NCBI RefSeq assembly: GCF_054482595.1 | Contig: NZ_CM137008.1 | Direction: 5' to 3' (one strand) | Length of the DNA stretch: 64,000 bases | In this document: positions 1 to 64,000 of the stretch, piece after piece | How the letters are laid out: every line of letters begins with the position of its first letter | How positions within the stretch are numbered: position 1 is the stretch's first letter | Made by a program: the position numbers and the translations under genes | Notes under the pieces: model-generated | What the model was told of the DNA's origin: nothing | Seen by the model: the letters and a program-made list of their open reading frames with translations, nothing else | The model's database searches: none

Positions 1-19685: not shown

Positions 19686-20621
19686 ATGTCGCAAAATCAA
19701 GAAATTAGCAAGAAAGAACAATACAACCTGAACAAATTACAAAAACGCCTGCGTCGTAACGTGGGCGAAGCCATTGCTGACTTCAATATGATTGAAGAAG
19801 GCGATCGCATCATGGTTTGCCTCTCCGGGGGTAAAGACAGCTATACCATGCTGGAGATTCTGCGCAATTTGCAGCAAAGCGCGCCAATCAATTTTTCGCT
19901 GGTGGCTGTTAACCTCGATCAAAAGCAACCGGGCTTCCCGGAACACGTTCTGCCCGAGTATCTTGAAAAGCTGGGCGTTGAGTACAAGATTGTTGAAGAG
20001 AACACTTACGGTATCGTGAAAGAGAAGATTCCAGAGGGCAAAACCACTTGCTCACTGTGTTCTCGGCTACGTCGCGGTATCCTTTATCGCACCGCAACGG
20101 AACTGGGGGCGACGAAGATCGCGTTGGGCCACCATCGTGACGATATCCTGCAAACGTTGTTCTTAAATATGTTCTACGGCGGCAAGATGAAAGGTATGCC
20201 TCCGAAACTGATGAGCGATGATGGCAAACATATTGTTATTCGTCCGCTGGCCTACTGCCGCGAGAAAGATATTCAGCGATTTGCCGATGCAAAAGCGTTC
20301 CCGATTATTCCGTGCAACCTGTGCGGTTCACAGCCTAACCTGCAACGTCAGGTGATTGCTGACATGTTGCGTGACTGGGATAAACGTTATCCAGGGCGTA
20401 TCGAGACGATGTTCAGCGCGATGCAGAATGTGGTGCCGTCACATCTGTGCGATACCAACCTGTTCGATTTCAAAGGCATCACCCACGGTTCTGAAGTGGT
20501 TAACGGGGGTGATCTGGCGTTTGATCGCGAAGAGATCCCACTACAACCGGCGGGCTGGCAGCCAGAAGAAGATGAAAATCAGTTGGATGAGTTACGGCTG
20601 AATGTGGTTGAAGTGAAATAA
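19686..20621 (+). CDS. ttcA: tRNA 2-thiocytidine(32) synthetase
   Basis: 311 aa; PP-loop SGGKDS; CxxC cysteine pairs. Confidence 0.95.
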
Positions 20622-20624
20622 CCA

Positions 20625-20705
20625 GGATAGCGCCCGATGCGCAAGCGTATCGGGCTACTCTTATGGAGGCCGGATAAGACGCGGCCAGCGTCGCATCCGG
20701 CAATC
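20625..20705. repeat. REP/BIME elements between convergent ttcA and dbpA
   Basis: ggccggataagacgcg and gcgtcgcatccggcaat match REP consensus. Confidence 0.6.
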
Positions 20706-20749
20706 CCGAATAAGATGTTTACTCTTGCACCCGGCAATTCAACATTTCA

Positions 20750-22123
20750 TTATTTTAATAACCGCACCCGGCACGTTTTTCCTTTAATCTTCCCGCCCTG
20801 TAACTGTTTCCATGCTTTATGAGCAACAGCCTGACGGACCGCGACATAGACATGCGCCGGATGCACGGCGATTTTGCCTATATCTGCGCCATCAAGCCCG
20901 ATATCTCCTGTCAGTGCACCTAATACATCACCCGGGCGCATTTTGGCTTTTTTCCCGCCATCGATACACAACGTTGCCATTTCTGCTTCCAGCGTCACAA
21001 TGGAACTATTAGCTGGCGGCGTTTGCCAGTTAAGTTTTATCTGCAACATGTCAGAAATGATATTGGCCCGCTGTGCTTCTTCCGGAGCACAGAAACTGAT
21101 CGCCAGACCGCTATTTCCTGCACGAGCTGTACGACCGATGCGATGTACATGAACTTCAGGGTCCCACGCCAGCTCAAAGTTCACCACCAGCTCAAGCGAT
21201 TTAATATCCAGACCACGCGCAGCAACATCAGTCGCGACCAGTACACGGGCGCTACCGTTAGCAAAACGTACCAGGGTCTGATCGCGATCGCGTTGCTCCA
21301 AATCGCCGTGTAATGACAATGCACTTTGCCCTACTTCATTCAGCGCGTCGCAGACAGCCTGGCAATCTTTTTTGGTATTGCAAAACACCACGCAAGAGGA
21401 TGGCTGATGCAAGCTTAATAACCGTTGCAACAGAGGAATTTTGCCTTTACTGGATGTCTCATAAAATTGTTGTTCAATGGGTGGCAAAGCATCTGTTGAG
21501 TCAATTTCAATCGCCAAAGGATCGCGTTGCACTCGTCCGCTGATTGCGGCGATGGCTTCCGGCCAGGTTGCCGAAAACAGAAGCGTCTGTCGAGATGCAG
21601 GCGCAAAACGGATGACATCATCAATGGCATCGCTAAATCCCATATCCAGCATGCGGTCGGCCTCATCCATCACCAAAGTATTCAGCGCATCCAGTGATAC
21701 CGTGCCTTTTTGCAGGTGATCCAGCAAACGGCCCGGCGTTGCCACGATAATATGCGGCGCATGTTGCAACGAATCACGCTGCATACCGAACGGTTGACCA
21801 CCGCACAACGTCAAAATTTTGGTATTTGGCAGAAAACGCGCCAGCCGACGCAATTCACCTGCCACCTGATCCGCCAGTTCACGCGTAGGACACAGCACTA
21901 AAGCCTGGGTTTGAAATAGCGACGCATCAATTTGCTGTAACAAGCCGAGGCCAAAAGCCGCCGTTTTGCCGCTGCCAGTTTTCGCCTGCACGCGAACATC
22001 TTTTCCGGCAAGGATCGCCGGAAGCGCGGCGGCCTGCACCGGCGTCATGGTTAAATAACCCAACTCATTAAGGTTCGTGAGTTGGGCGGGAGGCAAAACA
22101 TTCAGGGTAGAAAAAGCGGTCAC
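20750..22123 (-). CDS. dbpA: ATP-dependent RNA helicase DbpA (23S rRNA-specific DEAD-box)
   Basis: 457 aa; Walker A AKTGSGKT; DEAD box VMDEAD. Confidence 0.95.
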   Translation of the reverse strand: MTAFSTLNVLPPAQLTNLNELGYLTMTPVQAAALPAILAGKDVRVQAKTGSGKTAAFGLGLLQQIDASLFQTQALVLCPTRELADQVAGELRRLARFLPNTKILTLCGGQPFGMQRDSLQHAPHIIVATPGRLLDHLQKGTVSLDALNTLVMDEADRMLDMGFSDAIDDVIRFAPASRQTLLFSATWPEAIAAISGRVQRDPLAIEIDSTDALPPIEQQFYETSSKGKIPLLQRLLSLHQPSSCVVFCNTKKDCQAVCDALNEVGQSALSLHGDLEQRDRDQTLVRFANGSARVLVATDVAARGLDIKSLELVVNFELAWDPEVHVHRIGRTARAGNSGLAISFCAPEEAQRANIISDMLQIKLNWQTPPANSSIVTLEAEMATLCIDGGKKAKMRPGDVLGALTGDIGLDGADIGKIAVHPAHVYVAVRQAVAHKAWKQLQGGKIKGKTCRVRLLK

Positions 22124-22155
22124 AATCTATTCTCGTGGTCATCGACGCAAAGTCA

Positions 22156-22326
22156 TCAGGCGCGTATCCTCGCAGATCTACGCTCACGATGCGACAATTT
22201 AATCGGTTCTTCATCGGGTGGTGGGTCAGGCATGGGTTGCGGGCGAGGGATCGGATCGGGCACTGGAACAGGATCGCCAGGAATCGGTTCAGGGACAGGA
22301 ATTTGCAAATAAATAAGTATCGTCAT
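22156..22326 (-). CDS. Candidate small proline-rich protein (56 aa), unnamed
   Basis: Hand-translated from the minus strand: MTILIYLQIPVPEPIPGDPVPVPDPIPRPQPMPDPPPDEEPIKLSHRERRSARIRA, stop TGA. GGAGGG 4 nt upstream of the ATG. Below the ORF-track length cutoff. Confidence 0.4.
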   Translation of the reverse strand: MTILIYLQIPVPEPIPGDPVPVPDPIPRPQPMPDPPPDEEPIKLSHRERRSARIRA

Positions 22327-22383
22327 ATTTCCCTCCGGTCATTGGGTGGACTCTTAAAGGGTAGACGCTGATAAATAACAGGC

Positions 22384-22505
22384 AAAAAAAAGCCGACTCA
22401 TCAAAGTCGGCGTCGTACGAATCAATTGTGCTATGCAGTAATTCAAAAAAGGAAGTAAGACAATATGGAGCGCAACGCCCATCGCTTGACGTTGCATTCA
22501 CCTGC
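22384..22505 (-). ncRNA. fnrS: FnrS small RNA (FNR-activated)
   Basis: Reverse complement reads GCAGGTGAATGCAACGTCAAGCGATGGGCGTTGCGCTCCATATTGTC...GAGTCGGCTTTTTTTT, matching recalled FnrS incl. terminator; located between zntB and dbpA as in K-12. Confidence 0.85.
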
Positions 22506-22539
22506 AAGAGAGATATTGCCCTGAATGGGTAGAGAGTTT

Positions 22540-22553
22540 ATTGACTTCGCTCA
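22540..22553 (-). promoter_or_regulatory. FNR box upstream of fnrS
   Basis: ttgacttcgctcaa approximates TTGAT-N4-ATCAA; centre about 41.5 nt upstream of the inferred FnrS 5' end. Confidence 0.55.
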
Positions 22554-22600
22554 AACTTTGCGGCGTTTTTGTATACAGACAGCCGGAAAAATTGCTTTTG

Positions 22601-23605
<1,005 letters not shown>

Positions 23606-23838
23606 TTATTTTGTAGTCTAGCCTTCTGGCCCTGTTACGCAACATCTCATCACCCCATTACCCTGAAATGATTAATAAAATTCTGTCTAAATTGAATACA
23701 AAAAGCAAAATGCTTTTCCGTATACAAACCGTGTGAAGTGTTAAATAGCGTCTATCATTATCAGAATTATCTGATCATATGACGTGGCTTTTTTGCGATC
23801 GGATAGCAACAAAAATTGATAAAAATAATGGGATCTCA

Positions 23839-25071
23839 ATGATTACGCACAACTTCAATACCCTGGACTTACTCACCAGTCCTGTCTGGATCGTTTCGCC
23901 CTTTGAGGAACAGTTAATTTATGCCAATAGCGCGGCGCGACTGTTGATGCAAGACCTCACGTTTAGTCAGCTACGAACCGGTCCCTATTCCGTCTCCTCA
24001 CAAAAAGAACTGCCGAAATACCTCTCCGATCTGCAAAACCAACACGATATTATCGAAATCCTCACTGTTCAGCGTAAAGAAGAGGAAACAGCATTAAGCT
24101 GTCGGCTTGTTTTGCGAGAGCTGACAGAAACAGAACCGGTGATTATTTTCGAAGGTATCGAAGCGCCGGCAACGCTGGGTTTAAAAGCCAGTCGCTCAGC
24201 AAATTATCAGCGCAAAAAACAAGGTTTTTATGCGCGCTTTTTTCTGACTAACTCTGCACCAATGTTGTTGATTGACCCGTCACGAGATGGCCAAATCGTC
24301 GATGCTAACCTCGCCGCGCTCAATTTCTATGGTTATAACCATGAAACGATGTGCCAGAAACATACCTGGGAAATAAATATGCTCGGGCGTCGCGTCATGC
24401 CTATCATGCATGAAATTTCGCATTTACCCGGCGGTCATAAACCTTTGAATTTTGTTCATAAACTGGCGGATGGATCTACTCGTCATGTGCAGACCTATGC
24501 CGGACCGATTGAAATTTATGGCGACAAGCTCATGTTATGTATTGTGCATGATATTACTGAGCAAAAACGGCTGGAGGAGCAGCTGGAACATGCTGCTCAC
24601 CATGACGCGATGACCGGATTACTGAATCGGCGACAGTTTTATCACATTACGGAACCAGGCCAAATGCAGCATCTCGCCATCGCTCAGGATTACAGCTTGT
24701 TGCTCATCGACACCGATCGTTTTAAACACATTAACGATCTCTATGGGCATTCTAAAGGTGATGAGGTGTTATGCGCCCTCGCCCGCACCCTCGAAAGTTG
24801 CGCTCGCAAAGGCGATTTGGTGTTTCGTTGGGGAGGCGAAGAGTTTGTCTTATTGCTACCAAGAACCCCACTGGATACCGCGCTTTCGCTGGCTGAAACT
24901 ATCCGCGTAAGCGTGGCAAAAGTGAGTATTTCGGGCTTACCACGCTTTACCGTCAGCATTGGTGTGGCGCATCACGAAGGAAATGAAAGCATCGATGAAC
25001 TGTTTAAACGCGTTGATGATGCTTTGTATCGGGCGAAAAATGATGGACGCAACCGCGTGCTGGCGGCATAA
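23839..25071 (+). CDS. dgcM: Diguanylate cyclase DgcM (PAS-PAS-GGDEF)
   Basis: ORF track 23779..25071; start at MITHNFNTLDLL gives 410 aa; GGEEF active site in RWGGEEFVLLL. Confidence 0.9.
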   Translation: MITHNFNTLDLLTSPVWIVSPFEEQLIYANSAARLLMQDLTFSQLRTGPYSVSSQKELPKYLSDLQNQHDIIEILTVQRKEEETALSCRLVLRELTETEPVIIFEGIEAPATLGLKASRSANYQRKKQGFYARFFLTNSAPMLLIDPSRDGQIVDANLAALNFYGYNHETMCQKHTWEINMLGRRVMPIMHEISHLPGGHKPLNFVHKLADGSTRHVQTYAGPIEIYGDKLMLCIVHDITEQKRLEEQLEHAAHHDAMTGLLNRRQFYHITEPGQMQHLAIAQDYSLLLIDTDRFKHINDLYGHSKGDEVLCALARTLESCARKGDLVFRWGGEEFVLLLPRTPLDTALSLAETIRVSVAKVSISGLPRFTVSIGVAHHEGNESIDELFKRVDDALYRAKNDGRNRVLAA

Positions 25072-25091
25072 GCCGCGGATGCGTCTCGAGA

Positions 25092-25655
25092 TCAACGACT
25101 GCGCTTAGCGTGGCGCTCCCAGTTTTCTTGCTTCGCCTGCGCCGTTTTACGTAGTGCGACGTAACACGCCCCGCTGCCGCCATGATGCGGTAGCGCGGTG
25201 CAATATGCCTGAACATCATCAAATTCGGTCAGCCAGCGCGCCACATAGCTGCGGACAATATTGGCATGCGATTTATCATCCCGCCCTTTACCATGAATAA
25301 TCAGCACGTTACGCAAACCATCCGCCAGGGCTTGTTGAATAAAACTGAACACCATTTTGCGGCACTCTTCCACCGGCTGGCGCAAAAGATTCAGGCTCGC
25401 CTGTTGCGGATATTTACCACTGCGCAGCTTATCCAGCACCCCATGTTGCAACCCTTCCCGCCGAAACTCCAGCGGCTGACTTAGTGGGATAATGTCGAGA
25501 AATCCGGTAGTGAGGAAATTATCAAGCTGCAGCGTGTCGATACGCTGTGGCGCACGTTGGTTACGCGTGGGATGCCAGTGGACATCGGTAGCACGTTTCA
25601 GCGGCTGGACATCTTCCATGGCGTCAAGAAACAGCGATTTGTCGTCAAGGTTCAT
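25092..25655 (-). CDS. smrA: Smr-domain DNA endonuclease
   Basis: 187 aa; C-terminal Smr domain; synteny. Confidence 0.85.
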   Translation of the reverse strand: MNLDDKSLFLDAMEDVQPLKRATDVHWHPTRNQRAPQRIDTLQLDNFLTTGFLDIIPLSQPLEFRREGLQHGVLDKLRSGKYPQQASLNLLRQPVEECRKMVFSFIQQALADGLRNVLIIHGKGRDDKSHANIVRSYVARWLTEFDDVQAYCTALPHHGGSGACYVALRKTAQAKQENWERHAKRSR

Positions 25656-25882
25656 GTTACATCCTCCCGCAATTAAGAGCGCGATATGATAACCAGACCG
25701 GGTCGGTCCAACAACGTATTACCCAAAATTCCAGTAATAAGTTCCAAATGTTGCCGATATTTTAAGCAAAATGCTTATGCATGATTATTCATTCACGATA
25801 TTAATAATGTAACTTATATTTTCGTGAAATCTGTCACTGAAGAAAATTGGCAACTAAAGGTTAAAACCGTTATAACACAGTC

Positions 25883-25977
25883 ACCGGCGCAGAGGAGACA
25901 ATGCCGGATTTAAGACGCGGATGCACTGCTGTGTGTACTATAGAGTCTGGCGGATGTCGACAGACTCTATTTTTTTA
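25883..25977 (+). ncRNA. mcaS: McaS (IsrA) small RNA
   Basis: ACCGGCGCAGAGGAGACAATGCCGGATTTAAGACGCGGATGCACTGCTGTGTGTACT...CGACAGACTCTATTTTTTT matches recalled McaS; between smrA and abgR as in K-12. Confidence 0.8.
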
Positions 25978-25984
25978 TGCAGTT

Positions 25985-26893
25985 TTAACTTTGCAGATAG
26001 CCGCATTCTCGCCGGAATTGCGTGATTAATGACGCGGTCAGTGGTGTCTGGCGACTATCACGCCGCTGAATCAAATAATAGGCCGCTTTCGGTAAAATTT
26101 CGCTAACCGGCAACATCACCAGCCCCTGTCCGTGCAAGGGATCGCAGCCCATTTCTTCAGGCAGTATGCTGAGAAAATCGCTTTTTGCCACCAGACTGAT
26201 ACAGGCTGAGAACGTCTCGCAGACTACACCGACCTGTGGCGTTTGCGCCTGATCGTCAAGCAATTCACTCAACTGTTTGTAGTAGCTGCCGTGTGGCGTC
26301 GGCATTGTCCAGCTGTAATCCAGTAACTGTTTGATCGAACGGGCACCAATGGCGGGGTGTCCCGGGCGGCAAAAGATCGCGAATTGCTTTTCCAGTAATT
26401 TCTCAAAAGTAAATTCGTGGTCGTACGATCCCTGATAATAGGTATTGATGGTGAAATCCAATTCTCCCTGACGCAATTCATTAATCATCGACACCAGTTG
26501 CCCTTCCATAATGCGTACTTTTACCTGCGGATGCTGCTGATGAAAACGAGATATGACAGCTGGCATCAGACTGCGGGAAATACTGGCCCCCATGCCGATA
26601 TTAATCTGCCCTGCCAGTTGCCCTTGTCGTTGGCGAATATCCTCTTGGGCTGCGCGCAGCTCTTCAAGAATAAGACTGGCGTGCTGATAAAAACTTTCAC
26701 CGGCATCAGTTAACGTCACGCCTTTACTACGGCGAAAAAAGAGTTGCGCCGCTAACCCTTCTTCCAGCTCCTGAATAGATTTACTCAGTGCCGGTTGCGA
26801 CATATTCAACATTCGGCTCGCTCCGCGAATGCTGCCCTGACGAGCCACTTCAACAAAAGCCCGAATTTGATGAATTTTTACCTGAAAAGCCAT
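25985..26893 (-). CDS. abgR: LysR-family regulator of abg operon
   Basis: 302 aa; N-terminal HTH (QGSIRGASRMLNMSQPALSKSIQELE); divergent from abgA. Confidence 0.9.
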   Translation of the reverse strand: MAFQVKIHQIRAFVEVARQGSIRGASRMLNMSQPALSKSIQELEEGLAAQLFFRRSKGVTLTDAGESFYQHASLILEELRAAQEDIRQRQGQLAGQINIGMGASISRSLMPAVISRFHQQHPQVKVRIMEGQLVSMINELRQGELDFTINTYYQGSYDHEFTFEKLLEKQFAIFCRPGHPAIGARSIKQLLDYSWTMPTPHGSYYKQLSELLDDQAQTPQVGVVCETFSACISLVAKSDFLSILPEEMGCDPLHGQGLVMLPVSEILPKAAYYLIQRRDSRQTPLTASLITQFRRECGYLQS

Positions 26894-27068
26894 GACGCCA
26901 CCGATAACCGTTATTTATCAGACCAAAGAAACTGGCATCTACTTTAATGCAGATGATTGTGTCAGGGTAATTTATGAACGGTTAAAACTGTGAAAAATCA
27001 GTTAGTGATAAGTAAAAACTATCGCTACGTGAACCGGGTCACACTTTTTACTGATGACGGGAAAGGTT

Positions 27069-28379
27069 ATGGAGTATTTGAATCAATTTGTTAATTCGCT
27101 TGCCCCAAAATTATCGCACTGGCGACGTGATTTTCATCACTATGCAGAGTCTGGCTGGGTGGAATTCCGCACTGCCACCCTTGTTGCGGAAGAATTGCAG
27201 CAGCTCGGCTATTCACTGGCGCTGGGCCGCGAAGTAGTTAATGAAAGTAGCCGGATGGGACTACCTGATGAACTCACTCTACAACGCGAATTCGAGCGCG
27301 CTCGTCAACAGGGTGCGCTAGCACAATGGATTGCGGCTTTTGAAGGTGGTTTCACTGGTATCGTCGCCACCCTGGATACCGGTCGCCCCGGTCCGGTGAT
27401 GGCTTTCCGTGTCGATATGGACGCGCTGGATCTCAGTGAAGAGCAGGATGTCAGCCATCGCCCCTACCGCGACGGTTTTGTGTCATGTAACGCCGGAATG
27501 ATGCATGCCTGTGGTCATGATGGGCATACCGCCATTGGGCTTGGGCTGGCGCATACCCTTAAACAGTTCGAGTCCGGACTACATGGCATCATCAAACTGA
27601 TTTTTCAACCTGCAGAAGAAGGTACGCGTGGCGCGCGGGCGATGGTCGATGCAGGTGTAGTGGATGATGTTGATTATTTTACTGCCGTGCACATTGGCAC
27701 TGGCGTACCTGCGGGCACCGTGGTGTGCGGCAGTGATAATTTTATGGCAACCACCAAATTTGACGCGCACTTCACCGGGACCGCCGCTCACGCAGGCGCA
27801 AAACCAGAAGACGGTCACAATGCCTTGTTGGCGGCAGCACAAGCAACTCTTGCACTGCATGCAATCGCCCCGCACAGCGAAGGCGCTTCCAGAGTAAACG
27901 TGGGCGTTATGCAGGCAGGAAGCGGTCGTAATGTTGTTCCTGCCTCGGCGTTGCTGAAAGTGGAAACACGCGGGGCCAGCGACGTCATTAATCAATATGT
28001 TTTTGACCGTGCACAACAAGCGATTCAGGGCGCAGCAACCATGTATGGTGTCGGCGTTGAAATTCGTCTGATGGGTGCAGCTACCGCCAGTTCTCCTTCG
28101 CCGCAATGGGTCGCATGGTTGCAAAGTCAGGCGGCTCAGGTCGCGAGGGTCAATCAGGCCATTGAACGTGTCGAAGCGCCTGCGGGTTCCGAAGATGCCA
28201 CATTAATGATGGCCCGCGTGCAGCAACATCAAGGGCAAGCCTCCTACATGGTGTTTGGCACACAGCTGGCGGCAGGTCATCACAACGAAAAATTCGATTT
28301 TGACGAGCAGGTTCTCGCTATTGCCGTCGAAACGCTGGCGCGCACCGCGCTCAATTTTCCCTGGACGCGAGGTATCTGA
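27069..28379 (+). CDS. abgA: p-Aminobenzoyl-glutamate hydrolase subunit A (M20 family)
   Basis: ORF track 27054..28379; start at MEYLNQ gives 436 aa. Confidence 0.9.
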   Translation: MEYLNQFVNSLAPKLSHWRRDFHHYAESGWVEFRTATLVAEELQQLGYSLALGREVVNESSRMGLPDELTLQREFERARQQGALAQWIAAFEGGFTGIVATLDTGRPGPVMAFRVDMDALDLSEEQDVSHRPYRDGFVSCNAGMMHACGHDGHTAIGLGLAHTLKQFESGLHGIIKLIFQPAEEGTRGARAMVDAGVVDDVDYFTAVHIGTGVPAGTVVCGSDNFMATTKFDAHFTGTAAHAGAKPEDGHNALLAAAQATLALHAIAPHSEGASRVNVGVMQAGSGRNVVPASALLKVETRGASDVINQYVFDRAQQAIQGAATMYGVGVEIRLMGAATASSPSPQWVAWLQSQAAQVARVNQAIERVEAPAGSEDATLMMARVQQHQGQASYMVFGTQLAAGHHNEKFDFDEQVLAIAVETLARTALNFPWTRGI

Positions 28380-29824
28380 TGCAGGAAATCTATCGTTTTA
28401 TCGACGATGCGATTGAAGCCGATCGCCAACGTTATACCGATATTGCCGATCAAATCTTGGATCATCCAGAAACACGTTTTGAAGAGTTCTGGTCAGCGGA
28501 GCATCTGGCTTCGGCGCTGGAATCTGCAGGCTTCACCGTTACCCGCAACGTAGGCAATATCCCAAATGCCTTTATTGCTTCGTTTGGTCAAGGCAAACCG
28601 GTTATCGCCCTGCTGGGAGAATATGACGCCCTGGCAGGTTTAAGTCAGCAAGCAGGTTGCGCGCAACCTACATCCGCGACGCCCGGTGAAAATGGTCACG
28701 GTTGCGGACACAATTTGCTGGGAACCGCCGCCTTTGCCGCTGCAATAACCGTCAAGAAATGGCTGGAACAATATGGGCAAGGCGGCACGGTGCGCTTTTA
28801 TGGTTGTCCTGGCGAAGAAGGCGGCTCGGGTAAAACGTTCATGGTTCGCGAGGGGGTATTTGATGATGTGGATGCGGCACTCACCTGGCACCCGGAAGCC
28901 TTTGCCGGTATGTTCAATACCCGCACGCTGGCAAACATTCAGGCATCATGGCGCTTTAAAGGGATCGCAGCACATGCCGCGAATTCCCCTCATTTGGGAC
29001 GCAGCGCCCTTGATGCCGTAACGTTGATGACCACTGGCACCAACTTCCTCAACGAACATATTATTGAAAAAGCGCGCGTACACTATGCCATCACAAATAG
29101 CGGCGGGATCTCGCCCAACGTGGTCCAGGCGCAGGCAGAAGTGCTTTATCTTATCCGCGCCCCCGAAATGACCGACGTGCAGCATATTTATGATCGGGTC
29201 GCCAAAATCGCCGAAGGTGCGGCATTGATGACCGAAACCACGGTTGAATGCCGCTTCGACAAAGCCTGTTCCAGTTATCTCCCGAATCGCACCTTAGAAA
29301 ATGCCATGTACCAGGCCCTATCCCATTTTGGTACCCCGGAATGGAACTCCGAAGAACTGGCTTTTGCGAGACAAATTCAGGCTACGCTCACCTCCAACGA
29401 TCGGCAAAACAGTCTGAATAATATCGCCGCAACCGGTGGCGAAAACGGCAAGGTTTTTGCACTACGTCATCGTGAAACGGTACTGGCGAATGAGGTCGCT
29501 CCATATGCCGCCACCGATAACGTGCTTGCGGCATCGACTGATGTCGGCGACGTCAGTTGGAAACTGCCTGTTGCCCAGTGTTTCAGCCCCTGTTTTGCCG
29601 TCGGTACACCGCTACATACGTGGCAACTGGTTAGCCAGGGGCGAACATCTATTGCTCATAAAGGAATGCTGCTGGCGGCGAAAACTATGGCAGCAACCAC
29701 AGTCAATCTCTTCATTGATTCAGGGCTATTGCAAGAATGCCAACAAGAGCATCAGCAAGTTACGGACACGCAACCGTATCACTGCCCTATCCCGAAAAAC
29801 GTGACACCGTCACCTTTAAAATAA
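28379..29824 (+). CDS. abgB: p-Aminobenzoyl-glutamate hydrolase subunit B (M20 family)
   Basis: 481 aa; start overlaps abgA stop. Confidence 0.9.
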   Translation: MQEIYRFIDDAIEADRQRYTDIADQILDHPETRFEEFWSAEHLASALESAGFTVTRNVGNIPNAFIASFGQGKPVIALLGEYDALAGLSQQAGCAQPTSATPGENGHGCGHNLLGTAAFAAAITVKKWLEQYGQGGTVRFYGCPGEEGGSGKTFMVREGVFDDVDAALTWHPEAFAGMFNTRTLANIQASWRFKGIAAHAANSPHLGRSALDAVTLMTTGTNFLNEHIIEKARVHYAITNSGGISPNVVQAQAEVLYLIRAPEMTDVQHIYDRVAKIAEGAALMTETTVECRFDKACSSYLPNRTLENAMYQALSHFGTPEWNSEELAFARQIQATLTSNDRQNSLNNIAATGGENGKVFALRHRETVLANEVAPYAATDNVLAASTDVGDVSWKLPVAQCFSPCFAVGTPLHTWQLVSQGRTSIAHKGMLLAAKTMAATTVNLFIDSGLLQECQQEHQQVTDTQPYHCPIPKNVTPSPLK

Positions 29825-29857
29825 CAACAACGCAAACACAACAACCGAGGAATGCCC

Positions 29858-31384
29858 ATGAGTATGTCATCCATACCGTCGTCCTCCCAATCCGGGAAGC
29901 TCTATGGCTGGGTCGAAAGAATTGGTAACAAGGTTCCCCATCCTTTTTTGCTCTTTATCTATTTGATAATCGTACTCATGGTGACGACGGCAATTTTGTC
30001 AGCCTTTGGCGTCAGTGCGAAAAACCCGACCGATGGTACGCCGGTGGTGGTGAAAAACCTGCTCAGTGTGGAAGGATTACACTGGTTTTTACCCAATGTG
30101 ATTAAAAACTTTAGCGGTTTTGCTCCACTTGGAGCGATCCTGGCGCTGGTTTTAGGTGCCGGCCTAGCGGAGCGCGTCGGCTTACTGCCAGCGCTAATGG
30201 TTAAAATGGCATCGCATGTTAATGCCCGCTACGCCAGTTATATGGTGCTGTTTATTGCTTTTTTCAGCCACATTTCTTCCGATGCGGCGTTAGTGATCAT
30301 GCCACCGATGGGTGCGCTGATTTTTCTGGCGGTGGGCAGGCATCCAGTTGCAGGTTTACTGGCCGCCATTGCAGGCGTAGGTTGCGGCTTCACGGCTAAT
30401 TTACTGATTGTCACAACCGACGTGTTGCTGTCGGGGATCAGCACGGAAGCGGCGGCTGCGTTCAATCCGCAAATGCACGTCAGTGTAATTGATAACTGGT
30501 ATTTTATGGCCAGCTCCGTAGTCGTACTGACGATTGTTGGCGGCCTGATAACCGACAAAATCATCGAGCCACGGTTAGGTCAATGGCAGGGAAACAGCGA
30601 TGAGAAACTGCAGACATTGACCGAAAGTCAGCGTTTTGGTTTACGCATAGCAGGTGTCGTATCGCTACTTTTTATTGCTGCGATCGCGCTGATGGTGATC
30701 CCGGAAAACGGGATATTGCGCGATCCGATTAATCACACCGTGATGCCATCACCCTTTATTAAAGGTATCGTGCCACTGATCATTCTTTTTTTCTTTGTTG
30801 TCTCGCTGGCTTATGGCATCGCTACCCGCACAATTCGACGTCAGGCGGATTTACCGCATTTAATGATTGAACCGATGAAAGAGATGGCGGGATTTATCGT
30901 GATGGTTTTTCCCCTAGCCCAGTTTGTCGCCATGTTTAACTGGAGCAACATGGGGAAATTCATCGCCGTGGGGCTGACCGATATACTTGAAAGTTCAGGG
31001 CTTAGCGGCATCCCGGCGTTTGTCGGTCTGGCGTTGCTTTCCTCTTTCTTATGCATGTTTATTGCCAGCGGTTCCGCAATCTGGTCGATTCTGGCCCCCA
31101 TTTTCGTACCAATGTTTATGCTACTTGGCTTTCACCCGGCATTTGCGCAAATCCTCTTTCGTATTGCCGACTCATCCGTATTGCCTTTAGCGCCGGTATC
31201 TCCTTTTGTTCCACTGTTTCTTGGATTCCTGCAACGCTACAAACCAGACGCGAAACTGGGTACTTACTATTCGTTAGTCTTGCCCTATCCGCTTATCTTT
31301 TTGGTGGTATGGCTGCTGATGTTGCTGGCGTGGTATCTTGTCGGTCTGCCGATAGGTCCGGGTATTTACCCACGTTTGTCTTAA
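29858..31384 (+). CDS. abgT: p-Aminobenzoyl-glutamate transporter
   Basis: ORF track 29852..31384; start at [11 protein letters not shown] gives 508 aa; polytopic membrane protein. Confidence 0.9.
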
Positions 31385-31394
31385 GAGAGAACGG

Positions 31395-31910
31395 ATGCTG
31401 AGATTACTTGAAGAAAAAATTGCCACGCCACTGGGTCCACTGTGGGTGATTTGCGATGAGCAATTTCGCCTGCGGGCGGTTGAATGGGAAGAGTACAGCG
31501 AACGCATGGTGCAGCTGCTGGACATCCATTATCGCAAAGAAGGCTATGAGCGCATTTCTGCCACCAACCCAGGTGGTTTAAGCGACAAGCTTCGTGAATA
31601 TTTTGCCGGTAATCTTAGCATTATTGATACGCTTCCCACTGCCACGGGGGGGACGCCATTTCAGCGCGAAGTCTGGAAAACACTGCGCACTATCCCCTGC
31701 GGGCAGGTAATGCATTATGGCCAACTGGCTGAACAATTAGGCCGCCCTGGCGCGGCGCGTGCCGTTGGTGCGGCAAACGGATCGAATCCCATCAGCATCG
31801 TCGTACCTTGCCATCGGGTTATTGGCCGAAACGGCACCATGACCGGATATGCAGGCGGAGTTCAGCGAAAAGAGTGGTTATTGCGCCACGAAGGTTATCT
31901 TTTGCTGTAA
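31395..31910 (+). CDS. ogt: O6-methylguanine-DNA methyltransferase
   Basis: 171 aa; active-site PCHRV motif. Confidence 0.9.
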
Positions 31911-32071
31911 ACATTAAACAATTTGTGCCAGCTTGTTCACACTTTTATGTAAAGTTACCCTTAACAACTTAAGGGTTTTCAAATAGATAGACATATATTT
32001 ACATCTAATATCGGAATTCTCTGCTGTTAAGGTTTGCTTAGACTTACTTGCTCCCTAAAAAGATGTTAAAA

Positions 32072-32085
32072 TTGACAAATATCAA
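32072..32085 (+). promoter_or_regulatory. FNR box in fnr promoter region (autoregulation)
   Basis: ttgacaaatatcaa fits TTGAT-N4-ATCAA, about 20 nt upstream of the fnr start codon. Confidence 0.5.
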
Positions 32086-32104
32086 TTACGGCTTGAGCAG
32101 ACCT

Positions 32105-32857
32105 ATGATCCCGGAAAAGCGAATTATACGGCGCATTCAGTCTGGCGGTTGTGCTATCCATTGCCAGGATTGCAGCATCAGCCAGCTTTGCATCCCGTTC
32201 ACACTCAACGAACATGAGCTTGATCAGCTTGATAATATCATTGAGCGGAAGAAGCCTATTCAGAAAGGCCAGACGCTGTTTAAGGCTGGTGATGAACTTA
32301 AATCGCTTTATGCCATCCGCTCCGGTACGATTAAAAGTTATACCATCACTGAGCAAGGCGACGAGCAAATCACTGGTTTCCATTTAGCAGGCGACCTGGT
32401 GGGATTTGACGCCATCGGCAGCGGCCATCACCCGAGCTTCGCGCAGGCGCTGGAAACCTCGATGGTATGTGAAATCCCGTTCGAAACGCTGGACGATTTG
32501 TCCGGTAAAATGCCGAATCTGCGTCAGCAGATGATGCGTCTGATGAGCGGTGAAATCAAAGGCGATCAGGACATGATCCTGCTGTTGTCGAAGAAAAATG
32601 CCGAGGAACGTCTGGCTGCATTCATCTACAACCTGTCCCGTCGTTTTGCCCAACGCGGCTTCTCCCCTCGTGAATTCCGCCTGACGATGACTCGTGGCGA
32701 TATCGGTAACTATCTGGGCCTGACGGTAGAAACCATCAGCCGTCTGCTGGGTCGCTTCCAGAAAAGCGGCATGCTGGCAGTCAAAGGTAAATACATCACC
32801 ATCGAAAATAACGATGCGCTGGCCCAGCTTGCTGGTCATACGCGTAACGTTGCCTGA
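32105..32857 (+). CDS. fnr: Anaerobic global regulator FNR
   Basis: ORF track 32048..32857; start at [23 protein letters not shown] gives 250 aa; N-terminal Cys cluster and C-terminal HTH. Confidence 0.95.
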
Positions 32858-33008
32858 TTTTTCCGCATAACTCACTATCCTTCTGTCATATCATTAAATT
32901 TTTCTGATTTATTGATCTGGCAGAAGGTTCATCACTGTTTCATTCACCAGATATGGGTTAATCTTTTAATTACAAACTGCGTTGACAGTTGTTGTAAGGA
33001 GACCCTGT

Positions 33009-33959
33009 ATGGCTATGTATCAGAACATGCTCGTTGTTATCGATCCTAACCAGGACGACCAACCAGCATTGCGGCGAGCTGTTTATTTACATCAACGGAT
33101 TGGTGGCAAAATTAAAGCCTTTTTGCCGATCTATGACTTCTCATACGAAATGACCACCCTGCTCTCCCCGGACGAACGTACCGCTATGCGTCAGGGCGTC
33201 ATCAGCCAGCGTACAGCCTGGATCCACGAGCAGGCAAAATATTATCTCAATGCTGGCGTTCCCATTGAAATTAAAGTGGTCTGGCATAACCGTCCCTTCG
33301 AAGCCATCATTCAGGAAGTGATCAGCGGCGGGCACGATTTGGTGCTAAAAATGGCGCACCAACATGACCGTCTGGAAGCGGTGATTTTTACGCCAACGGA
33401 CTGGCATCTGTTACGCAAATGCCCAAGCCCGGTGTGGATGGTGAAAGACCAGCCGTGGCCGGAAGGAGGCAAGGCGCTGGTGGCGGTGAATCTCGCCAGT
33501 GAAGAGCCGTATCATAATGCGCTCAATGAAAAACTGGTCAAAGAGACGATCGAACTGGCAGAACAAGTCAACCATACCGAAGTTCATCTGGTTGGCGCTT
33601 ATCCGGTAACGCCAATTAATATCGCGATTGAACTGCCGGAATTTGATCCGAGCGTTTATAACGATGCCATTCGTGGGCAACATTTGCTGGCAATGAAAGC
33701 TCTGCGGCAGAAATTCGGCATTAATGAAAACATGACGCACGTAGAAAAAGGTCTGCCAGAAGAGGTGATTCCTGATTTGGCGGAGCACTTACAGGCGGGG
33801 ATTGTGGTTCTGGGCACGGTAGGACGCACCGGTATTTCAGCAGCATTCCTCGGCAACACGGCGGAACAGGTGATTGATCATCTTCGCTGCGATCTGTTGG
33901 TCATTAAACCTGACCAGTATCAGACACCCGTTGAACTGGATGACGAAGAAGACGATTAA
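33009..33959 (+). CDS. uspE: Universal stress protein E (tandem Usp domains)
   Basis: ORF track 32982..33959; start at [12 protein letters not shown] gives 316 aa. Confidence 0.9.
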
Positions 33960-33978
33960 CGACTCTTCAATAACTGAC

Positions 33979-34008
33979 AAGGCCCGAGTTATCGGGCCTA
34001 TTTTTTAC
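33979..34008 (+). terminator. Intrinsic terminator after uspE, abutting the ynaJ stop
   Basis: ggcccgagttatcgggcc followed by tatttttt. Confidence 0.65.
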
Positions 34009-34266
34009 TTACTGCTCTTCGCCGCCAAGGAAATAAATTCCCAACGGGATTGCCAGCAACACAGTAAAGACCAGGCTATAAACAAAAATCATCGATGACT
34101 GAATCACATACATTGATGTCGTCCACTCAGACAGCGGAATATTGTACTGTTCTATAACGCCGCCGATAGTCGCGCGAGTCACAACCGACGCCGCAATAAT
34201 GAAAACCGCCAACAAACCAAAGAGAAATTTCTTCCCTTTCGCTGACTTCAGTTTCGCCATAATCAT
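34009..34266 (-). CDS. ynaJ: Small inner-membrane protein (DUF2534)
   Basis: 85 aa; two hydrophobic helices; synteny. Confidence 0.8.
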   Translation of the reverse strand: MIMAKLKSAKGKKFLFGLLAVFIIAASVVTRATIGGVIEQYNIPLSEWTTSMYVIQSSMIFVYSLVFTVLLAIPLGIYFLGGEEQ

Positions 34267-34509
34267 GATGTAATCCTTGTGCAGACAAATTTCTTGTTAC
34301 CTAAACGTAACAATACCATGACATTTCACCGTTGTCTGCTCTGAAAACCTCACCTCTTAGCTGGATTTACAATCAACGCATTGATTAGTTAGCTAATATT
34401 GCTACTTACTTCCCTGACTATTGATGATCTGAATGAATTGTCGCGGTAAAATAGCCCCGCCAGGGGTTTCCGGCATGACGACAATTATCTGGAGGAGCCT
34501 GATAAAACA

Positions 34510-35541
34510 ATGATCGCTGAACTGTTTACAAATAATGCGCTTAATCTGGTCATTATTTTCGGTAGCTGCGCAGCATTGATTCTGATGAGCTTTTGGTTTC
34601 GCCGCGGAAATCGTAAAAGAAAAGGTTTTTTATTCCATGCGGTGCAATTTTTAATCTACACCATAATTATCAGTGCTGTTGGTAGCATTATTAATTATGT
34701 TATAGAAAACTATAAACTCAAATTTATCACCCCAGGCGTTATCGATTTTATCTGTACGTCCCTGATTGCGGTTATTCTGACGATTAAGCTATTTTTGCTG
34801 ATTAATCAGTTTGAAAAACAGCAGATTAAAAAAGGTCGCGATATCACCAGTGCGCGGATTATGTCGCGCATTATCAAAATCACCATTATTGTGGTGCTTG
34901 TTCTGCTTTATGGCGAACATTTCGGCATGAGCCTTTCTGGCTTGCTGACCTTTGGTGGTATTGGTGGTCTGGCTGTCGGTATGGCCGGTAAAGATATTCT
35001 GAGTAATTTCTTTTCCGGGATCATGCTCTATTTCGACCGTCCTTTCAGTATTGGCGACTGGATCCGTTCACCGGACAGAAATATCGAAGGTACAGTAGCG
35101 GAAATTGGCTGGCGAATTACCAAAATTACGACCTTTGATAATCGTCCATTGTACGTACCGAACTCGCTGTTTTCGTCGATCAGCGTAGAAAACCCAGGAC
35201 GAATGACCAACCGCCGCATTACCACGACCATTGGTTTACGTTATGAGGATGCGGCAAAAGTGGGCGTTATTGTCGAAGCCGTACGTGAGATGCTGAAAAA
35301 TCACCCGGCCATCGACCAGCGACAAACCTTACTGGTTTATTTCAACCAGTTTGCCGACTCGTCATTGAATATTATGGTTTATTGCTTTACCAAAACCACG
35401 GTATGGGCTGAATGGCTTGCTGCACAGCAAGACGTTTATTTGAAGATTATCGATATTGTGCAGTCACACGGCGCGGACTTTGCCTTCCCCAGCCAGACGC
35501 TGTATATGGATAACATTACACCGCAGGAACAGGGGCGCTAA
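34510..35541 (+). CDS. ynaI: MscS-family mechanosensitive channel
   Basis: 343 aa; multiple N-terminal TM helices and MscS-like C-terminal domain. Confidence 0.9.
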
Positions 35542-35591
35542 ATCAGACATCACTGGCGTTATCCACAAGGGTAACGCCAGTTCCCATCACA

Positions 35592-37205
35592 TCAATGCTT
35601 CACAATATACATAGTCCGGCTGTACGCCACATCTTCCGGGTTATTAATGGGATAACCTTTCAGCCACGGCTTGATTAATCGTCCATTGGTATATTGATAA
35701 ATTGGTGCAATCGGTGCTTGCTCCATGAGGATTTTTTCTGCCGCGTTGTAATCGGCATTACGCGCTTTAACGGTATTTTCCGTCGATGCCTGGGCCAGAA
35801 CTTTGTCGTATGCCGGATTGTTAAAGCGTGAAATATTTCCTGAATGCGTTGACGTTAATAATGTCAGGAAAGTGGAGGGTTCATTATAATCCCCCACCCA
35901 TGAGGCGCGGATAACATCAAAATTGCCGGTGTTACGGCTATCGATATAGGTTTTCCATTCCTGATTTTGCAATTTAACATCTACGCCAAGGTTCTTTTTC
36001 CACATCGATGCTACAGCAATCGCAATTTTTTGATGGTTTTCTGAAGTGTTATACAAAAGCGTCAGCTTCAGCGGTTTTCGCGGACCATAACCAGCTGCGC
36101 TCAACAAAGTTTTTGCCTGCGCATTCAGTTCTTCCTGACTCATTTGTTCAAACGGCGAAGGTTCCGGCGTAAATCCGGCGGTAACATCTGGTGTAAAATG
36201 CCACGCTGGCTTTTCGCCCGTCCCTAATACTTTTTCGGTCATCAGGCGGCGATCTATCGTCATACTTAATGCCAGACGAACGCGCTGATCTGCCGTCGGC
36301 CCTTTTTGCGTGTTAAACGCATAATAATAGGTCCCGAGCTGCGGCGGCGTATAAACCTGCCCCGGAATATCCTTCAACAGCTTCTGATACATATTTTTCG
36401 GGAAGGATTCGGTGATATCAATATCCCCCGCGAGGTAACGCTTAGTGGCTGCGGATTCCTGATTAATTGGCAGGAAGGTCACTTTTTGCAGTACCGTTTT
36501 GGCGTTATCCCAATAATGGGTATTCGGTACCACGACCAGTTTTTCATTGACTACGCGTTCTTTAAGAACATAAGCGCCATTGCCGATCAGATTTCCGGGT
36601 TTCGTCCACTCTTTACCGCTTTCTACGTTGGCTTTTTGCACCGGGAAGAAGGCAAAGTTAGCGGTTAAATTCACAAACCACGGCAACGGTTTATCAAGCT
36701 GAATTTTCAAGGTATGGGCATCAACTGCGGTGACGCCAAGCTGGTCAGGCGTAGCTTTACCATCAATAATCGCCTGTGCGTTGTTGATTCCCGCCAGCGC
36801 GGCAAACCATGCAAATGGCGATAGCGTTTTCGGGTCCACCAGACGTTGCCAGCTGTAGACAAAATCTTGCGCCGTTACCGGTGTGCCATCCGCCCATTTT
36901 GCGTTATCGCGCAGGGTAAAAGTCCAGATACGGTTGTCATTACTTTTCCACTGAGTCGCAACGCCGGGGACAATCTCCCCTTTCTCGTTCTGATTCACCA
37001 GTCCTTCAAACAGATCGCGAATGACCTGAATCTCTGGCAGGCCCACGGCTTTAGCGGGATCCAGCGACGCAGGCTCATCTTTAATGTGGCGCACCAGCTC
37101 CTGCTTCTCTGCCAGTACTGTGCCGCTCGGAACTTCTGCAGCATACGAAAGAGAAATGCTGCTGACCAACAGCGCACAACACGTGACTGAAACAGAGTGC
37201 TTCAT
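35592..37205 (-). CDS. mppA: Periplasmic murein tripeptide-binding protein (OppA paralog)
   Basis: ORF track 35592..37226; start at MKHSVSVTCCALLVSSISLSYA gives 537 aa; SBP family 5. Confidence 0.9.
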   Translation of the reverse strand: MKHSVSVTCCALLVSSISLSYAAEVPSGTVLAEKQELVRHIKDEPASLDPAKAVGLPEIQVIRDLFEGLVNQNEKGEIVPGVATQWKSNDNRIWTFTLRDNAKWADGTPVTAQDFVYSWQRLVDPKTLSPFAWFAALAGINNAQAIIDGKATPDQLGVTAVDAHTLKIQLDKPLPWFVNLTANFAFFPVQKANVESGKEWTKPGNLIGNGAYVLKERVVNEKLVVVPNTHYWDNAKTVLQKVTFLPINQESAATKRYLAGDIDITESFPKNMYQKLLKDIPGQVYTPPQLGTYYYAFNTQKGPTADQRVRLALSMTIDRRLMTEKVLGTGEKPAWHFTPDVTAGFTPEPSPFEQMSQEELNAQAKTLLSAAGYGPRKPLKLTLLYNTSENHQKIAIAVASMWKKNLGVDVKLQNQEWKTYIDSRNTGNFDVIRASWVGDYNEPSTFLTLLTSTHSGNISRFNNPAYDKVLAQASTENTVKARNADYNAAEKILMEQAPIAPIYQYTNGRLIKPWLKGYPINNPEDVAYSRTMYIVKH

Positions 37206-37262
37206 AAGTTTCCCTCTAACCGACATTAAAATTGATGCGTAATTATTTGTTTCGCCTTAAAG

Positions 37263-37298
37263 AAATGCAAACAACTTCCATCAAAAAAGTGACACAGG
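37263..37298. repeat. 36-bp conserved motif, copy A (mppA upstream)
   Basis: aaATGCAAACAACTTCCatCAAAAAAGTGAcACAgGA; second copy at 41271..41307 differs at about 3 positions. Confidence 0.6.
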
Positions 37299-37541
37299 AA
37301 GCATAAAATGTTTTATGTATCAATATATTAAATCAGATTTAGTGTAAATAATCGACGCCAAAATGCGGTAAAGCACATAGAACACCGAACACTACATTCA
37401 GGCTTCGCACGTTCAAACCAGTTTTCGGTATCATAATCAGCATCTGTCGCCATTGTACGAAGAATAAAAAATAACCAAAACGTTGATAGGAACTGAGAAT
37501 ACGTTAAGAGAGAAATTAAATTAATGTATCAGCAAGTAGTG

Positions 37542-38441
37542 CTAAACAGCACCTTTATACTTCAGCCTATCTATAAATAATGAGAATGCCGAGCCAGCAT
37601 GTCGACGGTGTGGATAGTACAGGTGATAACCGGGTAAATCTGGTGTGAATTTATCCAAAACACGTATCAGTTTTTTTTCTTTAATAGCCCGCTCAACCTG
37701 ATCATAAGGTAGATACGCCAATCCATGCCCATCAATTGCAGCATCAATGATCAGGTCTATCGTATTCAGTAAAAGCTGACCTTCCATGCGAACACGAACT
37801 TCACGTCCACCGCGTATTAATCTCCAGCGATTTGCTGTACCCGATGTGGGAAGATACAAATTAATTGCCTGATGATCTATTAATTGTGACACTGACGTTG
37901 GAACACTTCGGCGAGAAAAATAATCCGGTGAGCCAACAATAGCCATTGGTATATCTGGCCCGATTCGAATGGCGATCATATCTTTATCCATCTCCCCACC
38001 CAGACGGACGCCTGCATCAAAACGTTCAGAAACGACATCGGTCAAACCATAATCAATGGTGAGCTGAATATCAATTTCAGGATGCGATTTCAGGAATGTG
38101 CGCATTGCTGGTAACAATATCGTTTTTGCTGCATGTTCTACAGTAGTAATACGTATTGTCCCGGATGGGCGGTTCTGCAGCTCGCTCAGGGATGCCAGGG
38201 CTGAATCTATGTCATGCAACATAGGGCCAAGAACAGACAAAAGATGCTCGCCCGCTTCAGTTGGAACAACGCTGCGCGTGGTTCGCGTCAGAAGCCGCAA
38301 TCCCAATCGTTCTTCTATACGACGCACTATCTGGCTTAAAGCTGACTGCGCCATGCTCAGGCGGGCTGCTGCACGAGTGAAGCTACGCTCCTCTGCAACG
38401 ACGACAAACGCCATCAGATCAGCGATTTCTTCACGCTTCAT
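37542..38441 (-). CDS. pgrR: LysR-family regulator PgrR
   Basis: 299 aa; N-terminal HTH; divergent from ycjY. Confidence 0.85.
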   Translation of the reverse strand: MKREEIADLMAFVVVAEERSFTRAAARLSMAQSALSQIVRRIEERLGLRLLTRTTRSVVPTEAGEHLLSVLGPMLHDIDSALASLSELQNRPSGTIRITTVEHAAKTILLPAMRTFLKSHPEIDIQLTIDYGLTDVVSERFDAGVRLGGEMDKDMIAIRIGPDIPMAIVGSPDYFSRRSVPTSVSQLIDHQAINLYLPTSGTANRWRLIRGGREVRVRMEGQLLLNTIDLIIDAAIDGHGLAYLPYDQVERAIKEKKLIRVLDKFTPDLPGYHLYYPHRRHAGSAFSLFIDRLKYKGAV

Positions 38442-38578
38442 TCAGTATCTCCATGCAATCTATTAATCATTTAAATGATAGGTCTAATCATGATTTTGGG
38501 TCTAATCAACTTAATGATCAATATCTATAGTGATATCACCAACCGTTAAAACGAACCGACAACTCCATGAGGAACGGA

Positions 38579-39499
38579 ATGATGAATAATAAAGTCAGCT
38601 TCACTAACAGCAATAATCCAACCATCTCTTTGTCTGCAGTGATCTATTTCCCTCCAAAATTTGATGAAACCCGTCAGTATCAGGCAATTGTGGTATCTCA
38701 CCCAGGTGGGGGCGTTAAAGAACAAACGGCCGGAACCTATGCCAAAAAACTGGCGGAAAAGGGATTTGTCACTATTGCTTATGACGCATCTTATCAAGGT
38801 GAAAGTGGCGGCGAGCCGCGTCAGTTAGAAAACCCATACATTCGTACTGAAGACATCAGTGCCGTGATTGATTACCTGACAACGCTTTCTTATGTCGACA
38901 ATACCCGAATTGGTGCGATGGGAATTTGTGCCGGTGCAGGATATACAGCCAATGCTGCAATTCAGGATCGCCGCATCAAGGCCATCGGTACCGTTAGTGC
39001 GGTCAATATTGGTTCGATGTTCCGTAATGGTTGGGAAAACAATGTGAAATCTATTGATGCCCTGCCATACGTTGAAGCGGGTTCAAACGCCCGAACCAGC
39101 GATATTAGCAGCGGAGAATATGCCGTTATGCCACTGGCACCAATGAAGGAGTCCGATGCGCCGAACGAAGAACTGCGTCAGGCCTGGGAGTATTACCACA
39201 CCCCTCGCGCGCAGTATCCAACAGCACCGGGTTACGCTACTTTGCGCAGCCTTAACCAGATTATTACCTATGATGCTTACCATATGGCGGAAGTGTACCT
39301 GACTCAGCCGATGCAGATTGTGGCGGGCAGCCAGGCAGGGAGCAAATGGATGAGTGACGACCTGTACGATCGGGCATCAAGCCAGGATAAACGCTATCAC
39401 ATTGTTGAAGGCGCAAACCATATGGATCTTTATGACGGCAAAGCCTATGTGGCTGAAGCAATTTCAGTATTAGCTCCGTTCTTTGAGGAAACTCTGTAA
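38579..39499 (+). CDS. ycjY: Alpha/beta hydrolase with Cys nucleophile motif (dienelactone-hydrolase-like)
   Basis: ORF track 38567..39499; start at MMNNK (GAGG 6 nt upstream) gives 306 aa; GICAG nucleophile-elbow motif. Confidence 0.85.
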   Translation: MMNNKVSFTNSNNPTISLSAVIYFPPKFDETRQYQAIVVSHPGGGVKEQTAGTYAKKLAEKGFVTIAYDASYQGESGGEPRQLENPYIRTEDISAVIDYLTTLSYVDNTRIGAMGICAGAGYTANAAIQDRRIKAIGTVSAVNIGSMFRNGWENNVKSIDALPYVEAGSNARTSDISSGEYAVMPLAPMKESDAPNEELRQAWEYYHTPRAQYPTAPGYATLRSLNQIITYDAYHMAEVYLTQPMQIVAGSQAGSKWMSDDLYDRASSQDKRYHIVEGANHMDLYDGKAYVAEAISVLAPFFEETL

Positions 39500-40431
39500 T
39501 GAAACATATTCAAATCCGCAATAGTGATATGGCCTGGCATATTGCTGCCAATATTCAGTTTCCACCAAATTTTGATGAGTCAAAACAGTATCCGGCGATT
39601 ATCAGCGTCCATCCTTTTGGCAGTTGTAAGGAGCAGACGTCTGGCAATATCTATGGCAAAGCATTGGCTGAAAAAGGCTATCTCGTTCTCGCTTATGACG
39701 CCAGTTTCCAGGGAGAATCTGGTGGGGAGCCTCGCTGGATAGAAGATCCGACACAGCGCGTAGAGGATATTAGCCGTGTTATCGATTATGCAGTAACTCT
39801 GCCATATGTTAATGCTGAACGTATTGGCGTGCTGGGAGTGTGTGGGGGTGGTGGCTATGCCATTAATGCCGCGCTGACAGAAAAACGAATTAAAGCAGTA
39901 GTGAGTATTACGGGTGTTAATATCGGGCGTCTTTTTCGGGAAGGTTTCAGCAATTACGATCCGATTGGCGCATTGAATGCAATGGCGTCGCAACGAACCA
40001 AAGAGGCTCGTGGTGGAGAATTACAGATCAACGAATTACTTCCCGCCAGCCTGGATGCAGCAAAATCCCATGGACTGACCGAACGCGATGTTTATGAAGC
40101 AACTGACTACTATAAAACACCACGCGGGCAACAACCGGGAGGTGCGACAAAAATGTTGTTCTCACATGCACAGAAAACGCTGGCCTGGGATGCCTTCGCA
40201 TTTACTGAAGTGTTACTGACTCAGCCGGTGATGGTAGTAGTTGGTGAAAAAGTCGGTGCCTTCGGTGCTTATCGTGATGGACTGGAAGTCTATGGCCGGG
40301 CGATGGTTTCGCAGGATCGTCAGTTAGTTTCATTACCCGATTTCTCACATTATGAACTGTATGACAAACCGGAAGCAGTTCAGGAGACGCTGGAAAAAGT
40401 TATTCCTTTTTTCAACACCCATCTGGGATAA
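39499..40431 (+). CDS. ymjD: Second alpha/beta hydrolase, paralog of ycjY (full-length counterpart of K-12 remnant ymjD)
   Basis: 310 aa; alignable with YcjY along its length (shared FPP.FDE..QY, LAYDAS.QGESGGEPR, VIDY); GVCGG motif; start overlaps ycjY stop. Confidence 0.7.
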   Translation: MKHIQIRNSDMAWHIAANIQFPPNFDESKQYPAIISVHPFGSCKEQTSGNIYGKALAEKGYLVLAYDASFQGESGGEPRWIEDPTQRVEDISRVIDYAVTLPYVNAERIGVLGVCGGGGYAINAALTEKRIKAVVSITGVNIGRLFREGFSNYDPIGALNAMASQRTKEARGGELQINELLPASLDAAKSHGLTERDVYEATDYYKTPRGQQPGGATKMLFSHAQKTLAWDAFAFTEVLLTQPVMVVVGEKVGAFGAYRDGLEVYGRAMVSQDRQLVSLPDFSHYELYDKPEAVQETLEKVIPFFNTHLG

Positions 40432-40448
40432 GTTTCATGAGAAATATT

Positions 40449-41087
40449 ATGAAAAATGTACTGATTCTTGGTGCTGGCGGTCAGATAGCCCGCCATGTGA
40501 TTAATCAACTGGCAGATAAACAAACCATTAAACAAACTTTATTTGCCCGTCAGCCAGCAAAAATCCACAAACCCTATCCAACTAATAGCAAGATTATTAT
40601 GGGAGATGTACTGAATCATGCAGCACTGAAGCAGGCCATGCAGGGACAGGACGTTGTGTATGCCAACCTTACGGGGGAAGATTTAGATATTCAGGCAAAT
40701 TCAGTGATCGCTGCGATGAAAGCCTGTGATGTTAAACGTCTGATCTTTGTTCTTTCCCTCGGTATTTATGATGAAGTTCCAGGAAAATTTGGCGAATGGA
40801 ATAATGCAGTTATTGGTGAGCCCCTAAAACCATTCCGCAGGGCTGCGGATGCAATTGAGGCTTCTGGACTGGAATATACAATTCTTCGCCCTGCCTGGCT
40901 GACTGATGAAGATATTATTGATTATGAGCTTACCTCACGCAATGAACCATTCAAAGGTACGATCGTATCACGTAAGAGTGTCGCAGCATTAATCACAGAT
41001 ATCATCGATAAACCTGAGAAACACATTGGTGATAATATAGGTATCAATCAACCCGTGACTGATGGTGACAAGCCATTATTCATTTAA
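40449..41087 (+). CDS. ymjC: NAD(P)-binding Rossmann-fold protein (NmrA/atypical SDR-like), intact
   Basis: ORF track 40437..41087; MKNVLILGAGGQIARH N-terminal dinucleotide-binding motif; 212 aa from this start. Confidence 0.7.
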   Translation: MKNVLILGAGGQIARHVINQLADKQTIKQTLFARQPAKIHKPYPTNSKIIMGDVLNHAALKQAMQGQDVVYANLTGEDLDIQANSVIAAMKACDVKRLIFVLSLGIYDEVPGKFGEWNNAVIGEPLKPFRRAADAIEASGLEYTILRPAWLTDEDIIDYELTSRNEPFKGTIVSRKSVAALITDIIDKPEKHIGDNIGINQPVTDGDKPLFI

Positions 41088-41270
41088 ATCAATTACATAG
41101 TTACCATCGTAATGTACTATGTGCAGTACGATTTATTAAACTTATTAAGGTGAACTGATCAATCCGATGCGATTAACATGTGTAGAACCAGTAAGAATAA
41201 AATACGCCATGTATATAACATTACGACTTACATCTAAGTCAGCATAATTCTAATATCTGCACATCAATAA

Positions 41271-41307
41271 AAATGCAAACAACTTCCGGCAAAAAAGTGA
41301 TACAAGA
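41271..41307. repeat. 36-bp conserved motif, copy B (mpaA upstream)
   Basis: aaATGCAAACAACTTCCggCAAAAAAGTGAtACAaGA; about 90-125 nt upstream of the mpaA start. Confidence 0.6.
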
Positions 41308-41395
41308 TCGATGACATAGCGTTGAAGAAAAGGATTTGATAATCCGCAAAATTTGCACAACACTGCCTGTAATACTTCCTGAACCAGAGACGATC

Positions 41396-42124
41396 ATGAC
41401 CGTAAACCGCCCACGCGCCGAACGCGGCGCATTTCCGCCCGGAACAGAACATTACGGACGTTCATTATTGGGCGCGCCGTTAATCTGGTTTCCGGCCACT
41501 GCAGCCAGTCGCGAAAGTGGTTTGATTCTGGCTGGCACTCACGGTGATGAAAACTCTTCGGTCGTCACGCTCTCCTGTGCTCTGCGGACTTTGACACCTT
41601 CTTTGCGCCGCCATCATGTGGTGCTGTGTGTGAATCCTGACGGCTGCCAGCTGGGGTTACGGGCCAATGCTAATGGTGTGGATTTAAACAGAAACTTTCC
41701 GGCGGCGAACTGGAAGGAAGGTGAAACGGTTTATCGCTGGAACAGCGCCGCTGAAGAACGTGATGTCGTATTACTGACAGGTGACAAACCTGGCTCCGAA
41801 CCTGAAACCCAGGCGCTGTGCCAGCTTATACACCGCATTCAACCTGCCTGGGTGGTCTCATTCCACGATCCACTGGCCTGTATTGAAGATCCCAGACACA
41901 GCGAATTAGGCGAATGGCTGGCCCAGGCGTTTGAATTGCCTCTGGTAACCAGCGTCGGTTATGAAACGCCTGGCTCTTTCGGCAGTTGGTGTGCAGATCT
42001 CAACTTGCATTGCATCACCGCAGAGTTTCCGCCCATCTCCTCCGACGAAGCCAGCGAAAAATATCTCTTTGCGATGGCAAACTTGCTGCGCTGGCATCCT
42101 AAAGATGCAATTCGCCCGTCGTGA
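41396..42124 (+). CDS. mpaA: Murein peptide amidase A (M14 gamma-D-Glu-mDAP amidase)
   Basis: ORF track 41336..42124; start at MTVNRPRAERG gives 242 aa; HGDE zinc-ligand motif. Confidence 0.85.
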   Translation: MTVNRPRAERGAFPPGTEHYGRSLLGAPLIWFPATAASRESGLILAGTHGDENSSVVTLSCALRTLTPSLRRHHVVLCVNPDGCQLGLRANANGVDLNRNFPAANWKEGETVYRWNSAAEERDVVLLTGDKPGSEPETQALCQLIHRIQPAWVVSFHDPLACIEDPRHSELGEWLAQAFELPLVTSVGYETPGSFGSWCADLNLHCITAEFPPISSDEASEKYLFAMANLLRWHPKDAIRPS

Positions 42125-43064
42125 ACTGAAGCGCCGGTTCCACATCTACCGCCAGCCAGGTCGGTCCGTCAAGATCGGCGAAACTGACCTGCGGCACCAG
42201 CGGTAAAGCGGCGCTAATGGCACGAGAGGTACACAACATGCAGCCCAGCATCAGACTGAAACCTTGTGCACGCGCTTCAGTCGCCAGCGCCAGCGCTTCC
42301 GTCAGACCACCGGTTTTATCGAGCTTAATGTTAACCATCTCATAGCGCCCTTTCAGCGCCTTCAGATTGCTACGTGTATGACAACTCTCATCAGCACAAA
42401 TCGGCAACGGATGAATAAAATTCTCCAGCGCCGCATCGTCCTGCGCAGGAAGGGGTTGTTCAAGCATCGCAACGCCTAAATCCGCCAATAGCTGGCAACG
42501 CGCCGCCAACCCTTCTGCACGCCAGGATTCATTTGCATCAACGATCAGCGTCGCATCGGGCACAGCTGTGCGAATTGCCACCATCCGCTCACTAATAAGA
42601 TGGTTATCCAGCTTCACTTTCAGTAATTTCGCGCCTGCCTGCCAGAGTGTTGATGCACTATTGGCCATCTGATCAGGCGTACCGATGACTACCGTCTGTG
42701 CAGTGATAACTGTCTCGGGAAGCGTTATGCCGATCAAATCAGCCAGCGATTGCTGCTGTTTTCGCGCGGCCAGATCCCACAATGCACAATCCAGCGCATT
42801 ACGTGCTGCGCCGGCAGGGAGAATTTTTTGCAACTCCTCCCGTGTCAGCCCTTTCTCTAATTGCGACACGACGCTCATAATTTGCGCCATTACCGAGGCA
42901 TCACTTTCTCCATAACGCGGATACGGCGTGCATTCGCCGGTGCCTTTAATACCCTCTTCTTCCAGTTCAACCACCACCACGCGCGCTTCACTGCGACTTC
43001 CCCGGGCAATCACAAACGGGGTATGTAAGGGCCAGGCTTCCTCAAATACCTTAACGGTTCTCAT
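42099..43064 (-). CDS. ycjG: L-Ala-D/L-Glu epimerase (enolase superfamily)
   Basis: ORF track 42099..43106; start at MRTVKVFEEAW gives 321 aa; 3' end overlaps mpaA 3' end (convergent). Confidence 0.9.
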   Translation of the reverse strand: MRTVKVFEEAWPLHTPFVIARGSRSEARVVVVELEEEGIKGTGECTPYPRYGESDASVMAQIMSVVSQLEKGLTREELQKILPAGAARNALDCALWDLAARKQQQSLADLIGITLPETVITAQTVVIGTPDQMANSASTLWQAGAKLLKVKLDNHLISERMVAIRTAVPDATLIVDANESWRAEGLAARCQLLADLGVAMLEQPLPAQDDAALENFIHPLPICADESCHTRSNLKALKGRYEMVNIKLDKTGGLTEALALATEARAQGFSLMLGCMLCTSRAISAALPLVPQVSFADLDGPTWLAVDVEPALQFTTGELHL

Positions 43065-43182
43065 CTTTACTCCTTGTTGTCGCGGTGGTCTGCGGATTAA
43101 GCGCAAATAGCGTTTGCTGTGTTATTGACAGTTAGCATAAACTAGGTGTGACGTTAACTATATGTAAACAGGAAAGATAATC

Positions 43183-43689
43183 ATGTCACAAACCGTTCAT
43201 TTCCAGGGCAACCCGGTTACAGTCGCCAATTCCATCCCGCAGGCGGGTAGCAAAGCGCAGACTTTTACTCTCGTAGCAAAAGATCTGTCTGACGTCACCC
43301 TCGGTCAGTTTGCGGGTAAACGCAAAGTGCTGAACATTTTCCCGAGTATTGATACCGGAGTTTGCGCCGCATCAGTACGTAAGTTTAACCAACTGGCAAC
43401 CGAGATCGACAACACCGTTGTGCTGTGTATCTCTGCCGATCTGCCGTTCGCCCAGTCTCGTTTCTGCGGCGCAGAAGGTCTGAACAACGTTATCACCCTC
43501 TCCACTTTCCGTAACGCTGAATTCCTGCAAGCCTACGGTGTGGCAATTGCTGATGGCCCACTGAAAGGTCTGGCAGCGCGTGCCGTTGTGGTTATTGATG
43601 AAAATGACAATGTGATTTTCAGCCAGCTGGTGGATGAAATCACCACCGAGCCGGATTACGAAGCAGCTCTGGCGGTACTGAAAGCATAA
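43183..43689 (+). CDS. tpx: Thiol peroxidase
   Basis: 168 aa; peroxidatic Cys in DTGVCA. Confidence 0.95.
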
Positions 43690-43693
43690 GTTA

Positions 43694-43726
43694 ATATGCC
43701 TGATGGTGTTGCACCATCAGGCATAT
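43694..43726. terminator. Palindromic hairpin between convergent tpx and tyrR
   Basis: atatgcctgatggtg ttgc accatcaggcatat; no strong U-tract. Confidence 0.45.
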
Positions 43727-43732
43727 TCGCGC

Positions 43733-45274
43733 TTACTCTTCGTTCTTCTTCTGGCTTAAGCCATATTCCCGCAACTTATTGGCAATCGCGGTATGTGAAA
43801 CGCCGAGACGTTTTGCCAGTTTGCGCGTGCTGGGATAATTGCGATAAAGCTGGGTTAATACCGAGCGTTCAAAACGGCTGGTGATTTCATCCAGCGAACC
43901 TTCCATCGCATCTTCGCCCACGGCTACCGTTGCGGCGTCATAATCCGGCAACAAAATATCCTGTGGACGCAGCTCATAACCGTCCAGTTGTGTCAGTGCG
44001 CGATAGATAGCGTTCTTTAACTGCCGCACATTTCCCGGCCACGCATAACGCGTAAGTACAGTATTCAGGTCAGCGGCCAGTTTCGGACGCGGCACGCCCT
44101 GCTCGTCGGCAAAGCGGGCGACGAACAGCTCAGTTAACGGCATGATGTCCTGCGGACAGTCACGTAGCGGCGGCAGATTGAGCGTCAACACGTTCAGACG
44201 ATAATAGAGATCTTCACGGAACACGCCTTTTTGCACCAGTTCGACCAGATTCTTCTGCGTAGCGCAAATCACCCGCACATCGACATGCACCTCATGGTCT
44301 TCGCCAACCCGACGGAAAGTGCCATCATTAAGGAAACGCAGTAATTTCGCCTGCATCCGTGGTGACATCTCACCTATTTCATCCAACAGCACCGAACCAC
44401 CGTTCGCCTGCTCAAAGAATCCTTTCTTCCCTTCCGGAGCATGACCAAACAGTTCACTCTCGACCGCATCTTCCGGTATAGACGCACAGTTCAGCGCCAG
44501 GTAAGGTTTGCCCGCTCTGGGGCTTGCCTGATGGCAGGCGTAGGCAAAGAGATCTTTACCTGTACCTGTGTCACCCGTAATCAGCAGCGGCGCGCTTAGC
44601 ATCGCCAGTTTCTGCGCCTGTTCGACAACATGCTTCATTTTCGGGCTGACGGCGACAATTTGACTGAAGGCGCTGACGTCCTGGGCGGCGACATTTTGCA
44701 ACTGGCGGCCCATACGAATCGTTGATCGCAACATCACCACCGCACCGGTCAGGACGTGTTGATCATTTTCATCCTGAAGATAAACAGGCGTAATCTCCAT
44801 CAGGAAATTCTGCCCATTAATAACGACATGCTCGTTATGGGAATCTTGCGGTTCGCTTTCCAGCCAACGTAAAAAATTAAAGCCGTTAATCAATTGTGCG
44901 GCGGTATGGTTGCGCAGGCGATCCAATTTTTGCGCAAAAAGCTGACAGCTCGCCGGGTTCGCCATATCCACTTTGCTTTTCATATCGACAGAGAGCACAG
45001 GTTCGGGCAACGCCTCCAGTAACGCGCTCAACGCCAGATGCTCACGTTCGGAAGGCATCCACGGGACAGTACGCACATCGGTAACACCTGCAATACGGCG
45101 TATTTCGGCCATCAGACTGCTGAAACTCTCAAACTCCAGTTCAGCAAAATTGAGGTAGATTCGCCCAATGGGATCAATCTCAATACCGCGTAAATCAATG
45201 CCTCTTAGCACGAGTAGATCGAGTAATTCGCGGGTCAGACCGAGTCGGTCTTCACAAAAGACTTCCAGACGCAT
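43733..45274 (-). CDS. tyrR: Aromatic amino acid regulator TyrR
   Basis: ORF track 43733..45301; start at MRLEVFCEDRLGLTRELLD gives 513 aa; central AAA+ domain (GDTGTGKD), C-terminal HTH. Confidence 0.95.
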   Translation of the reverse strand: MRLEVFCEDRLGLTRELLDLLVLRGIDLRGIEIDPIGRIYLNFAELEFESFSSLMAEIRRIAGVTDVRTVPWMPSEREHLALSALLEALPEPVLSVDMKSKVDMANPASCQLFAQKLDRLRNHTAAQLINGFNFLRWLESEPQDSHNEHVVINGQNFLMEITPVYLQDENDQHVLTGAVVMLRSTIRMGRQLQNVAAQDVSAFSQIVAVSPKMKHVVEQAQKLAMLSAPLLITGDTGTGKDLFAYACHQASPRAGKPYLALNCASIPEDAVESELFGHAPEGKKGFFEQANGGSVLLDEIGEMSPRMQAKLLRFLNDGTFRRVGEDHEVHVDVRVICATQKNLVELVQKGVFREDLYYRLNVLTLNLPPLRDCPQDIMPLTELFVARFADEQGVPRPKLAADLNTVLTRYAWPGNVRQLKNAIYRALTQLDGYELRPQDILLPDYDAATVAVGEDAMEGSLDEITSRFERSVLTQLYRNYPSTRKLAKRLGVSHTAIANKLREYGLSQKKNEE

Positions 45275-45344
45275 GGGAACCTTCACCTGAAAAAAGAACA
45301 ATTAATATGATGATATGACACTATTTGGATAGCAGGAAGGTTTC

Positions 45345-45362
45345 TGTCAACAATCATTGACA
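45345..45362. promoter_or_regulatory. TyrR-box-like palindrome upstream of tyrR
   Basis: tgtcaa-caatca-ttgaca fits TGTAAA-N6-TTTACA with two mismatches. Confidence 0.5.
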
Positions 45363-45421
45363 CAAAGACGGAAAAACGGGCACTTCGGCGTAAAGATATC
45401 CGGTCAGCACCCGATATTGCA

Positions 45422-46483
45422 TTATTTTTCGCTGGGCGTTTTGCCTTTTTGCAGCGTTTCTTTCACCTGACCGATAAGCTGACGACGGAAATCCCCGAGG
45501 CGAGGTTTGTCATCGTCAATCCACGGCAGCGGGCGGCAAAGCTCCATAGCTTTAATCCCGAGTCGTGCCGTCAGAAGTCCAGCACCAATTCCCTGAGCTG
45601 CGCGGGTAGACAAACGAGCAGCGAGATCTTGCGACATCCAGTCCATCCCCACTTCGCGCACCAGTTCGCTGGCTCCGGCAAAAGCGATATTCAGCAATAC
45701 CAGCTTAAACAGACGCAAACGGCTGTAATACCCCAGTTCAATGCCATACAGCGTGGCGATGCGATTAATTAAACGCAGATTGCGCCAGGCGATAAACGCC
45801 ATATCGACCAACGCCAGCGGGCTGACCGCAATCATCAACGTTGATTCCGCCGCCGAACGGCTGATTTCGCGCCGCGCCTGGGCATCTAAAACTGGCTGGA
45901 CCAAATGCGCATACAAACTGACCACTTCACGGTCGTTTTGCGTTTCATGGATTGAGGCATACCAGCGTTGCAGCGCTGGATGAGACTGATCAATACCCGC
46001 CTGCTGCGCCAGTTTTTCGCAAAATGCGCGGCCTTTGCCCGTGCCGTGGCTGTGCAACAAATCGCGCGCTTCGTCGCGTTCATGGGCGCGCTGTCGCAAG
46101 CGCCATAAGCGCCGCCACTCTGTTACCACAGAACCTACGCCAGCGCCGATAATCAATGCCCCAGCGGCACATCCACCCAGCGCCACCCAGTCCTGAGTTT
46201 GCCAGGCATTCATTGTCCACTGTACACCCTGCCCGACAACGCTTGCGCCAAACAGAGCCAGCCCGCCCATCACCATTTTGCGCCACAGGCTGCGTTTCGG
46301 ACGTAACGCTGCATCCATTACCGCTTCAACTTGCCCCTCTTCTTCAGGCGCTTCATCGAGCGTGGCCGGGGCAAAATTTTGCGCCTGATTTTCGTCAAAG
46401 GTCTGCTGCGCCCTGAATTTTGGATTCTGATCGACCTCCAGCGGACCGTCGAAATCAATACGTGGTTTTAACGGTTCGGTCAT
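45422..46483 (-). CDS. ycjF: DUF697-family inner membrane protein
   Basis: 353 aa; hydrophobic segments; start overlaps ycjX stop (ATGA). Confidence 0.85.
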
Positions 46484-47877
46484 CGCAATTTATCTCCTAT
46501 TAAAAATTCAAGCGCGGCATCAAGACGAATATGCGGCAGCGGTTTGTCGACATCCATCACCTGCGGGCGAAACGCTTCAAACTGGAACCCTTGCTTGTCC
46601 CAGAACGCCTGACCGGGCAAACGCGCAGGAACTTCACCGGGATAAACGGTGAGTGGCGCACCATCGCTGAGCCGGTTACCGCGCAATGCCGGAATTTTCT
46701 CGCCGTTGACGTCAATAATGCCGCTGGTGGTCGCCTGCACCGAGGCCAGCCCCAGGCAATCCATACTAATCCCTTCAAACGCCGCATTTTGCCAGGCATC
46801 CTGAATCAGTTGTTGCAGTAATGAAACCATATTGGCGTGCTGATCGATGGTCACATGGTCCGCTTTAGTGGCAGCAAACAATAGCTTATCGATAACCGGC
46901 GAAAACAAACGCCGGAACAAGGTACGCTGCCCGTAGTGGAAACTTTGCATCAGCTGCGTCAGTGCCAGACGCATATCATTAAATGCCTGTGGCCCACTGT
47001 TGAGAGGTTGCAGGCAATCAACCAGCACAATCTGGCGGTCAAAGCGCAGAAAATGATTCTTATAGAACCCCTTCACCACCTTCTCGCAGTAATAATTAAA
47101 CCGCTCGCGCAGCATTCCGGCATTGGTGTGCTTATCGGCCTGCGCCAGTTTGGACTCGCCCCAGGCATCGACATCCGGCCACGGGAAGAATTGCAGCGCG
47201 GGCGCACCTGCCATATCTCCCGGCAAGACAAAGCGCCCAGGCTGAATAAAGTGCAGCCCCTGCTGTTTACAGTGGTGGAGATAATCGGTCCACGCGGCGG
47301 CAATGTCTGCCAGCCGGTTTTCGTCGGCAGGCGCTAGCGGGTCCAGCCCTTCGCACATCATTCGCCATTTGACCGACCATTCGCCGCGCTGACCATTGAG
47401 TAAGCCCGTCATCTGGCGTGACCAGCTTAAATAGTCCTGCGCCAGCATCGGCAGGTCGAGCAACCATTCGCCGGGATAATCCACAATCTCCAGATACAGC
47501 GTGGAGGTGTCCTTGAAGTGGCGTAGCAGCGAATCGTTCGATTTAAAACGTAGCGCCAGGCGGATTTCACTGACGCCGCGCGTTGGCGTCGGCCAGGCGG
47601 GAGGATCGCCATATAACTGCGCCAGTCCTTCATCATATGTGAAGCGCGGAATGCCAAAGTCACGCTGAGGAATGCGTTTTACGCCCAGCAGGCGCTCTTC
47701 ACGCACCGCGCTTAACAGCGGCAAGCGTGCTCCGGCGTGAATATTGAGCAACTGATTGACCATCGCAGTGATAAACGCTGTTTTGCCGCTGCGGCTTAGT
47801 CCGGTTACGGCGAGGCGCAGATGTCTGTCGACACCCCGATTCACCAGCGCATTAAGTTCATTTTTAAGTCGCTTCAT
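46480..47877 (-). CDS. ycjX: DUF463-family P-loop NTPase
   Basis: ORF track 46480..47958; start at [19 protein letters not shown] gives 465 aa; Walker A GLSRSGKT. Confidence 0.85.
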
Positions 47878-48031
47878 TGCTGTCCTGTGCTGCTCTGAAG
47901 ACCAGAAAAAAATCATTCGTAAGGATATGAATGTGGGGGCCAGGCCATTGATTATCAACTGCCCGTGTTGTCATCGACGGGCGAACTCCATAAGATGTGC
48001 AGCATTCACGTTCGGACGGAGTTCCTGACCT

Positions 48032-49030
48032 ATGTCCCCTACTATTTATGATATTGCCAGGGTTGCAGGCGTATCAAAATCCACCGTATCACGCGTGCTG
48101 AATAAGCAAACTAATATCTCCCCGGAAGCGCGCGAAAAAGTGTTACGGGCCATTGAAGAATTACAGTATCAGCCAAACAAGCTGGCCCGCGCGCTGACCT
48201 CTTCGGGTTTTGATGCCATTATGGTGATTTCTACCCGTTCGACCAAAACTACGGCGGGTAATCCGTTTTTCTCTGAAGTTTTGCATGCCATCACCGCCAA
48301 AGCTGAAGAGGAAGGTTTCGACGTGATATTGCAGACGTCGCACAATCCGGCAGAAGACTTACAAAAATGTGAAAGCAAAATTAAGCAGAAAATGATTAAA
48401 GGCATTATTATGCTAAGTTCGCCAGCGGATGAGTCATTTTTTGCCCAACTTGATAAATACGATATTCCTGTCGTGGTGATTGGCAAAGTTGAAGGTCAAT
48501 ATGCCCATGTTTATTCTGTCGATACCGATAATTTTGGCGACAGCATTGCGTTGACCGATGCATTAATTGAAAGTGGGCATCAAAATATTGCCTGCCTGCA
48601 TGCTCCGCTTGATGTCCATGTTTCGGTTGATCGCGTTAATGGCTATAAGCAAAGTCTGTCCGCGCATAATATTGCAGTGCGTGATAAATGGATTGTTGAC
48701 GGCGGTTATACCCATGAAACAGCACTGCAAGCAGCACGGCAATTATTAAGTCAGTCACCGTTGCCTGAGGCAGTGTTTGCCACTGACAGCCTGAAATTAA
48801 TGAGCATTTATCGTGCGGCGGCAGAGAAAAATATTGCTATTCCGCAGCAGTTAGCGGTGGTGGGTTATAGTAATGAAACGCTGTCGTTTATTTTAACGCC
48901 TGCACCAGGCGGCATCGATGTTCCGACGCAGGAGTTAGGTCAACAAAGCTGCGAGTTATTATTCCGCTTAATTTCTGGAAAACCGTCACCACAGAATATT
49001 ACCGTTGCCACGCATATGACGCTGAAATAA
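48032..49030 (+). CDS. ycjW: LacI-family transcriptional regulator
   Basis: 332 aa; N-terminal HTH ([21 protein letters not shown]). Confidence 0.9.
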
Positions 49031-49044
49031 ATACCAGCTACCTT

Positions 49045-49128
49045 GCCTGAATGCCGGATGCGATGCTAGCGCATCTTATCCGGCCTACATTTATAGATCG
49101 GATAAAGTACTCGCGCCGCATCCGGCAA
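49045..49128. repeat. REP/BIME elements between ycjW and ompG
   Basis: atgccggatgcg...cttatccggcctaca and gcgccgcatccggcaat match REP consensus in opposed orientations. Confidence 0.6.
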
Positions 49129-49140
49129 TTTAGCCCATTA

Positions 49141-50046
49141 TCAGAACGAGTAATTTACGCCGACACCTGCATAATGGAATTTATCGCTGTCGCCTTCGTC
49201 GTGATCCTGCCACTCAAACGCGTATTCCAGCGAAACGGAAAGACCATTCTGGAAATCATAACCGTAAAATAAACCCACACGGTTAAAATCATGGCCTTCA
49301 CGTTCGATATCATCCTGCCAGTCCCAGTTACTCCAGCGATCCAGCCCAATGCGCGTATACGGCGTCACCGAGTGGTTGCCGAGCGTCAGCGGCAAATAGG
49401 CGCGAATTTCTTGCGTAGAAAACTCACCGTTATTGCGGCTGTCGTCCATATTAAAGCCGCGCTCGAGATAATAGTTCACTCGCAAGGCAACCGTTTCGTT
49501 GAAGGTATATTGCAGGCCTGTTTCCGTTTCGACTCGGGTATCAGCGTAACCGGTCGTGTTCAGATCGTTGGCAAATTTATACATCGACAACCAACCGTTG
49601 AAACGTAAATCGTCAGTCAGTTTCACATCCCAGTCTGGCGCGATTTTCCAGCGCTGCATATTCGCCGTGTCTTTACCCGGTTCATCAACGTAGTGATAAC
49701 CATAATTACGGAAACCGCCGGTCAGGCCGAAACTGAAATCATCGTTTTCGAGGAACTGATAATGCACCTCCAGCTCCGGGCGATCAAACCACGTTCCACG
49801 TTTACCCGCGCTATAATCTACCGGCCCTTCCTGATAATAGGCCAGAGCAATTCTCCACGGCCCGTTGGCGGCATTAAAATAGACTGAAGGCTCCGCCAGC
49901 CCATCCATATCTTCGCCATAACCCTCGACGTTTTCTATTTCGTACATCGCGCCGATATTAAAGTGCCAGTCGTTCCTTTCCTCGGCCTGTGCGCAGGCCA
50001 TTCCCGCACACATCACCAGTGCGGTACAGGGTAATAACTTTTTCAT
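49141..50046 (-). CDS. ompG: Outer membrane porin OmpG
   Basis: 301 aa; signal peptide; beta-barrel with C-terminal F. Confidence 0.9.
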   Translation of the reverse strand: MKKLLPCTALVMCAGMACAQAEERNDWHFNIGAMYEIENVEGYGEDMDGLAEPSVYFNAANGPWRIALAYYQEGPVDYSAGKRGTWFDRPELEVHYQFLENDDFSFGLTGGFRNYGYHYVDEPGKDTANMQRWKIAPDWDVKLTDDLRFNGWLSMYKFANDLNTTGYADTRVETETGLQYTFNETVALRVNYYLERGFNMDDSRNNGEFSTQEIRAYLPLTLGNHSVTPYTRIGLDRWSNWDWQDDIEREGHDFNRVGLFYGYDFQNGLSVSLEYAFEWQDHDEGDSDKFHYAGVGVNYSF

Positions 50047-50090
50047 TATTGTTCCTTGTATTATTCTGGGGGAATGCCTTCCCCCTGTAT

Positions 50091-51173
50091 TTAGCGAATT
50101 GCTATTTCCGTTTCTGCATCAAAGAAATGACATTTCGTCATATCAAAATGAATAGTGATATTTTCTCCTGCATGATAATCATTTAACGCACCAGCACGGA
50201 CCACTAACTCGTGCCCCCCAACCGTGGTGTAGAGCATAAATTCCGCACCGGTTAATTCTGCCACGCTAATTTTGGCGGAAATGTTATTTTCCTCTTGCGC
50301 GTCCGGATGAATATCTTCCGGACGTATTCCCATCACGATGGGCTTATGCAAACTTCCCTGTGTTTTCAGAACCGCTAATTTCTCTTCGGGAATGGTTAAT
50401 TTAAGCGTTTCCGTAACGAATTTATCGCCATCGATCGTGCCACGAATAAAATTCATCGCCGGTGATCCAATAAATCCGGCAACAAACATATTCGCTGGTT
50501 GGTTATAAACCGTTTTCGGCGCACCAACTTGCTGAACAATCCCATCCTTCATAATCACAATCCGCGTCGCCATGGTCATCGCTTCGGTCTGATCGTGGGT
50601 CACGTAGATCATGGTGGTATTCAGCTTCTGGTGCAGCTTGCTGATCTCTGCGCGCATTTGCACGCGCAGCTTGGCATCAAGGTTAGAGAGCGGTTCATCC
50701 ATTAAAAACACGCCCGCTTCGCGCACAATCGCCCGCCCGAGCGCCACACGCTGGCGTTGCCCGCCGGAAAGCGCGCCCGGCTTGCGTTTCAGGTACTCAC
50801 GCAGGCCGAGAATTTGCGCCGCCCAGTTCACCCGCTCATCAATCACCTCTTTGGCGATTTTTTGCATCTTCAGGCCAAACGCCATGTTGTCGTAAACCGT
50901 CATATGCGGATACAACGCGTAGTTCTGGAACACCATCGCTATATTGCGTGCTTTGGCTGGAACGTCATTCATTCGTTTGCCGTCGATCAACAGATCGCCG
51001 CCGCTGATCTCCTCAAGCCCGGCAATCATGCGCAGGGTGGTCGACTTACCGCAGCCCGACGGGCCGACAAACACGATGAACTCTTTATCGGCAATTTCCA
51101 GGTTGAAGTCCTTCACCACATGCACCTGGTTATCGTAGATTTTTTGAATATGTTGTAACGAAAGCTGAGCCAT
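50091..51173 (-). CDS. ycjV: ABC transporter ATP-binding protein, intact
   Basis: 360 aa; Walker A GPSGCGKST, signature LSGGQRQR. Confidence 0.9.
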   Translation of the reverse strand: MAQLSLQHIQKIYDNQVHVVKDFNLEIADKEFIVFVGPSGCGKSTTLRMIAGLEEISGGDLLIDGKRMNDVPAKARNIAMVFQNYALYPHMTVYDNMAFGLKMQKIAKEVIDERVNWAAQILGLREYLKRKPGALSGGQRQRVALGRAIVREAGVFLMDEPLSNLDAKLRVQMRAEISKLHQKLNTTMIYVTHDQTEAMTMATRIVIMKDGIVQQVGAPKTVYNQPANMFVAGFIGSPAMNFIRGTIDGDKFVTETLKLTIPEEKLAVLKTQGSLHKPIVMGIRPEDIHPDAQEENNISAKISVAELTGAEFMLYTTVGGHELVVRAGALNDYHAGENITIHFDMTKCHFFDAETEIAIR

Positions 51174-51186
51174 GTTGATTCCTTTG

Positions 51187-51846
51187 CTATACGTTTTGCC
51201 AGAAGGCCGATAACCGCGGCCAGGTGAGTGATTCCGTTGAAGGCAACAGTAATTGCGCCCCGGTTAAGCCCGCGCCGATCCCCACCGAGCGCATACCGCT
51301 GGCGTTAATGGCGTCAATGCCCGCCTGCGCATCTTCAATGCCGATACATGCCTGCGGCGGCACGCCCAGCCCGGCACAGGCAGCGAGAAAGATTTCCGGA
51401 TCCGGTTTCGAGTTTTTAAGCTGGGAAGCATCCGCGCAGAAGGTGAAAAACTCGCGCAGCTCCAGCGCCGCTAAAATCGTCGGCGCATTCAGGGAGACGG
51501 AAGCCAGCCCTACCGGAATCTGCTGTGCACGGAGCTCTGCCAGCAAATTGCGAATACCGGGCAGCACAGCATTAACCGTCAGCTCGCGCAGTGAGTGGAC
51601 GTAAAGCAGATTTTTGCGATACGCCAGTTGCGCCCGCTCCTGCGGGTTAAAGTCGCCCTCTTTGCCCCCGTGTTGCAGAATGCGCCGCAGAGACTCATCG
51701 CGGCTGATCCCTTTTAGGGATTCGTTAAACTGCGCATCAATGCTGATGCCAATTTCAGCGGCAATCTGCTGCCACGCCAGGAAATGCAGATGCGCGGTAT
51801 CGGTGATTACACCATCCAGATCGAAAATTACCCCTTGCAGTTTCAT
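51187..51846 (-). CDS. ycjU: Beta-phosphoglucomutase (HAD family)
   Basis: 219 aa; HAD motif I in [10 protein letters not shown]. Confidence 0.9.
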
Positions 51847-54110
51847 TCACCCTCCTGATGCGTGGTAGCGGTCCCATTGAAGGGCAAAATAAAATCACCC
51901 AAACAGAAAACAGATTCTTCAGCCACGGATATAAGCTGACCGTTCAAACGCAGTGAAACGGGCGCAGAAGTTCGAATCGCAATACGCTGCGCGTCGAGAG
52001 TGACCTGTAATTCGCAGCCCTGCCAGAACAGAGGGAAAGACAACTGTTGCCACTGCTCAGGTAACGCCGGATTGAGATGCAATTCACCGTCACGCACGCT
52101 CACCCCGGCAAAACCCTGAATCGCCCCCAGCCAGATAGCGCCAGTTGCGGCAGCATGGATACCATCATCACAACTATGCGGATCAGCACCAAGATCGATT
52201 TCAGTCCCCTCGCGCCAGAACTGATAACTTTGGGTCAGCAGGCCACAGCGTGCGGCAACAATGCCGTGGATTGCTTTACTTAATGACGAGTCGTGAATAG
52301 TGCGCGGTTCATAAAATTGCAGATTGGCAAGACACGATGCCGCTGAGAACTGCTCCGGCAGCATGTAATTGAGCATCACCACATCTGCCTGCTTGAGGAT
52401 CTGCATCTCGTTCACTTCTGCGCGTGAATAATCCAGCAGTATGGTTTGCTTCCCCGCCGCCGCTTTGTATTTCGCCAGGTTAATCGCCGGCTTAGCCATA
52501 AACGAATCATCCTGCGGCAAAACGCCGTCGGGCTGAATTTCTGGCAGCCGCAGTTCTTTAAGGAACATTTCGGCACGATGAATAAACGCGTCGTCGCTAC
52601 AGCCAAACTGGCGGGCAATACTCAGCGCCTGCTGGACGTTGTAATACGCCATATAGCTGGTGAAGGCGTTATTATTGACATGTTCGGTATATTCGTCAGG
52701 CCCAATAACATCATGAATTTCCAGACGGTCGTTAACCCTCACCGCGCGGCTAATCCAGAACTTTGCAGTTTCCAGAAGTAGCGCCATGCCTTCATGCGCA
52801 ATGAAACTTTCATCCCCCGTGGTCTGCCAGTATTGAATAACCGCCCAGGCGATATCGGCCACCAGATGATGTTCCGCCTGCGCCGAGGCCACTTTTTGCC
52901 GCAGCCCGGTGCGAATGTTAATGGCGGCAAAAAGTGGCGTCTCTTCTTCGCCGCTGCGCGCGCTTTCCCACGGGAATAGCGCGCCCTGCCAGCCATTGCG
53001 TCGCGCTTTCTCCTGCGCGCCAGGCAAGTTGTGCCAGCGATAACGCAGTAAACTTCTGGCAATCGTCGGATCGCTAAACAGATGGAACGGCAGCAAAAAT
53101 ACTTCCGTATCCCAGAAAACGTGGCCTTTGTAGCCTTCGCCGGTTAAGCCTTTTGCCGCAATGCTGCTACGCTCGTCGTGAGCAGGCGTCATGATGCGCA
53201 GATGATAAAGCGCATAATCTAACGCTTGCTGATCGTGCGCATCGCCGCCGTTTACCGTGATACGACGTTTCTGCCACCACTGACGCCAGTTTTCTGTTGA
53301 TGCTGCAAGAAGTTGGTCGTAACTCTGCTGCGCGCACATTTCAAGCTGGCGAAGCGACGCGCTGCCCCACTCGTCTAAAACGGCTTGCCTGTCATCCCGC
53401 CAGTCGATCCACACCAGTTTTTGCAACGTCACTGTCTCGCCTGCATGAAGCTGCGCACTGGTATGTTGCTGCAAACGGCGCTCTTTGGCGGTATAGCATT
53501 GCTGCACATCACCGCTCACCATACAGCAACAGCTGATGGCCACATCACTGCGTCCATCCTGGGTGGTGTAGATCCCCTGCATCAGATGCTGACCAAACAC
53601 CCGCACCTGGGTTTCGTCGAGATGTTGGCGACCGTGGTTGGTTTGCGTGGCGTCGATACCTGTTGAAATCAGCACTGACGCGTCGGCGTCCAGTGGCGTA
53701 ATAGTGATTTCCAGCACAATGAGCGGCAGTTGGTCTGCCGAAACAAAGCGACGGCTGGCGATGGTGTAACCTGTGCCGTTGCTGGTACGCCAGACAACGC
53801 TACGGCGTAATTCTCCACTGGCAAAGTCAAGTTCACGCTGCCAGGCTTCGCGGGATAACGAGAAAACCTCACCATTTATGGCAATCTCCATCCCCAAGAT
53901 ATCAGGCAGGTTCACCAGTTCGTTGATTTCACCTTTTCCCGCCCGATGATACAGCCCCGCCAGATACATCCCTCGCGTCTGGCGCGTGTAATCTTCTTCA
54001 TGGCTGGCGCGAAGCCCAAGATAGCCGTTCCCCTGCGCCATCAGCGATGCATACTTGTTCAGGGTATGCTGGCTCAAATGGGGTTCTGATAACGTTACTG
54101 GCCTGGTCAT
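51843..54110 (-). CDS. ycjT: GH65 disaccharide phosphorylase (kojibiose phosphorylase-like)
   Basis: 755 aa; 4-nt overlaps with both neighbours. Confidence 0.9.
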
Positions 54111-55162
54111 AATTCCACACGCGTCCCTGTTTCTGCGGATTGATACAACGCCGCCACCAGTTGCTGGATGATGTACCCCTGCTCGGCGTCGGCTATCATC
54201 ACGGGCTTGCCCTGTACGTGATTGATAAAGGCTTCCATGCTGCGCAAATGGCGGTTGTCGTCTGCCATTTCCCGTTGCATCAGCGTCATTAATTCACCGT
54301 TGTTATCGGTGTAGATATGTGCTGGAAACAGCGTCGCACCGGCTTTATCACCACAAAAGCTGACGTTCATAATCGACTGTTCGCGGATGTTGAGTGCAAA
54401 TGACGTTTCCAGCCACAGGATGCCGCCGTTATGAAATTCAATGGTGCCAAACAGCGAATCTTCGACGCTGTAAGTTGCCGGATCCCACTCGCCAAATTGA
54501 CCACAGCTCTTTTGCGTGCCGATCTTTTGAAAGCTATGCGCATTCACGCTTTTCAACGCCGGAAAGCCCAGCACATACATCGCAGCATCCAGCATATGAA
54601 TGCCGATGTCGATCAGCGGGCCACCACCCTGCAGTTCTTTATTGGTAAAGACACCCCAGCCGGGAACGCCGCAGCGACGCAGGGCGCGGGCGGTGGTAAC
54701 GTAAATCTCTCCCAAAACGCCGTTGGTCACCTGTTCACGCAGCTGTTGCGTATCGAGCGCAAAACGATGGTGAAAGTCGTAGGCCAGCACCTTGCCCAGT
54801 TTGCGCGCGGTATCGCACATTTCCCGCGCCTGTTCTGGCGTCATGGCGGGCGGTTTTTCGCACATCACATGGCAGCCCGCTTCCAGTGCCATCAGGGTAT
54901 GTTCGTAATGAAAACGGTTAGGTGAGCAGACGCTAACCACATCAGGTTTCACCGCCAGCAGCATGGCCTGCGGATCGTCCCACACGGATGCATTCCCGTA
55001 TTTTTCTGCCAGCGCCTGCGCCTGGGAAAGGCGGCTGTCACAGACAGCCACCAGTTCCAGATCGTTGCGGGTGCAGTAGTACGAAGCATGAACCTTATCC
55101 GCCACCTGGCCTGCGCCTATTATCGCGACCCGCAGCGGAGAGCTTGTCATTGCACTTTTCAC
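54107..55162 (-). CDS. ycjS: Gfo/Idh/MocA-family oxidoreductase
   Basis: 351 aa; N-terminal Rossmann IIGAGQV. Confidence 0.9.
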   Translation of the reverse strand: MKSAMTSSPLRVAIIGAGQVADKVHASYYCTRNDLELVAVCDSRLSQAQALAEKYGNASVWDDPQAMLLAVKPDVVSVCSPNRFHYEHTLMALEAGCHVMCEKPPAMTPEQAREMCDTARKLGKVLAYDFHHRFALDTQQLREQVTNGVLGEIYVTTARALRRCGVPGWGVFTNKELQGGGPLIDIGIHMLDAAMYVLGFPALKSVNAHSFQKIGTQKSCGQFGEWDPATYSVEDSLFGTIEFHNGGILWLETSFALNIREQSIMNVSFCGDKAGATLFPAHIYTDNNGELMTLMQREMADDNRHLRSMEAFINHVQGKPVMIADAEQGYIIQQLVAALYQSAETGTRVEL

Positions 55163-55171
55163 AAAGACCTC

Positions 55172-55960
55172 TTAGCAGGTACGCAACCAGGCCAACGAAT
55201 CACGGTACGCCTGGGCAGGATCTTCCGCCCGGATACGCCCTTCGTACACTACATAGCCCTGATAGTTATCCGCGCGCAGCTGTTCAAACAGCGCGTGGAA
55301 ATCCAGGGTGCCGCTGCCCGGCTGGTAGCGATGGTTATCCGCAATATGCACATGACCGAGCAGGTCGCGGTTGTCATGCAGCGCCTGCGCCAGGTTATCT
55401 TCTTCGATATTCATGTGATAGAAATCGCCGATAATCTGTACATGTTTAAGATCGTTTTCGACGATGTAACGGCGGGCATCGGCGAGGGTGTTGATCATAT
55501 GATCCTGATAGCGGTTTAACGGTTCGAGATACACCACGGTTCCGGTACGCGCGGCGACCTGTTCAAGTACGCGCAGGGAATCACTCACCATTTTACGATC
55601 GCCGTTCAGGCTGCGCGGCGAGGTCATCGGCGGTAAGCGGAAGGTAAACATGCCCCACGCTGCCGGAACGACGATACCCTTACCCCCCACTTCTGCCAGC
55701 GCTTCGAGAATGCGTTCGATCTGCTTTAAGCCATTAAGACGACGCTCTTCAATAAAGTCACCAATCCAGCCGTCATAGCCACCGCAGGCGGTGGTCACCG
55801 GTAAACCGGTTTCTTTGATTGCTGCTTTGACTTCTTCGATGTTGTTGACCAGCAGTTTGCCGTCAATCTCAAAACCATCGAAGCCCATCTCTTTGATATA
55901 ACGAAATTTCTCCAGAATGTTTTCCGGAAAGAATGCCTGATTCTGTGTGCCTATTTTCAT
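55172..55960 (-). CDS. ycjR: Sugar phosphate isomerase/epimerase (TIM barrel)
   Basis: 262 aa. Confidence 0.9.
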   Translation of the reverse strand: MKIGTQNQAFFPENILEKFRYIKEMGFDGFEIDGKLLVNNIEEVKAAIKETGLPVTTACGGYDGWIGDFIEERRLNGLKQIERILEALAEVGGKGIVVPAAWGMFTFRLPPMTSPRSLNGDRKMVSDSLRVLEQVAARTGTVVYLEPLNRYQDHMINTLADARRYIVENDLKHVQIIGDFYHMNIEEDNLAQALHDNRDLLGHVHIADNHRYQPGSGTLDFHALFEQLRADNYQGYVVYEGRIRAEDPAQAYRDSLAWLRTC

Positions 55961-55977
55961 TTTTTCATTCCTTTGAA

Positions 55978-57030
55978 TTAAAACGTAACGCCCATTTTGA
56001 TGCTCTGTTCCGGATGCTGATCGACATACTGCATGTAGCTTTCCGGGCTATTGGCAAAGGTCACTACCGGGTCGATTAAATCTTCGCAATTGAGATAACC
56101 GTTCATCAGCAGTTCCCAGCAGGTTTCTTCAATACGCTTACGGCTCCAGCGCGGATAATCCGGGTTCGGTTCGCTGCACGCGCGGGAGAAAACAATTTTG
56201 GCGTTATTGAAATGCGCTTCGCGTCCGAGGTTAAAACCTTCAGCAAATGGTTTGGCAAACGCGACATAGGAGATGGTGCCACCGTAGGCCAGACCGCGGA
56301 ACGCCGATTGCAGCGCGTCGGCATAGCCGCTGGTTTCGATAATCACATCGGCACCCTGCTTGCCGGTCAGCGTTTTGATCTCTTTGCCTACGTCAGTACC
56401 AATGGGGTTAAGGCAGAAATCCGCGCCGTGGCGACGGGCAATATCACAGCGATGGGCGATAGGATCGACGCCAATCACCACCGACGCGCCAGCGCGTTTC
56501 GCCAGTTGAATGGCAATTTGACCAATCGCGCCAAGCCCTACCACCACAACAAAATCACCCACGCGCACGTTGGCATCGCGCACGCCGCTCATGGCAAACT
56601 GCGCCGGGTCGTAACAAACGGCGTTTTTCCACGAGCTGCCTTCCGGCATTTTGCGCAGCTTGTAGTTATTCACCGCGTTAATGATGACCGTCTCGGAGAG
56701 CGGGCCGTAGCCGCATACGCTGTCGTCCACCGCGTAGTCGGTAACGTCGCTGCCGCACTCGATAATGTCGCCAACCACCATGTTTCCAAGCTGGAATTTG
56801 CCAAACTCAATGCCGCGCGGCGCATCTGCCGGACGCGGAGTGAACATCTGCCATTCGCCGTTAAAGTCTTCATCGATAAACGGGCTGGCGGCGCGGAAGT
56901 CGACCACTTCCGTTCCGTGTTTCGGTGCGCCGAAACGCACGCGGATCTTCACTTCATTGGCTAAAATCGCCCGATCTTCATACTCAACCAGCGCAGCAAC
57001 ACGCGGTGCTGTGGCTACTAACTTTTTCAT
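55978..57030 (-). CDS. ycjQ: Zn-dependent alcohol/sugar dehydrogenase
   Basis: 350 aa; GLGAIGQ NAD-binding motif. Confidence 0.9.
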   Translation of the reverse strand: MKKLVATAPRVAALVEYEDRAILANEVKIRVRFGAPKHGTEVVDFRAASPFIDEDFNGEWQMFTPRPADAPRGIEFGKFQLGNMVVGDIIECGSDVTDYAVDDSVCGYGPLSETVIINAVNNYKLRKMPEGSSWKNAVCYDPAQFAMSGVRDANVRVGDFVVVVGLGAIGQIAIQLAKRAGASVVIGVDPIAHRCDIARRHGADFCLNPIGTDVGKEIKTLTGKQGADVIIETSGYADALQSAFRGLAYGGTISYVAFAKPFAEGFNLGREAHFNNAKIVFSRACSEPNPDYPRWSRKRIEETCWELLMNGYLNCEDLIDPVVTFANSPESYMQYVDQHPEQSIKMGVTF

Positions 57031-57060
57031 TTAAAACTCCTTGTAAAGAAACTGGCCGCT

Positions 57061-57903
57061 TTAGCCCTTCACGCCACCGGCGGTCAAACCACTCTTAATA
57101 AAACGTTCCGAAAGCGCATACATAATCACCACCGGCAATGCGGTCACCAGTGAGGCCGCCATCATCCGTCCCCAGATGTAATCTGGCGTACTGAACAGCG
57201 CGTTCAGGCCCACCGGTAAGGTGAAATTGCTGGCGCTGGAGAGGAAGATCGACGCAAACAGATAGTCGTTCCACGCCACCATAAAGCAGTAGACGAACAC
57301 GGATATCAGCCCGGACATCGCCAACGGCACGGTGATGCGGAAGATAATTTGCAGACGGTTGAGGCCATCCATCATCGCCGCTTCTTCGATCTCATCGGGG
57401 ATGGTGTCGAAGTAGCTTTTCAGCATAAACACGGCGGTGGGCAGAGTTTGCGTCACCATGGTGATGATCAGCGCCATCTCAGTGTCGTAAATGCCCAGCG
57501 CGGTGATGATTTTGAACAGCGGCACCACCAGCAAAATGCCAGAGAACATATACACCGTGTAAAAGCTGGCATTGATGGTCATCCGACCTTTAAAGCGCAG
57601 GCGGGAAAGCGCGTAAGCCCCAAGAATGCCGAGGAATACCGCCACCACGGATGAAACCACCGACACCACCAGACTGTTACGGAAGTAGTCGACAAACGGG
57701 AAAATCATCGGGTTAAAAATGTCGACGTAATGCTCCAGCGTCCACTGCTGCGGCAGCAGCGTAGGATGCAGTGAGATCGCCTCTTTCGCGCCCTTGAACG
57801 AGGTCATCAGCATCACAAAAAATGGAAACAGCGTGATGATGAGAAACAGCGCCAGCCCGCAGTAAAAACCGATGCGACTGAGTGTGCGTTTATTTGTTGC
57901 CAT
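57061..57903 (-). CDS. ycjP: ABC sugar transporter permease
   Basis: 280 aa; polytopic. Confidence 0.9.
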   Translation of the reverse strand: MATNKRTLSRIGFYCGLALFLIITLFPFFVMLMTSFKGAKEAISLHPTLLPQQWTLEHYVDIFNPMIFPFVDYFRNSLVVSVVSSVVAVFLGILGAYALSRLRFKGRMTINASFYTVYMFSGILLVVPLFKIITALGIYDTEMALIITMVTQTLPTAVFMLKSYFDTIPDEIEEAAMMDGLNRLQIIFRITVPLAMSGLISVFVYCFMVAWNDYLFASIFLSSASNFTLPVGLNALFSTPDYIWGRMMAASLVTALPVVIMYALSERFIKSGLTAGGVKG

Positions 57904-58771
57904 TGAGGTTCACCCGTTTCCTGGTCAGCAGAATGACAGCGAAAATAATGATGAAGAGCACCACCGAGATCGCCGCCGCTTTTCCTAAATCATTAAAGGC
58001 AAAGGCGGTTTTGTAGAGATATACACCGAGAATATCGACCTTGGTCGTCAGCAAATAAACATCCGCGAACATGTAGAACATCCAGATGGTGCGCAGGGTC
58101 ACCACCGTCGCCAGGACCGGCATAATCGCGGGCAGCGTGACGATACGAAACCGTTGCCAGGCATTAGCGCCATCCATCTCTGCCGCTTCGTACAGCGATT
58201 TGTCGATGGTCTGCAAAATCGCCAGAAACGAGATAAAGGCATACGGGAAGTAGCGCCAGATGGCGAACAGCACCACCAGCACAAAGCTACTGCCCGGATT
58301 ATCGAACCACAGCGGTGCCTGCTCATAGAGATGCAGAAGATCGACGCCGAGGTAGTTCACAATGCCGTAGCCGTTGTTGAACATGTATTTCCAGGCAAAC
58401 ACCAGCGAAATGGACGGCGTTACGTAGGAGAGGATCACCAGCGAACGCGCGGTTTTGCGCAGACGGAACTCGCGGTTGAAAAACATCGCCACTGCCAGCC
58501 CGAGCACGGTGCTGCCCGCCACCACCAGCGCGGTATACCAGACCGTCATCCACAGCGAGTGCCAGAAGCCGGGATCGGAGAGGATACGCACATAGTTACT
58601 CACCCCAACAAAGGTTGACTCGATGTTGGGATTGAGCGGCAGACGTAAAAAACTGATTTCGATATTCGACACCATTGGCCAGGCAACCAGACCACCCAGC
58701 AGTAATAAGCTGGGCGCGAGAAGCAGCAGCGCAAAGGGCATATCGGAACGACCTGAAAAAAGCCTGTTCAT
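57890..58771 (-). CDS. ycjO: ABC sugar transporter permease
   Basis: 293 aa; 14-nt overlap with ycjP. Confidence 0.9.
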   Translation of the reverse strand: MNRLFSGRSDMPFALLLLAPSLLLLGGLVAWPMVSNIEISFLRLPLNPNIESTFVGVSNYVRILSDPGFWHSLWMTVWYTALVVAGSTVLGLAVAMFFNREFRLRKTARSLVILSYVTPSISLVFAWKYMFNNGYGIVNYLGVDLLHLYEQAPLWFDNPGSSFVLVVLFAIWRYFPYAFISFLAILQTIDKSLYEAAEMDGANAWQRFRIVTLPAIMPVLATVVTLRTIWMFYMFADVYLLTTKVDILGVYLYKTAFAFNDLGKAAAISVVLFIIIFAVILLTRKRVNLNGNK

Positions 58772-58791
58772 TGCGGATTCCTGTCCTGGGT

Positions 58792-60084
58792 TTAGTGCTG
58801 TTCGATCAGTTCATCCAGCTTTTTCTGGCTCGCTTGCAGCGTGCCAGGGAGATCGGCTTTACCCACGGTGACGTTATGCACCATGGAGCTCACCACGCCA
58901 GAACCCGTCACATCACCCATGCGGGTAAAGTTTTTATCCCCTACTGCACCAAAGACCTGAATATTTGGCAGTTCACCGATTAGCTGATTCGGTAGTTCAC
59001 CCAGCGCCTTAATAACGTCGTTGTCTTTCCAGGTGGCGGTAGTGACAACCGCTTTATTCACCGGCAGCGCAGCACCTGGCGACATCATCACCCAGTCGGC
59101 AATGTTGTCTGCCTGCTCCATAAAGGTGACAAATTTTTCAGCTGCTTCCGTCTCTTCGGTCTTTTGCCCGGCGGTAATGGTCAGCGAGGTCAACATGCCG
59201 TAGACCGCAGAGTTTTTCTCGGTTGGCACCACGAAACCGACGTTTTTCGGGTCGCCTTCTTTAATCACAGCCGGAAGGATATAGGTGGAGTAAATCGCCA
59301 TCGGCGCGGTGCCGTTCATAAAGGCGTCTTTCACTTCCATGATGTCGTTAGAACCCGGCATAGTGTTGGCAGCAAGGTCGCGGTAATAGGTCAGTGCCTG
59401 CATCATCTCTGGTGTATCAAGGGTGATTTTGCCTTCGGCGTTAAAGACGTTAGCCTGGTTGGATAACGCAAACTGGGAGAAGGATTGTTCCGTCAACACG
59501 CTTTCTGCTGTAGGCAGCGCAATGCCGTATTTTTTATTCGCCGGGTCATTCAGTTTCTGTGCAACGTCCAGCAGCTGTTGCCAGTTTTTCGGCTCCTCAA
59601 GCCCCGCTTTTGCCAGCACATCTTTGCGATACCAGATACCGCCAATCCAGGCGCTGACAGGAACACCGGTCCATGCGCTACCATCTTCGGTACGCACAAT
59701 ACGCAGTACGCCATCGTAAAACGCGCCTTCACCAACGTTGCTGATGACTGTGGCAACCGCTTTGCGATCGATAAGCTGCTCTTTGTCCATCACTTTGGCG
59801 TAGTCATGGCTGGTTTCGATCACTTCCGGCAGCGAACCGCTACGTGAAAGAGTAATGACTTTAGTGTTATAGGCATCTTCTTCCACGGGCACTTGCTTAA
59901 CGGTGATGCCAGGGTTTTCTTTTTCAAAACGGGCAATCAATTTACTGATAACGGCCTGGCGCTCCTGCTCCACCGAAGAATGCATAAATTCGATGGATAC
60001 ATTCGTTTTATTTTCTTCTTTACAGCCTGAAATCAGGGCGCAGGAAACCAGTGCTGATAACAGCACGATTTTTGATTTAATCAT
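58792..60084 (-). CDS. ycjN: Periplasmic sugar-binding protein, lipoprotein
   Basis: 430 aa; lipobox ISGC. Confidence 0.9.
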   Translation of the reverse strand: MIKSKIVLLSALVSCALISGCKEENKTNVSIEFMHSSVEQERQAVISKLIARFEKENPGITVKQVPVEEDAYNTKVITLSRSGSLPEVIETSHDYAKVMDKEQLIDRKAVATVISNVGEGAFYDGVLRIVRTEDGSAWTGVPVSAWIGGIWYRKDVLAKAGLEEPKNWQQLLDVAQKLNDPANKKYGIALPTAESVLTEQSFSQFALSNQANVFNAEGKITLDTPEMMQALTYYRDLAANTMPGSNDIMEVKDAFMNGTAPMAIYSTYILPAVIKEGDPKNVGFVVPTEKNSAVYGMLTSLTITAGQKTEETEAAEKFVTFMEQADNIADWVMMSPGAALPVNKAVVTTATWKDNDVIKALGELPNQLIGELPNIQVFGAVGDKNFTRMGDVTGSGVVSSMVHNVTVGKADLPGTLQASQKKLDELIEQH

Positions 60085-60097
60085 GAGATGTTCCTTT

Positions 60098-61777
60098 TTA
60101 TTTAATCCACATAACCTGCCAGGGGCGCAGCGTTATTTCATTACCCAATATATCAACTTCACTAATCAGATCCCGACCATGCAGATTAGTAATATTTACA
60201 TGCTGAATATTTTTACTGACATTAAACAATCCAGTCAGACAATTACCATCAGCGTTACTTCTTTGAATACGCATTACGGATGAATTAATCGTATCAATGG
60301 TAAAATTATTATCCGGATGAAACTCGTTATGGCTGCGACGAAGTGTAATTAAACGCGACAACTCATGATATACCGCATGCCTTAATGTAGCTTCATCGTT
60401 CAGTTCTCGGGTTATCTCTTTACTGTGATATTTTTTACGGTTAATCGCACGGTTATATCCGAGTTTTTCGACACCTGCGTAATCATTACGCGAGCCAAGA
60501 ATACTTTGAATATATATCGCTGGCACACCGGGGAAACTTAACAAAATCGCATGGGCGAGAATAAACCTGGCGCAACGTTCTTCATCGCTACTCTCACGGC
60601 GGCTTAACGCATCCATATAGGTCACATTTATTTCATACGGACTGCGTGTACCGTCGGGATTATTTTTCCAGTTTACTAATGCACCTTCCTGCTGTAACGC
60701 CTCGACCAGCTCTAATATTTCGCTTTCAGGCAACAAGCCCCGTAGCGGGTTTAGCCCGATGCCATCGTGAGAGGCGAGGAAGTTAAACCAGGTGGTGTTG
60801 CTGGAAGGTAGTGTCAGGTTTTGCGCCCACGCACAAAGCGCCTCAACGTTCTGTTTTTGCACCGCATGCAGCACCAGTGGCGGCAGCGAGAACTGGTACA
60901 CCATATGTGCTTCGTCATCGCCTGCGCCAAAGTAAGCAATGTTGTCTTTATGCGGAACATTGGTCTCGGTAATGATCACTGTACCTGGCGCAACGTTATC
61001 AATAATCGACCGTAACAGTTTGATAATCAGATGTGTTTTTTCCAGATGGATGCAGCTTGTTCCCGGCTCTTTCCACATAAAGCCAACGGCATCCAGGCGG
61101 ACATACTCAGCATCTTTCGCAAGGTAACAGAGTAAAACATCCACCATCGCCAGCAACACTTCAGGGCTACGGTAATTCAGGTCAATTTGATCGTCACTAA
61201 AGGTGGTCCATAAATGGCGCGTTGAATGATCGCGCATCTGGAATGGCGTTAATAACGGTAACGCACGCGGGCGAGTGACGGCGCTGAGATCGGTTTGCGG
61301 GTCAACGGCAATAAAAAAATCTTCAAAACCTGGATGCTGTTGTAAATAGTTTTTAAACCATTCACTTTTTGCCGACATATGGTTGCAGACAAAATCAAAC
61401 ATTAAATGACTGCATTCACCGAGTTGCTGAATATCCTGCCACTCCCCCGCTTCACTGGCGACCTGATGATAATCAATTACCGAAAAGCCATCATCAGATG
61501 ACCATGGATAAAACGGCAACAAATGAACATGTGAAAAAATGCTTTGCAGCCATTGATGGTAAAACTGATTAAATGTGGGTAATGGTTTTAAATCATTGCT
61601 GTGAAATTGATCGGCATAGGTAATTAACACGACATCACTTTCATCCCAGTGTTTTTTACGTCGCTGTGTAATTAATCGTTTCGCACTCTCAAGACGCGTT
61701 ACAAGTTTCTGTAAATGAGTTGCGGTAAATGTTCCACCGTAGATTTCGTCCAGGTAATCCGTAATTTTCTGTTTCAT
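60098..61777 (-). CDS. ycjM: GH13 sucrose-phosphorylase-like glycoside phosphorylase
   Basis: ORF track 60098..61804; start at MKQKITDYLDEIYGG gives 559 aa. Confidence 0.9.
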   Translation of the reverse strand: MKQKITDYLDEIYGGTFTATHLQKLVTRLESAKRLITQRRKKHWDESDVVLITYADQFHSNDLKPLPTFNQFYHQWLQSIFSHVHLLPFYPWSSDDGFSVIDYHQVASEAGEWQDIQQLGECSHLMFDFVCNHMSAKSEWFKNYLQQHPGFEDFFIAVDPQTDLSAVTRPRALPLLTPFQMRDHSTRHLWTTFSDDQIDLNYRSPEVLLAMVDVLLCYLAKDAEYVRLDAVGFMWKEPGTSCIHLEKTHLIIKLLRSIIDNVAPGTVIITETNVPHKDNIAYFGAGDDEAHMVYQFSLPPLVLHAVQKQNVEALCAWAQNLTLPSSNTTWFNFLASHDGIGLNPLRGLLPESEILELVEALQQEGALVNWKNNPDGTRSPYEINVTYMDALSRRESSDEERCARFILAHAILLSFPGVPAIYIQSILGSRNDYAGVEKLGYNRAINRKKYHSKEITRELNDEATLRHAVYHELSRLITLRRSHNEFHPDNNFTIDTINSSVMRIQRSNADGNCLTGLFNVSKNIQHVNITNLHGRDLISEVDILGNEITLRPWQVMWIK

Positions 61778-61988
61778 GTTGCCTTTCCGTGGTAGCGGTC
61801 CCATGAAACGAGAGACTACTCCGCAGAAAATAAACTGTCAATTGAGCACAAGGGTTTTAGTCACGCAGGAAATCATTTTTTACCAGGGAAAAAGCGTATT
61901 TGTGAGCTGACGCAAATAATCTATGGGGATGTAAATAAGGTGTGACAGAAAAAAAACGGCGCATAAGCGCCGCTCATGGTGAATTCTT

Positions 61989-62303
61989 TTAACCTTTGAC
62001 CTTCGGCATTGCGATGTCTTTCAGGCCACCGGCGTTCTCAACGTGGGTATATCCCATCTCGCTAAGGATCTCTTTTGCTTGCCCTGACTGGCGTCCGGCA
62101 TTGCAATACACTTTCACGGTGTCGTTTTTATCCGGAACGGCGGTGGCAATGCGCTCTTTCACTTCCTTCAGGGGAATATTGATGGCCCCCTGAACGTGCT
62201 CTTGCTGATACTGCTCTGGAACACGAACATCGATCCAGTGTTCAGCGGCGAAAACGGGCAGTGAAAACACCAGTGCCAGAGCAAGTAAGCCTTTTTTAAA
62301 CAT
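61989..62303 (-). CDS. pspE: Periplasmic rhodanese (thiosulfate sulfurtransferase)
   Basis: 104 aa; signal peptide; active-site CNAGRQS. Confidence 0.9.
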   Translation of the reverse strand: MFKKGLLALALVFSLPVFAAEHWIDVRVPEQYQQEHVQGAINIPLKEVKERIATAVPDKNDTVKVYCNAGRQSGQAKEILSEMGYTHVENAGGLKDIAMPKVKG

Positions 62304-62377
62304 GTAAGCGTCCTTCTATGGATGAAAATTGCCATCCATTATACGCCTGAGATTTAACAATTTTTGCGAAACTCCCC

Positions 62378-62599
62378 TCACCTTTTATAACGCTGTGCCA
62401 GTTTATTAGCAGCCCGACTTAACAGCGGTTCCAGCGCCACAGCCAGCAACATTTTCAGCGGTCGGCGAGCAACTGATTTTATCGCCCAGCCCGCTACACC
62501 CGCCGGGCCATAGCGCAGTGCGGTAAGAAGTACCAGCTTGCCTGCTAATTTGAAACCAGGCTTTACCTTTTGCCCGGCCTGTTGCCAGCGAGTATTCAT
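62378..62599 (-). CDS. pspD: Phage shock protein D
   Basis: ORF track 62378..62611; start at [10 protein letters not shown] gives 73 aa. Confidence 0.85.
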
Positions 62600-62607
62600 A
62601 ACTTTCC

Positions 62608-62967
62608 TCACAGTTGACGGAAACGGCTACGTAACGTGAAAGTATCGGAAGTGACATAACGTTCCATCTCGCGTAAACGCGTTTCACTTGCCGCCAGTTC
62701 ACGGTCGACTTCATCCAGCAATTCGCTGCTGGAAGGTAGCTGCTCACCAAAGGCCATGTTGTCCGGCATTGGATCAAGCGCAAATGACAAAATGATGTAA
62801 GCAACCAGGGTAAACAGCGCCAGACCGAAGAAAATCGACAGCACCACCAGGATACGCACCAGTTTTGCCGGTACATCAAAATAGTTGGCAATCCCGGCGC
62901 AGACGCCGCGGACCATGCCCTGCTGTGGAATACGCCATAATTTTTTATTGAGATTAATGCCCGCCAT
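62608..62967 (-). CDS. pspC: Phage shock protein C
   Basis: 119 aa; single TM; start overlaps pspB stop. Confidence 0.9.
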
Positions 62968-63191
62968 TAGCGATCCCTCCAGTTCGGATGTTCTGCATCA
63001 AGAATAGATTCCAGCGCCTGAATACGTTCGCGCATCCGTTTTGCTTCATCAGCCAGTTGCGCTAATCGCTGCTGCTCACTTTGCGACAATTCACTGCGAC
63101 CAGAACGATTGCTGTAATGCAGCCATAACCAGATCGGTAAAACAAACAGCACAAAAATGGTTAACGGAATAGCCAGAAATAGCGCGCTCAT
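62967..63191 (-). CDS. pspB: Phage shock protein B
   Basis: 74 aa; N-terminal TM helix. Confidence 0.9.
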   Translation of the reverse strand: MSALFLAIPLTIFVLFVLPIWLWLHYSNRSGRSELSQSEQQRLAQLADEAKRMRERIQALESILDAEHPNWRDR

Positions 63192-63244
63192 AAGTACTCC
63201 TTAGACGATGAGCGGCGGCGCGTTCGGACGCCGCCTGGATGTTA

Positions 63245-63985
<741 letters not shown>

Positions 63986-64000: not shown

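What the first reader, a model, noticed from the sequence alone, without database searches (positions are those of the whole stretch)
22156..22326. Unlisted proline-rich 56-codon ORF with strong Shine-Dalgarno between fnrS and dbpA
A minus-strand ORF (MTILIYLQIPVPEPIPGDPVPVPDPIPRPQPMPDPPPDEEPIKLSHRERRSARIRA) starts 4 nt after a GGAGGG Shine-Dalgarno and ends about 30 nt before dbpA. It has a hydrophobic N-terminus followed by a Pro/Asp-rich tract. It could be a small protein, or a stalling-prone upstream ORF controlling dbpA translation. I cannot say from memory whether it is already annotated.
Basis: seen in the sequence. Interest (0 to 1): 0.5.

Follow-up and report, generated by a model that had tools for sequence, protein, structure and literature searches.

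The report
Known small-protein gene ynaL upstream of dbpA
The ORF is real but not new: it is ynaL, an annotated and experimentally detected proline-rich small protein of E. coli that always sits just upstream of the helicase gene dbpA; its last ~50 bases are frozen at the DNA level for a reason not yet known.

Summary
The ORF at 22156..22326 (-) is exactly as described: ATG 4 nt after GGAGGG, 56 codons, 16 Pro, stop 32 nt before the dbpA GTG, downstream of fnrS. It is not unlisted. RefSeq annotates it as ynaL ('proline-rich small protein YnaL') in E. coli genomes, Pfam has a family for it (PF23677, E=1.3e-37), and VanOrsdel et al. 2018 detected the chromosomally SPA-tagged protein and noted tetracycline ribosome-profiling support. 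A 2024 preprint lists a retapamulin start-site entry and calls it non-TM and disordered. In 29 loci from at least 10 enterobacterial genera the order zntB-fnrS-ynaL-dbpA and the reading frame are always kept. The Pro-rich core is under protein-level purifying selection (dN/dS 0.08, dbpA 0.04). The polyproline-stalling uORF idea is weakened: 4 of 30 sequences have no Pro-Pro at all, and the stop-to-dbpA gap varies from 14 to 32 nt. One thing looks unreported: the last ~16 codons are invariant even at synonymous sites (pS 0.13 versus a dbpA median of 0.65). This implies a cis-acting DNA or RNA element for dbpA inside ynaL, whose nature I could not resolve. Verdict: already known gene, low interest, with a modest open lead.

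The parts
22156..22326 (-). ynaL coding sequence (56 codons plus TGA). This allele differs from K-12 by T3I and by a stop one codon earlier.
   Evidence: sequence, ORF. RefSeq CDS ynaL, WP_021556762.1, in strain XH990, whose DNA is 100% identical. Pfam PF23677, E=1.3e-37; the K-12 sequence is 57 aa.
22331..22336 (-). Shine-Dalgarno GGAGGG, 4 nt upstream of the ynaL ATG
   Evidence: A GGAGG-like or AAGGG element sits at the same place in the other loci.
22207..22275 (-). Pro-rich core (residues 18-40, DPVPVPDPIPRPQPMPDPPPDEE): amino acids nearly invariant, third codon positions free
   Evidence: alignments; dN/dS 0.079 at dS 1.1; 8 of 9 amino-acid-invariant codons vary synonymously.
22188..22206 (-). 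Nucleotide-invariant block 1, CCGATTAAA(T/A)TGTCGCATC, within ynaL codons 41-47
   Evidence: All synonymous sites are fixed across genera. It is one copy per genome.
22159..22178 (-). Nucleotide-invariant block 2, GATCTGCGAGGATACGCGCC. It covers the last ynaL codons, including the fixed rare codons AGG and ATA, and ends at the stop codon.
   Evidence: pS 0.127, versus 0.308 for the lowest and 0.654 for the median 16-codon window of dbpA.
22124..22155 (-). ynaL-dbpA spacer (32 nt here, 14-32 nt elsewhere) with a conserved ACC..CGAGA (weak SD-like GAGA at 22131..22134) before the dbpA GTG
   Evidence: No terminator-like or promoter-like site was scored in it.
20750..22123 (-). dbpA (ATP-dependent RNA helicase DbpA), GTG start. 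Its first 16 codons have the lowest synonymous divergence in the gene.
22388..22505 (-). fnrS sRNA gene, with its intrinsic terminator at 22392..22411, 61 nt upstream of the ynaL ATG
   Evidence: RF01796, 134.8 bits. (terminator-like site). (present in all 29 other loci).
22358..22367 (-). Conserved CGTCTACCCT block between the fnrS terminator and the ynaL SD. It may be part of the ynaL promoter or 5' leader; its function was not established.
   Evidence: invariant core in 13 representatives. (not alignable in Klebsiella). The sigma-70 scan found nothing above threshold.

Best explanation
The ORF is ynaL, a known and annotated gene of Enterobacteriaceae. SHOWN: It is translated from the ATG behind the GGAGGG Shine-Dalgarno into a roughly 56-64 residue proline-rich peptide with no predicted fold. 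Its central 23 residues (DPVPxPDPIPRPQPMPDPPPDEE) are kept by purifying selection on the protein. It always lies between fnrS and dbpA. INFERRED: It is probably co-transcribed with dbpA, because the 14-32 nt gap holds no scored terminator or promoter. The peptide itself therefore has a function, most likely one connected to DbpA or the ribosome, as VanOrsdel et al. suggested. That function has not been determined. SHOWN: The last ~50 nt of ynaL carry a second, independent constraint on the nucleotide sequence, since every synonymous site is frozen, and this runs on into the dbpA start. INFERRED: This is best read as a cis-acting element for dbpA expression embedded in the ynaL coding sequence. 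It could be an internal promoter or an mRNA element governing dbpA translation initiation or coupling.
For: Identity: RefSeq annotates a ynaL CDS at exactly this position in DNA that is 100% identical, and the region matches in 5392 of 5426 complete E. coli genomes. Pfam YnaL PF23677 scores E=1.3e-37 over the full length. 162 homologues were found, all carrying PF23677 and named YnaL in Escherichia, Salmonella, Citrobacter, Enterobacter, Klebsiella, Kosakonia, Leclercia, Lelliottia and others. Expression: SPA-tag immunoblot and tetracycline ribosome profiling (PMC6001520), and a retapamulin start-site entry with non-TM and disorder calls (PMC11188072 supplement). Coding selection: the frame is intact in 29/29 loci, one strain has an in-frame 11-codon deletion, and core dN/dS is 0.079 against 0.040 for dbpA. 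Linkage to dbpA: zntB-fnrS-ynaL-dbpA order holds in 29/29 loci. Nucleotide element: C-terminal pS is 0.127, against 0.308 for the lowest and 0.654 for the median dbpA window. Among amino-acid-invariant codons, 10 are fixed and 0 variable in the C-terminal part, against 1 fixed and 8 variable in the core, Fisher p=1.2e-4. The blocks are identical in Klebsiella although its frame continues 5 more codons, and the only changes, in Kosakonia, are non-synonymous. No fold: AlphaFold pTM 0.21 with no secondary structure.
Against: No function of YnaL has been shown anywhere I could search. Co-transcription with dbpA is inferred only, because no TSS or operon data could be retrieved. The nature of the invariant 3' element is unresolved. 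The sigma-70 scan finds no promoter-like site in 21900..22700. The RNA fold is no better than shuffles (z=-0.32). RNAalifold gives no covariation. All compared genomes belong to one family, so part of the invariance could reflect limited sampling, although the adjacent core shows dS of about 1.1 in the same genomes.
Confidence: 0.8

Rival explanations
1. ynaL is mainly a regulatory leader ORF. Ribosomes pause on its proline-rich sequence (EF-P-dependent PPP/DPP motifs) or on the fixed rare codons AGA-AGG-AUA near its end. The position of the paused or terminating ribosome then sets dbpA translation, or protects the mRNA from Rho, so the peptide acts only in cis.
For: ynaL is always adjacent to dbpA. 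dbpA has a GTG start and only a weak GAGA Shine-Dalgarno-like element. DPPPD is present in 25/30 sequences. Three very rare codons (1.2-4.6 per 1000 in this window's long ORFs) are fixed within five codons just before the stop. The nucleotide-level constraint links the ynaL end to the dbpA start. EF-P-dependent polarity through upstream polyproline ORFs is an established mechanism (PMC5021804, listed; abstract only, not read in detail).
Against: Four of 30 sequences have no Pro-Pro at all and one has only PP. The stop-to-dbpA gap ranges from 14 to 32 nt and falls in all three relative frames. The stop codon is TGA or TAA. A tagged product accumulates in exponential and stationary phase. No RBS-sequestering structure is supported. 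Selection for rare codons as such would allow AGA/AGG exchange and would not fix the neighbouring common codons GCG, CGC and GCC, yet all are invariant. No pause data exist for ynaL in the EF-P/EfpL supplement, which was cut when stored.
Confidence: 0.12
2. The invariant 3' blocks are a DNA element: an internal promoter for dbpA lying inside ynaL. On my reading this is an extended -10, TGcGAGGAT, followed by a GC-rich discriminator, ACGCGCC, with block 1 supplying the -35/UP region. ynaL and dbpA would then be at least partly independent transcription units.
For: Two fixed blocks are separated by about 10 variable nt, and the downstream block ends about 35 nt before the dbpA start. That layout is what a promoter would give. 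Synonymous sites are frozen while amino-acid-changing substitutions are tolerated in Kosakonia. No RNA structure is supported. A GC-rich discriminator would suit a ribosome-assembly gene under growth-rate control; that point is from general knowledge and was not tested.
Against: The consensus scan finds no sigma-70-like site on either strand in 21900..22700. The proposed -10 matches the consensus at only 3 of 6 positions and the best -35 at 3 of 6. Twenty-nucleotide blocks of complete invariance are longer than promoter hexamers need. No TSS data could be obtained.
Confidence: 0.3
3. The invariant 3' blocks act in the mRNA. They could be a binding site for a protein or sRNA, or a structure that governs dbpA translation initiation or mRNA stability. 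One example is the GGA triplet presented in a GCG-AGGAUA-CGC hairpin loop, which resembles CsrA sites; that resemblance is recalled from memory.
For: The constraint is continuous with the conserved dbpA translation-initiation region, whose first codons have the lowest pS in dbpA. RNAalifold proposes a hairpin whose loop coincides with the only variable stretch, and a long-range helix pairing ynaL codons 38-41 with dbpA codons 3-6, which would enclose the dbpA start.
Against: The covariation term is -0.24, with effectively no compensatory changes. The single-sequence fold has z=-0.32. The Kosakonia C-to-A change breaks a G-C pair of the proposed hairpin without compensation. FnrS pairing is not better than shuffles. 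There is no similarity to DbpA's 23S rRNA target region. The motif is not found elsewhere in the genome.
Confidence: 0.35
4. The ORF is a chance open frame that is not a functional coding sequence.
For: ORFs of this length are common in the region (55 of at least 30 aa in 4.5 kb). A mass-spectrometry survey cited in PMC6001520 found no peptides for any of that study's small proteins.
Against: The frame is intact in 29/29 loci, core dN/dS is 0.079 at dS 1.1, and indels are in-frame only. There is immunoblot and ribosome-profiling evidence.
Confidence: 0.01

Closest known systems
YnaL (E. coli K-12 ynaL; Pfam PF23677 'Protein YnaL-like'; RefSeq 'proline-rich small protein YnaL')
   Same: Same locus, same gene. 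The DNA is 100% identical to an annotated ynaL in strain XH990, and the protein is 96% identical to the K-12 form.
   Different: Allelic differences only: T3I, and a stop at codon 57 that removes the terminal Cys of the K-12 protein.
Polyproline/EF-P-dependent upstream ORFs that impose polarity on downstream genes (Elgamal and Ibba 2016, PMC5021804)
   Same: A short ORF containing PPP lies immediately upstream of, and probably on the same transcript as, a downstream gene with a weak start.
   Different: PPP is not conserved: 4 of 30 sequences have no Pro-Pro. No pause or EF-P dependence has been measured for ynaL. The peptide accumulates as a detectable product.
Nascent-peptide arrest leaders (SecM-secA, TnaC-tnaA, MifM-yidC2)
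   Same: A short upstream ORF whose amino-acid sequence is conserved rather than merely its translation. The C-terminal ...RSARIRAC recalls the SecM ...GIRAGP arrest motif, but only loosely and only from memory.
   Different: Conservation of the C-terminal part is at the nucleotide level, not specifically the peptide level. The last residue and the distance to the stop vary. No RBS-sequestering helix is supported. Arrest was not tested.
TonB proline-rich spacer (Pfam TonB_N; NCBIfam NF008084)
   Same: Alternating X-Pro composition with acidic residues, and a predicted extended conformation.
   Different: The resemblance is compositional only: 20.5 bits against a cutoff of 315, and Pfam TonB_N E=1. 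It is not a homologue.

Membership tests
YnaL (PF23677) | Significant full-length match to the family HMM | tested here: met
   E=1.3e-37, 128 bits, residues 1-56 on model positions 1-56 of 57.
YnaL (PF23677) | Same genomic position as the annotated ynaL (between fnrS and dbpA) | tested here: met
   A RefSeq ynaL CDS coincides with the ORF in identical DNA. Synteny holds in 29/29 loci.
YnaL (PF23677) | Translated product detected | not testable with these tools
   Taken from the literature: SPA-tag immunoblot and Tet-Ribo-seq (PMC6001520), and a RET Ribo-seq entry (PMC11188072 supplement). Those data are for the K-12 allele, not this one.
EF-P-dependent polyproline stalling uORF | Conserved consecutive-proline stall motif (PPP or strong XPPX) | tested here: not met
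   PPP in 25/30 sequences, PP only in 1/30, and no Pro-Pro in 4/30.
EF-P-dependent polyproline stalling uORF | Measured ribosome pause at the motif that increases without EF-P | not testable with these tools
   ynaL is absent from the held part of the EF-P/EfpL pause tables.
EF-P-dependent polyproline stalling uORF | Downstream gene expression depends on translation of the uORF | not testable with these tools
   Needs reporter fusions.
Nascent-peptide arrest leader (SecM/TnaC/MifM type) | mRNA structure that occludes the downstream RBS and is opened by the arrested ribosome | tested here: inconclusive
   RNAalifold draws a weak long-range helix around the dbpA start, but with no covariation. 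The single-sequence fold has z=-0.32.
Nascent-peptide arrest leader (SecM/TnaC/MifM type) | Arrest motif conserved as a peptide at a fixed distance from the arrest point | tested here: inconclusive
   RSARIRA is conserved, but so is every synonymous site under it. Kosakonia has SERIRAC. The C-terminal residue and extensions vary (A, C, I, CYR, CL, CRSSVL).
Small membrane protein | Hydrophobic segment long enough to span a membrane | tested here: not met
   The hydrophobic N-terminal run is about 8 residues and variable in sequence. AlphaFold shows only a 4-residue helix. It is listed as nonTM in the PMC11188072 supplement.
TonB family | Score above the curated family cut-off | tested here: not met
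   20.5 bits against a cut-off of 315.

The most novel reading that the evidence does not exclude
The frozen 3' end of ynaL, together with the conserved Pro-rich peptide, forms a previously unrecognised control module for dbpA. In the boldest version, translation of a peptide that is hard for the peptidyl-transferase centre to make (16 prolines in 56 residues) reports on ribosome performance. Through the invariant RNA segment next to the dbpA start, it would then tune synthesis of DbpA, a helicase that acts on the 23S rRNA region forming that same centre. A more modest version is that ynaL simply hides the growth-rate-controlled promoter, or a translational operator, of dbpA. The regulation of dbpA is described as essentially unknown (PMC7430678).
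Probability: 0.15. Interest if true: 0.6.

Novelty: already known. Interest (0 to 1): 0.2.

Why it matters
As a discovery of a gene it does not matter, because ynaL is already annotated and experimentally supported. The residual value lies in two points. First, YnaL still has no known function, and this analysis shows that its Pro-rich core, not its N-terminus, is what selection preserves. That argues for a peptide-level role. Second, the end of ynaL carries a nucleotide-level element conserved across enterobacterial genera, right in front of dbpA. The regulation of dbpA and the other E. coli DEAD-box helicase genes is reported as virtually unexplored (PMC7430678). That gives a concrete and cheap mutagenesis target of about 50 nt.

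Tried and rejected
1. Overlapping gene as the cause of the frozen synonymous sites. The other two sense frames and all three antisense frames were translated in 13 species, and none keeps a consistent start and stop.
2. FnrS sRNA pairing with the ynaL-dbpA mRNA. The duplex energy is -52.1 against a shuffled mean of -58.9, so there is no signal.
3. Autoregulatory mimicry of DbpA's 23S rRNA substrate (nt 2454-2606, taken from a real E. coli rrl). The local alignment scores 16 against a null of 15.0 +/- 2.2, p about 0.36.
4. Dispersed regulatory motif. The 57-nt block occurs once per genome in 5392 genomes and once in the window with up to 3 mismatches.
5. Stable RNA structure. z=-0.32 and no covariation.
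6. Sigma-70 promoters anywhere in 21900..22700. None reached threshold.
7. Homology beyond the family. The TonB hits are compositional. There is no PDB chain, no PADLOC family, and AlphaFold gives no fold.
8. Literature and data look-ups that returned nothing usable: the supplements of PMC6001520 and bioRxiv 10.1101/511675 are not held; Term-seq/Rho tables; EF-P/EfpL pause tables; Cappable-seq TSS tables by coordinate; the mBio 2019 and J Bacteriol 2015 papers are not held.
9. The genome-contig scan confirmed only 26 loci, probably because tblastn filtering of a low-complexity query dropped many. It is therefore a lower bound on distribution. Klebsiella, Kosakonia and Leclercia were added by exact-protein look-up.

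Full report
OBSERVATION. The minus strand of the window carries an ATG ORF at 22156..22326. It encodes MTILIYLQIPVPEPIPGDPVPVPDPIPRPQPMPDPPPDEEPIKLSHRERRSARIRA, 56 aa. GGAGGG (22331..22336) lies 4 nt before the ATG. The TGA stop is 32 nt upstream of the GTG start of a 457-aa DEAD-box helicase ORF (20750..22123). Rfam places fnrS at 22388..22505 on the same strand (134.8 bits), with its terminator at 22392..22411. An ORF of this length is not in itself unusual here, since 55 ORFs of at least 30 aa overlap 20000..24500.

IDENTITY. A 571-nt query across the junction matches 5392 of 5426 complete E. coli genomes, and the features under the match are 'ynaL: protein YnaL / proline-rich small protein YnaL', dbpA and zntB. 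In strain XH990, which is 100% identical, the ynaL CDS (WP_021556762.1) coincides exactly with the ORF. Pfam has a dedicated family, PF23677 'Protein YnaL-like', which the window protein matches over its full length (E=1.3e-37). A search of 5.8 billion proteins returns 162 relatives. All carry PF23677, and many are named YnaL, in Escherichia, Salmonella, Citrobacter, Enterobacter, Klebsiella, Kosakonia, Leclercia, Lelliottia, Superficieibacter and Intestinirhabdus. So the ORF is not 'unlisted'.

PUBLISHED EVIDENCE. VanOrsdel et al. 2018 (PMC6001520) inserted an SPA tag at the chromosomal 3' end of this sORF in MG1655, listing it as 'ynaL, fnrS/dbpA, 1409308-1409481, 57 aa, MTTLIYLQ...IRAC'. 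They counted it among the 36 sORFs with a specific immunoblot band in LB cultures. [quoted passage not shown] The supplement of Fesenko et al. 2024 (PMC11188072) lists ynaL as non-TM with a consensus disorder prediction, and with a retapamulin Ribo-seq entry. I found no paper assigning a function. The window's allele differs from K-12 by T3I and by a stop replacing the last codon (Cys57).

COMPARATIVE TEST OF CODING. Twenty-six species-representative loci plus Klebsiella, Kosakonia and Leclercia all show zntB-fnrS-ynaL-dbpA and an intact ynaL frame. Length differences are in-frame, including an 11-codon deletion in E. coli E69. The first ~15 residues vary freely but stay Leu-rich. Residues 18-40 (DPVPxPDPIPRPQPMPDPPPDEE) and the tail (PIKLSH..RSARIRAC) are nearly invariant. 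Nei-Gojobori estimates over 13 representatives give dN/dS of 0.079 at dS 1.1 for the Pro core, against 0.040 for dbpA. That is unambiguous protein-level purifying selection. AlphaFold predicts no fold (pTM 0.21, no secondary structure), consistent with an extended, disordered Pro-rich peptide. No PDB chain, defence-system model or other family matches, and the TonB hits are compositional.

A SECOND, NUCLEOTIDE-LEVEL CONSTRAINT. The last 16 codons behave differently. Synonymous divergence collapses to pS 0.127. The lowest of 111 sliding 16-codon windows in dbpA is 0.308, which is its first window, and the median is 0.654. Among codons whose amino acid is invariant, the C-terminal part has 10 fixed and 0 variable, while the core has 1 fixed and 8 variable (Fisher p=1.2e-4). 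The single fixed 'core' codon is the first codon of block 1.

The alignment resolves two invariant blocks: CCGATTAAA(T/A)TGTCGCATC (22188..22206) and GATCTGCGAGGATACGCGCC (22159..22178). They are separated by about 10 variable nt and followed by a variable spacer. After that come a conserved ACC..CGAGA and TTGTGACCGCTTTTTC at the dbpA start. Klebsiella keeps both blocks base-for-base although its frame runs on for 5 codons. The three Kosakonia substitutions inside the blocks are all non-synonymous. The constraint is therefore on nucleotides rather than on the peptide. The fixed codons include AGA, AGG and ATA (1.3, 1.2 and 4.6 per 1000 in this window's long ORFs). However, the neighbouring common codons are just as fixed, so rarity alone is not the explanation.

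WHAT THE ELEMENT IS NOT. The following explanations were tested and rejected:
- An overlapping ORF on either strand.
- An FnrS target site.
- A mimic of the 23S rRNA fragment that activates DbpA.
- A dispersed motif.
- A structure supported by thermodynamics or covariation. One Kosakonia change also breaks a G-C pair in the RNAalifold hairpin.

What remains is either an internal promoter or an mRNA-level operator or coupling element. On my reading the promoter would be an extended -10, TGcGAGGAT, plus a GC-rich discriminator, and it falls below the scan's thresholds. I could not obtain TSS data. Ojha and Jain 2020 state that the TSSs and regulation of the E. coli DEAD-box genes are essentially undefined (PMC7430678).

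THE STALLING-uORF IDEA. PPP is present in 25 of 30 sequences. E. albertii and three Citrobacter have PSP and no Pro-Pro anywhere, and C. amalonaticus has PPQ. The stop codon is TGA (21) or TAA (9). The stop-to-GTG gap is 14, 23, 27-30 or 32 nt, in all three relative frames. The tagged protein accumulates in both growth phases. These facts argue against an essential EF-P-type stall and against fixed-geometry termination-reinitiation. They do not exclude looser translational coupling, given the GTG start and weak SD of dbpA. No pause data for ynaL were retrievable.

VERDICT. The finding is a correct reading of the sequence and a rediscovery of a known, annotated, experimentally supported small-protein gene. 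The one lead beyond current annotation is the nucleotide-frozen 3' end of ynaL adjoining dbpA, which is worth a small mutagenesis experiment. Novelty: already known. Interest: low (0.2).

Noticed in passing
window about 23598..23645 (-), from L001 476-523: RefSeq annotates a 15-codon ORF ('protein YnaN', gene label ydaN) 13 nt upstream of zntB. It is another tiny upstream ORF in the same neighbourhood.
   Followed up: no
window 22358..22367 (-): A CGTCTACCCT block between the fnrS terminator T-tract and the ynaL Shine-Dalgarno is invariant in 13 representatives. In several species it is followed by a complementary AAGGGT(AG). It is not alignable in Klebsiella, where the fnrS-ynaL spacer is 104 nt instead of 61. 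It may be the ynaL promoter -10 or a 5' stem-loop.
   Followed up: partly
window 22156..22326 (-): The window is not K-12. Its ynaL allele has T3I and a TGA where K-12 has the Cys57 codon. It is identical to strain XH990, and, over the last 57 nt, to O157:H7 PV15-279. The terminal Cys is therefore dispensable within E. coli.
   Followed up: partly
L010 3001-3135 (E. coli E69): An in-frame deletion of 11 codons (PEPIPGDPVPV, between two direct IPVP/VPVP repeats) shortens YnaL to 46 aa while keeping the core and tail.
   Followed up: no
window 22050..22620: 34 of 5426 complete E. coli genomes give no match to the fnrS-ynaL-dbpA junction. One genome has two copies, and six matches lie on records typed as plasmids.
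   Followed up: no
window 22109..22123 (-), dbpA codons 1-5: The first 16 codons of dbpA have the lowest synonymous divergence of the whole gene (pS 0.31 against a median of 0.65), and GTGACCGCTTTTTC is almost invariant. This is continuous with the constraint at the ynaL 3' end.
   Followed up: partly

Follow-up and report, generated by a model that had tools for sequence, protein, structure and literature searches.

The minus-strand segment at 22384..22505 of the window, by which we mean the whole 64,000-nucleotide stretch analysed here (NCBI RefSeq assembly GCF_054482595.1, contig NZ_CM137008.1), is almost certainly fnrS, the gene of an Hfq-dependent sRNA that represses its targets and is transcribed from an FNR-activated class II promoter. 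We encountered no substantive evidence against this reading. The identity and boundaries of the gene, the structure of its RNA and the conservation of its FNR box and -10 element were established directly in this analysis. Gene and promoter are already known and, in this genome, ordinary; biology gains nothing new from them. FnrS is a textbook case of a transcriptional activator, FNR, gaining a repressor arm through an sRNA. The by-products of the work are a quantitative footprint of the fnrS promoter (box, -10 and A-tract) across about 117 species among the loci listed in our homologue search, and a resolution, through the canonical spacing to the -10 element, of the discrepancy between -41.5 and -42.5 in the position given for the FNR site.

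Identity and boundaries of the fnrS gene

The whole window was scanned with Rfam at gathering thresholds, which three families passed. The minus-strand match to family RF01796 (frnS), at 22505..22388, scored 134.8 bits where 60 are required (E = 4.4e-24) and covers the entire model (positions 1-119 of 119). This bears out the initial annotation, which had recognised FnrS on the minus strand from the letters alone. The curated fnrS gene of Escherichia coli K-12 MG1655 (b4699, 1409129..1409250, located between zntB and ynaL-dbpA) was placed by alignment at 22505..22384 (-), with 100% identity over gene and promoter. Rfam and b4699 together define a 122-nt sRNA gene at 22384..22505 (-), with +1 at the G at 22505 and the 3' end after a U8 tract at 22384. 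The 3' end had been given exactly beforehand, and the 5' end inferred at 22505 equals the curated K-12 start, which makes it exact insofar as that annotation reflects the published mapping; for the published start site we relied on the curated K-12 annotation and secondary sources. The reading of the raw sequence had thus placed the sRNA gene, both of its ends and the layout of its promoter to within one base.

Compared with K-12 MG1655, the window shows no differences over 22620..22337, that is, at least from -115 to +168 relative to the start. The sole mismatch within the aligned 22620..22330 (-) falls at window position 22336, well outside fnrS, in the ribosome-binding region of ynaL. The K-12 FnrS, which was reportedly described by Durand and Storz and by Boysen et al., both in 2010, is therefore matched here in sequence, boundaries, FNR box and terminator, and it has the same neighbours, with zntB on the upstream side and ynaL and dbpA on the downstream side. 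A 351-base query around fnrS found a match in 5392/5426 complete E. coli genomes, 4719 of them at an identity of at least 99%. The region had no match in the other 34 of the 5426 genomes, and six of the matching places were on plasmids.

Promoter architecture

A pattern match placed the FNR box TTGAG-CGAA-GTCAA at 22541..22554 on the gene strand (minus); read on the plus strand, the same positions are TTGACTTCGCTCAA. The box agrees with the FNR consensus TTGAT-N4-ATCAA at 8/10 positions, and both the TTGA and the TCAA core are present. Its centre at 22547.5 corresponds, by direct count from +1 = 22505, to -42.5. The FNR-type site named in the initial annotation is thus present, but its centre had been put at about -41.5 and must be corrected to -42.5, the value also given by Myers et al. 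2013; likewise, the box reaches 22554, one base further than the end coordinate of 22553 assigned earlier.

The same one-base disagreement exists in the literature. Myers et al. 2013 (PMC3688515, Table 1) list for fnrS an FNR ChIP-seq peak at 1,407,150 (older K-12 coordinates), a top-scoring site at -42.5 and a sigma-70 occupancy that is higher without O2. The passage of Isabella & Clark 2011 (PMC3032703) that relays the original account of Durand & Storz gives a class II site at -41.5.

The -10 hexamer CAATAT occupies 22513..22518 (-), at -13..-8; it conforms to a conserved CAnnnT and is preceded by a conserved G-14. From the centre of the box to the first base of this hexamer we counted 29.5 bp; with the -10 at -13..-8, this is exactly the distance that a canonical -41.5/-12 class II promoter has. 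The discrepancy between -41.5 and -42.5 therefore concerns the position of the start relative to the -10 element and not the geometry of the promoter. No -35 hexamer was found in the fnrS promoter, and a sigma-70 consensus scan returned no match there; this is expected, because the promoter is activator-dependent, and the scan is therefore uninformative.

As a comparison set we used the canonical class II FNR promoters of narK, nrfA and caiF (-41.5) and ydhY (-42.5) from Table 1 of Myers et al. 2013. Common to these and fnrS are a single inverted repeat over the -35 region, the lack of a -35 hexamer, a weak -10 element and the 29.5-bp spacing. The fnrS promoter differs in that its start lies one base further from the -10 element, hence the -42.5 numbering, and in that the innermost bases of its half-sites are G/G instead of T/A.

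Conservation across Enterobacterales

A DNA-pattern scan with one genome per species yielded at least 120 fnrS loci, and all 120 that were listed belong to Enterobacterales or to unclassified MAGs. The genera among the listed loci include Escherichia, Citrobacter, Enterobacter, Serratia, Yersinia, Photorhabdus and Edwardsiella, as well as Erwinia, Pantoea, Dickeya, Pectobacterium, Hafnia and Arsenophonus. This distribution agrees with the published statement that FnrS homologues are restricted to enterobacteria (PMC3032703).

For the promoter footprint, upstream sequences were aligned without gaps in register with the FnrS 5' end, using the 118 listed loci with enough upstream sequence; per-column conservation was computed on the 117 unique sequences among them. 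An exact TTGA-N6-TCAA is centred at -42.5 in 84/118 of these loci and at -41.5 in 3/118. In the remaining 31/118, the 90 nt examined contain no exact match; 29 of these 31, on inspection, carry a near-match at the same position with one or two deviating bases (for example CTGATCGACATCAA in Erwinia and Pantoea, or TTGCGC....TCAA in some others).

Across the 117 sequences from the listed loci, the first half-site is conserved at T-48 (100%), G-47 (97%) and A-46 (93%), and the second at T-39, C-38 and A-37 (97% each) and A-36 (100%). In the spacer between -30 and -19, every column stays below 0.4 bits, and the -10 block is again strongly conserved (G-14 98%, C-13 95%, A-12 97%, T-8 97%). A-12 and T-8, the two critical -10 positions, are thereby fixed at CAnnnT (-13..-8) among the listed loci. 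Together with the published ChIP-seq peak and site (PMC3688515), this footprint of box and -10 in about 117 Enterobacterales species among the listed loci upholds the earlier assignment to the class II FNR promoters.

Two positions inside the box spacer are also conserved in the 117 sequences (C-44 94%, A-42 90%), and an A-tract upstream of the FNR box, at -64..-61 (22566..22569, minus strand), shows 71-91% A across the same sequences from the listed loci. The A-tract, C-44, A-42 and G-14 may reflect contacts by alpha-CTD or additional contacts by FNR or RNA polymerase. For the A-tract, a docking site for alpha-CTD or an UP-like element is possible, a functional role and an alpha-CTD contact that we infer.

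RNA structure and terminator

In both the minimum free energy (MFE) and the centroid structure, the 122-nt FnrS has three hairpins: a 5' stem-loop, followed by the unpaired linker CUUACUUCCUUUUUU, a small internal hairpin and the terminator with its poly-U tract. The MFE of -32.8 kcal/mol is modestly below that of shuffled sequences (z = -1.67). An RNAalifold consensus of 117 sequences from the listed loci recovers the 5' stem-loop and the terminator, and makes no call on the middle hairpin that is present in the two single-sequence structures.

The 5' stem-loop comprises FnrS nt 1-47 (22459..22505, minus strand; alignment columns 1-47 paired in the consensus). Its stem shows compensatory changes at columns 10/35, 11/34 and 18/27 of the 117-sequence alignment from the listed loci, and its loop AAGCGAUG is conserved. 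The first nine nucleotides are 100% conserved among the listed loci; since the search pattern itself specified nt 5-8, the independent evidence of invariance is limited to nt 1-4 and nt 9. The C/U-rich linker (nt 48-62; 22444..22458, minus strand) is single-stranded in the MFE, centroid and consensus structures and conserved across genera. We take it to be a candidate for Hfq binding and for a second seed region, as known for the family.

The Rho-independent terminator at 22384..22411 (-), claimed in the initial annotation, was recovered by a terminator scan. It consists of an 8-bp stem with five GC pairs (GCCGACUU/GAGUCGGC; stem and loop at 22411..22392), a UGAU loop and the run of eight T at 22391..22384, transcribed as U8. 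Compensatory pairs occur here as well among the 117 sequences from the listed loci: columns 108/126 are AU in 59 and GC in 48 sequences, and columns 109/125 are CG in 84 and UA in 26.

Linkage to zntB

The zntB gene (22601..23584, minus strand) ends 96 nt before the FnrS +1, so that fnrS in the window has its conserved enterobacterial context downstream of zntB (ydaN). Among the listed Enterobacterales loci, zntB is the immediate upstream neighbour, in the same orientation as fnrS, in 91/96 assessable cases, and in all but one of these same-strand cases it ends 71-139 nt before the FnrS +1. A hairpin followed by a T-run was found within the 150 nt upstream of the FnrS +1 in 0/116 listed loci; by the same criterion, the FnrS terminator was recovered in 115/116. 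In the window itself, the terminator scan made no call at 22640..22506 (-), and folding of 22506..22640 gave no significant structure that could serve as a zntB terminator (z = -0.40). That zntB has no intrinsic terminator of its own among the listed loci is the only point of the analysis that we regard as new, and mildly so.

Alternative explanations

The upstream inverted repeat could in principle be a chance match or a CRP site, with FnrS driven by another regulator. TTGA-N6-TCAA occurs in the window at chance level (2 observed against 1.69 expected), so the motif alone is without significance, and each half-site deviates from the FNR consensus at its fifth position (TTGAG/GTCAA versus TTGAT/ATCAA). 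In the 2010 work of Durand and Storz, CRP and ArcA are said to have had minor effects on FnrS levels, which we counted in favour of this alternative. Because the motif count is at chance, the case for an FNR site rests on position and cross-species conservation. Given the density of the motif, the chance of a TTGA-N6-TCAA within +/-1 nt of a given place is about 8e-5, and among the listed loci the half-sites keep their distance from +1 and a conservation of 93-100%, next to a spacer that drifts. The other perfect match in the window is nothing but the promoter site of the fnr gene itself: TTGACAAATATCAA at 32072-32085 (+), 20 nt upstream of the start codon of fnr (32105-32857, plus strand; 9.6 kb from fnrS), and presumably the site of fnr autoregulation. 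The two exact matches in the window are thus both located at genes of the FNR system. The half-sites, moreover, are of the FNR type (TTGA/TCAA) and not of the CRP type (GTGA/TCAC), and an FNR ChIP-seq peak coincides with the fnrS site (PMC3688515). Conservation, ChIP data and the TTGA/TCAA cores led us to reject a chance or CRP-type box as very improbable. Even less credit is due to a dual-function RNA encoding a small protein. An ATG-initiated ORF of 47 aa does begin at nt 9 of FnrS (22497..22354) with AGGUGA before it, but this Shine-Dalgarno-like motif abuts the AUG with no spacer and the reading frame would cross the FnrS terminator. Moreover, in the 110 listed homologues with an AUG at nt 9, a stop follows at codons 3-32 in 62 and is absent from the 128 nt examined in 48, and the indels in these frames are not multiples of three. 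Since neither length nor frame of the ORF is conserved among the listed homologues, a coding role was rejected.

A more serious candidate is that FnrS is, in addition to an sRNA with its own promoter, the 3' end of the zntB transcript: zntB mRNAs would cross the fnrS promoter and stop at the FnrS terminator, and read-through or processing might yield FnrS species. The same-strand linkage and the lack of a terminator-like hairpin between the two genes among the listed loci both speak for it, since zntB transcripts without an intrinsic terminator should end at the FnrS terminator unless Rho terminates zntB. Such Rho-dependent termination after zntB is a live option, and the one paper found to mention both gives zntB and FnrS only as neighbours (PMC3672283). 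The conserved FNR box and -10 element show that fnrS has an autonomous promoter, so that the zntB 3'-end reading would complement the reading as an FNR-activated sRNA gene and not replace it. We consider this addition quite conceivable, though somewhat short of probable. With slightly more reserve, the gene arrangement suggests that fnrS may in effect lie within the zntB 3' UTR across Enterobacterales and that zntB mRNAs may carry the entire FnrS sequence. If so, there could be oxygen-independent transcripts containing FnrS, FnrS derived by processing, or interference of zntB read-through with FNR-activated initiation.

MicL in cutC and DapZ in dapB are 3'-UTR sRNAs with promoters of their own. 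Judged by its arrangement, fnrS would resemble them in sharing the terminator of the upstream gene, in having its own promoter near the 3' end of that gene and in the conserved linkage. It differs from them in that the zntB stop codon precedes the whole of its promoter, and in that co-transcription with zntB is, for fnrS, something that we infer.

Function and proposed mechanism

For FNR occupancy in vivo, anaerobic induction and Hfq-dependent repression of targets we draw on the literature. Anaerobic and FNR-dependent induction from a class II site is reported for the original work in PMC3032703. Eleven operons are described as indirectly repressed through FnrS (PMC3688515). FnrS is Hfq-dependent, and compensatory mutations demonstrated that its 5' end pairs directly with azuC; pairing of the 5' end with glpD is considered probable (PMC8915982). 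By RNA-seq, FnrS has also been seen in Yersinia pestis, adjoining zntB (PMC3672283). For an FNR-induced sRNA of Neisseria gonorrhoeae ('fnrS'/AniS), the authors propose a functional equivalent of FnrS (Isabella & Clark 2011, PMC3032703). Like FnrS, this RNA is induced anaerobically, has a class II FNR promoter and combines a 5' stem-loop with an unstructured region and an intrinsic terminator, but it has no sequence homology to FnrS.

Based on these reports and on the features located here, we propose the following mechanism. Under anaerobiosis, dimers of [4Fe-4S]-FNR would bind the inverted repeat TTGAG-N4-GTCAA at 22554..22541, which overlaps the position that a -35 element would take. Bound FNR would then recruit RNA polymerase to the weak -10 element CAATAT at 22518..22513, which amounts to class II activation. 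Transcription would start at G22505 and end at the GC-rich hairpin and U8 tract at 22411..22384. The resulting FnrS would pair, probably via its invariant 5' end and the single-stranded C/U-rich linker, with mRNAs for functions that are not needed without oxygen and repress their translation. In this way FnrS would extend FNR, which is mainly an activator, into negative control.

Genomic neighbourhood

The other two families that passed the Rfam thresholds are MicC at 17577..17457 (-), with 125.3 bits, and McaS at 25883..25978 (+), with 117.4 bits, both above their cut-offs. The three sRNA genes span 8,522 bp, in line with the earlier remark that MicC, FnrS and McaS lie within about 9 kb. The site of the Rac prophage in K-12 is ttcA; here there is no Rac, and ttcA (19686-20621) adjoins uspF and ompN. 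As a consequence, MicC lies only 5 kb from FnrS, as against about 28 kb in K-12, and the presence of three sRNAs in 8.5 kb follows from the absence of Rac and not from functional clustering. A cluster acting as a functional unit was rejected because the 23-kb Rac separates MicC from FnrS in K-12. Given an estimated 100 or so known sRNAs in a genome of 4.6 Mb, it is unremarkable that three of them should fall within 8.5 kb at some place. A permissive Rfam scan of 16-27 kb gave only sub-threshold additional matches, attributable to chance or REP-like. One of these, to naRNA4, lies at 20668-20706 on both strands in the ttcA-dbpA interval (29.1 bits against a gathering threshold of 59.5) and is probably a REP-type palindromic element.

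Over 12000..36000, the window matches E. coli SM107 and several further strains with 100% identity. Its genes follow each other in the order ompN, uspF, ttcA, dbpA, ynaL, fnrS, zntB, ynaN, dgcM, smrA, abgR, abgABT, ogt, fnr and uspE. Relative to K-12, only the wider context of fnrS differs, namely in the missing Rac prophage at ttcA, in the substitution at 22336 and in YnaL, which has 56 aa here, as against 57 aa in K-12, and carries a T3I change. The gene of this proline-rich small protein (22156-22326, minus strand) begins 58 nt downstream of the FnrS 3' end, on the strand that also carries fnrS. Synthesis of the YnaL protein was reportedly validated by VanOrsdel et al. in 2018. A ynaL homologue was found downstream of fnrS in only 15/120 listed loci, among them those of Escherichia, Citrobacter and Lelliottia.

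Two RefSeq PGAP records whose DNA is identical to the window, one over the 351 bases and one over 24 kb, carry no ncRNA feature for fnrS, micC or mcaS, and the interval between zntB and ynaL appears to be unannotated in most RefSeq E. coli genomes. The curated K-12 record, unlike the PGAP records, does annotate all three sRNA genes.

Follow-up and report, generated by a model that had tools for sequence, protein, structure and literature searches.

McaS, characterised since 2012 as a regulator of curli, flagella and PGA synthesis, helps cells to switch between swimming and biofilm growth. In Escherichia coli K-12, it has been reported as a transcript of ~95 nt that depends on Hfq (PMC4824073, PMC6061853). 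The RNA is stabilised by Hfq and pairs with csgD mRNA and, with Hfq placed at an A/U-rich site, it directs the cleavage of this mRNA by RNase E, which results in less curli; a distal site in csgD, termed 'Binding Site 1', is the only one needed in vivo (PMC6061853). Stem 2 of McaS pairs with csgD mRNA and is required for binding to the RNA polymerase core, with which McaS associates through this stem (PMC4824073). PMC3634460 describes activation of flhDC translation through the opening of an inhibitory leader structure and, citing Thomason 2012, places McaS in the CRP regulon. According to PMC10729762, McaS binds CsrA via GGA motifs and relieves the repression of pgaA, and CsrA enhances the repression of csgD.

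Two groups of small RNAs share individual properties with McaS. The CsrB and CsrC sponges resemble it in carrying GGA motifs, some of them in loops, that bind and titrate CsrA, whereas McaS has four such motifs against 22 in CsrB and, as a base-pairing and Hfq-dependent RNA, falls outside the CsrB and CsrC families (PMC10729762). RprA, GcvB, OmrA/B, RydC and RybB act on the same csgD 5' leader as McaS, and RprA and GcvB, like McaS, induce cleavage by RNase E (PMC6061853). The sequences, loci and input signals of these five regulators or regulator pairs are nevertheless unrelated to those of McaS.

The locus considered here lies at positions 25883-25977 on the plus strand of the window, the whole stretch of 64,000 nucleotides that was analysed. 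It is almost certainly the mcaS (isrA, b4426) gene of E. coli, which specifies a 95-nt Hfq-dependent small RNA, has its own promoter, runs divergently from smrA and stops at an intrinsic terminator, 8 nt short of the stop codon of abgR. The element and its surroundings read ACCGGCGCAGAGGAGACAAUGCCGGAUUUAAGACGCGGAUGCACUGCUGUGUGUACUAUAGAGUCUGGCGGAUGUCGACAGACUCUAUUUUUUUA. An Rfam cmscan of the entire window against all 4227 families at gathering thresholds gave three matches in total, one of which is McaS/IsrA (RF00115) at 25883-25978 on the plus strand, with 117.4 bits and an E-value of 3.3e-21. The match spans model positions 1-96 of 96 with a posterior probability of 1.00 throughout, and it stands ~75 bits above the gathering score of 42 bits for this family. 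The Infernal scan proposed as a check in the initial annotation, which had called a 95-nt plus-strand McaS (IsrA) element here, has therefore returned a full-length covariance-model match rather than none, and the call is also borne out by 94/95 identity to K-12 McaS and by the position of the gene at the same locus in MG1655.

In MG1655, the ncRNA mcaS (b4426, 'small regulatory RNA McaS', 94 nt) is annotated at 1405658-1405751, between abgR and smrA, in the same place and the same orientation relative to its neighbours as the window element (IsrA/IS061). A gap-free alignment of the intergenic region maps the K-12 feature to 25883-25976, with no insertions or deletions over 329 bp. The end points given by the initial annotation, by Rfam and by K-12 differ by one base either way, and all of them lie within the U-tail. 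The RefSeq/PGAP records that were checked list no feature at the McaS position; this is a matter of pipeline annotation and not of gene absence. The McaS call consequently fills a gap left by automated annotation in these records, and it illustrates that a known small RNA can be recognised from raw sequence alone with base-accurate coordinates. No evidence contradicts the identification.

The neighbouring genes agree with this placement. Upstream and divergent lies smrA, encoding the DNA endonuclease SmrA (25092-25655, minus strand, an ORF of 187 aa), and downstream and convergent lies abgR, encoding a LysR-family regulator (25985-26893, minus strand, 302 aa). Both ORFs carry these names in the annotation of other genomes: many complete E. 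coli chromosomes match the interval 25600-26100 at 100% identity and have its flanks annotated as smrA and abgR, and positions 10001-34000 align collinearly to E. coli XH990 (4 mismatches over 24 kb). The gap between the two genes, described initially as 330 bp, measures 329 bp (25656-25984), and the statement that the element ends just before the abgR stop also holds, the stop codon occupying 25985-25987 on the minus strand, 8 nt past position 25977. A divergent smrA adjoins McaS in 9 of 10 species-level loci, other genera included; the remaining one (L016) starts just 9 nt ahead of McaS and so has no upstream sequence. The downstream partner is less widely shared: abgR follows McaS in E. coli, and the sole match elsewhere, at one Citrobacter locus, is partial and 62% identical.

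McaS-like sequence is present in 5367 of the 5426 complete E. coli genomes. A pattern search with one genome per species also recovered it in E. albertii, E. whittamii, two further Escherichia species, Citrobacter (three loci), Pseudescherichia vulneris and an Enterobacteriaceae MAG, where scores range from 74.7 to 108.6 bits, all above the Rfam threshold. Across these homologues, there is hardly any variation in nt 43-93 and a great deal in the 5' third; the apparent invariance is inflated by the search pattern, which fixed 24 bases within nt 44-79. The combination of an invariant 3' part and a variable 5' part has already been described (PMC4824073). Six McaS matches fall on records classed as plasmids, not chromosomes. 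At one further locus, in E. coli FDAARGOS_943 (L004, ~1551-1700), the sequence of the terminator hairpin is interrupted from about nt 71, the gene of an IS4-family transposase adjoins and the score is 63.3 bits; this strain probably represents a natural mcaS knock-out.

The predicted fold of the element follows the Rfam consensus. Its minimum free energy (MFE) is -30.4 kcal/mol against a shuffle mean of -23.05 (sd 2.9; z = -2.53), and all three consensus helices are recovered in the MFE structure. Stem-loop 1 (nt 2-25; 25884-25907) has a 12-nt loop and is found alike in the Rfam structure and the MFE fold, and it is a part of the RNA that varies among strains and species. The A/U-rich linker AUUUAAG (25908-25914), which separates stems 1 and 2 and is unpaired in both structures, is a putative Hfq contact. 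Stem-loop 2 (nt 33-52; 25915-25934) belongs to the Rfam structure and appears in the MFE fold, and it is absent from the centroid.

Stem-loop 3 (nt 58-88; 25940-25970) is the terminator hairpin, supported by the Rfam structure, the MFE fold and the sequence itself, and it consists of a 10-bp stem, a 2-bp inner stem and a 5-nt loop. It is followed by the U-tail of the intrinsic terminator, seven T residues at 25970-25976, so that the hairpin and T-run named in the initial annotation are both found at the end of the element. A simple terminator scan did not flag this hairpin, because, with the interruptions at G68 and A78, the 10-bp stem encloses an apparent 11-nt 'loop' and the scan accepts no more than 8 nt. 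Covariation on a set of 13 homologous sequences, gathered with a search pattern that fixed part of the 3' region, gave no measure above shuffles, since the 3' two-thirds hardly vary and the alignment of the 5' third is poor. The independent support that these data lend to the structure thus comes from thermodynamics and conservation only. When pairs are counted on the Rfam structure, 87.8% of cells are paired, compared with 32-44% when the partners are slid; helix 3 is 100% paired, with positions invariant or changed on one side, and helix 1 aligns poorly in distant species.

Upstream of the element, a putative sigma-70 promoter can be read from the plus-strand sequence (25847-25876), with a -35 hexamer TTGGCA (25847-25852), an 18-bp spacer and a -10 hexamer TATAAC (25871-25876) that ends 7 nt before the McaS 5' end. 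When the 120 nt that precede McaS are aligned across 11 loci, drawn from Escherichia, Citrobacter, Pseudescherichia and an unclassified Enterobacteriaceae MAG, the TGG of the -35 and the TA.AA of the -10 are invariant. A simple promoter consensus scan did not report this pair, because its rule demands a T at the last -10 position. The promoter-like site that the scan did report, at 25792-25820, would start transcription ~55 nt too far upstream, and the conserved -35/-10 pair is preferred.

An inverted repeat resembling a CRP site, cGTGA-N6-TCACt, lies at 25823-25838 on the plus strand, centred ~52.5 bp upstream of the McaS 5' end and with 2 mismatches to TGTGA-N6-TCACA. The Escherichia and Citrobacter loci retain this repeat, and in the Pseudescherichia group it is degenerate. 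Sites of such quality are not enriched in the window (27 observed, 28 expected from shuffles), so that a match in sequence is no evidence by itself. What makes 25823-25838 a likely CRP site is its conservation combined with the published membership of McaS in the CRP regulon. Elsewhere in the window, the best match to the CRP consensus is CGTGAACCGGGTCACA, with 1 mismatch, at 27028-27043 in the divergent abgR-abgA intergenic region, just upstream of abgA.

The sequence features associated with CsrA and csgD in the literature can be located in the window copy. McaS has been reported with four GGA copies, two of which bind CsrA, namely the 5'-most and one overlapping the csgD-binding site (PMC10729762, citing Jorgensen 2013). 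The same number is found here, at nt 12, 24, 37 and 70. The 5'-most motif (25894-25896) lies in the loop of stem-loop 1, the second (25906-25908) spans the 3' foot of stem 1, the third (25919-25921) is in stem-loop 2 and the fourth (25952-25954) is in stem-loop 3, all on the plus strand.

The segment UGCACUGCUGUGUGUA (nt 40-55; 25922-25937, plus strand) is a perfect Watson-Crick complement, 16 nt long, to the K-12 csgD leader. In a longest-exact-complement test, it covers leader positions -96 to -81 relative to the AUG, and 1000 shuffles of McaS against csgD gave a mean longest run of 6.6 and a maximum of 10, compared with 16 for the real sequence. This pairing fits the distal 'Binding Site 1' (PMC6061853). 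K-12 served as a proxy for both leaders, csgD and flhD, neither gene being in the window; of 5344 matching E. coli genomes, 4748 have a csgD leader with at least 99% identity to that of K-12, which makes the proxy reasonable. For flhD, the best match that involves the stem-3 loop is 7 nt, between the loop (nt 71-77; 25953-25959) and leader positions -61 to -55, a length within the range of shuffled controls. The flhD match is consistent with the literature and is not independent evidence. Van Nues et al. have noted that these pairing seeds are short and poorly supported phylogenetically (PMC4824073). Whole-length RNAduplex predictions of McaS against both leaders were over-extended and uninformative, and were replaced by the longest-exact-complement test with shuffles.

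Compared with K-12 McaS, the window copy has the same locus, length, three stem-loops, four GGA motifs, csgD segment and promoter core, and it differs by a single substitution, G to A at nt 58 (25940), with the A in the window. Together with U88, nucleotide 58 forms the first pair of the terminator stem; the G·U pair of K-12 becomes an A-U pair here, and the helix is kept. The ~100 bp before the 5' end are identical to K-12, and three substitutions lie farther upstream (>100 bp). G58A is rare, none of the 12 other aligned homologues having an A at this position. A decayed, non-functional copy in the window strain would account for the departure from K-12 and for the scarcity of the exact 95-nt allele, which occurs in 75 of the 5367 matching E. 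coli genomes, most of the others differing by one base; disrupted McaS also exists elsewhere, as in the IS4-family insertion in the FDAARGOS_943 terminator. Such decay is nevertheless extremely improbable, as the sole change improves a base pair, the Rfam score stays within 1 bit of K-12 (117.4 versus 118.4 bits), the promoter-proximal sequence is unaltered and neither the csgD-pairing segment nor any of the four GGA motifs has been damaged. The element is instead an already known and well-characterised small RNA gene in a minor, structure-preserving allele, and biologically nothing new.

Two further readings dispense with a regulatory RNA at this position. The hairpin lies 14 nt past the abgR stop codon, and abgR transcripts probably run into it, so the hairpin and T-run could be only the bidirectional terminator, or 3' end, of abgR, without an independent small RNA. 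On the minus strand, however, the hairpin is followed by AGUACACACA, without a U-tract, and an abgR terminator would leave unexplained the match to the covariance model over its full 96 positions, with two stem-loops upstream of the hairpin, as well as the correct spacing between a conserved promoter and the McaS 5' end. McaS is also retained in genomes whose abgR is absent or a pseudogene, E. coli Nissle (EcN) and most of the non-E. coli species among them, and K-12 carries a separately annotated ncRNA; the chance that abgR termination is the whole explanation is thus close to nil. It is just as implausible that the region encodes a small protein. The mechanical ORF list does contain plus-strand ORFs of 42 aa (25901-26029) and 34 aa (25921-26025), but both cross the terminator into abgR, and a 95-nt transcript would have no stop codon for either of them. 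Moreover, the ATG at nt 19-21 is not kept, being AGG in EcN, E. albertii and E. whittamii, and conservation peaks at the stem and loop positions of the RNA, with a codon-like pattern absent.

The identity of the window copy, its structure-compatible sequence, its motifs and csgD complementarity, its promoter and terminator anatomy and its conservation are observed directly. By near-identity to K-12, the copy would be expected to be expressed, to be controlled by CRP, to bind Hfq and CsrA and to have the corresponding regulatory outcomes, and the determinants predicted for the McaS activities are intact. Under nutrient limitation, cAMP-CRP would activate the mcaS promoter. Through its stem-2 region, the resulting RNA would pair with the distal csgD leader site and, jointly with Hfq, direct cleavage by RNase E, such that CsgD, the master regulator of curli and biofilm, would be repressed. 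The stem-3 loop may pair with the flhDC leader and thereby activate flagella, and the GGA motifs may titrate the global regulator CsrA, which would relieve the repression of pgaA and favour the PGA polysaccharide.

A second form of McaS is common within E. coli. In BLAST searches, ~1460 E. coli genomes align only from nt 21 (nt 21-95). A 5' truncation was considered for these genomes and rejected, as alignment and cmscan of Nissle 1917 show a full-length variant allele. The Nissle gene (L003, 1481-1576) scores 112.8 bits, and its stem-loop 1 reads ACCGGUCACCAGGACCCCAGGCCGG, in which the stem is kept by two-sided changes and the loop still carries a GGA; this allele is exact in 1037 genomes. 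Relative to the window copy, the B2-type allele, exemplified by Nissle 1917, is the same over nt 26-95 apart from 3 substitutions, and its promoter core matches from about -115 onwards. The two differ in stem-loop 1, where nt 6-21 read UCACCAGGACCCCAGG instead of the CGCAGAGGAGACAAUG of the window, again with two-sided changes that preserve the stem, and the B2-type also carries C36A in stem 2. The surroundings differ as well: in Nissle, an AraC-family gene takes the place of smrA upstream, abgR is a pseudogene fragment, and abgABT is missing, with ogt following directly.

The variability of stem 1 has already been published (PMC4824073). The K-12-type and B2-type alleles differ across the whole stem-1 loop, which holds the principal CsrA-binding GGA, and G58A is a rare change that would strengthen the terminator stem. 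On these sequence differences, a speculative and rather unlikely proposal is that such changes could shift the affinity for CsrA, the amount of RNA or the range of targets, in which case the control of biofilm formation and motility by McaS might differ by phylogroup.

The other two Rfam matches in the window are also small RNAs, both full length and both on the minus strand. FnrS (RF01796, 134.8 bits) lies at 22388-22505, between ynaL and zntB, and has no annotation in the PGAP record collinear with the window. MicC (RF00121, 125.3 bits) lies at 17457-17577, between nifJ (ydbK) and ompN. The two are only ~5 kb apart, and uspF and ttcA are adjacent (~19076-20621, by the XH990 annotation). On the K-12 map, the ~23-kb Rac prophage lies between uspF and ttcA. 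Because uspF and ttcA adjoin and MicC and FnrS are so closely spaced, the window strain appears to lack Rac at this site, on the basis of the XH990 annotation and the K-12 map.

Follow-up and report, generated by a model that had tools for sequence, protein, structure and literature searches.

IHF sites such as lambda H' and the ilvPG upstream site carry a 13-bp core, and those upstream of promoters have an A+T-rich flank on one side, lie 70–80 bp upstream of sigma70 promoters and adjoin an easily melted segment. An IHF-induced bend 70–80 bp upstream of a sigma70 promoter is indeed a familiar arrangement. At divergent promoters, class I activator sites (CRP near -72.5/-82.5) are single and roughly equidistant from the two starts, their arms being conserved and their spacer free, and the FNR box, TTGAT-N4-ATCAA, is built from two pentamers spaced by 4 bp. 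The hot spots of IS5 upstream of glpFK, flhDC, fucAO and bglGFB have YTAR targets in destabilised DNA, with an influence of IHF (PMC11677980).

We analysed a dyad lying between the divergent genes ynaJ and ynaI of E. coli, in a window of 64,000 nucleotides (the whole stretch of DNA under analysis). The dyad shares with the IHF sites the exact 13-bp core, here on both strands, as well as the distance to the promoters, the easily melted neighbour and perhaps the one-sided A+T-rich flank; however, IHF has no need of the palindromic form of this core, and no K-12 ChIP-chip occupancy is seen at the dyad in Myers 2013. As with the class I sites, it is single and roughly equidistant from both starts (~-76 and ~-80), and its arms are conserved around a free spacer, but the starts are here predicted ones and the factor would be a hypothetical one. 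It also has the two pentamers and the 4-bp spacing of the FNR box, but in everted order, and K-12 has no FNR ChIP peak at ynaJ or ynaI. The tetramer TTAG (34389–34392), into which IS5 has inserted in K-12, is like the IS5 hot spots in its 4-bp duplication, its unstable duplex and the adjoining IHF-like sequence, but differs from them in that two independent events were found among 5426 genomes, with no sign of selection or gene activation.

The ynaJ-ynaI locus

The neighbourhood of the dyad is the E. coli fnr-uspE-ynaJ-ynaI-mppA region, and in strain XH990 the locus is 100% identical and has the same genes in its RefSeq annotation. The minus-strand ynaJ (34009–34266) encodes an 85-aa DUF2534 inner-membrane protein, on which the ORF list and the RefSeq annotations of XH990 and K-12 agree, and its homologues carry PF10749. 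On the plus strand, ynaI (34510–35541), supported by the ORF list, the annotation and the orthologues found, encodes a 343-aa MscS-like low-conductance mechanosensitive channel. The divergent intergenic region between them (34267–34509) comprises 243 bp with 41% G+C and contains no insertion sequence, so that the coordinates, the divergent arrangement and the absence of an IS given in a preliminary description all hold. This IS-free state is the rule in E. coli and no oddity: unlike in K-12, the region is in one piece in 5055 of the 5422 complete E. coli genomes (~93%). Its length of ~243–250 bp is kept in Escherichia, Citrobacter and Salmonella.

Several minor features of the locus were also noted. 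Over the region, identity to the window is 99.2% for most E. coli genomes, equivalent to two mismatches; the window has A at 34398 and 34409, where K-12 and the other fetched E. coli have G and C. The change at 34398 converts TAATGT into TAATAT, a -10-like hexamer 9 bp to the right of the dyad, with which no convincing -35 could be paired. Between the convergent uspE and ynaJ, a hairpin AGGCCCGAGTTATCGGGCCT with T-runs on both sides (33980–33999) is a bidirectional terminator already described for ynaJ-uspE, which has served to study collisions of RNA polymerase (bioRxiv 10.1101/2022.10.23.513370).

Sequence of the dyad and its chance expectation

The dyad, aatcaacgcattgatt (34371–34386), consists of the arms AATCAA and TTGATT around CGCA, with the core ATCAA-N4-TTGAT at 34372–34385 and its centre at 34378.5. 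Although it had been taken for a perfect 16-bp palindrome, its reverse complement is AATCAATGCGTTGATT, and pair 7/10 is a C/A mismatch, which leaves seven of the eight pairs. The palindromic octamer said to follow it, TTAGCTAA, is indeed present (34389–34396) and perfect, but does not adjoin the dyad directly, as AG intervenes; it consists of two back-to-back IS5 target tetramers, TTAG and CTAA. The 21-bp segment 34380–34400, which covers the right arm of the dyad together with a TTAG/TTAG/CTAA cluster (YTAR sites at 34385, 34389 and 34393), is the least stable duplex of 34200–34560, with a nearest-neighbour free energy of -21.1 kcal/mol that falls in the top 0.6% of the 64-kb window.

Taken by itself, the palindrome is unremarkable, because its frequency lies within chance expectation. 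Against a baseline of first-order Markov shuffles, the window contains 34 16-mers with at least 7/8 pairs, compared with 30.4 +/- 5.3 in the shuffles, and in a 243-bp sequence of the same composition, one or more such 16-mers are expected with P = 0.09, and 6-bp arms with any spacer of 0–10 with P = 0.41. As a single strand, the dyad forms a weak hairpin (-3.3 kcal/mol, z = -1.7), on which grounds we rejected a cruciform or hairpin reading, and a search of 33800–34800 gave no Rfam match at E <= 1, on which grounds we rejected an RNA element; a structural or RNA role of the dyad is therefore unlikely. We likewise rejected the arms as promoter elements: TTGATT could provide back-to-back -35 boxes, but no acceptable -10 lies at 16–18 bp on either side, and the promoter scan called no promoter at the dyad.

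Conservation of the dyad

Of 5426 E. coli genomes, 5183–5184 are identical over the 41 bp at 34352–34392, which says little because identity across the whole region is 97.9% or more. Two E. coli variants with one mismatch were fetched, one carrying a SNP in the dyad spacer (34379 C>T) and the other a change outside the dyad. The comparison across Escherichia was more informative about the two parts of the element. The dyad reads ATCAA CGCA TTGAT in E. coli and MOD1-EC7003, ATCAA CCCA TTGAT in E69, ATCAA CTCG TTGAT in E1V33 and E. whittamii, and ATCAA TCTA TTGAT in E. marmotae and PTSH01, so that both arms are intact in seven Escherichia lineages, cryptic clades among them; two more carry a single arm change, namely SCPM-O-B-8794 (ATCAG CAGA TTGAT) and E. 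albertii (ACCAA TATA TTGAT). This pattern lies within the most variable part of the region (34340–34391), whose left flank cannot be aligned between haplotypes. Eight of the ten arm positions are invariant, against 18 of the 52 columns of 34340–34391 (hypergeometric P = 0.0017, a post hoc test picked after looking at the data, with ~6 independent lineages carrying the dyad), and the remaining two arm positions are kept in six of seven sequences, with the spacers CGCA, CCCA, CTCG, TCTA and TATA.

Outside these lineages, no dyad-like sequence was found in the orthologous region of E. fergusonii, S. enterica, S. arizonae/diarizonae or any of the 18 Citrobacter-group sequences. Conservation across enterobacterial ynaI promoters, which had been proposed as a check, is thus not borne out, as the dyad is missing in E. 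fergusonii, Salmonella and Citrobacter. From these alignments the dyad is a lineage-specific, moderately constrained two-part element, and not an enterobacterial feature. Arms that are kept while the spacer and flanks change would fit a bipartite site contacted by protein. The suggestion of a dimeric transcription-factor site is supported in part: the kept arms and free spacer make a protein site plausible, but the palindrome is imperfect.

The E69 and SCPM alleles were sought among RefSeq E. coli and not found, so these haplotypes belong to separate clades. Immediately left of the dyad, at 34347–34370, Escherichia has two haplotypes that cannot be aligned with each other: CTCACCTCTTAGCTGGATTTAC occurs in E. 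coli, SCPM and E. albertii-like sequences, and a ACGAGATTGTTGTCGTTCAAAT-like form in E69, E1V33, E. whittamii and E. marmotae. The alignment suggests replacement or recombination here, and not point substitution.

Promoters on both sides of the dyad

Aligned over 26 genomes of Escherichia, Citrobacter and Salmonella, the region showed two strongly conserved blocks, one on each promoter side. For ynaJ, we predict a sigma70 promoter on the minus strand (34310–34338), with the -35 element CAGACA (34333–34338), a 17-bp spacer and the extended -10 element TGgTATTGT (34310–34318), giving a predicted start at ~34302. On this side, TGTCTGC and AACAATACCATGACA / (G)TAACAATACCATGACA are nearly invariant across the 26 aligned sequences; a simple scan did not call the promoter, because 8 of the 12 hexamer positions match. 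For ynaI, the predicted plus-strand -10 element TAAAAT (34447–34452), with a predicted start at ~34459, is invariant in 26/26 aligned sequences, also in E. fergusonii and S. enterica, and the conserved block ATGATCTGA (34424–34432) lies in the -35 region. Measured from its centre, the dyad would thus stand ~76 bp upstream of the start predicted for ynaJ and ~80 bp upstream of the one predicted for ynaI.

Published K-12 sigma70 ChIP-seq data show a peak labelled ynaJ at 1395358–1395363 (Myers 2013 Tables S1/S2, PMC3688515) and another at 1393982 labelled ynaI/insH-4 (Myers 2013, PMC3688515). The former lies ~26–31 bp upstream of the ynaJ ATG. Mapped through the K-12 junctions, on absolute K-12 gene coordinates that we take to be correct and that the table labels constrain to within ~90 bp, both peaks fall within 10–20 bp of the predicted starts. 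Conservation and sigma70 occupancy together place the two promoters, and the earlier assignment of a divergent promoter region is confirmed by conserved elements on both sides of the dyad and by a K-12 peak at each promoter. Sigma70 occupancy at ynaJ was 1130 aerobically and 120 anaerobically (Myers 2013, PMC3688515), that is, ~9-fold lower under the anaerobic condition.

A second dyad, TTGTTAC-CTAAAC-GTAACAA (34294–34313), with perfect 7-bp arms around N6, overlaps the predicted -10 element and start of ynaJ. It is better conserved than the 16-mer: its core GTTA(C)...(T)AAC is kept in Escherichia, Citrobacter and Salmonella around a varying 6-bp spacer, and its left arm is not explained by the promoter hexamers. 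This dyad may be a candidate operator at a promoter with the anaerobic decrease just given, and we could match no factor to it.

On the ynaI side, GATC (34426–34429, a Dam site) lies inside ATGATCTGA in E. coli, most Citrobacter and Salmonella, and is GATA in several Escherichia clades. An inverted repeat, AATTGTCG/CGACAATT around CCCCGCCAGGGG (34436–34486), stands upstream of the ynaI ribosome-binding site with a folding energy of -23.6 kcal/mol (z = -1.8) and includes the ynaI -10 hexamer. We rejected it as a leader structure on the z score, on the position of its left arm upstream of the predicted start, and on substitutions in SCPM and E. albertii that break the inner stem without compensation. 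A terminator-like call on the minus strand (34475–34458) was dropped on the same grounds.

Which protein, if any, would use the dyad

We regard the dyad as a probable binding site, of an ordinary kind, for a regulatory or DNA-bending protein. We tentatively place first, at somewhat less than an even chance, a lineage-specific site for IHF or another architectural protein, because the IHF core consensus WATCAANNNNTTR is matched at all 13 positions on both strands, as AATCAACGCATTG on the plus strand (34371–34383) and AATCAATGCGTTG on the minus strand (34374–34386). The window holds eight exact WATCAANNNNTTR matches where 3.2 +/- 1.7 are expected, so roughly half of them exceed chance. The 20 bp 5' of the core contain 14/20 A+T for the minus-strand site and 11/20 for the plus-strand site, with no long A-tract. 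IHF would bind midway between the divergent sigma70 promoters and would bend the DNA sharply between them, and this bend would tune one or both promoters. The IS5 insertion in K-12 keeps the dyad joined to ynaJ but separates it from ynaI by 1.2 kb. That a protein binds here, that the protein is IHF and that transcription is affected are all points that we infer.

Occupancy data bear on this reading. Table S4 of Myers 2013 (PMC3688515), which is one IHF dataset (K-12, ChIP-chip, anaerobic glucose minimal medium, array resolution), lists no IHF region between 1393174 and 1402582, where the dyad would lie at ~1395277, and Kasho 2021 has no entry for ynaJ or ynaI. The absent ChIP-chip peak weakens the assignment to IHF without refuting it; in K-12, the terminal repeat of IS5 replaces the A+T-rich flank of the minus-strand IHF-like site. 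No match to the IHF consensus was found in the whole orthologous region of E. fergusonii, Salmonella and Citrobacter, so any role would be dispensable and lineage-specific. Moreover, all ten arm positions are conserved, when an IHF site in one orientation needs only eight, and such full conservation would fit a symmetric dimer slightly better than IHF. The nearest K-12 IHF ChIP-chip region of the same Table S4, 1392853–1393174, corresponds to ~35282–35603 of the window, that is, to the 3' end of ynaI and the convergent ynaI/mppA junction, where the window has no exact IHF consensus.

Next to IHF binding we set the less probable, but serious, view that the dyad has no specific function and resembles a palindrome by chance, in the A+T-rich centre of the intergenic region, its persistence in Escherichia reflecting shared ancestry and the few lineages sampled. 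The shuffles described above (34 vs 30.4 +/- 5.3; P = 0.09) produce palindromes of equal quality as often, the dyad is absent from E. fergusonii, Salmonella and Citrobacter though both promoters are kept there, and the K-12 tables show neither IHF nor FNR occupancy. K-12 also tolerates IS5 2 bp away, and ynaI has a (0,0) architecture there according to Reg-Seq. Against a chance origin, the arms stay invariant amid the most variable segment, where four spacers occur and the left flanks cannot be aligned, and the exact IHF core on both strands would be a further coincidence.

An operator for a symmetric dimeric factor other than IHF, at about -76/-80 and acting on ynaJ, ynaI or both (a class-I-type activator common to the two divergent promoters would be an example), appears unlikely, though not negligible. 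The dyad has the dyad symmetry, conserved arms and unconstrained spacer of a symmetric operator: both 5-bp arms, ten positions, are fully kept around a free 4-bp spacer. Helix-turn-helix dimers use a geometry like its own, with half-site centres 9 bp apart. The missing IHF ChIP-chip peak in K-12 and the rough equidistance from both predicted starts would likewise suit such a factor. However, we know of no E. coli regulator whose motif matches the dyad, a text search of a literature collection for ATCAA-N4-TTGAT in five written forms gave no match, and Reg-Seq assigned ynaI no regulator site in K-12, though IS5 removes the dyad from that construct. It would also be a coincidence for the dyad of an unrelated factor to reproduce the IHF core exactly.

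Among named regulators, spacing or sequence led us to reject the LacI/PurR-type, LysR (T-N11-A) and SlyA (TTAGCAAGCTAA) patterns, and Fis was rejected for lack of a match to GNNYANNNNNTRNNC. The YdeO box, ATTTCA, is unrelated to the dyad, though ynaI responds weakly in arrays.

Far less probable is a reading without a discrete operator, in which the dyad belongs to a nucleation zone for H-NS or another nucleoid protein, or to a melting zone sensitive to supercoiling, and in which it would be the unstable, A+T-rich duplex itself that is conserved. K-12 H-NS ChIP-chip regions do cover the position of the dyad aerobically (1394844–1396955), the locally least stable duplex lies at its right arm, and in the alleles of E69, E1V33 and E. 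whittamii this arm continues as TTGATAAATT, which is close to TCGATAAATT, the high-affinity motif of H-NS. However, a feature driven by composition would not keep ten specific positions, C and G included, while its neighbours change, and the expression of ynaJ in K-12 ranks among the highest in its neighbourhood, so the gene is not silenced.

For an FNR dimer, the everted order ATCAA...TTGAT would put the recognition sequences on the wrong sides. A site of the CRP/FNR family is thus scarcely credible and was rejected, in spite of pentamers and N4 spacing identical to those of the FNR box, the nearby fnr gene, and the lower anaerobic signal of ynaJ, which was scored as FNR-repressed in one RNA-seq comparison, since the FNR peak table (S5) and the predicted-site table (S6) of Myers 2013 have no entry for ynaJ or ynaI, which occur only in its sigma70 and expression tables. 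The half-site order had been correctly given as the reverse of an FNR box in the preliminary description, but with no FNR ChIP entry for either gene the comparison proves spurious.

IS5 insertion in K-12 and its consequences

The copy of IS5 reported between ynaJ and ynaI in K-12 is confirmed by its junctions and is already listed in the literature (PMC11677980, Table 1). The element, 1195 bp long, lies at TTAG (34389–34392), 2 bp from the dyad, and has duplicated 4 bp of its target; the K-12 intergenic region accordingly measures 1442 bp (243 + 1195 + 4). The left junction reads TTGATTAG followed by TTAG, and the right junction TTAG followed by CTAATG; written with the IS5 ends, the order is CATTGATTAG, TTAG, GGAAGGTGCGAA through IS5 to TTCGCACCTTCC, TTAG and CTAATG. 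Reported IS5 targets are YTAR tetramers in destabilised DNA, influenced by IHF (PMC11677980). A YTAR tetramer is duplicated at 34389–34392, and the unstable duplex with three such sites within the 21-mer 34380–34400 fits these targets. The sampled genomes with the K-12 junction, ER1709, DOC14 and HB101, are all laboratory strains, in a count blurred by IS5 copies elsewhere.

Since IS5 lies 2 bp from the dyad, statements on ynaI regulation based on K-12, including those from Reg-Seq, qPCR surveys and ChIP maps, concern a promoter truncated at ~-67. Reg-Seq found ynaI without regulator sites in K-12, where the dyad sits 1.2 kb from the gene. We consider it quite improbable that the dyad is a regulator operator specific to the E. 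coli/E. marmotae/E. albertii lineage, or a required IHF-dependent element, that drives both ynaI and ynaJ in wild E. coli and from which IS5 cuts off the K-12 ynaI; if this were true, the K-12 picture of ynaI, as the least expressed mechanosensitive-channel gene with no Reg-Seq sites, would be an artefact of the laboratory strain and not a property of the species. If the dyad works as a site for IHF or a regulator, it would be one more promoter-upstream site of E. coli, of modest importance. The dyad is ordinary, and its sole wider relevance is that IS5 in K-12 truncates the natural ynaI upstream region at ~-67. A K-12 strain cured of IS5 has already been built (PMC11677980).

The second insertion was found in FDAARGOS_943, whose genome has 32 copies of a different IS5-family element (~0.9 kb), one of them at TA(G) (34386–34388), 3 bp from the K-12 site. 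The same genome has a 10-bp deletion (ATTGATGATC) at 34420–34429, through which the ynaI -35 region has lost its conserved ATGATC block, and IS elements have also hit its mppA and its ogt flank. Within the same 1.5 kb, IS1 interrupts the ynaJ coding sequence in the clinical isolate P24_WM1_05.20, as another independent IS event.

Follow-up and report, generated by a model that had tools for sequence, protein, structure and literature searches.

Genes and features of the mppA-mpaA locus

The window analysed here is a stretch of 64,000 nucleotides from contig NZ_CM137008.1 (RefSeq assembly GCF_054482595.1), and 7.7 kb of the locus described below is 100% identical to E. coli O157:H16 strain Santai. 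On the - strand lie mppA (35592-37205), which codes for the murein tripeptide binding protein, and pgrR, also named ycjZ (37542-38441), which codes for a LysR-type regulator. Divergent from pgrR and on the + strand is an operon (38579-41087) of three genes, namely, ycjY (38579-39499), a gene for a second alpha/beta hydrolase (39499-40431), and a gene for an NmrA-type SDR (40449-41087). Next come mpaA (41396-42124, + strand), which codes for the murein tripeptide amidase, ycjG on the - strand, and tpx on the + strand. Between tpx and the convergent tyrR there is an inverted repeat (43693-43727) whose 16-bp arms match perfectly around a loop of 3 nt, and this is likely a bidirectional terminator.

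A 37-nt direct repeat upstream of mppA and mpaA

Two direct copies of a 37-nt sequence are found on the + strand, copy 1 at 37263-37299 and copy 2 at 41271-41307, with a spacing of 4,008 bp. Copy 1 lies 58 to 94 nt upstream of the ATG of mppA (37205, - strand) and copy 2 lies 89 to 125 nt upstream of the ATG of mpaA (41396, + strand). The first-pass annotation of this DNA had reported a near-identical non-coding repeat upstream of these two genes with about three mismatches between the copies. The repeat is confirmed over 37 nt, of which 33 are identical in the two copies, and the number of mismatches is four. The consensus of both copies is AAATGCAAACAACTTCC[AT/GG]CAAAAAAGTGA[C/T]ACA[G/A]GA, where the variant of copy 1 is given before that of copy 2; the first 17 nucleotides are all equal and the differences AT/GG, C/T, and G/A follow. 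When the window was shuffled no match to the motif was obtained in any shuffle. The repeat is sharply bounded. Homology past the 37 nt was sought by anchored gapped alignments and these were not significant against shuffles (p = 0.06-0.19 on the left and 0.13-0.65 on the right), nor was the in-register alignment of the flanks; to the right of the repeat at most about 10 extra bases are weakly similar (6/10).

A genome-wide search for further copies had been set as a test, and a motif present at many unrelated loci would have pointed to a generic repeat. Over 5,426 complete genomes of E. coli the median count was two per genome, at these two sites, and therefore the objection that this is a generic repeat fails. 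A dispersed intergenic repeat of the REP, BIME, or ERIC type was likewise ruled out because many copies would be expected in each genome instead of two. The motif gave no relevant match in Rfam and no stable fold (z-scores 0.07 to 1.2), that is, no structured RNA was detected in it.

The mppA-mpaA region in related species

The neighbourhood of mpaA was compared using one genome per species, with the flanking genes placed by tblastn. In about 70 other species of Enterobacteriaceae mppA is the direct neighbour of mpaA and diverges from it, and these gave 72 distinct sequences of the uninterrupted region that span E. albertii, E. whittamii, three further non-coli Escherichia species, Citrobacter, Enterobacter, Lelliottia, Leclercia, Kluyvera, Pluralibacter, Kosakonia, Trabulsiella, and others. 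The gap between the two genes is typically 182-185 bp (range 138-233) and a single motif is present in every one of the 72 regions where the motif is still recognisable. The lengths add up exactly, because the 94 nt from the mppA ATG to the end of copy 1 plus the 125 nt from the start of copy 2 to the mpaA ATG, less 37 nt for one copy of the motif, come to 182. Alignment showed collinearity between the uninterrupted region and 37206-37262 joined to one motif and then to 41308-41395. Since the empty site has a single copy and the length sum is exact, the two copies bracket an insertion of 37300-41270. On the mppA side the ancestral junction is preserved at copy 1, and on the mpaA side it is preserved at copy 2.

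The nearest relative that is free of the island, Escherichia L003, has flanking genes that are 95-97% identical and a left intergenic flank of the non-coli Escherichia type. Its single motif is exactly that of copy 2, which shows that copy 1 is the changed copy. Among the 75 non-coli loci that were examined the islet was found only in Escherichia sp. E1V33, where it is a secondary acquisition that is discussed below.

Content and origin of the inserted islet

The islet is 3,971 bp in length (37300-41270) and consists of a 242-bp left end, pgrR, ycjY, the second hydrolase gene, the SDR gene, and a right end of 183 bp. The core of the islet, which begins at the pgrR stop and ends shortly after that of the SDR gene, has 79% DNA identity to a LysR/hydrolase/hydrolase/SDR cassette on Klebsiella plasmids, and its identity to cassettes on plasmids of Rhizobium and Agrobacterium is about 69%. 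Homologues of PgrR with 87-89% identity occur beside the same hydrolase and SDR genes in C. koseri, Raoultella, and Klebsiella, and there the surroundings are unrelated to mppA and mpaA. The pgrR-ycjY islet is foreign and was acquired horizontally. The hydrolases that it encodes are like those of lactonase and esterase families and unlike murein enzymes. Outside E. coli the PgrR cassettes are located on plasmids or at loci unrelated to this one (loci L086-L095; plasmids H65-H69), and they usually have two additional genes, one for a short-chain dehydrogenase and one for an old-yellow-enzyme reductase. A role of the cassette in xenobiotic or ester metabolism, rather than in peptidoglycan recycling, is thereby suggested.

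The annotation shows no gene for a recombinase, be it an integrase or a transposase, in or beside the islet, and an inverted-repeat test revealed no terminal inverted repeats (p = 0.82). Beyond E. coli the 242-bp and 183-bp ends had no match in 90 loci or in plasmids; within E. coli the variation in the 242-bp end is about 6%. PGAP has annotated a queH fragment (37352-37444, - strand) between copy 1 and pgrR; in RefSeq this fragment is a 31-codon 'epoxyqueuosine reductase QueH' pseudogene. A scan with NCBIfam gave no confirmation that this fragment is QueH and in a protein search it matched only E. coli and Shigella fragments. It is possible that the left end of the islet contains a queH relic.

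The K-12-type islet has two deletions, which correspond to 39554-40442 and 40588-41265 of the window (L002 4554-4710), and it is therefore without the second hydrolase gene and most of the SDR gene. The right deletion stops 5 bp short of copy 2, at an AATA microhomology, and the ORF named 'ymjC' in K-12 (NC_000913.3 1390680-1390862) runs across copy 2. Since the end point of this deletion is so near to the edge of the motif, deletions into copy 2 may be selected against. In E. coli MDR_56 (L083 2524-3809) an IS421 is in place of copy 1, the entire islet, and the 5' end of mppA, and only copy 2 and mpaA are retained.

Putative promoter elements in the two copies

A scan for promoter consensus sequences gave TTTGCA-18/TTGCAT-17-AATAAT for mppA. 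The -35 hexamer TTGCAT (37265-37270, - strand) is inside copy 1, at the left end of the motif, whereas the -10 hexamer AATAAT (37242-37247, - strand) is outside the repeat; copy 1 also bears a T-tract that resembles an UP element. In K-12 a start of mppA was mapped at 1393195, 32 nt before the ATG, by SMRT-Cappable-seq (PMC6131387 supplementary file 4). This start corresponds to about 37236-37237 of the window and on the K-12 sequence it is 5-6 nt after AATAAT. It does not appear in the data of Kim et al. 2012, who gave mppA a start with 6 reads that is inside pgrR (PMC3415461). A second K-12 start of mppA, 1393117, is in the SMRT-Cappable-seq list (PMC6131387). It corresponds to about 37314-37315 (- strand), which is in the left end of the islet and upstream of copy 1, and in K-12 it has a -10-like hexamer, TATATT. 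Thus, the inserted DNA may have contributed a new promoter to mppA.

For mpaA two promoters were assigned. The distal promoter, P2, has an extended -10, TG-a-TACAAG (41298-41306, + strand), that is inside copy 2 at the right end of the motif. A transcription start site of mpaA at NC_000913.2 1388705(-) was reported with 20 reads (Kim et al. 2012 Table S1, PMC3415461), and the sequence printed for this start from -50 to +1 includes the whole motif at -42 to -6 (PMC3415461). The start corresponds to 41313 of the window, 7 nt past the TACAAG hexamer and 6 nt past copy 2. It is backed by these 20 reads in one dataset, the SMRT-Cappable-seq data giving only the proximal start of mpaA. The proximal promoter, P1, TTGATA-17-AACACT (41336-41364, + strand; start at 41371), is outside the repeat, and its start was mapped at 1390623 on the reverse strand, 25 nt before the ATG (PMC6131387). 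In copy 1 the -10 of the P2 type has decayed to TG-a-CACAGG (37290-37298, + strand), the hexamer being CAAAGG in K-12. Presumably this decay has silenced a P2-type promoter in copy 1 that would otherwise give antisense transcription into pgrR.

Conservation of these elements was counted in the 72 distinct uninterrupted intergenic regions. The mppA -10, AATAAT, is present in all 72. The mppA -35 is TTGCAT in 53 and TTGCAA in 13, together 66 of 72. For mpaA P1 the -10 hexamer AACACT is found in 69/72 and the -35, TTGATT/A, in 65/72. The TGAT of the P2 -10 is kept in about 90%, and the last five bases of the motif are not conserved. Inside the motif but outside the named hexamers the short blocks CTT and AAA are kept across genera. 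Around the P1 -10 the stretch TTTTGCACAACACTGC (41351-41366) is near-invariant in the 72 species, beyond what the hexamers alone would need, and an operator or leader element may be located here.

TTGCAT-17-AATAAT for mppA, with a spacer in the 16-18 bp range, the extended -10 TGaTACAAG for mpaA P2, and published starts at canonical distances from both are what is expected of sigma-70 promoters, and we infer that the named hexamers are those that RNA polymerase uses. The proposal in the first-pass annotation that the repeat is a shared cis-regulatory element holds to the extent that the motif is regulatory and tied to both murein tripeptide genes, with the mppA -35 and the mpaA P2 -10 inside it. 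It does not hold as the reason why there are two copies, because the copies come from an insertion into one divergent region.

Proposed duplication of an ancestral divergent promoter core

We propose, with a probability of about 80%, that the motif is the shared core of the ancestral divergent mppA/mpaA promoter and that it was duplicated when the pgrR-ycjY islet inserted in the E. coli lineage. In the ancestral state mppA and mpaA would have been neighbours with one 182-bp divergent control region that had the 37 bp at its centre. Towards mppA the motif would provide the -35 TTGCAT and a T-rich upstream region, and towards mpaA it would hold the entire core of P2, from -42 to -6, with the extended -10 TGaTACAAG. 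The acquired cassette of 3,971 bp, with its decayed ends, would then have inserted such that the 37 bp was duplicated exactly and each gene kept the complete copy that it needs. Copy 1 would serve mppA, its mpaA-type -10 having decayed, and copy 2 would serve mpaA, its mppA-type -35 being orphaned and with no -10 partner. Each copy thus appears to serve one gene now.

When the 4,008 bp of the spacing is subtracted, the ancestral starts of mppA (37236-37237) and of mpaA P2 (41313) are about 76 bp apart on opposite strands. A simple insertion between these starts would have disabled one of the promoters; the duplication spared both. We infer that selection favoured an insertion that left both promoters intact. 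The duplication of 37 bp may have arisen by a staggered break with fill-in or by a single crossover with a circle that carried a motif-like sequence.

Two known arrangements are comparable to this one. Direct repeats that flank islets, such as target duplications and attL/attR pairs, are also copies in the same orientation that bracket foreign DNA, have a single-copy empty site, and belong to cassettes found elsewhere on plasmids and at other loci. Target duplications of transposons are 2-14 bp, far shorter than the 37 bp here. The present case differs from the usual flanking repeats also in having no integrase, transposase, tRNA target, or terminal inverted repeats, and in that what was duplicated is probably the core of a working promoter. 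Divergent sigma-70 promoters arranged back to back are alike in having starts on opposite strands about 76 bp apart, conserved across genera, and in having the -35 of one promoter and the -35 to -10 region of the other inside the same 37 bp. Unlike in such promoters, in E. coli the core is split into two copies that are 4 kb apart, each apparently half-functional. A description of the duplication of an mppA/mpaA promoter core was not found in the searchable literature.

PgrR or another factor as a possible shared operator-binding protein

If a single factor, PgrR or another, bound both copies and co-regulated mppA and mpaA, this could maintain the identity of the copies, and we consider this unlikely. 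In its favour, the products of both genes act on murein tripeptide, and the conserved CTT and AAA blocks outside the hexamers would fit a bound factor. Also in its favour, no changes are found in the 17 nt of the orphaned left half of copy 2, which has stayed intact though it no longer serves mppA, whereas the right half of copy 1 has 4 changes in 20 nt. The left half of copy 2 may therefore have a further function, for example as the site of a factor, that goes beyond a reading in which only promoters matter. Insertion alone, however, fully accounts for the presence of two copies.

PgrR in particular was the candidate put forward earlier, and it has been reported to repress the ycjY-ymjDC-mpaA unit (PMC5934670). 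The motif, however, is conserved in genera and in Escherichia species that do not have pgrR at the locus, so that site and regulator do not occur together. Since the motif predates pgrR at this locus, binding by PgrR is unlikely. The published list of SELEX targets of PgrR has the ycjY/ycjZ spacer, and the upstream regions of mppA and mpaA, where the motif lies, are absent from it (PMC5934670). The imperfect dyad that had been given as ACTT-N10-AAGT is in fact ACTT-N9-AAGT; it has only 4 bp in each arm, and conservation is lacking in the right one, where the G (alignment position 84) is kept in about 20% of the 72 sequences. Operators of LysR-type regulators, among them the site of PgrR between pgrR and ycjY, have the T-N11-A pattern, and the motif resembles them in being A/T-rich, in having a short imperfect dyad, and in having a LysR gene nearby. 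It differs in that a conserved dyad of the T-N11-A type is not found in it, in that it exists without pgrR, and in that the SELEX target published for PgrR is the pgrR/ycjY spacer and not the copies of the motif.

Neither copy has a match to the CRP site TGTGA-N6-TCACA within two mismatches, which also counts against a shared operator. A CRP site from ETEC ChIP-seq that is labelled ycjZ/mppA was considered and rejected because it maps to position 27028 of the window, 10 kb off. At 27028-27043 there is a near-perfect site of the CRP type, CGTGAACCGGGTCACA, and the identical sequence is in the ETEC ChIP-seq table under ycjZ/mppA. Sites for sigma-54, FNR, and PurR in the motif were rejected by eye because either the spacing or the second half-sites did not fit.

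Movement of the islet

That the 37-mer is an attachment-like site, by which a circular form of the islet entered through site-specific or short-homology recombination and by which it can still move, with the two copies being attL and attR, is improbable in our estimation. Direct repeats that flank a foreign segment exactly are what such a site would leave behind, and all the differences between the copies are in the half of copy 1 that the element would supply. Against this, no recombinase gene is present in or beside the islet, and elsewhere the cassette is in unrelated sites that do not have the motif.

Two other insertions at this locus bear on the question. Escherichia sp. E1V33 (L005) is a sister of E. 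whittamii and has copies of the motif at 7431-7467 and 9877-9913. The islet between them is of the deleted K-12 type and is 97-98.5% identical to that of E. coli, whereas the flanks and flanking genes are 85-90% identical. Copy 1 of E1V33 is chimeric, its left half being native, GCAAATAACTTCCGG, and its right half being of the E. coli copy 1 type, GTGACACAGG. From the chimera and the contrast in identity it follows that the islet was transferred from E. coli with one crossover inside the motif, a point in favour of an attachment-like site. The other crossover, however, is about 50 bp past copy 2, so that the tract of E. coli type extends beyond the repeat as it does in ordinary homologous recombination, and this far crossover fits ordinary homologous recombination as well as it fits an attachment-like event.

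In Salmonella enterica subsp. arizonae (L024 6848-10000) and diarizonae (L025 6562-10000) a different insertion of 3.1-3.4 kb is in the mppA-mpaA spacer. From the translations, judged by eye, it codes for three proteins that resemble the cytolethal distending toxin proteins CdtA/B/C. The mppA promoter is replaced there, no duplication is seen, and the right junction is inside the sequence equivalent to the motif. This junction is in keeping with an attachment-like site but the lack of a duplication is not.

Two bolder ideas are rather improbable: that the 37-mer is an attachment-like site that lets a cassette with no integrase of its own move while regenerating both promoters, or that both copies are bound by a factor yet to be discovered that co-regulates mppA and mpaA. 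If the former were true, the islet would be mobile between Escherichia species and its attachment site would be the core of a bidirectional promoter. Finally, that the islet was there from the start and the 182-bp arrangement came from it by repeated deletion between the repeats is extremely improbable, because even though recombination between the 37-bp repeats would leave exactly one motif and L003 could in principle be a revertant, more than 15 genera would each have to have lost the islet independently and precisely, the cassette also occurs on plasmids and at other loci, and the left flank of L003 is of the non-coli Escherichia type.

Implications

With the motif read as a promoter core duplicated by insertion of the islet, the near-identical non-coding repeat, a puzzle in the bacterium that has been studied best, is accounted for as the scar of an insertion and not as the site of a new regulator. 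The analysis gives precise and testable promoter assignments for mppA and mpaA. It also means that mppA and mpaA started out as a divergent pair with a single control region, and that pgrR and ycjY, which were named and interpreted partly from their murein-recycling neighbours, belong to an acquired hydrolase/oxidoreductase cassette that landed in this control region. Caution is therefore called for in that neither the 'ycjY-ymjDC-mpaA operon' nor the role of PgrR in peptidoglycan recycling should be taken as an ancient design.

Follow-up and report, generated by a model that had tools for sequence, protein, structure and literature searches.

In Escherichia coli K-12, PgrR regulates a ycjY-ymjD-ymjC-mpaA operon (Shimada et al. 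2013, as cited in PMC5934670 and PMC10505187). A PgrR site was found at ycjY/ycjZ by Genomic SELEX, the reported PgrR regulon includes ycjY-ymjDC-mpaA, ycjG and ycjXF-tyrR (PMC5934670), and negative autoregulation of pgrR has been confirmed (PMC10505187). YcjY and PgrR are cited as peptidoglycan-degradation or -recycling functions (e.g. PMC12711010, PMC5934670); over-expression of ycjY is reported to lead to filamentation (PMC3614548), which would fit a connection to the cell wall.

We analyzed a stretch of 64,000 nt of E. coli DNA (the window), which has the same locus, regulator, ycjY and operator region as the K-12 operon. K-12 carries only remnants of two of the genes, ymjD (of hyd2) and ymjC (of the reductase gene), whereas both are intact in the window. 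As compared to the window, positions 39557-40448 (hyd2) and 40588-41269 (most of the reductase) are deleted in K-12, and the initial annotation was right to read ymjD and ymjC as what is left of a full-length Cys hydrolase paralogue and an NmrA-like reductase. E. coli KSC207 is 100% identical to the window across 38400-41400.

Genes and predicted proteins of the locus

The features of the locus are as follows (positions in the window).
mppA: 35592..37205, minus strand; murein tripeptide binding protein, a native gene to the left of the insertion site (ORF, RefSeq annotation of identical loci)
Left direct repeat: 37263..37299, plus strand; left copy of a 37-nt repeat (AAATGCAAACAACTTCC..CAAAAAAGTGA.ACA.GA), duplicated target from the mppA-mpaA spacer
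queH remnant: 37328..37453, minus strand; pseudogene remnant of queH (epoxyqueuosine reductase) in the AT-rich left flank of the insert (PGAP annotation in strain ARS-C301)
pgrR (ycjZ): 37542..38441, minus strand; LysR-type regulator belonging to the cassette (NCBIfam LysR-family matches, RefSeq name)
Inverted-repeat box: 38462..38482, no strand; ATTAATCATTTAAATGATAGG (ATCA-N6-TGAT) between pgrR and ycjY, followed by a conserved GTCTAAT
ycjY (hyd1): 38567/38579..39499, plus strand; 306-aa alpha/beta hydrolase with a Cys nucleophile (PDB 5xb6)
hyd2: 39499..40431, plus strand; 310-aa Cys alpha/beta hydrolase, paralogue of ycjY
Reductase: 40437/40449..41087, plus strand; 212 aa from the annotated start, predicted NAD(P)H-binding atypical SDR (NmrA-like)
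Right flank: 41088..41270, no strand; AT-rich right flank of the insert, GC 0.31
Right direct repeat: 41271..41307, plus strand; right copy of the 37-nt repeat, where the native mpaA upstream region restarts
mpaA: 41396..42124, plus strand; murein tripeptide amidase, M14 (NCBIfam NF007897, synteny in relatives)
ycjG: 42099..43064, minus strand; L-Ala-D/L-Glu epimerase (NCBIfam NF011708, synteny in relatives)

All six genes from pgrR through ycjY, hyd2, the reductase gene and mpaA to ycjG are intact at these coordinates, and their order had been described correctly in the initial annotation: a LysR regulator divergent from a four-gene array, then a convergent ycjG, with mppA close by. MpaA and YcjG score far above their family cut-offs (NF007897, 478 bits, cut-off 157; NF011708, 676 bits, cut-off 343). 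The start of hyd2 overlaps the stop of ycjY (ATGA), and there is a 26-bp overlap between mpaA and ycjG.

The two hydrolases share 39% identity in a global alignment, and both have a Cys in a GxCxG nucleophile elbow. Across 43 aligned sequences of the YcjY group (the E. coli reference and 42 orthologues), C117, D261 and H281 are invariant, and so are C115, D260 and H284 across 64 of the hyd2 group (again counting the E. coli reference); from its spacing, the Asp is probably the catalytic acid of both enzymes. Hyd2 matches YcjY (PDB 5xb6) over residues 12-307 (phmmer E-value 3.9e-67). The same entry is the top Foldseek match (E-value 1e-23, TM 0.71) of its AlphaFold2 model, which is of moderate confidence (pLDDT 65) and poor in the lid region. 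Pfam gives partial matches to DLH, Peptidase_S15 and other hydrolase families; the DLH match (PF01738) covers model positions 10-129 of 217 and residues 28-139 (E-value 3e-7) and is weaker than the Peptidase_S15 match (E-value 2e-10). After YcjY and PA2218, the next-ranking solved relatives are esterases, PET46, the thioesterase DcsB and feruloyl esterases. The fold is also similar to the catalytic domains of S9/S15 peptidases, and on this basis the hydrolases may have amidase or peptidase activity. Relatives of hyd2 reach Actinobacteria, Bacteroidota and Nitrospira.

The 212-aa protein covers the entire Pfam model NAD_binding_10 (PF13460; E-value 3.6e-54), is ~98% identical to PDB 3qvo and has a glycine-rich LGAGGQIA motif near its N-terminus (residues 7-14). 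These features identify it as an NmrA-like/NAD_binding_10 atypical SDR with a predicted NAD(P)H-binding Rossmann domain.

NCBIfam LysR families match E. coli PgrR, and its orthologues in other taxa carry the Pfam domains HTH_1 and LysR_substrate. These orthologues are 58-87% identical to PgrR (74% for the Afipia regulator) and are divergent from a hydrolase pair. Columns of the inverted-repeat box are invariant in the alignment of E. coli, Klebsiella plasmids, Serratia, Afipia, Sphingobium and Agrobacterium; conservation thus reaches the Alphaproteobacteria, and the box is the probable PgrR operator.

Insertion and erosion of a 4.0-kb cassette between mppA and mpaA

The genes mppA, mpaA, ycjG and tpx are syntenic without the cassette genes in four relatives (Citrobacter, Enterobacter, Klebsiella and Serratia), in which the syntenic mppA orthologues are 73-95% identical. 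In Citrobacter, Enterobacter mori and Klebsiella oxytoca, ~185 bp separate the directly divergent genes mppA and mpaA, ycjG, tpx, tyrR and ycjF/X are in the E. coli order, and no homologues of PgrR, YcjY, hyd2 or the SDR were found within 6 kb. The E. coli spacer holds a 4.0-kb segment that runs from pgrR to the reductase gene. A repeat search found the 37-nt direct repeats on its two sides (33/37 identical, spacing 4008 bp); the undisturbed spacers of the relatives contain the repeat once, and the left and right flanks of the E. coli insert align to the two halves of those spacers, leaving mpaA with 125 bp of its native upstream region. The GC content is 0.445 in the insert, 0.34 in its left flank and 0.31 in its right flank, as compared to 0.54-0.55 in mpaA and ycjG. 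The features of a genomic islet are thus found together here (absence from the site in relatives, direct repeats of the target, and deviant composition). No integrase or transposase gene lies at 37300-41270. The queH remnant is present in all E. coli alleles that were fetched.

The same unit is found in other settings. LysR, hyd1, hyd2 and SDR genes occur in this divergent arrangement in Serratia marcescens and Afipia carboxidovorans, and Sphingobium has the LysR/hyd1/hyd2 unit without the SDR; there, and only there, an integrase gene adjoins the cassette. Conjugative IncF-type plasmids of Klebsiella variicola and K. aerogenes carry the cassette in unrelated surroundings. Nucleotide similarity to copies from other genera stops at the cassette ends, with the right-hand limit at 41093-41158. 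We also surveyed the neighbors of the best 80 hyd2 loci from other species within 10 kb (tblastn, E-value ≤1e-10, any coverage). An adjacent YcjY orthologue was found in 57 of the 80, a LysR gene in 49 and an SDR in 18, and any other family recurs in at most 12; these recurrent neighbors belong to regulatory or redox-enzyme families (an AraC-type regulator, Flavodoxin_4-like proteins, aldehyde dehydrogenase, OYE and SDRs). MpaA, YcjG, MppA and Tpx were found in none of the 80. Together, these results show that pgrR, ycjY, hyd2 and the reductase gene form a self-contained, horizontally transferred cassette of ~4.0 kb, which an E. coli ancestor acquired by insertion into the divergent mppA-mpaA promoter region with duplication of 37 nt.

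Within E. coli the cassette is undergoing erosion. Of 5426 complete genomes, 1282 (24%), O157:H7 among them, contain hyd2 DNA and 2942 the 3' part of the reductase gene, so that hyd2 has been lost in about three quarters and the reductase in ~45% of complete genomes; the intact state is not rare. Alleles B and C, both of which lack hyd2, and strain A21 represent independent deletions, and in NH-21 the sequence was replaced by IS1. In every eroded locus examined, mppA, mpaA and ycjG are kept.

Proposed function and alternative explanations

We favor, with a probability of roughly 0.6, an overall explanation in which a foreign LysR/hydrolase/hydrolase/reductase cassette serves as a small-molecule module and is linked to mpaA by position. 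With its chemistry read entirely from motifs and fold, the cassette is most likely a PgrR-controlled module for hydrolysis of a small-molecule ester or lactone and for reduction. A small molecule sensed by PgrR would de-repress the operon. The two paralogous hydrolases (cytoplasmic, each with Cys-His-Asp) would then, possibly together, open an ester, lactone or thioester bond by dienelactone-hydrolase-like chemistry on an esterase/thioesterase-like fold, and the NAD(P)H-dependent atypical SDR would reduce the substrate or the product. The role of such a module would be catabolic or detoxifying, with a substrate other than murein peptides.

No terminator-like site was found on the plus strand at 41088..41270, between the reductase gene and mpaA, so transcription from the PgrR-controlled promoter could continue into mpaA, the link between cassette and mpaA being one of position; this potential read-through is deduced solely from the absence of a consensus terminator. 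It would explain why a 'ycjY-ymjDC-mpaA operon' has been published and why PgrR carries the label 'peptidoglycan recycling'. This label rests on adjacency to mpaA and co-regulation, and the insertion explains the adjacency; the citation of YcjY and PgrR under peptidoglycan derives largely from location.

Through PgrR control and read-through into mpaA, the cassette may have acquired a functional link to the murein genes in E. coli. One reading of this kind, which we consider unlikely, is that the foreign cassette is now integrated with murein-peptide use, e.g. PgrR may time the expression of mpaA and ycjG, or YcjY may have a substrate derived from the cell wall. The lack of a terminator-like site before mpaA, the operon and regulon assignments published for K-12 (PMC5934670), the confirmed autoregulation of pgrR (PMC10505187), and the retention of pgrR and ycjY by common alleles even when hyd2 and the reductase are lost all agree with such co-option; however, mpaA still has its 125 bp of native upstream region, and in some strains pgrR and ycjY are deleted or replaced by IS1 while mpaA is intact.

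Somewhat more doubtful is the idea that the cassette is neutral cargo, decaying slowly in E. coli with no selected function, and that the window has its least decayed allele. The independent losses (allele B, allele C, A21, and IS1 in NH-21) and the retention of hyd2 in only 24% of genomes are as expected of cargo, as is parallel decay of the cassette in Citrobacter sp. Awk 4 and Serratia sp. PL17. In contrast, purifying selection between genera is strong (dN/dS 0.03-0.06 at dS ~1.5, with 0.03 for ycjY against the Klebsiella plasmid copy), the ORFs of the sampled allele-A genomes are intact with a within-species dN/dS of 0.15-0.30 (based on few sites), and the intact allele persists in large lineages including O157:H7.

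Least probable is the proposal of the initial annotation that the hydrolases and the reductase belonged from the start to an ancestrally longer murein-peptide pathway, acting beyond the MpaA/YcjG steps and lost from K-12: their location between mppA and mpaA in the direction of mpaA, the reported PgrR regulon (ycjY-ymjDC-mpaA, ycjG), the fold related to S9/S15 peptidases and the filamentation reported for ycjY over-expression speak for it, but it is contradicted by the ancestral enterobacterial layout (divergent mppA and mpaA-ycjG, with no added enzymes), the duplicated 37-nt target that bounds the insert, the 0/80 loci elsewhere with mpaA, ycjG or mppA nearby, the conjugative plasmids that carry the cassette in Klebsiella, the redox rather than peptide-handling partners that recur elsewhere, and the E. 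coli lineages that drop hyd2 and the reductase and keep mppA, mpaA and ycjG. A literature search found no report of activity of the cassette enzymes on murein peptides. The cassette genes probably do not represent lost steps in the breakdown of murein peptides, and their analysis does not reveal new murein-peptide chemistry.

Returning to the small-molecule module, a more specific version can be offered tentatively, at well short of even odds: LysR/hyd1/hyd2(/reductase) might be an unrecognized pathway that is exchanged widely and handles one specific small molecule, possibly an unsaturated lactone or ester, in which the two strongly constrained hydrolases are paired and PgrR senses that compound and not a peptidoglycan fragment. 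The label 'peptidoglycan recycling regulator' would then be a by-product of an insertion that placed mpaA behind a foreign promoter. If YcjY and PgrR are encoded by a mobile cassette inserted into the mppA-mpaA promoter region, their peptidoglycan annotation needs re-examination, and the insertion would also explain the K-12 'pseudogenes' at this position. The substrate of a Cys hydrolase pair conserved from Enterobacteria to Actinobacteria and Bacteroidota is worth finding.

Comparison with known systems

Dienelactone hydrolase (ClcD/TfdE type, PF01738) is followed by maleylacetate reductase in a pathway under the LysR regulators ClcR/TfdR. The cassette shares with this system the Cys in a GxCxG elbow with His and Asp, a predicted NAD(P)H-dependent reduction step and a divergent LysR gene. 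It differs in its hydrolases, which are two paralogues of ~310 aa with a large lid and only a partial, weak DLH match, and in its reductase, a NAD_binding_10 atypical SDR as compared to the iron-type maleylacetate reductase of the dienelactone pathway. No ring-cleavage genes were found near the cassette.

Among named NCBIfam families, the UilS/AidA-type N-acyl-homoserine lactonases (NF047920; PMC11633161), which are DLH-like alpha/beta hydrolases with lactone substrates, score best for both hydrolases. With scores of 84.2 bits (YcjY) and 75.3 bits (hyd2), both proteins fall short of the 400-bit cut-off and were not assigned to this family. No quorum-sensing genes were found near the cassette.

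Several related proteins have structural-genomics entries: 5xb6 is hyd1 (YcjY) itself, 3qvo is the Shigella flexneri NmrA-family protein matched by the reductase, and 2hdw (PA2218) is a homologue of hyd2 (E-value 3.8e-41), which has no solved structure of its own. Our literature search found no function or paper for 5xb6, 2hdw or 3qvo.

In E. coli, the cassette physically adjoins the MppA/MpaA/YcjG genes for uptake and breakdown of murein tripeptide and may share a transcript with mpaA. This murein-tripeptide cluster is older, vertically inherited and enterobacterial, and exists without the cassette in Citrobacter, Enterobacter, Klebsiella and Serratia.

Gene content and allelic states of the locus

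The ORF listing covered window positions 34000-47000 and contained the following genes, with the cassette (pgrR, ycjY, hyd2 and an NmrA-like reductase gene) lying between mppA and mpaA:

35592-37205, minus strand: mppA, ORF
37542-38441, minus strand: pgrR, ORF of 299 aa matching LysR families (NCBIfam)
38567-39499, plus strand: ycjY (hyd1), ORF, with the RefSeq start at 38579
39499-40431, plus strand: hyd2, second hydrolase, 310 aa, its ATG overlapping the ycjY stop
40437/40449-41087, plus strand: NAD(P)-binding reductase, 212 aa from the annotated start
41396-42124, plus strand: mpaA, ORF, above the NCBIfam equivalog cut-off
42099-43064, minus strand: ycjG, ORF, above the NCBIfam equivalog cut-off

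Beyond ycjG, the ORF listing continues with tpx, tyrR, ycjF and ycjX in that order. Since the ORFs, NCBIfam families and PDB matches agree, we confirm the initial annotation's observation that pgrR, two hydrolases, an NAD(P)-binding protein, mpaA and ycjG are present and intact; RefSeq already names the intact genes 'alpha/beta hydrolase' (twice) and 'SDR family oxidoreductase'. The mpaA and ycjG genes are convergent, with 3' ends that overlap by 26 bp (window 42099-42124), and the same is seen in Citrobacter (6704-6729 of the fetched locus L090). The sole match of an Rfam scan was Histone3, a sub-threshold chance match.

Positions 38400-41400 are 100% identical to E. coli KSC207, and are matched in 5409 of 5426 complete genomes, of which only 1280 match at least 80% of the length. 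By aligning the window to K-12 and strain FDAARGOS_1256, we defined three alleles: A is complete (the state of the window), B lacks about 39557-40448 (hyd2 is gone and the reductase is intact), and C, found in K-12, combines the deletion of allele B with the loss of 40588-41269, so that the reductase is truncated. A 4-nt AATA microhomology is seen at the junction of this second deletion. The description of ymjD and ymjC as decayed remnants in K-12 (of hyd2 and the reductase gene, respectively) was thus correct, as the two deletions are seen by alignment. Among the 5426 complete genomes, 1282 (O157:H7 strains among them) contain hyd2 DNA and 2942 contain the 3' part of the reductase gene, giving rough shares of 24% for allele A, 30% for allele B, and 45% for allele C or worse. 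Databases already contain the intact allele, which is common; ymjC presence has been found to differ between phylogroups (PMC9602453). Other losses include strain A21, in which the pgrR-ycjY junction is gone, and strain NH-21, in which IS1 takes the place of the whole segment with mppA, mpaA and ycjG kept. Within E. coli, dN/dS is 0.15-0.30, based on few differences.

A foreign insert between mppA and mpaA

Using MpaA orthologues, we fetched comparison loci from relatives. A spacer of about 185 bp separates the directly divergent mppA and mpaA genes of Citrobacter, Enterobacter mori and Klebsiella oxytoca, and mpaA is followed there by ycjG, tpx, tyrR, ycjF and ycjX in the E. coli order; the Serratia liquefaciens mppA-mpaA locus has a similar layout. 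At these loci tblastn detected MppA, MpaA, YcjG and Tpx, and none of PgrR, YcjY, hyd2 and the reductase. In E. coli, the extra genes are precisely bracketed by a 37-nt direct repeat (37263-37299 and 41271-41307; 33 of 37 positions identical, spacing 4008 bp), an element that is single-copy in the relatives' spacers. Alignment to the undisturbed spacers shows that the E. coli left flank corresponds to the mppA-proximal half and the right flank to the mpaA-proximal half, and the pieces add up to 182 bp (94 + 125 - 37), as compared to the 184-bp spacer of Citrobacter. The GC content is 0.445 for the insert, 0.31-0.34 for its flanks, and 0.54-0.55 for mpaA and ycjG. The AT-rich left flank, between mppA and pgrR, contains a remnant of queH (epoxyqueuosine reductase; 37328-37453, minus strand), which probably derives from a gene that adjoined the cassette in the donor. 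As this remnant is shared by every E. coli allele fetched, it indicates that the insertion is old and happened once, ahead of the divergence of the alleles.

The bare spacer in relatives, the 37-nt repeat, the GC content and the queH remnant together show that the pgrR-to-reductase segment was inserted and lies outside the ancestral cluster: it is a foreign 4-kb insert that carries its own regulator and operator and sits between the divergent mppA and mpaA, in their promoter region. We note that the second K-12 deletion (40588-41269; around 5309 in the fetched locus L001) has its end within 1-2 bp of the insert's right edge, so that exactly the native sequence upstream of mpaA is left.

The cassette and its regulator in other organisms

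The hyd2 protein is unusually conserved (84-86% identity in Serratia and Klebsiella variicola, and about 80% in Alphaproteobacteria). In Serratia marcescens and Afipia carboxidovorans, a LysR gene is divergent from hyd1-hyd2 and a NAD_binding_10 gene, followed in S. marcescens by two SDRs, a Flavodoxin_4 protein and an OYE. Sphingobium yanoikuyae has a LysR/hyd1-hyd2 unit that adjoins an integrase and lacks the reductase. The four-gene unit is also found on conjugative plasmids of K. variicola and K. aerogenes, among unrelated neighbors, and on an Agrobacterium plasmid. Nucleotide similarity between E. coli and these copies (about 79%) extends from the pgrR stop to just beyond the reductase stop, and no further. 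For all four genes, comparison of E. coli with the Klebsiella plasmid copy gives dS of 1.4-2.4 and dN/dS of 0.03-0.06 (synonymous sites are saturated against Afipia); therefore the transfers are old and the proteins are strongly constrained.

We surveyed hyd2 with one genome per species (299 relatives), and retrieved the neighborhoods of the best 80 loci, which come from Gamma-, Alpha- and Betaproteobacteria, Actinobacteria, Bacteroidota and Nitrospira (58-88% identity). Among these best 80 of 299, an adjacent YcjY orthologue (at least 60% identity) is found at 57 loci, a LysR gene within 2.5 kb at 49, the reductase within 10 kb at 18, and all of hyd2, YcjY, LysR and the reductase together at 11. 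None of the 80 has MpaA, YcjG, MppA or Tpx within 10 kb of hyd2. The cassette is thus shown to be independent of mpaA, ycjG and mppA at all other sampled loci. Clustering of neighboring ORFs around the 80 loci, with spurious antisense ORFs of high-GC genomes (cluster 2) left out, gave no further widely recurrent family; minor recurrent neighbors include aldehyde dehydrogenase, family III CoA-transferase, OYE and SDRs. The marine gammaproteobacterial loci (L036-L057, from Pseudoalteromonas, Vibrio, Alteromonas and related genera) have, beside hyd1-hyd2, genes for a regulator of the AraC type and for a membrane-anchored Flavodoxin_4-like protein, in place of the LysR regulator and the NmrA-like reductase. 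Decay of the cassette outside E. coli is parallel: the copy in Citrobacter sp. Awk 4 (L011) has an internal reductase deletion equivalent to window 40512-40916, and the one in Serratia sp. PL17 (L010) has no reductase. Some E. coli carry further hyd2-like paralogues (among plasmid-collection matches H43, H45 and H52-H55), either with about 62% identity in 4.9-Mb records that are evidently chromosomes despite being filed as plasmids, or with about 52% identity on 122-134 kb plasmids.

Between pgrR and ycjY lies an inverted-repeat box, ATTAATCATTTAAATGATAGG, at 38462-38482. This box and a GTCTAAT element in the same intergenic region are both kept in organisms from E. coli to Afipia, Sphingobium and Agrobacterium, and PgrR shares 74% identity between E. 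coli and Afipia; therefore PgrR is the cassette's own regulator. The published PgrR regulon lists ycjY-ymjDC-mpaA, ycjG and ycjXF-tyrR, with a SELEX site at ycjY/ycjZ (PMC5934670), and pgrR autoregulation is negative (PMC10505187). A Shigella study predicted a PhoP box upstream of ycjY, aGGTcTAatcatGaTTTAg (PMC5775216). This predicted box (window 38482-38515) overlaps GGTCTAATCA elements, one of which is kept in cassette copies of other classes, and the predicted box may therefore belong to the PgrR site instead. The segment 38456-38476, which holds the conserved LysR box, resembles the reductase 3' end at 41069-41089 (18 of 21 nt); the similarity is probably due to chance, or could mark a second weak PgrR site.

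Enzymes and possible functions

The hyd2 protein matches the YcjY crystal structure 5xb6 (E-value 3.9e-67) and PA2218 (2hdw; E-value 3.8e-41), and shares 39% identity with YcjY in a global alignment. The reductase is a full-length NAD_binding_10/NmrA-like protein with about 98% identity to PDB entry 3qvo. A literature search gave no publication for 5xb6, 2hdw or 3qvo, and no biochemical function or substrate in searches on ycjY, ymjC/ymjD, ycjZ/b1327/P76049, PA2218 and murein tripeptide. Both hydrolases are alpha/beta hydrolases with a Cys nucleophile, not isochorismatase-type 'cysteine hydrolases'. Three residues do not vary within either paralogue group: the Cys of the GxCxG elbow, a C-terminal His, and an Asp located 20-24 residues ahead of that His (C117/D261/H281 in YcjY; C115/D260/H284 in hyd2), and we infer a catalytic role for the Asp. 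Pfam gives partial matches only (Peptidase_S15, Abhydrolase_1, Hydrolase_4, DLH). The best named NCBIfam family, the acyl-homoserine lactonase UilS (PMC11633161), was rejected because scores are far below the cut-off, and gene context gives no support to the old suggestion, from the GxCxG motif, that YcjY is a cPHB polymerase (PMC3709699). The AF2 model built for hyd2 from 14 sequences was of mediocre quality, with pLDDT 65 and a poor lid at 142-238. Foldseek with this model ranked YcjY and PA2218 at the top, followed by a Chloroflexus hydrolase, PET46, thioesterase DcsB, GrgF, lipases and feruloyl esterases; S9 peptidase domains ranked further down. The matches past YcjY and PA2218 point to no more than 'esterase/thioesterase-like'.

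The cassette would be a module for small-molecule hydrolysis and reduction, and the hydrolase fold favors ester, thioester or lactone substrates. Its tie to mpaA would come from the insertion position and from read-through, because no terminator-like site was found on the plus strand in 41088-41395 (the promoter/terminator scan was at shuffle-expected level, and only the absent terminator before mpaA is taken from it). Secondary co-option of this module in E. coli is possible, and so is amidase activity of the hydrolases, as the fold allows for amides. Over-expression of ycjY leads to filamentation (PMC3614548), and YcjY has been cited for '(putative) peptidoglycan degradation' (PMC12711010). 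The least supported reading is that of the initial annotation, which took the two extra enzymes for members of an ancestral murein-peptide pathway: its description of the locus holds, but the proposed function is unlikely, given an insert absent from the relatives' spacer and no linkage to mpaA, ycjG or mppA at the other sampled loci.

These findings correct an annotation made by guilt by association, and draw attention to a Cys-hydrolase pair that is both conserved and mobile. Dienelactone hydrolase and maleylacetate reductase act in a pathway that serves as a comparison. The likeness is one of analogy rather than of demonstrated pathway homology: the Cys hydrolase, NAD(P)H reductase and LysR regulator of the cassette are formally alike to that system.

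Follow-up and report, generated by a model that had tools for sequence, protein, structure and literature searches.

YcjY is among the Escherichia coli proteins that have a solved structure (5XB6) but no known function. Together with Pseudomonas aeruginosa PA2218 (2HDW), it represents an uncharacterized family; a literature search on 5XB6, PA2218, and YcjY found no functional or activity paper. Papers on olaquindox and on PhoPQ mention ycjY in tables only. Several better-described proteins are related to this family at a distance. Dienelactone hydrolases of the ClcD type (PF01738) share with it the α/β-hydrolase fold and a cysteine in a G-x-C-x-G elbow. DcsB (7D78) and GrgF (6LZH) are α/β hydrolases of fungal polyketide pathways and have a serine nucleophile (GMSFG in DcsB). 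UilS of Serratia marcescens, which is induced by urea and acts on N-acyl-homoserine lactones, has experimental support as a lactonase and had earlier been annotated as a dienelactone hydrolase; the paper describing it states no catalytic residues (PMC11633161). The GXCXG motif of ycjY has itself been noted previously: Rychlewski et al. are reported to have used it to choose ycjY, ysgA, and yghX as candidate cPHB polymerases (PMC3709699).

Here, we describe a locus in which ycjY is followed by an intact paralog. The individual elements of this locus were each known or already annotated, and the advance is modest. What we add is the relationship of the paralog to a remnant in K-12, the noncanonical acid of the predicted active site, and a mobile cassette made of a LysR-type regulator and the two hydrolase genes.

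Genes A and B and their state in E. coli strains

The window (the whole stretch of 64,000 nucleotides that was analyzed) is E. coli chromosome and is 100% identical to strain KSC207 over 3.9 kb. The features that concern the two hydrolase genes, here called A and B, are as follows.

37263 to 37299, plus strand: 37-nt direct repeat, left copy, upstream of mppA
37542 to 38441, minus strand: pgrR (ycjZ), LysR-type regulator, divergent from the hydrolase operon
38466 to 38479, no strand assigned: palindrome ATCATTTAAATGAT (ATCA-N6-TGAT), candidate PgrR operator
38579 to 39499, plus strand: gene A (ycjY), 306 aa from the RefSeq start; a longer open reading frame begins at 38567
39499 to 40431, plus strand: gene B, 310 aa, intact form of the K-12 ymjD remnant
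40449 to 41087, plus strand: NmrA-like atypical SDR, 212 aa, structure 3QVO; truncated in K-12 (ymjC)
41271 to 41307, plus strand: 37-nt direct repeat, right copy, upstream of mpaA (41396 to 42124)

The initial annotation, made from the letters of the window, had described A and B as tandem open reading frames of about 306 to 310 aa that are paralogous along their whole length, with B starting at the stop codon of A. The coordinates and reading frames are as it gave them. The TAA of A (39497 to 39499) and the ATG of B (39499 to 39501) overlap by one base, the last of the TAA. An AGGA Shine-Dalgarno sequence lies 5 nt 5′ of the gene A ATG at 38579. Pairwise alignment with BLASTP bore out the paralogy, with 124 of 299 residues identical (41%; E value, 5e-70) from end to end. 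Two of the three segments listed as common to both proteins, FPP.FDE..QY (FPPKFDETRQY in A, FPPNFDESKQY in B) and VIDY, occur in both. The third had to be amended: LAYDAS is found in B, whereas A has Ile in place of Leu, so that the common form is (I/L)AYDAS(Y/F)QGESGGEPR. In place of the G-x-S-x-G of serine hydrolases, A has GICAG (Cys117, codon TGT at 38927 to 38929) and B has GVCGG (Cys115, codon TGT at 39841 to 39843), as had been claimed.

Gene A matches the crystal structure deposited as “Uncharacterized protein YcjY” (5XB6) with an E value of 4e-204 and four substitutions. By sequence, then, gene A is ycjY, whose protein is known and structurally solved. Gene B is the full-length paralog, annotated but unstudied, of which K-12 retains no more than the short ymjD stub. 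Homology to the window ends at 39553 and returns at about 40421 in MG1655 and many further strains. The segment from 39554 to 40420, within gene B, is missing from K-12 and most strains, and the short open reading frame left over in MG1655 lies at the position of ymjD. The K-12-deleted segment was found in 1,282 of 5,426 complete E. coli genomes; about three quarters of E. coli genomes have an intact ycjY without B. In O157:H7, gene B is annotated as frameshifted, with one extra G at about 39844 in the G-run encoding GVCGGGG. The NmrA-like SDR gene is also damaged in K-12, and its truncation stops 4 nt before the right copy of the 37-nt repeat, with homology returning at 41266; the structure 3QVO is that of the intact form. 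ycjY itself was intact in every genome inspected, with pairwise dN/dS values of 0.07 to 0.38 that rest on small counts. These data show that E. coli is losing B through deletion and frameshift while A remains intact.

Predicted catalytic residues and family placement

We located the cysteines in AlphaFold2 models. The model of B, built with 74 homologs, has a pLDDT of 96.4 and a pTM of 0.94; in it, Cys115 is between strand 104-114 and helix 116-127, and His284 (40348 to 40350, within DFSHYELYD) comes immediately after strand 274-283. In a linked A-B model, the A half has Cys117 between strand 106-116 and helix 118-129, and the loop that joins strand 271-276 to helix 283-286 contains His281 (39419 to 39421, within GANHMDLYD). 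The modeled cysteines are thus within the nucleophile elbow and not outside it. The family profile aligns the cysteine with the serine of G-x-S-x-G in 7QJM, PET46 (8B4U), and 9PJB, and a single-sequence search with gene A aligned it with the equivalent serine of DcsB.

Conservation was determined across 74 full-length sequences representing clusters formed at 50% identity. Of these, 66 have Cys at the nucleophile position, 2 have Ser, and 5 have Gly or Ala. The His is conserved in 67 of the 74, and Cys and His occur together in about 89%. Moreover, G-[IV]-C-A-G in A and G-x-C-G-G in B were present in 34 of 34 A/B pairs, comprising 33 gene pairs from other loci and the two halves of P0157, a natural 632-aa protein made of two YcjY-like domains. 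We considered P0157 as a fused descendant of A and B and rejected it; its domains are closest to each other (45% identity, versus 27 to 35% to A or B), indicating an independent duplication.

Judged by position and conservation, the cysteine is almost certainly the nucleophile in both A and B, as initially proposed. The proposed catalytic triad, on the other hand, stood only in part: the Cys and a conserved His are in place, but the canonical acid is not. The acid position (G+3, counted from the conserved Gly at the end of strand β7, and corresponding to Asp206 in the HGDSD of PET46) is occupied by Ala in A and in 54 of the 74 relatives and by Val in B. At G+1, two residues before the canonical acid position, the 74 relatives have Ser (30), Glu (16), or Asp (13); this residue is Ser in A orthologs (Ser251 in A) and Glu in B (Glu250). 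With Ala or Val at the acid position, the third triad residue would be noncanonical, B Glu250 and A Ser251 being the candidates, or absent. “Triad” may therefore be the wrong word, and the safest description is a Cys-His pair whose third residue is noncanonical or absent.

The missing acid, together with the few family members that have Gly or Ala at the nucleophile position, would fit a cysteine that is not catalytic, with A and B serving as binding proteins, sensors, or pseudoenzymes. We regard this as highly improbable: Cys and His lie exactly at the catalytic positions of the fold and are kept jointly in about 89% of the representatives and in all A/B pairs. In addition, A and B keep every family-invariant residue (K-E-Q loop, D67, S74, R79, D90, R130, R166, Y204-Y205, and Y288 in B numbering), so neither resembles a dead copy. 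We propose instead that the nucleophilic Cys on the elbow (A Cys117, B Cys115) is activated by the His after the last β-strand (A His281, B His284). A thioester acyl-enzyme would form and would then be hydrolyzed or possibly handed to another acceptor. Without the usual Asp after strand β7, the enzymes may work with a Cys-His dyad or may recruit the G+1 residue, which is Glu in B and Ser in A.

A and B are cap-bearing α/β-hydrolase-fold proteins of the uncharacterized YcjY/PA2218 family (COG1073). Both are homologous over their full lengths to 5XB6 and 2HDW and share the family invariants (K-E-Q, D-x4-G-x-S-x-G-x-P-R, C, R130, R166, YY, H, and Y). At the level of the superfamily, they have the nucleophile elbow and the His after the last strand but lack the acid after β7. 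B differs from K-12 YcjY and PA2218 in having GVCGGGG rather than GICAGAG and in a Glu that takes the place of Ser at G+1. The family comprises 4,844 cluster representatives at E values up to 1e-3, with B-type relatives at 55 to 60% identity in fungi. It is a large and strikingly conserved family in which the fold has a cysteine and lacks the usual acid.

The initial annotation had likened the cysteines to those of dienelactone hydrolases. The comparison is apt at the level of the superfamily, where fold and Cys nucleophile agree, but not at the level of the family. Pfam DLH (PF01738) matched with E values of 5.9e-8 and 3e-7 over residues of about 30 to 139 only, the N-terminal half; in A it was outscored by Hydrolase_4 and Peptidase_S15, and in B three other families ranked above it. 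The best-scoring full-length match was thus not to DLH. The closest folds were those of YcjY, PA2218, DcsB, and GrgF and not those of dienelactone hydrolases, which are compact, at about 235 aa. On these profile and fold comparisons, A and B are not dienelactone hydrolases in the family sense. No NCBIfam model reached its cutoff for A or B. The best match for both, although remote, was the UilS lactonase model NF047920, at 84.2 bits for A and 75.3 bits for B (full length for B); this equivalog model has a curated cutoff of 400 bits, and neither protein is a member. DcsB and GrgF are only 19 to 20% identical to A and B, have a different nucleophile, and lie in other genomic contexts.

The LysR-A-B cassette and its position in Escherichia

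A block consisting of a divergent LysR gene and A-B, often followed by an NmrA-like SDR gene, recurs across bacteria. We scanned one genome per species and obtained 31 further distinct loci (Alpha- and Gammaproteobacteria and one Streptomyces locus). A adjoins B in 29 of the 31, and the full order of divergent LysR, A, and B is present in 27; LysR-A-B is also present in two more loci, L044 and L045. The exceptions are L033 and L035, which have B and LysR without an adjacent A, and Stenotrophomonas, in which A and B are about 4 kb apart. Among E. coli, Serratia, and Afipia, identities are 75 to 84% for LysR, 80 to 93% for A, 80 to 84% for B, and 66 to 79% for the SDR, and from E. coli to Alphaproteobacteria the proteins of the cassette span 65 to 93%; in Myxococcota, A and B are 70 to 81% identical to the E. 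coli proteins. B forms a lineage of its own, 41% identical to A and 78 to 86% identical to its orthologs in Serratia, Klebsiella, Mesorhizobium, Afipia, Agrobacterium, Sphingobium, Brevundimonas, and the myxobacterium Labilithrix. In Serratia, Afipia, and further taxa, an ortholog of pgrR (75 to 87% identity) is found at the corresponding place.

The candidate operator accompanies the genes. A second copy of the ATCA-N6-TGAT palindrome lies at 38505 to 38518 in the window, and the box is present in the LysR-A spacers of the Serratia, Afipia, Agrobacterium, Microvirga, Ancylobacter, and Sphingobium loci. The SDR gene is accessory. It was present in about 8 of 33 loci and absent from most, being found downstream of B in E. 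coli, Serratia marcescens, Pseudocitrobacter, Afipia, Hyphomicrobium, Rhizobium, and Labilithrix (Myxococcota), where the order is LysR-A-B-NmrA-flavodoxin. No other recurrent downstream partner was found in the 33-locus set, in which three loci have a flavodoxin-like protein. In Sphingobium, the block lies beside integrase, transposase, and conjugation-type genes. These data show that the LysR gene and A-B, with a frequent NmrA-like NAD(P) reductase, form a self-contained cassette with its own conserved operator-like palindrome. We read the distribution as horizontal spread through Proteobacteria and Myxococcota. The function of YcjY becomes easier to test once this natural unit of regulator, A, B, and in some cases the reductase is considered.

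In E. coli, the two copies of the 37-nt repeat are 89% identical, are spaced by 4,008 nt, and bracket all four genes. A search with the right copy and its flank (41262 to 41320) gave a median of two sites in each E. coli genome, which shows that this is no dispersed element. mppA, mpaA, and ycjG lie beside the block in Escherichia only; none of about 35 non-Escherichia loci has any of them within 6 kb. We read this as insertion of a mobile cassette into the mppA-mpaA spacer of Escherichia. E. coli NH-21, which lacks the cassette, was considered as an “empty site” and set aside; IS1 occupies the place, which makes the strain uninformative about the ancestral junction.

The position of the cassette bears on the role with which ycjY has been associated. 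The name PgrR and current annotations imply that A and B are peptidoglycan-peptide hydrolases that function with mppA, mpaA, and ycjG in murein tripeptide recycling. The location between mppA and mpaA in E. coli agrees with such a role, as do the PgrR regulon, given as ycjY-ymjDC-mpaA, ycjG, and others (PMC5934670), the filamentation seen upon ycjY overexpression (PMC3614548), and the listing of YcjY under “(putative) peptidoglycan degradation” in one paper (PMC12711010). However, the murein genes are missing from the neighborhood of the cassette outside Escherichia, the cassette moves together with its regulator and operator-like palindrome, and the direct repeat brackets the block as expected of an insertion. 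Furthermore, B-type relatives occur in fungi, which have no murein; this favors a common small molecule over a murein-specific substrate. We consider the murein role quite unlikely. Given a mobile cassette whose mppA-mpaA context is confined to Escherichia, the published peptidoglycan-recycling role of PgrR and ycjY may be a secondary wiring specific to E. coli. This suggests that the inducer of PgrR and the substrate of the enzymes should be sought beyond peptidoglycan fragments. The K-12 unit is a broken version of the natural one and its link to murein genes is Escherichia specific, which together suggest that K-12 is the wrong strain in which to look for phenotypes.

Proposed joint action of A and B and leads to function

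We propose, more tentatively than for the nucleophile, that A and B probably act jointly on a small ester, thioester, or lactone, whether by forming a heterodimer or by carrying out successive reactions. The TAATG overlap is kept in enteric loci, and no terminator-like site was found between A and B on the coding strand. An AlphaFold2 model of A-(GGGGS)6-B (one construct, 14 paired rows) had a pTM of 0.86. As we interpret it, such a value would be out of reach for two domains of about 300 residues unless their mutual arrangement were confidently predicted, but it could simply reflect a homodimer-type interface shared by the paralogs. A Bosea assembly has a read-through A-B open reading frame, possibly through an assembly error, and a protein in AFDB (A0A6N7CMT5) fuses B to an NAD(P)-binding domain. 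The product of A and B may pass on to the reductase.

Alternatively, A and B could be independent, noninteracting enzymes: ancient paralogs that act on different substrates or in consecutive reactions of a pathway and are adjacent through coregulation only. The divergence is old, with A and B about 40% identical to each other but each 70 to 93% identical to its own orthologs. E. coli lineages retain A after the loss of B, two loci have B and LysR with no A adjoining, and the Stenotrophomonas genes are separated. Set against independence are the adjacency and order kept in nearly all of the distinct loci (29 of 31, 27 of them with the divergent LysR) and also in Sphingobium and Labilithrix, the stop/start overlap of the enteric loci, the pTM of the linked construct, and the existence of fused two-domain relatives. 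We regard independent action as a credible alternative, though not the one we favor, and a physical A:B partnership as possible but somewhat doubtful. A heteromer is not required for A, since most E. coli genomes keep an intact ycjY without B, and ycjY still has dN/dS values of 0.07 to 0.38 on small counts.

Our preferred reading, which combines Cys-His catalysis, a horizontally spread cassette of divergent LysR and A-B, joint action of A and B, and the decay of B in E. coli, is moderately probable as a whole. A more specific version appears unlikely. It would make A and B an obligate heteromeric Cys-His enzyme without a canonical acid, encoded on a mobile LysR/operator cassette and misread as a peptidoglycan-recycling function after landing between mppA and mpaA; the enzyme would act on a small, anionic, widespread ester or lactone and supply its product to the NmrA-like reductase.

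The leads to function are the remote match to UilS, structural neighbors that handle esters or lactones, two invariant arginines, and the reductase partner. The conserved arginines suggest that the substrate carries an anionic group. The nature of the nucleophile and of these neighbors also brings acyl transfer into consideration. Within the α/β-hydrolase fold, a cysteine nucleophile is typically found in transferases, PhaC and human BAAT among them. The closest characterized structural neighbors are DcsB, which was deposited as a thioesterase and forms macrolactones, and GrgF, a chain-fusing enzyme. A and B might then be acyltransferases or synthases that pass a thioester to a hydroxyl or amine acceptor, as PHA synthase or BAAT does. 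This would include the proposal, based on GXCXG, of ycjY as a cPHB polymerase (PMC3709699), one that makes short-chain polyhydroxybutyrate, and B has a weak match to Pfam BAAT_C. However, a Pfam search of A and B found the box but no PhaC-type or other PHA-synthase match; the proteins are only 306 to 310 aa and have no PhaC-type N-terminal domain. The cassette encodes no CoA ligase, carrier protein, or thiolase, and dienelactone hydrolase, with Cys in the same fold, demonstrates that simple hydrolysis is possible. We consider acyl transfer rather unlikely and favor hydrolysis of a small ester, lactone, or thioester.

Two known systems resemble the cassette in gene order. Dienelactone hydrolase operons have a hydrolase gene followed by a reductase gene, which we take as an analogy only. 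Within the window, abgR and abgA-abgB likewise consist of a divergent LysR gene and two tandem paralogous hydrolase genes with a one-base stop/start overlap, and RefSeq annotates AbgA and AbgB as subunits of one enzyme. The likeness is one of architecture, as the fold is unrelated, both proteins being M20 metallopeptidases.

Parallel gene arrangement in the window

The layout of pgrR, ycjY and gene B (the intact form of K-12 ymjD, encoding a 310-aa paralog of YcjY) has a second case in the window, in the abg genes:

25985-26893, - strand, abgR, divergent LysR gene
27054-28379, + strand, abgA, tandem paralogous hydrolase gene
28379-29824, + strand, abgB, tandem paralogous hydrolase gene

As with pgrR, ycjY and gene B, a divergent LysR gene accompanies two tandem paralogous hydrolase genes, and one base is common to the stop codon of abgA and the start codon of abgB. 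RefSeq annotates AbgA and AbgB as subunits of one enzyme.

Palindromes and repeats at the pgrR cassette

We found two palindromes between pgrR and ycjY, and a direct repeat (two copies, 89% identical) on either side of the block formed by pgrR, ycjY, gene B and the NmrA-like SDR gene:

38466-38479, ATCA-N6-TGAT palindrome, pgrR-ycjY spacer
38505-38518, ATCA-N6-TGAT palindrome, pgrR-ycjY spacer
37263-37299, 37-nt direct repeat, left copy
41271-41307, 37-nt direct repeat, right copy

The ATCA-N6-TGAT box is also present in the matching spacer of Serratia and of several alphaproteobacterial loci; judged from the sequence, it is probably the PgrR operator. The right-hand repeat copy begins 4 nt past the end of the K-12 truncation in the SDR gene. 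When this copy and its flank were used as a search query, the median number of matching sites in an E. coli genome was two. The repeat pair could be an insertion scar or an att-like duplication.

Possible fusion, decay and loss at other loci

A single 681-aa open reading frame spans ycjY and gene B in Bosea sp. WAO (L027, 4918-6963), because ycjY lacks its stop codon there and the 57-nt spacer preserves the reading frame. Either the two genes are genuinely fused or the assembly is wrong at this point. Some members of the YcjY/PA2218 family (representatives P0133, P0150 and P0153) have an additional domain at the N terminus, 200-260 aa long, along with what appear to be signal peptides.

In E. 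coli O157:H7 (L046), gene B is frameshifted by one extra G (window equivalent, ~39844), which falls in the G-run encoding the Gly-rich nucleophile motif, GVCGGGG. In E. coli NH-21, the entire cassette is absent, and an IS1 element lies between mppA and mpaA (L048, 5068-5765). For some strains, RefSeq annotates a 75-nt "epoxyqueuosine reductase QueH" fragment between mppA and pgrR:

L046 311-385, putative QueH fragment, corresponding to the mppA-pgrR spacer of the window (about 37300-37450)

The ttcA region

We placed two further genes using the annotation of E. coli KSC207, which is 100% identical to the window over 3.9 kb:

about 19700-20600, ttcA
about 19100, uspF

By the same annotation, uspF and ompN directly adjoin ttcA in the window strain, whereas in K-12 the neighbor of ttcA is the Rac prophage. 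Hence, the window strain appears to lack Rac.

Follow-up and report, generated by a model that had tools for sequence, protein, structure and literature searches.

Genomic islets acquired by horizontal transfer can be bracketed by direct repeats, with two copies of recipient sequence on either side of the foreign DNA, and recombination between the copies deletes the insert precisely and leaves one copy, which is sometimes a hybrid. Transposons leave target-site duplications of 2–14 bp and carry terminal inverted repeats and a transposase. Here we describe an E. coli locus, between the genes encoding a murein tripeptide binding protein (mppA) and a murein tripeptide amidase (mpaA), that resembles a repeat-flanked islet both in its structure and in the way it is lost. 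It is unlike such islets in having no integrase, transposase, tRNA target or terminal inverted repeat, in the length of its repeat (30–37 bp, longer than transposon target duplications), and in that the duplicated piece would be the core of two back-to-back promoters. The locus can also be set beside other divergent bacterial promoter regions, which it resembles in its undivided form, where the two starts would lie ~70 bp apart with -35 zones that overlap by ~2 bp, whereas in most E. coli this unit is split by 4 kb and its middle is duplicated.

In published work ycjY, ymjD, ymjC and mpaA are treated as one operon repressed by PgrR (Shimada et al. 2013, as cited in PMC5934670). The locus analyzed here has the same genes on the same strand, and read-through into mpaA is plausible. 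It departs from the operon model in that mpaA, there the last gene, would here also retain the promoter it had before the insertion, and in that the regulator and the first three genes appear as a portable module of an origin unrelated to mppA and mpaA. We consider it very probable that the repeat is the centre of the mppA/mpaA promoter region, duplicated when this cassette was inserted, and that the copy next to mpaA is the core of the mpaA promoter.

A direct repeat in a divided mppA-mpaA spacer

The window, the whole stretch of 64,000 nt that was analyzed, is from E. coli and is 100% identical to strain KSC207 across 37100–41500. The RefSeq annotation gives the local gene order as mppA (-), pgrR (-), ycjY (+), a second alpha/beta hydrolase (+), an SDR-family oxidoreductase (+), mpaA (+), ycjG (-), tpx (+) and tyrR (-). 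The genes, the repeat and the segment between its copies are as follows.

35592..37205, minus strand: mppA, murein tripeptide binding protein, the left gene of the ancestral divergent pair (RefSeq annotation of KSC207; tblastn)
37263..37299: copy A of the repeat, the mppA-side copy of the putatively duplicated centre of the ancestral spacer
37300..41270: insert of 3,971 bp, consisting of a 242-bp non-coding arm, pgrR, ycjY, the second hydrolase, the SDR gene and a 183-bp non-coding arm
37542..38441, minus strand: pgrR, LysR-type regulator, within the insert (annotation)
38579–39499, plus strand: ycjY (annotation)
39499–40431, plus strand: second alpha/beta hydrolase (annotation)
40449–41087, plus strand: SDR-family oxidoreductase, intact here and reduced in K-12 to the ymjC remnant (annotation)
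41088..41395: gap of 308 bp, of which 41088–41270 is the right arm of the insert and 41271–41395 the ancestral mpaA-side half-spacer
41271..41307, plus strand: copy B of the repeat, spanning -42 to -6 with respect to the mapped start and probably forming the mpaA promoter core
41396..42124, plus strand: mpaA, murein tripeptide amidase (annotation; the RefSeq start is the ATG at 41396)

An earlier note on this DNA, made from the sequence alone, had placed the second copy of a 36-bp motif in a 308-bp gap between ycjY and mpaA. The gap is real, running from a stop at 41087 to the mpaA ATG at 41396, but the gene before it is the SDR oxidoreductase, ycjY lying two genes further upstream. The repeat is real as well, with its partner at 37263–37299, and is 37 nt rather than 36 nt long. 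At the far end of mpaA, that gene and ycjG are convergent with coding ends that overlap by 26 bp (window 42099–42124); a 2025 paper (PMC12288877) classes the E. coli ycjG-mpaA pair among convergent excludons and mpaA-ycjG-tpx among non-contiguous operons.

Copy B has the sequence AAATGCAAACAACTTCCGGCAAAAAAGTGATACAAGA (37 nt). The two copies are in direct orientation, are identical at 33 of 37 positions and lie 4,008 bp apart from start to start; copy A is the sole partner in the window, and a search of the window for the motif with three mismatches allowed returned copy B alone. By chance one would expect ~6e-7 such pairs per 64-kb window and ~2e-9 between the two intergenic regions, and an alignment of these two regions revealed no similarity outside the repeat. 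The copies differ at motif positions 18, 19, 31 and 35. Their final 7 bp match at only five of seven positions (CACAGGA vs TACAAGA) and may agree by chance, in which case the original duplication was of 30 bp instead of 37. Both copies are present in nearly all of 5,418 complete E. coli genomes, in which the median number of places is two.

Comparison with other genera indicates where the repeat came from. Among the fetched loci encoding MpaA homologues, mppA (-) and mpaA (+) are adjacent and divergent in six genera, with a spacer of 176–249 bp (Citrobacter, 184 bp; Enterobacter, 185 bp; Klebsiella, 189 bp; Salmonella, 189 bp; Pseudocitrobacter, 176 bp; Cronobacter, 249 bp), and in Serratia they are divergent too, with a small ORF between them. 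These undivided spacers contain the motif region a single time. When window positions 37206–37299 and 41308–41395 are joined, the result is a sequence of 182 bp that aligns end to end with the undivided spacers. Since the two half-spacers with one copy of the motif thus make up an undivided spacer, the repeats represent the middle of a single ancestral spacer in duplicate, and the 3,971 bp that they flank at 37300–41270 are therefore an insert. The duplicated segment extends from the predicted mppA -35 to the mpaA -10.

Repeats of other kinds lie elsewhere in the window. An ORF of 1,977 aa at 2191–8124 (-) contains, near its start (window 7378–7842), ~11–15 tandem copies of a 30-bp unit encoding a 10-residue repeat, and its product is probably a large surface or autotransporter-type protein. 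At 20663–20705 and 49049–49090, a GC-rich sequence of the form ...GCCGGATAAG...GCATCCGGCA... recurs in both orientations and has the appearance of a REP-type intergenic repeat.

The cassette in E. coli and elsewhere

The insert is missing from the undivided spacer in seven other genera and in ~174 E. coli genomes. Its four-gene module, pgrR-ycjY-hydrolase-SDR, occurs elsewhere at 85–92% amino-acid identity. Relatives of PgrR (85–88% identical) with an adjacent ycjY, usually accompanied by both the second hydrolase and the SDR gene, were found in Citrobacter sp., Kluyvera, Pseudocitrobacter, Shimwellia and Serratia, with neither mppA nor mpaA within 10 kb of these loci. The four-gene unit is also carried by conjugative Klebsiella plasmids (~79% nucleotide identity), and more distant versions are found on Rhizobium and Agrobacterium plasmids. 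On the Klebsiella aerogenes plasmid pC9_001 (4002–7550 of the fetched locus, L028), a conjugative MOBF plasmid, a LysR/hydrolase/hydrolase/SDR module lies between betT and galactonate-catabolism genes, a context that suggests a catabolic role for the module, unrelated to cell-wall recycling.

Homology to these other cassettes spans the interval from the pgrR stop to the SDR stop, reaching ~70 bp beyond the SDR stop on one plasmid, and the outer non-coding arms of the insert (37300–37541 and roughly 41160–41270) have no homologue in any fetched locus. At seven other loci we found neither flanking direct repeats nor a copy of the motif around the module. A comparison of the two ends of the insert revealed neither direct similarity nor significant terminal inverted repeats, and the annotation of the insert lists pgrR, the two hydrolases and the SDR gene only, so that genes for an integrase, a transposase or a recombinase are absent from it.

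Of 5,418 E. coli genomes, 173–174 (~3%) have mppA and mpaA adjacent, with the cassette absent, and the spacer is exactly 182 bp in all four cassette-less genomes that were fetched. A crossover between the repeats is predicted to leave a hybrid with the 'AT' of copy A at positions 18–19 joined to the right half of copy B. Such a hybrid occurs at 100% identity in four genomes and with one mismatch in 10 more, and was confirmed in two fetched genomes, one of each class; these 14 genomes point to loss of the cassette through recombination between the repeats. In the remaining ~160 cassette-less genomes the repeat has the base of copy B at each of the four diagnostic positions, which could reflect either a crossover within the first 17 bases, where the copies are identical, or an ancestral empty site. 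We infer that the direction of the event was insertion followed by secondary losses.

Several observations bear on the age of the insertion, in a comparison of E. coli with Escherichia sp. E1V33. E1V33 has the cassette and both repeats, and its genes at this locus are well diverged from those of the window (mppA, 90.3% identity; mpaA, 86.5%; ycjG, 85.4%; tyrR, 87.1%). The left arm of its insert has 27 differences over 242 bp (~11%) and is thus as diverged as the native flanks, indicating that the insertion is older than the split between E1V33 and E. coli. The E1V33 pgrR and ycjY genes are 98.0% and 97.2% identical to those of E. coli, vs 85–90% for the flanking core genes, and Escherichia species seem to have exchanged the coding part of the cassette after the insertion. 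This high identity prompted us to consider a Campbell-type re-integration at the repeat, which we rejected, the left arm being ~11% diverged and the high identity starting at the pgrR stop.

Deletions have further altered the locus in some strains. K-12 lacks two pieces of the cassette (window 39557–40448 and 40588–41269), leaving ymjD and ymjC remnants (4560–5000 of the fetched K-12 locus, L002), and the second of these deletions ends in an AATA(A) microhomology, ~5 bp short of the left end of copy B. Because it ends so near copy B, the annotated K-12 ymjC ORF crosses the mpaA promoter and ends just past the mapped start. E1V33 shares both deletion junctions of K-12. E. coli NCTC9100 retains copy A alone: a different and larger deletion, extending from within ycjY as far as ycjT, has taken out copy B together with mpaA, ycjG, tpx and tyrR.

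A mapped promoter at copy B and a predicted one at copy A

The positions of the promoter elements considered below are as follows.

37242..37271, minus strand: predicted mppA promoter, with -35 TTTGCA (37266–37271, within copy A), an 18-nt spacer and -10 AATAAT (37242–37247) (consensus scan)
41298..41306, plus strand: extended -10 of the mpaA promoter, with TG at 41298–41299, one nucleotide and TACAAG at 41301–41306 (placed by its spacing to the published start)
41313, plus strand: mpaA transcription start (G), with an 83-nt 5' UTR, equivalent to K-12 NC_000913.2:1388705 (published tables; sequence match to K-12)
41336..41364, plus strand: conserved block in the 5' UTR, TTGATA (41336–41341), 17 nt and AACACT (41359–41364), a candidate second promoter or operator (prediction)

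Two published tables of K-12 transcription start sites, which come from one laboratory and draw on overlapping data and so are not fully independent, list a start for mpaA at NC_000913.2:1388705 (-), with low counts of 20 reads in one (Kim et al. 2012, PMC3415461 Table S1) and 37 reads, under conditions coded 'E' and 'G', in the other (Cho et al. 2014, PMC3923258 Tables S4/S6). The latter source assigns the start to a transcription unit of one gene, 'mpaA', bound by sigma70 and sigma38, and its ChIP regions RNAP_645, SigD_558 and SigS_317 span the mpaA start in K-12 (PMC3923258). The '-50 nt + TSS' string given for this start is AACTAATAAAATGCAAACAACTTCCGGCAAAAAAGTGATACAAGATCGATG (PMC3415461). 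Its last 44 nt are identical to window 41270–41313, and the whole string matches 4732–4682 of the fetched K-12 locus, the start having been measured in a strain in which a deletion replaced the DNA from ~5 bp upstream of copy B. The published start therefore maps to 41313, inside the gap in which the earlier note had looked for a promoter belonging to mpaA itself. That proposal is borne out by this start, by the single-gene transcription unit, by the occupancy of RNA polymerase, sigma70 and sigma38, and by the cassette-less genomes and outgroups: mpaA there has no gene of the same direction ahead of it (seven other genera, ~3% of E. coli), and the same 125 bp must therefore contain its promoter. 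The companion idea, that a second copy of the motif points to regulation, is not supported, as the copy is best explained by insertion.

Extended -10 promoters usually have a poor -35 element, and the T at -7 is highly conserved in -10 hexamers. The mpaA promoter resembles extended -10 (TGn) sigma70/sigma38 promoters in having TG at -15/-14 and a hexamer, TACAAG, at -12 to -7, ending 7 nt before the start (copy B itself ends 6 nt before it), as well as in its poor -35 zone, AACAAC, and its reported occupancy by sigma70 and sigma38. It is unlike them in that TACAAG, a match to the -10 hexamer at four of six positions, has no T at -7; the site was read from sequence together with the published start and ChIP regions. 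With no T at -7, where one is usual, and with a very poor -35, the mpaA promoter would be weak or activator-dependent, to judge from its sequence. The base at the start itself is polymorphic: the window, K-12 and one hybrid allele have G, and the other three fetched cassette-less genomes (L020, L030 and L031) have A at the equivalent position. Further start-site supplements (Cappable-seq, Conway 2014 and Mendoza-Vargas 2009) yielded no start for these genes.

An alignment of eight genera revealed that the TGAtA block at the extended -10 is conserved and that the strongest conservation on the mpaA side of the spacer lies downstream of the mapped start, outside copy B. There, ACAACACT is invariant across the eight genera, and TTGAT and its spacing to AACACT are also conserved, making this the most conserved part of the mppA-mpaA spacer. 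The block at 41336–41364 may be a second promoter or an operator, and the main control element of mpaA might lie outside copy B; the published K-12 tables list no start at this block.

Other candidate elements were considered and set aside. A sigmaE motif is flagged in Cho et al. 2014 (PMC3923258), and AACTT-N16-ACAAG is a loose fit to a sigmaE promoter, but the mpaA start is not listed as bound by sigmaE, whose SELEX peak falls in the ycjY/ycjZ spacer. By eye, the spacing or the half-sites in the motif are unsuited to sigma54, TyrR, PurR or CRP-type sites. An RNA element in the leader was likewise rejected, as no Rfam covariance model came near its gathering score in 37000–41600 and the fold of the 83-nt leader is unremarkable (z-score 0.0).

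At copy A, we infer from sequence that TTTGCA-18-AATAAT serves as the mppA promoter. The same arrangement is predicted in Klebsiella and in cassette-less E. coli, the best-conserved columns on the mppA side of the eight-genus alignment are the block ATTATTTGT and the GCAA core, and a region bound by RNA polymerase and sigma70 in K-12 covers the predicted promoter (PMC3923258). Neither of the two published K-12 tables lists a start for this proximal promoter. Those tables do give a start inside pgrR that is assigned to mppA, with a 489-nt leader and 6 reads, together with starts attributed to ycjY and ymjD, located inside cassette genes or upstream of them; the positions of these starts in the pgrR, ycjY and ymjD areas are 1390762 (+), 1390556 (-) and 1389172 (-) of NC_000913.2.

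Motif positions 31 and 35 correspond to -12 and -8 of the mpaA hexamer, and the outgroups carry the bases of copy B there, whereas copy A has decayed in its mpaA -10 half, from T to C at -12 and from A to G at -8. Copy A has thus lost the half that it did not need. The promoter at copy B need not act alone: a scan of 40900–41500 found no terminator-like site between the SDR gene and mpaA, making read-through from the PgrR-controlled ycjY operon probable, and this read-through probably adds to the output of the mpaA promoter rather than replacing the promoter.

Origin and meaning of the repeat

The sequence of events that we propose would begin with divergent mppA and mpaA genes separated by a region of back-to-back promoters, of which the motif was the central piece. 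A horizontally acquired cassette of 3,971 bp (pgrR, ycjY, the second hydrolase and the SDR gene) would have entered this spacer in an ancestor of Escherichia, and its insertion would have duplicated ~37 bp (at least 30), placing a direct copy at each end of the insert. Both mppA and mpaA would in this way have retained a complete proximal promoter, with copy B supplying a weak -35 zone and the extended -10 (TG-n-TACAAG) for the mpaA start at 41313 and copy A supplying the predicted mppA promoter with its -35 and the sequence upstream of it. The repeats would remain substrates for recombination, a crossover between them removing the cassette precisely and restoring a single spacer of 182 bp. 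Counting against this account, 37 bp far exceeds the usual target duplications of transposons.

Both copies lie upstream of functionally linked genes, and a loose CTT-N9-AAG (T-N11-A-like) arrangement can be read in the motif, as might be expected were the copies operators for one factor, such as the LysR-type PgrR or another regulator of peptidoglycan recycling, selected for co-regulation of mppA and mpaA. We regard this as improbable, because the copies are oriented oppositely relative to their genes and occupy different promoter positions (the -35 and upstream region for mppA, -42 to -6 for mpaA), because the conserved columns fall on promoter hexamers, and because copy A has lost exactly the positions important for the mpaA promoter. 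Moreover, the segment is single in genera without pgrR at this locus and so predates the arrival of PgrR, whose published SELEX targets here are confined to the ycjY/ycjZ spacer. The partial conservation of the segment across genera, which would suit an operator, is equally compatible with duplication by insertion, given that the ancestral segment could hold a factor site. Direct repeats around a horizontally acquired segment that is precisely lost, and whose module is found on conjugative plasmids, might instead be the attL/attR sites or the target-site duplication of a self-mobile, site-specifically integrating element. This is very improbable for an insert annotated without integrase, transposase or recombinase genes and with ends lacking significant terminal inverted repeats; in addition, the module stands at seven other loci without flanking direct repeats or motif, homology to other cassettes ends well short of the repeats, and the E1V33 arm, diverged like the native flanks, argues against recent re-integration at the repeat.

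We give hardly any credence to the view that copy B is an inert relic and that mpaA is transcribed essentially by PgrR-controlled read-through from the ycjY promoter only. The lack of a terminator-like site before mpaA, the treatment of ycjY-ymjD-ymjC-mpaA as one PgrR-repressed operon in the literature, and the weak -10 and -35 of the mapped promoter would all accord with it, yet two tables place a start 6 nt past copy B, with RNA polymerase and sigma factor occupancy and a single-gene transcription unit, and cassette-less E. coli and the outgroups must express mpaA from this DNA. Copy B is, besides, identical in three sequenced E. coli copies and in the copy-B-like cassette-less alleles, whereas copy A has drifted. 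As for a chance match, both intergenic regions are AT-rich, but with ~2e-9 matches expected between them, and with the repeats placed exactly where the split spacer must overlap to rebuild 182 bp, coincidence is virtually impossible.

Duplication of a promoter core by insertion of the cassette remains our preferred reading, and it may be extended, speculatively, to one that joins the origin of the repeats to their present effect. The repeats would then be a standing recombination switch for precise gain and loss of the pgrR cassette, toggling mpaA between its own promoter only and that promoter plus PgrR-controlled read-through; the duplication would have been selected because in no other way could DNA enter the overlapping back-to-back promoters and leave both mppA and mpaA active, and the role of PgrR in recycling would be an accident of where the module landed. 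We consider this extension unlikely, if less so than the alternatives weighed above.

The idea of a regulatory motif shared by mppA and mpaA thus gives way to that of a bidirectional promoter core duplicated by insertion. The repeat is an ordinary insertion scar and not evidence of a new signal or a shared regulator, and the locus represents no new kind of biological system but a fresh instance of an event type already known. A published start site that had gone unremarked, and that in K-12 lies inside the annotated ymjC pseudo-ORF, is now tied to a defined promoter. The natural presence/absence polymorphism of the cassette (~3% of E. coli), with its hybrid junctions, provides isogenic-like material on the dependence of mpaA on the cassette. 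Finally, pgrR and the hydrolase and SDR genes form a portable module that is carried by plasmids and that lies, in other genera, at a distance from cell-wall genes, so that PgrR may owe its name, 'regulator of peptidoglycan recycling', to read-through into mpaA rather than to the native role of the module.

Follow-up and report, generated by a model that had tools for sequence, protein, structure and literature searches.

The DNA analysed here, referred to as the window throughout, comprises 64,000 nucleotides of contig NZ_CM137008.1 (NCBI RefSeq assembly GCF_054482595.1). It is E. coli DNA. The 401 bp around the palindrome under study, in which ycjF ends and tyrR begins, have counterparts of 100% identity in many RefSeq E. 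coli chromosomes. The tyrR coding sequence locates to the minus strand (43733..45274, with the ATG at 45274) and encodes a protein of 513 amino acids, i.e., the regulator which binds the box described below. Its assignment is based on the open reading frame, on Pfam and on the RefSeq annotation, whereby the domains identified in the product (ACT, Sigma54_activat, AAA_lid_14 and HTH_50) are those expected of TyrR and the same DNA in RefSeq is annotated as tyrR, with ycjF located upstream. The ycjF reading frame ends at 45422-45424, hence the ycjF-tyrR intergenic region is 147 bp long. Within this region, positions 45345-45362 read TGTCAACAATCATTGACA, which is an inverted repeat of two perfectly matching 6-nt arms around a 6-nt spacer (TGTCAA-N6-TTGACA) and thus the palindrome that had been reported for these positions in the first-pass annotation of the window. 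There it was described as lying 70-90 nt upstream of the tyrR start, which agrees with the distance found here, as the palindrome resides 71-88 nt 5' of the ATG (-88 to -71). Read on the tyrR strand (minus), its sequence is TGTCAATGATTGTTGACA, which we take to be the tyrR box given in Pittard's compilations.

A strong TyrR box was defined earlier as a site possessing at least 10 matches to TGTAAA-N6-TTTACA together with an invariant G-N14-C pair (PMC4374768). With 10 of 12 arm positions matching and the G and C located at 45346 and 45361, respectively, the tyrR palindrome is a strong box by this definition, and the likeness to the TyrR box that had been noticed upon first inspection is therefore real. 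In the stretch from -350 to +30 of tyrR, no other site combines at least 8 of 12 matches with the G-N14-C pair. The exact pattern TGTCAA-N6-TTGACA occurs once in the window, with 0.01 occurrences expected, while perfect 6-N6-6 palindromes, irrespective of their sequence, are frequent (22 found versus approximately 15.6 expected). Sites deviating from the TyrR consensus at no more than two arm positions were not enriched in the window (4 versus 2.82 expected, with 28 of 100 shuffles reaching 4), and from this window count simple arithmetic gives approximately 0.0065 such matches per 147-bp intergenic region. For scoring, a weight matrix was built from nine other strong-type boxes of strain K-12, which had been recovered by a consensus scan upstream of aroF, tyrP, aroL, aroP, mtr, aroG and folA. 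The tyrR site scored 7.2 bits and ranked fifth in the window, with 5.65 equal or better sites expected by chance, a result to be read in view of the small training set, in which the C at position 4 and the G at position 15 never occur; the three top matrix matches (39495, 60007 and 34643) reside inside coding sequences. Similarity to the motif is thus by itself at chance level and would not have singled out the tyrR site, which rises above chance because of its location and its conservation and not because of sequence similarity.

Conservation was assessed with the best 80 loci of other Enterobacteriaceae species (L002-L081), taken from one genome per species and encoding TyrR proteins of 85-99% identity, whereby this set covers Escherichia, Citrobacter, Salmonella, Enterobacter, Klebsiella, Raoultella, Kosakonia, Lelliottia, Buttiauxella and further genera. 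In all 80 of these species a TGT-N12-ACA site was identified, one per locus, at -84 to -99 from the ATG, and in 77 of the 80 the arms are exactly TGTCAA and TTGACA, while the spacer occurs in 11 variants. The remaining three loci, all from Buttiauxella, deviate in the right arm only, which reads TTAACA or TTCACA. Averaged over the upstream alignment, the majority fraction amounts to 0.997 in the 12 arm columns, compared with 0.907 in the spacer and 0.629 across the remaining intergenic columns, and the tyrR box is the top-ranked 6+6 window of the intergenic alignment. The G-N14-C pair is retained in 82 of 82 aligned sequences and in three additional genera, i.e., Cronobacter, Siccibacter and Pluralibacter, which were fetched separately and possess the same tyrR box. 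Invariant arms combined with a freer spacer are the signature to be expected of a dimeric DNA-binding protein. Against this background, the idea of a palindrome that arose by chance, or that serves another palindrome-binding regulator, has next to no credibility. It may draw on the 22 perfect 6-N6-6 palindromes of the window and on the non-significant motif score, but it leaves unexplained that the arms are near-invariant across 83 other species with their phasing to the promoter fixed, and that a site with 10 of 12 matches and the G-N14-C pair resides upstream of a gene known to be repressed by TyrR.

The position of the tyrR promoter was derived from the start-site table of Kim et al. 2012 (PMC3415461 supplement), where the tyrR start is given as 1384715 in NC_000913.2, with a 5' UTR of 29 nt and a support of 4 reads. 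The upstream sequence listed with this start matches the window, and the start is accordingly placed at 45303 (an A, minus strand), 29 nt upstream of the ATG. The start coordinate was absent from the Cappable-seq supplementary files, and the start rests on these 4 reads from one dataset. As the start is located 7 nt downstream of a TATCAT hexamer (45310..45315, minus), this hexamer was assigned as the -10 element. In each of the 82 sequences it follows the box at an unvarying distance of 29 bp, reading TATCAT in 61 and TATTAT in 21 of them, and unlike this fixed distance the one between hexamer and ATG varies from 31 to 46 bp. Both box arms and the 29-bp distance to the -10 element are thus under strong purifying selection. 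From the -10 element and the start, a weak -35 element may be derived, namely TTCCTG (45333..45338, minus), 17 bp upstream of the -10 element and 6 bp downstream of the box. In the alignment this putative -35 reads TTCCTG, TTCCCG, TTCCAG or TTCACG with the TTC conserved, and the blocks conserved besides the box are CTTCC and TG.C.TATCAT. With respect to the transcription start, the box spans -59 to -42 (centre -50.5) and hence ends 6 bp short of the weak -35.

The palindrome departs from the TyrR consensus symmetrically, i.e., with a C at position 4 and a G at position 15, whereby both of its arms become perfect TTGACA -35 hexamers, and this departure is kept in 77 of 80 species. The two exchanges were found together in no other K-12 box recovered by the consensus scan, and they could reflect selection for a tuned affinity or for competition with sigma-70. 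A more far-reaching reading assumes that the TTGACA arm mainly serves as the -35 hexamer of a second promoter, either upstream or bidirectional, with TyrR competing directly with sigma-70. Besides the match to the -35 consensus on both strands and the conserved departure from the TyrR consensus, the wording of the title of Cornish 1986 would fit this assumption, as the title, seen in the reference list of PMC4374768, speaks of 'sites' of transcription initiation in the plural. The TTGACA arm was nevertheless rejected as the -35 element on grounds of spacing: the conserved -10 element is 29 bp away, which is too far, and nothing is conserved at 16-18 bp downstream of TTGACA, where the hexamers (CAAATA, CCAAAT) are poor. 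Moreover, a scan with the promoter consensus returned no promoter using TTGACA on either strand, the published table holds one intergenic start site only, located at -29, and the equal conservation of both arms is not required of a -35 hexamer. A second promoter of this kind is consequently judged improbable.

A further reading concerns the transcript rather than the DNA and considers the inverted repeat to act as a hairpin or a terminator when transcripts read through from ycjXF. A 7-bp stem, being part of a short hairpin, can in principle arise from the palindrome. This hairpin was rejected on account of its weak fold (-8.5 kcal/mol, z = -1.19, with 24 of 200 shuffles folding at least as well), of a stem which is A/U-rich and not followed by a U-run, and of the outcome of the terminator and Rfam searches, which gave neither a terminator call nor an Rfam match for it. 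The arms never vary, so that no sign of selection for pairing over sequence is seen, and a real terminator-like hairpin with a U-run is located upstream, at 45372-45413. We therefore give an RNA function of the palindrome almost no weight. The upstream hairpin follows ycjF (minus strand) and is formed by the stem CGGGUGCU/AGUGCCCG (45377..45413), succeeded by the U-run at 45372..45376, with a minimum free energy of -14.4 kcal/mol. Folding of single sequences revealed that its stems vary among genera yet keep their pairing, while RNAalifold, applied to an ungapped anchored alignment of this hairpin, returned no structure. A simple terminator scan missed it, presumably as its loop exceeds the 8-nt limit of the scan. 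The hairpin ends 9 bp from the TyrR box.

The reading preferred here is that the palindrome is a strong TyrR box through which TyrR represses tyrR, and we hold it with high confidence, whereby its identity with the mapped site is drawn from a secondary citation and from the uniqueness of the site. TyrR was reported to repress tyrR by binding upstream of the -35 element, with Cornish et al. 1986 cited for this (PMC4374768). The negative control of tyrR by TyrR was likewise documented in a reconstruction of TyrR regulons, where tyrR was counted among the most conserved members (PMC5343134), and strong boxes were described to bind TyrR alone, i.e., without aromatic amino acids (PMC7142922). The 10 of 12 matches, the G-N14-C pair and the position upstream of the -35 element are such that all of these literature statements fit. 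The proposal of autoregulation made for the palindrome at the outset is therefore well in line with what was obtained here, considering the near-invariant arms, the lack of any other box-like site (at least 8 of 12 matches with G-N14-C) from -350 to +30 of tyrR and the repression from upstream of the -35 element known from the literature. Neither the tyrR site sequence nor b1323 was found in the supplement of the regulon reconstruction (PMC5343134), and a full-text literature search with the box sequence gave no match. The operator as such is already known, as autoregulation via a box upstream of the tyrR -35 element was described as early as the 1980s, and the significance of the present assignment beyond a correct annotation is accordingly little. 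What is added here, besides the finding that the motif score alone would have missed the site and the lead of an upstream element described below, is the phylogenetic footprint, which consists of the invariant arms, the variable spacer and the fixed distance of 29 bp to the -10 element in 82 of 82 sequences.

From these findings and the literature, the most probable course of the repression of tyrR can be outlined. A TyrR dimer would use its C-terminal helix-turn-helix to read both arms (TGTCAA and TTGACA), in which the essential G and C are separated by 14 bp, and, going by the binding described in the literature, would occupy the box without need for an aromatic amino acid. Bound at -59 to -42, TyrR would be expected to lower initiation at the adjacent weak sigma-70 promoter (-35 TTCCTG, -10 TATCAT). 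Repression from a site centred at -50.5 may come about by blocking the C-terminal domains of the RNA polymerase alpha subunits from the upstream DNA and by crowding sigma region 4, a combination which is favoured because the box covers the stretch contacted by the alpha C-terminal domains and abuts a poor -35 element. The outcome would be a constant and modest negative feedback on the TyrR level.

Comparison with the strong boxes of the E. coli TyrR regulon (aroF, aroL, tyrP, aroP, mtr, aroG and folA) revealed that the tyrR box shares with them the 18-bp form of TGTAAA-N6-TTTACA with the G-N14-C pair and at least 10 matches, an A/T-rich spacer (in most genera) and the location within the promoter region of a gene belonging to the regulon. 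In contrast, the C at position 4 and the G at position 15 (TGTCAA/TTGACA) distinguish the tyrR box from all others among the boxes recovered. A second difference is of functional nature, as the tyrR box is located upstream of the -35 element yet represses, whereas activation is exerted from the upstream boxes of tyrP, mtr and ipdC (PMC4374768, PMC7142922). A resemblance was also seen with the aroG operator, which possesses a single box perfectly matching the consensus: at each of the two promoters one strong-type box is found and TyrR acts on a sigma-70 promoter. The aroG box, however, overlaps the core promoter (PMC4374768), whereas 6 bp separate the tyrR box from the -35 element, and repression of aroG was reported to depend on phenylalanine and tryptophan (PMC4374768). 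With the autoregulation of trpR and argR the tyrR system has in common that the gene of the regulator is a conserved core member of the regulon with an operator at its own promoter (PMC5343134). The trpR and argR products belong to other protein families and their operators to other motifs, and unlike them TyrR is a sigma-54-activator-like AAA+ protein which acts at sigma-70 promoters.

Upstream of the strong box, a second conserved element was identified at 45389-45406 (minus strand, -132 to -115 from the ATG). This candidate auxiliary weak TyrR box reads TGACCGGATATCTTTACG (TG-N-CTTTACG), starts 44 bp upstream of the start of the strong box, is enclosed by the ycjF hairpin and possesses 7 of 12 consensus matches along with the G-N14-C pair. 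It is possibly the only new item of this work. At exactly the 44-bp offset, TTTAC[GA] is present in 54 of 82 sequences, 46 of these 54 retaining the G-N14-C pair, and the element was found in Cronobacter, Siccibacter and Pluralibacter as well. With a matrix score of -2.96 it is poor, and 173 positions in the window score at least as well. Nevertheless, the strong box and this element may be considered as a two-site operator, with the element serving as a weak TyrR box at a distance of 44 bp and TyrR dimers or a hexamer bridging both sites while bending the intervening T-rich DNA, which contains a conserved T-tract. Such an arrangement would extend the main explanation and not replace it. It would be consistent with the constant offset and, moreover, with the persistence of the element where its surroundings changed, i.e., in Klebsiella despite the lack of a good hairpin, in Buttiauxella despite diverged flanks and in Siccibacter despite an additional gene between ycjF and tyrR. 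Known adjacent boxes (aroF, tyrP, aroP, aroL) are 23 bp apart, and 44 being 23 + 21, the element would share the helical phase of these pairs. Counting against a second TyrR site are the poor matrix score, the weak left arm and the clade of Enterobacter, Lelliottia and Leclercia, in which the element is lacking yet the strong box is kept. In addition, the overlap with the terminator-like hairpin could account for part of the conservation, and a box spacing of 44 bp has no precedent at the other promoters scanned. Autoregulation of tyrR is not known to depend on tyrosine, which renders the involvement of a hexamer at tyrR less plausible. On balance, a two-site operator is regarded as unlikely, though worth retaining as a tentative model. 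The same reservation applies to the broader proposal that the tyrR control region might constitute a conserved two-element module and that, separately, the symmetric exchanges at positions 4 and 15 might have been selected for a tuned affinity or for competition with sigma-70; we would advance it as a doubtful conjecture. If the upstream element does bind TyrR, the picture of tyrR as a gene with a one-box operator needs revision.

Several observations were made elsewhere in the window. A perfect palindrome, AATTGACAAATATCAATT, is located at 32070-32087, 18-35 bp upstream of the fnr ATG (32105, plus strand, verified by translation), and contains TTGAC-N4-ATCAA. The FNR consensus is TTGAT-N4-ATCAA. 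The palindrome comes close to this consensus and is presumably the autoregulatory FNR site of fnr. Another perfect palindrome, TGTTACCTAAACGTAACA, resides at 34295-34312 in the ynaI-ynaJ intergenic region, approximately 30 bp upstream of ynaJ. Collinearity with E. coli strain E2863 was found for the tyrR side of the window and not for positions 1 to approximately 20000, the counterpart of which in E2863 is a Rac-type prophage (intR, recET, kilR, sieB); judged from this comparison, the strain from which the window derives seems to carry a different prophage content there. In the pspE-ycjM intergenic region, at 61930-61947 and approximately 150-170 bp upstream of ycjM, the sequence TGTAAATAAGGTGTGACA shows 10 of 12 matches to the TyrR consensus along with the G-N14-C pair, a match which is probably due to chance, as a window of this size should contain about 2.8 of them. 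In strain E2863, ycjM (glucosylglycerate phosphorylase) and ycjT (kojibiose phosphorylase) are annotated in RefSeq as pseudogenes with internal stops.
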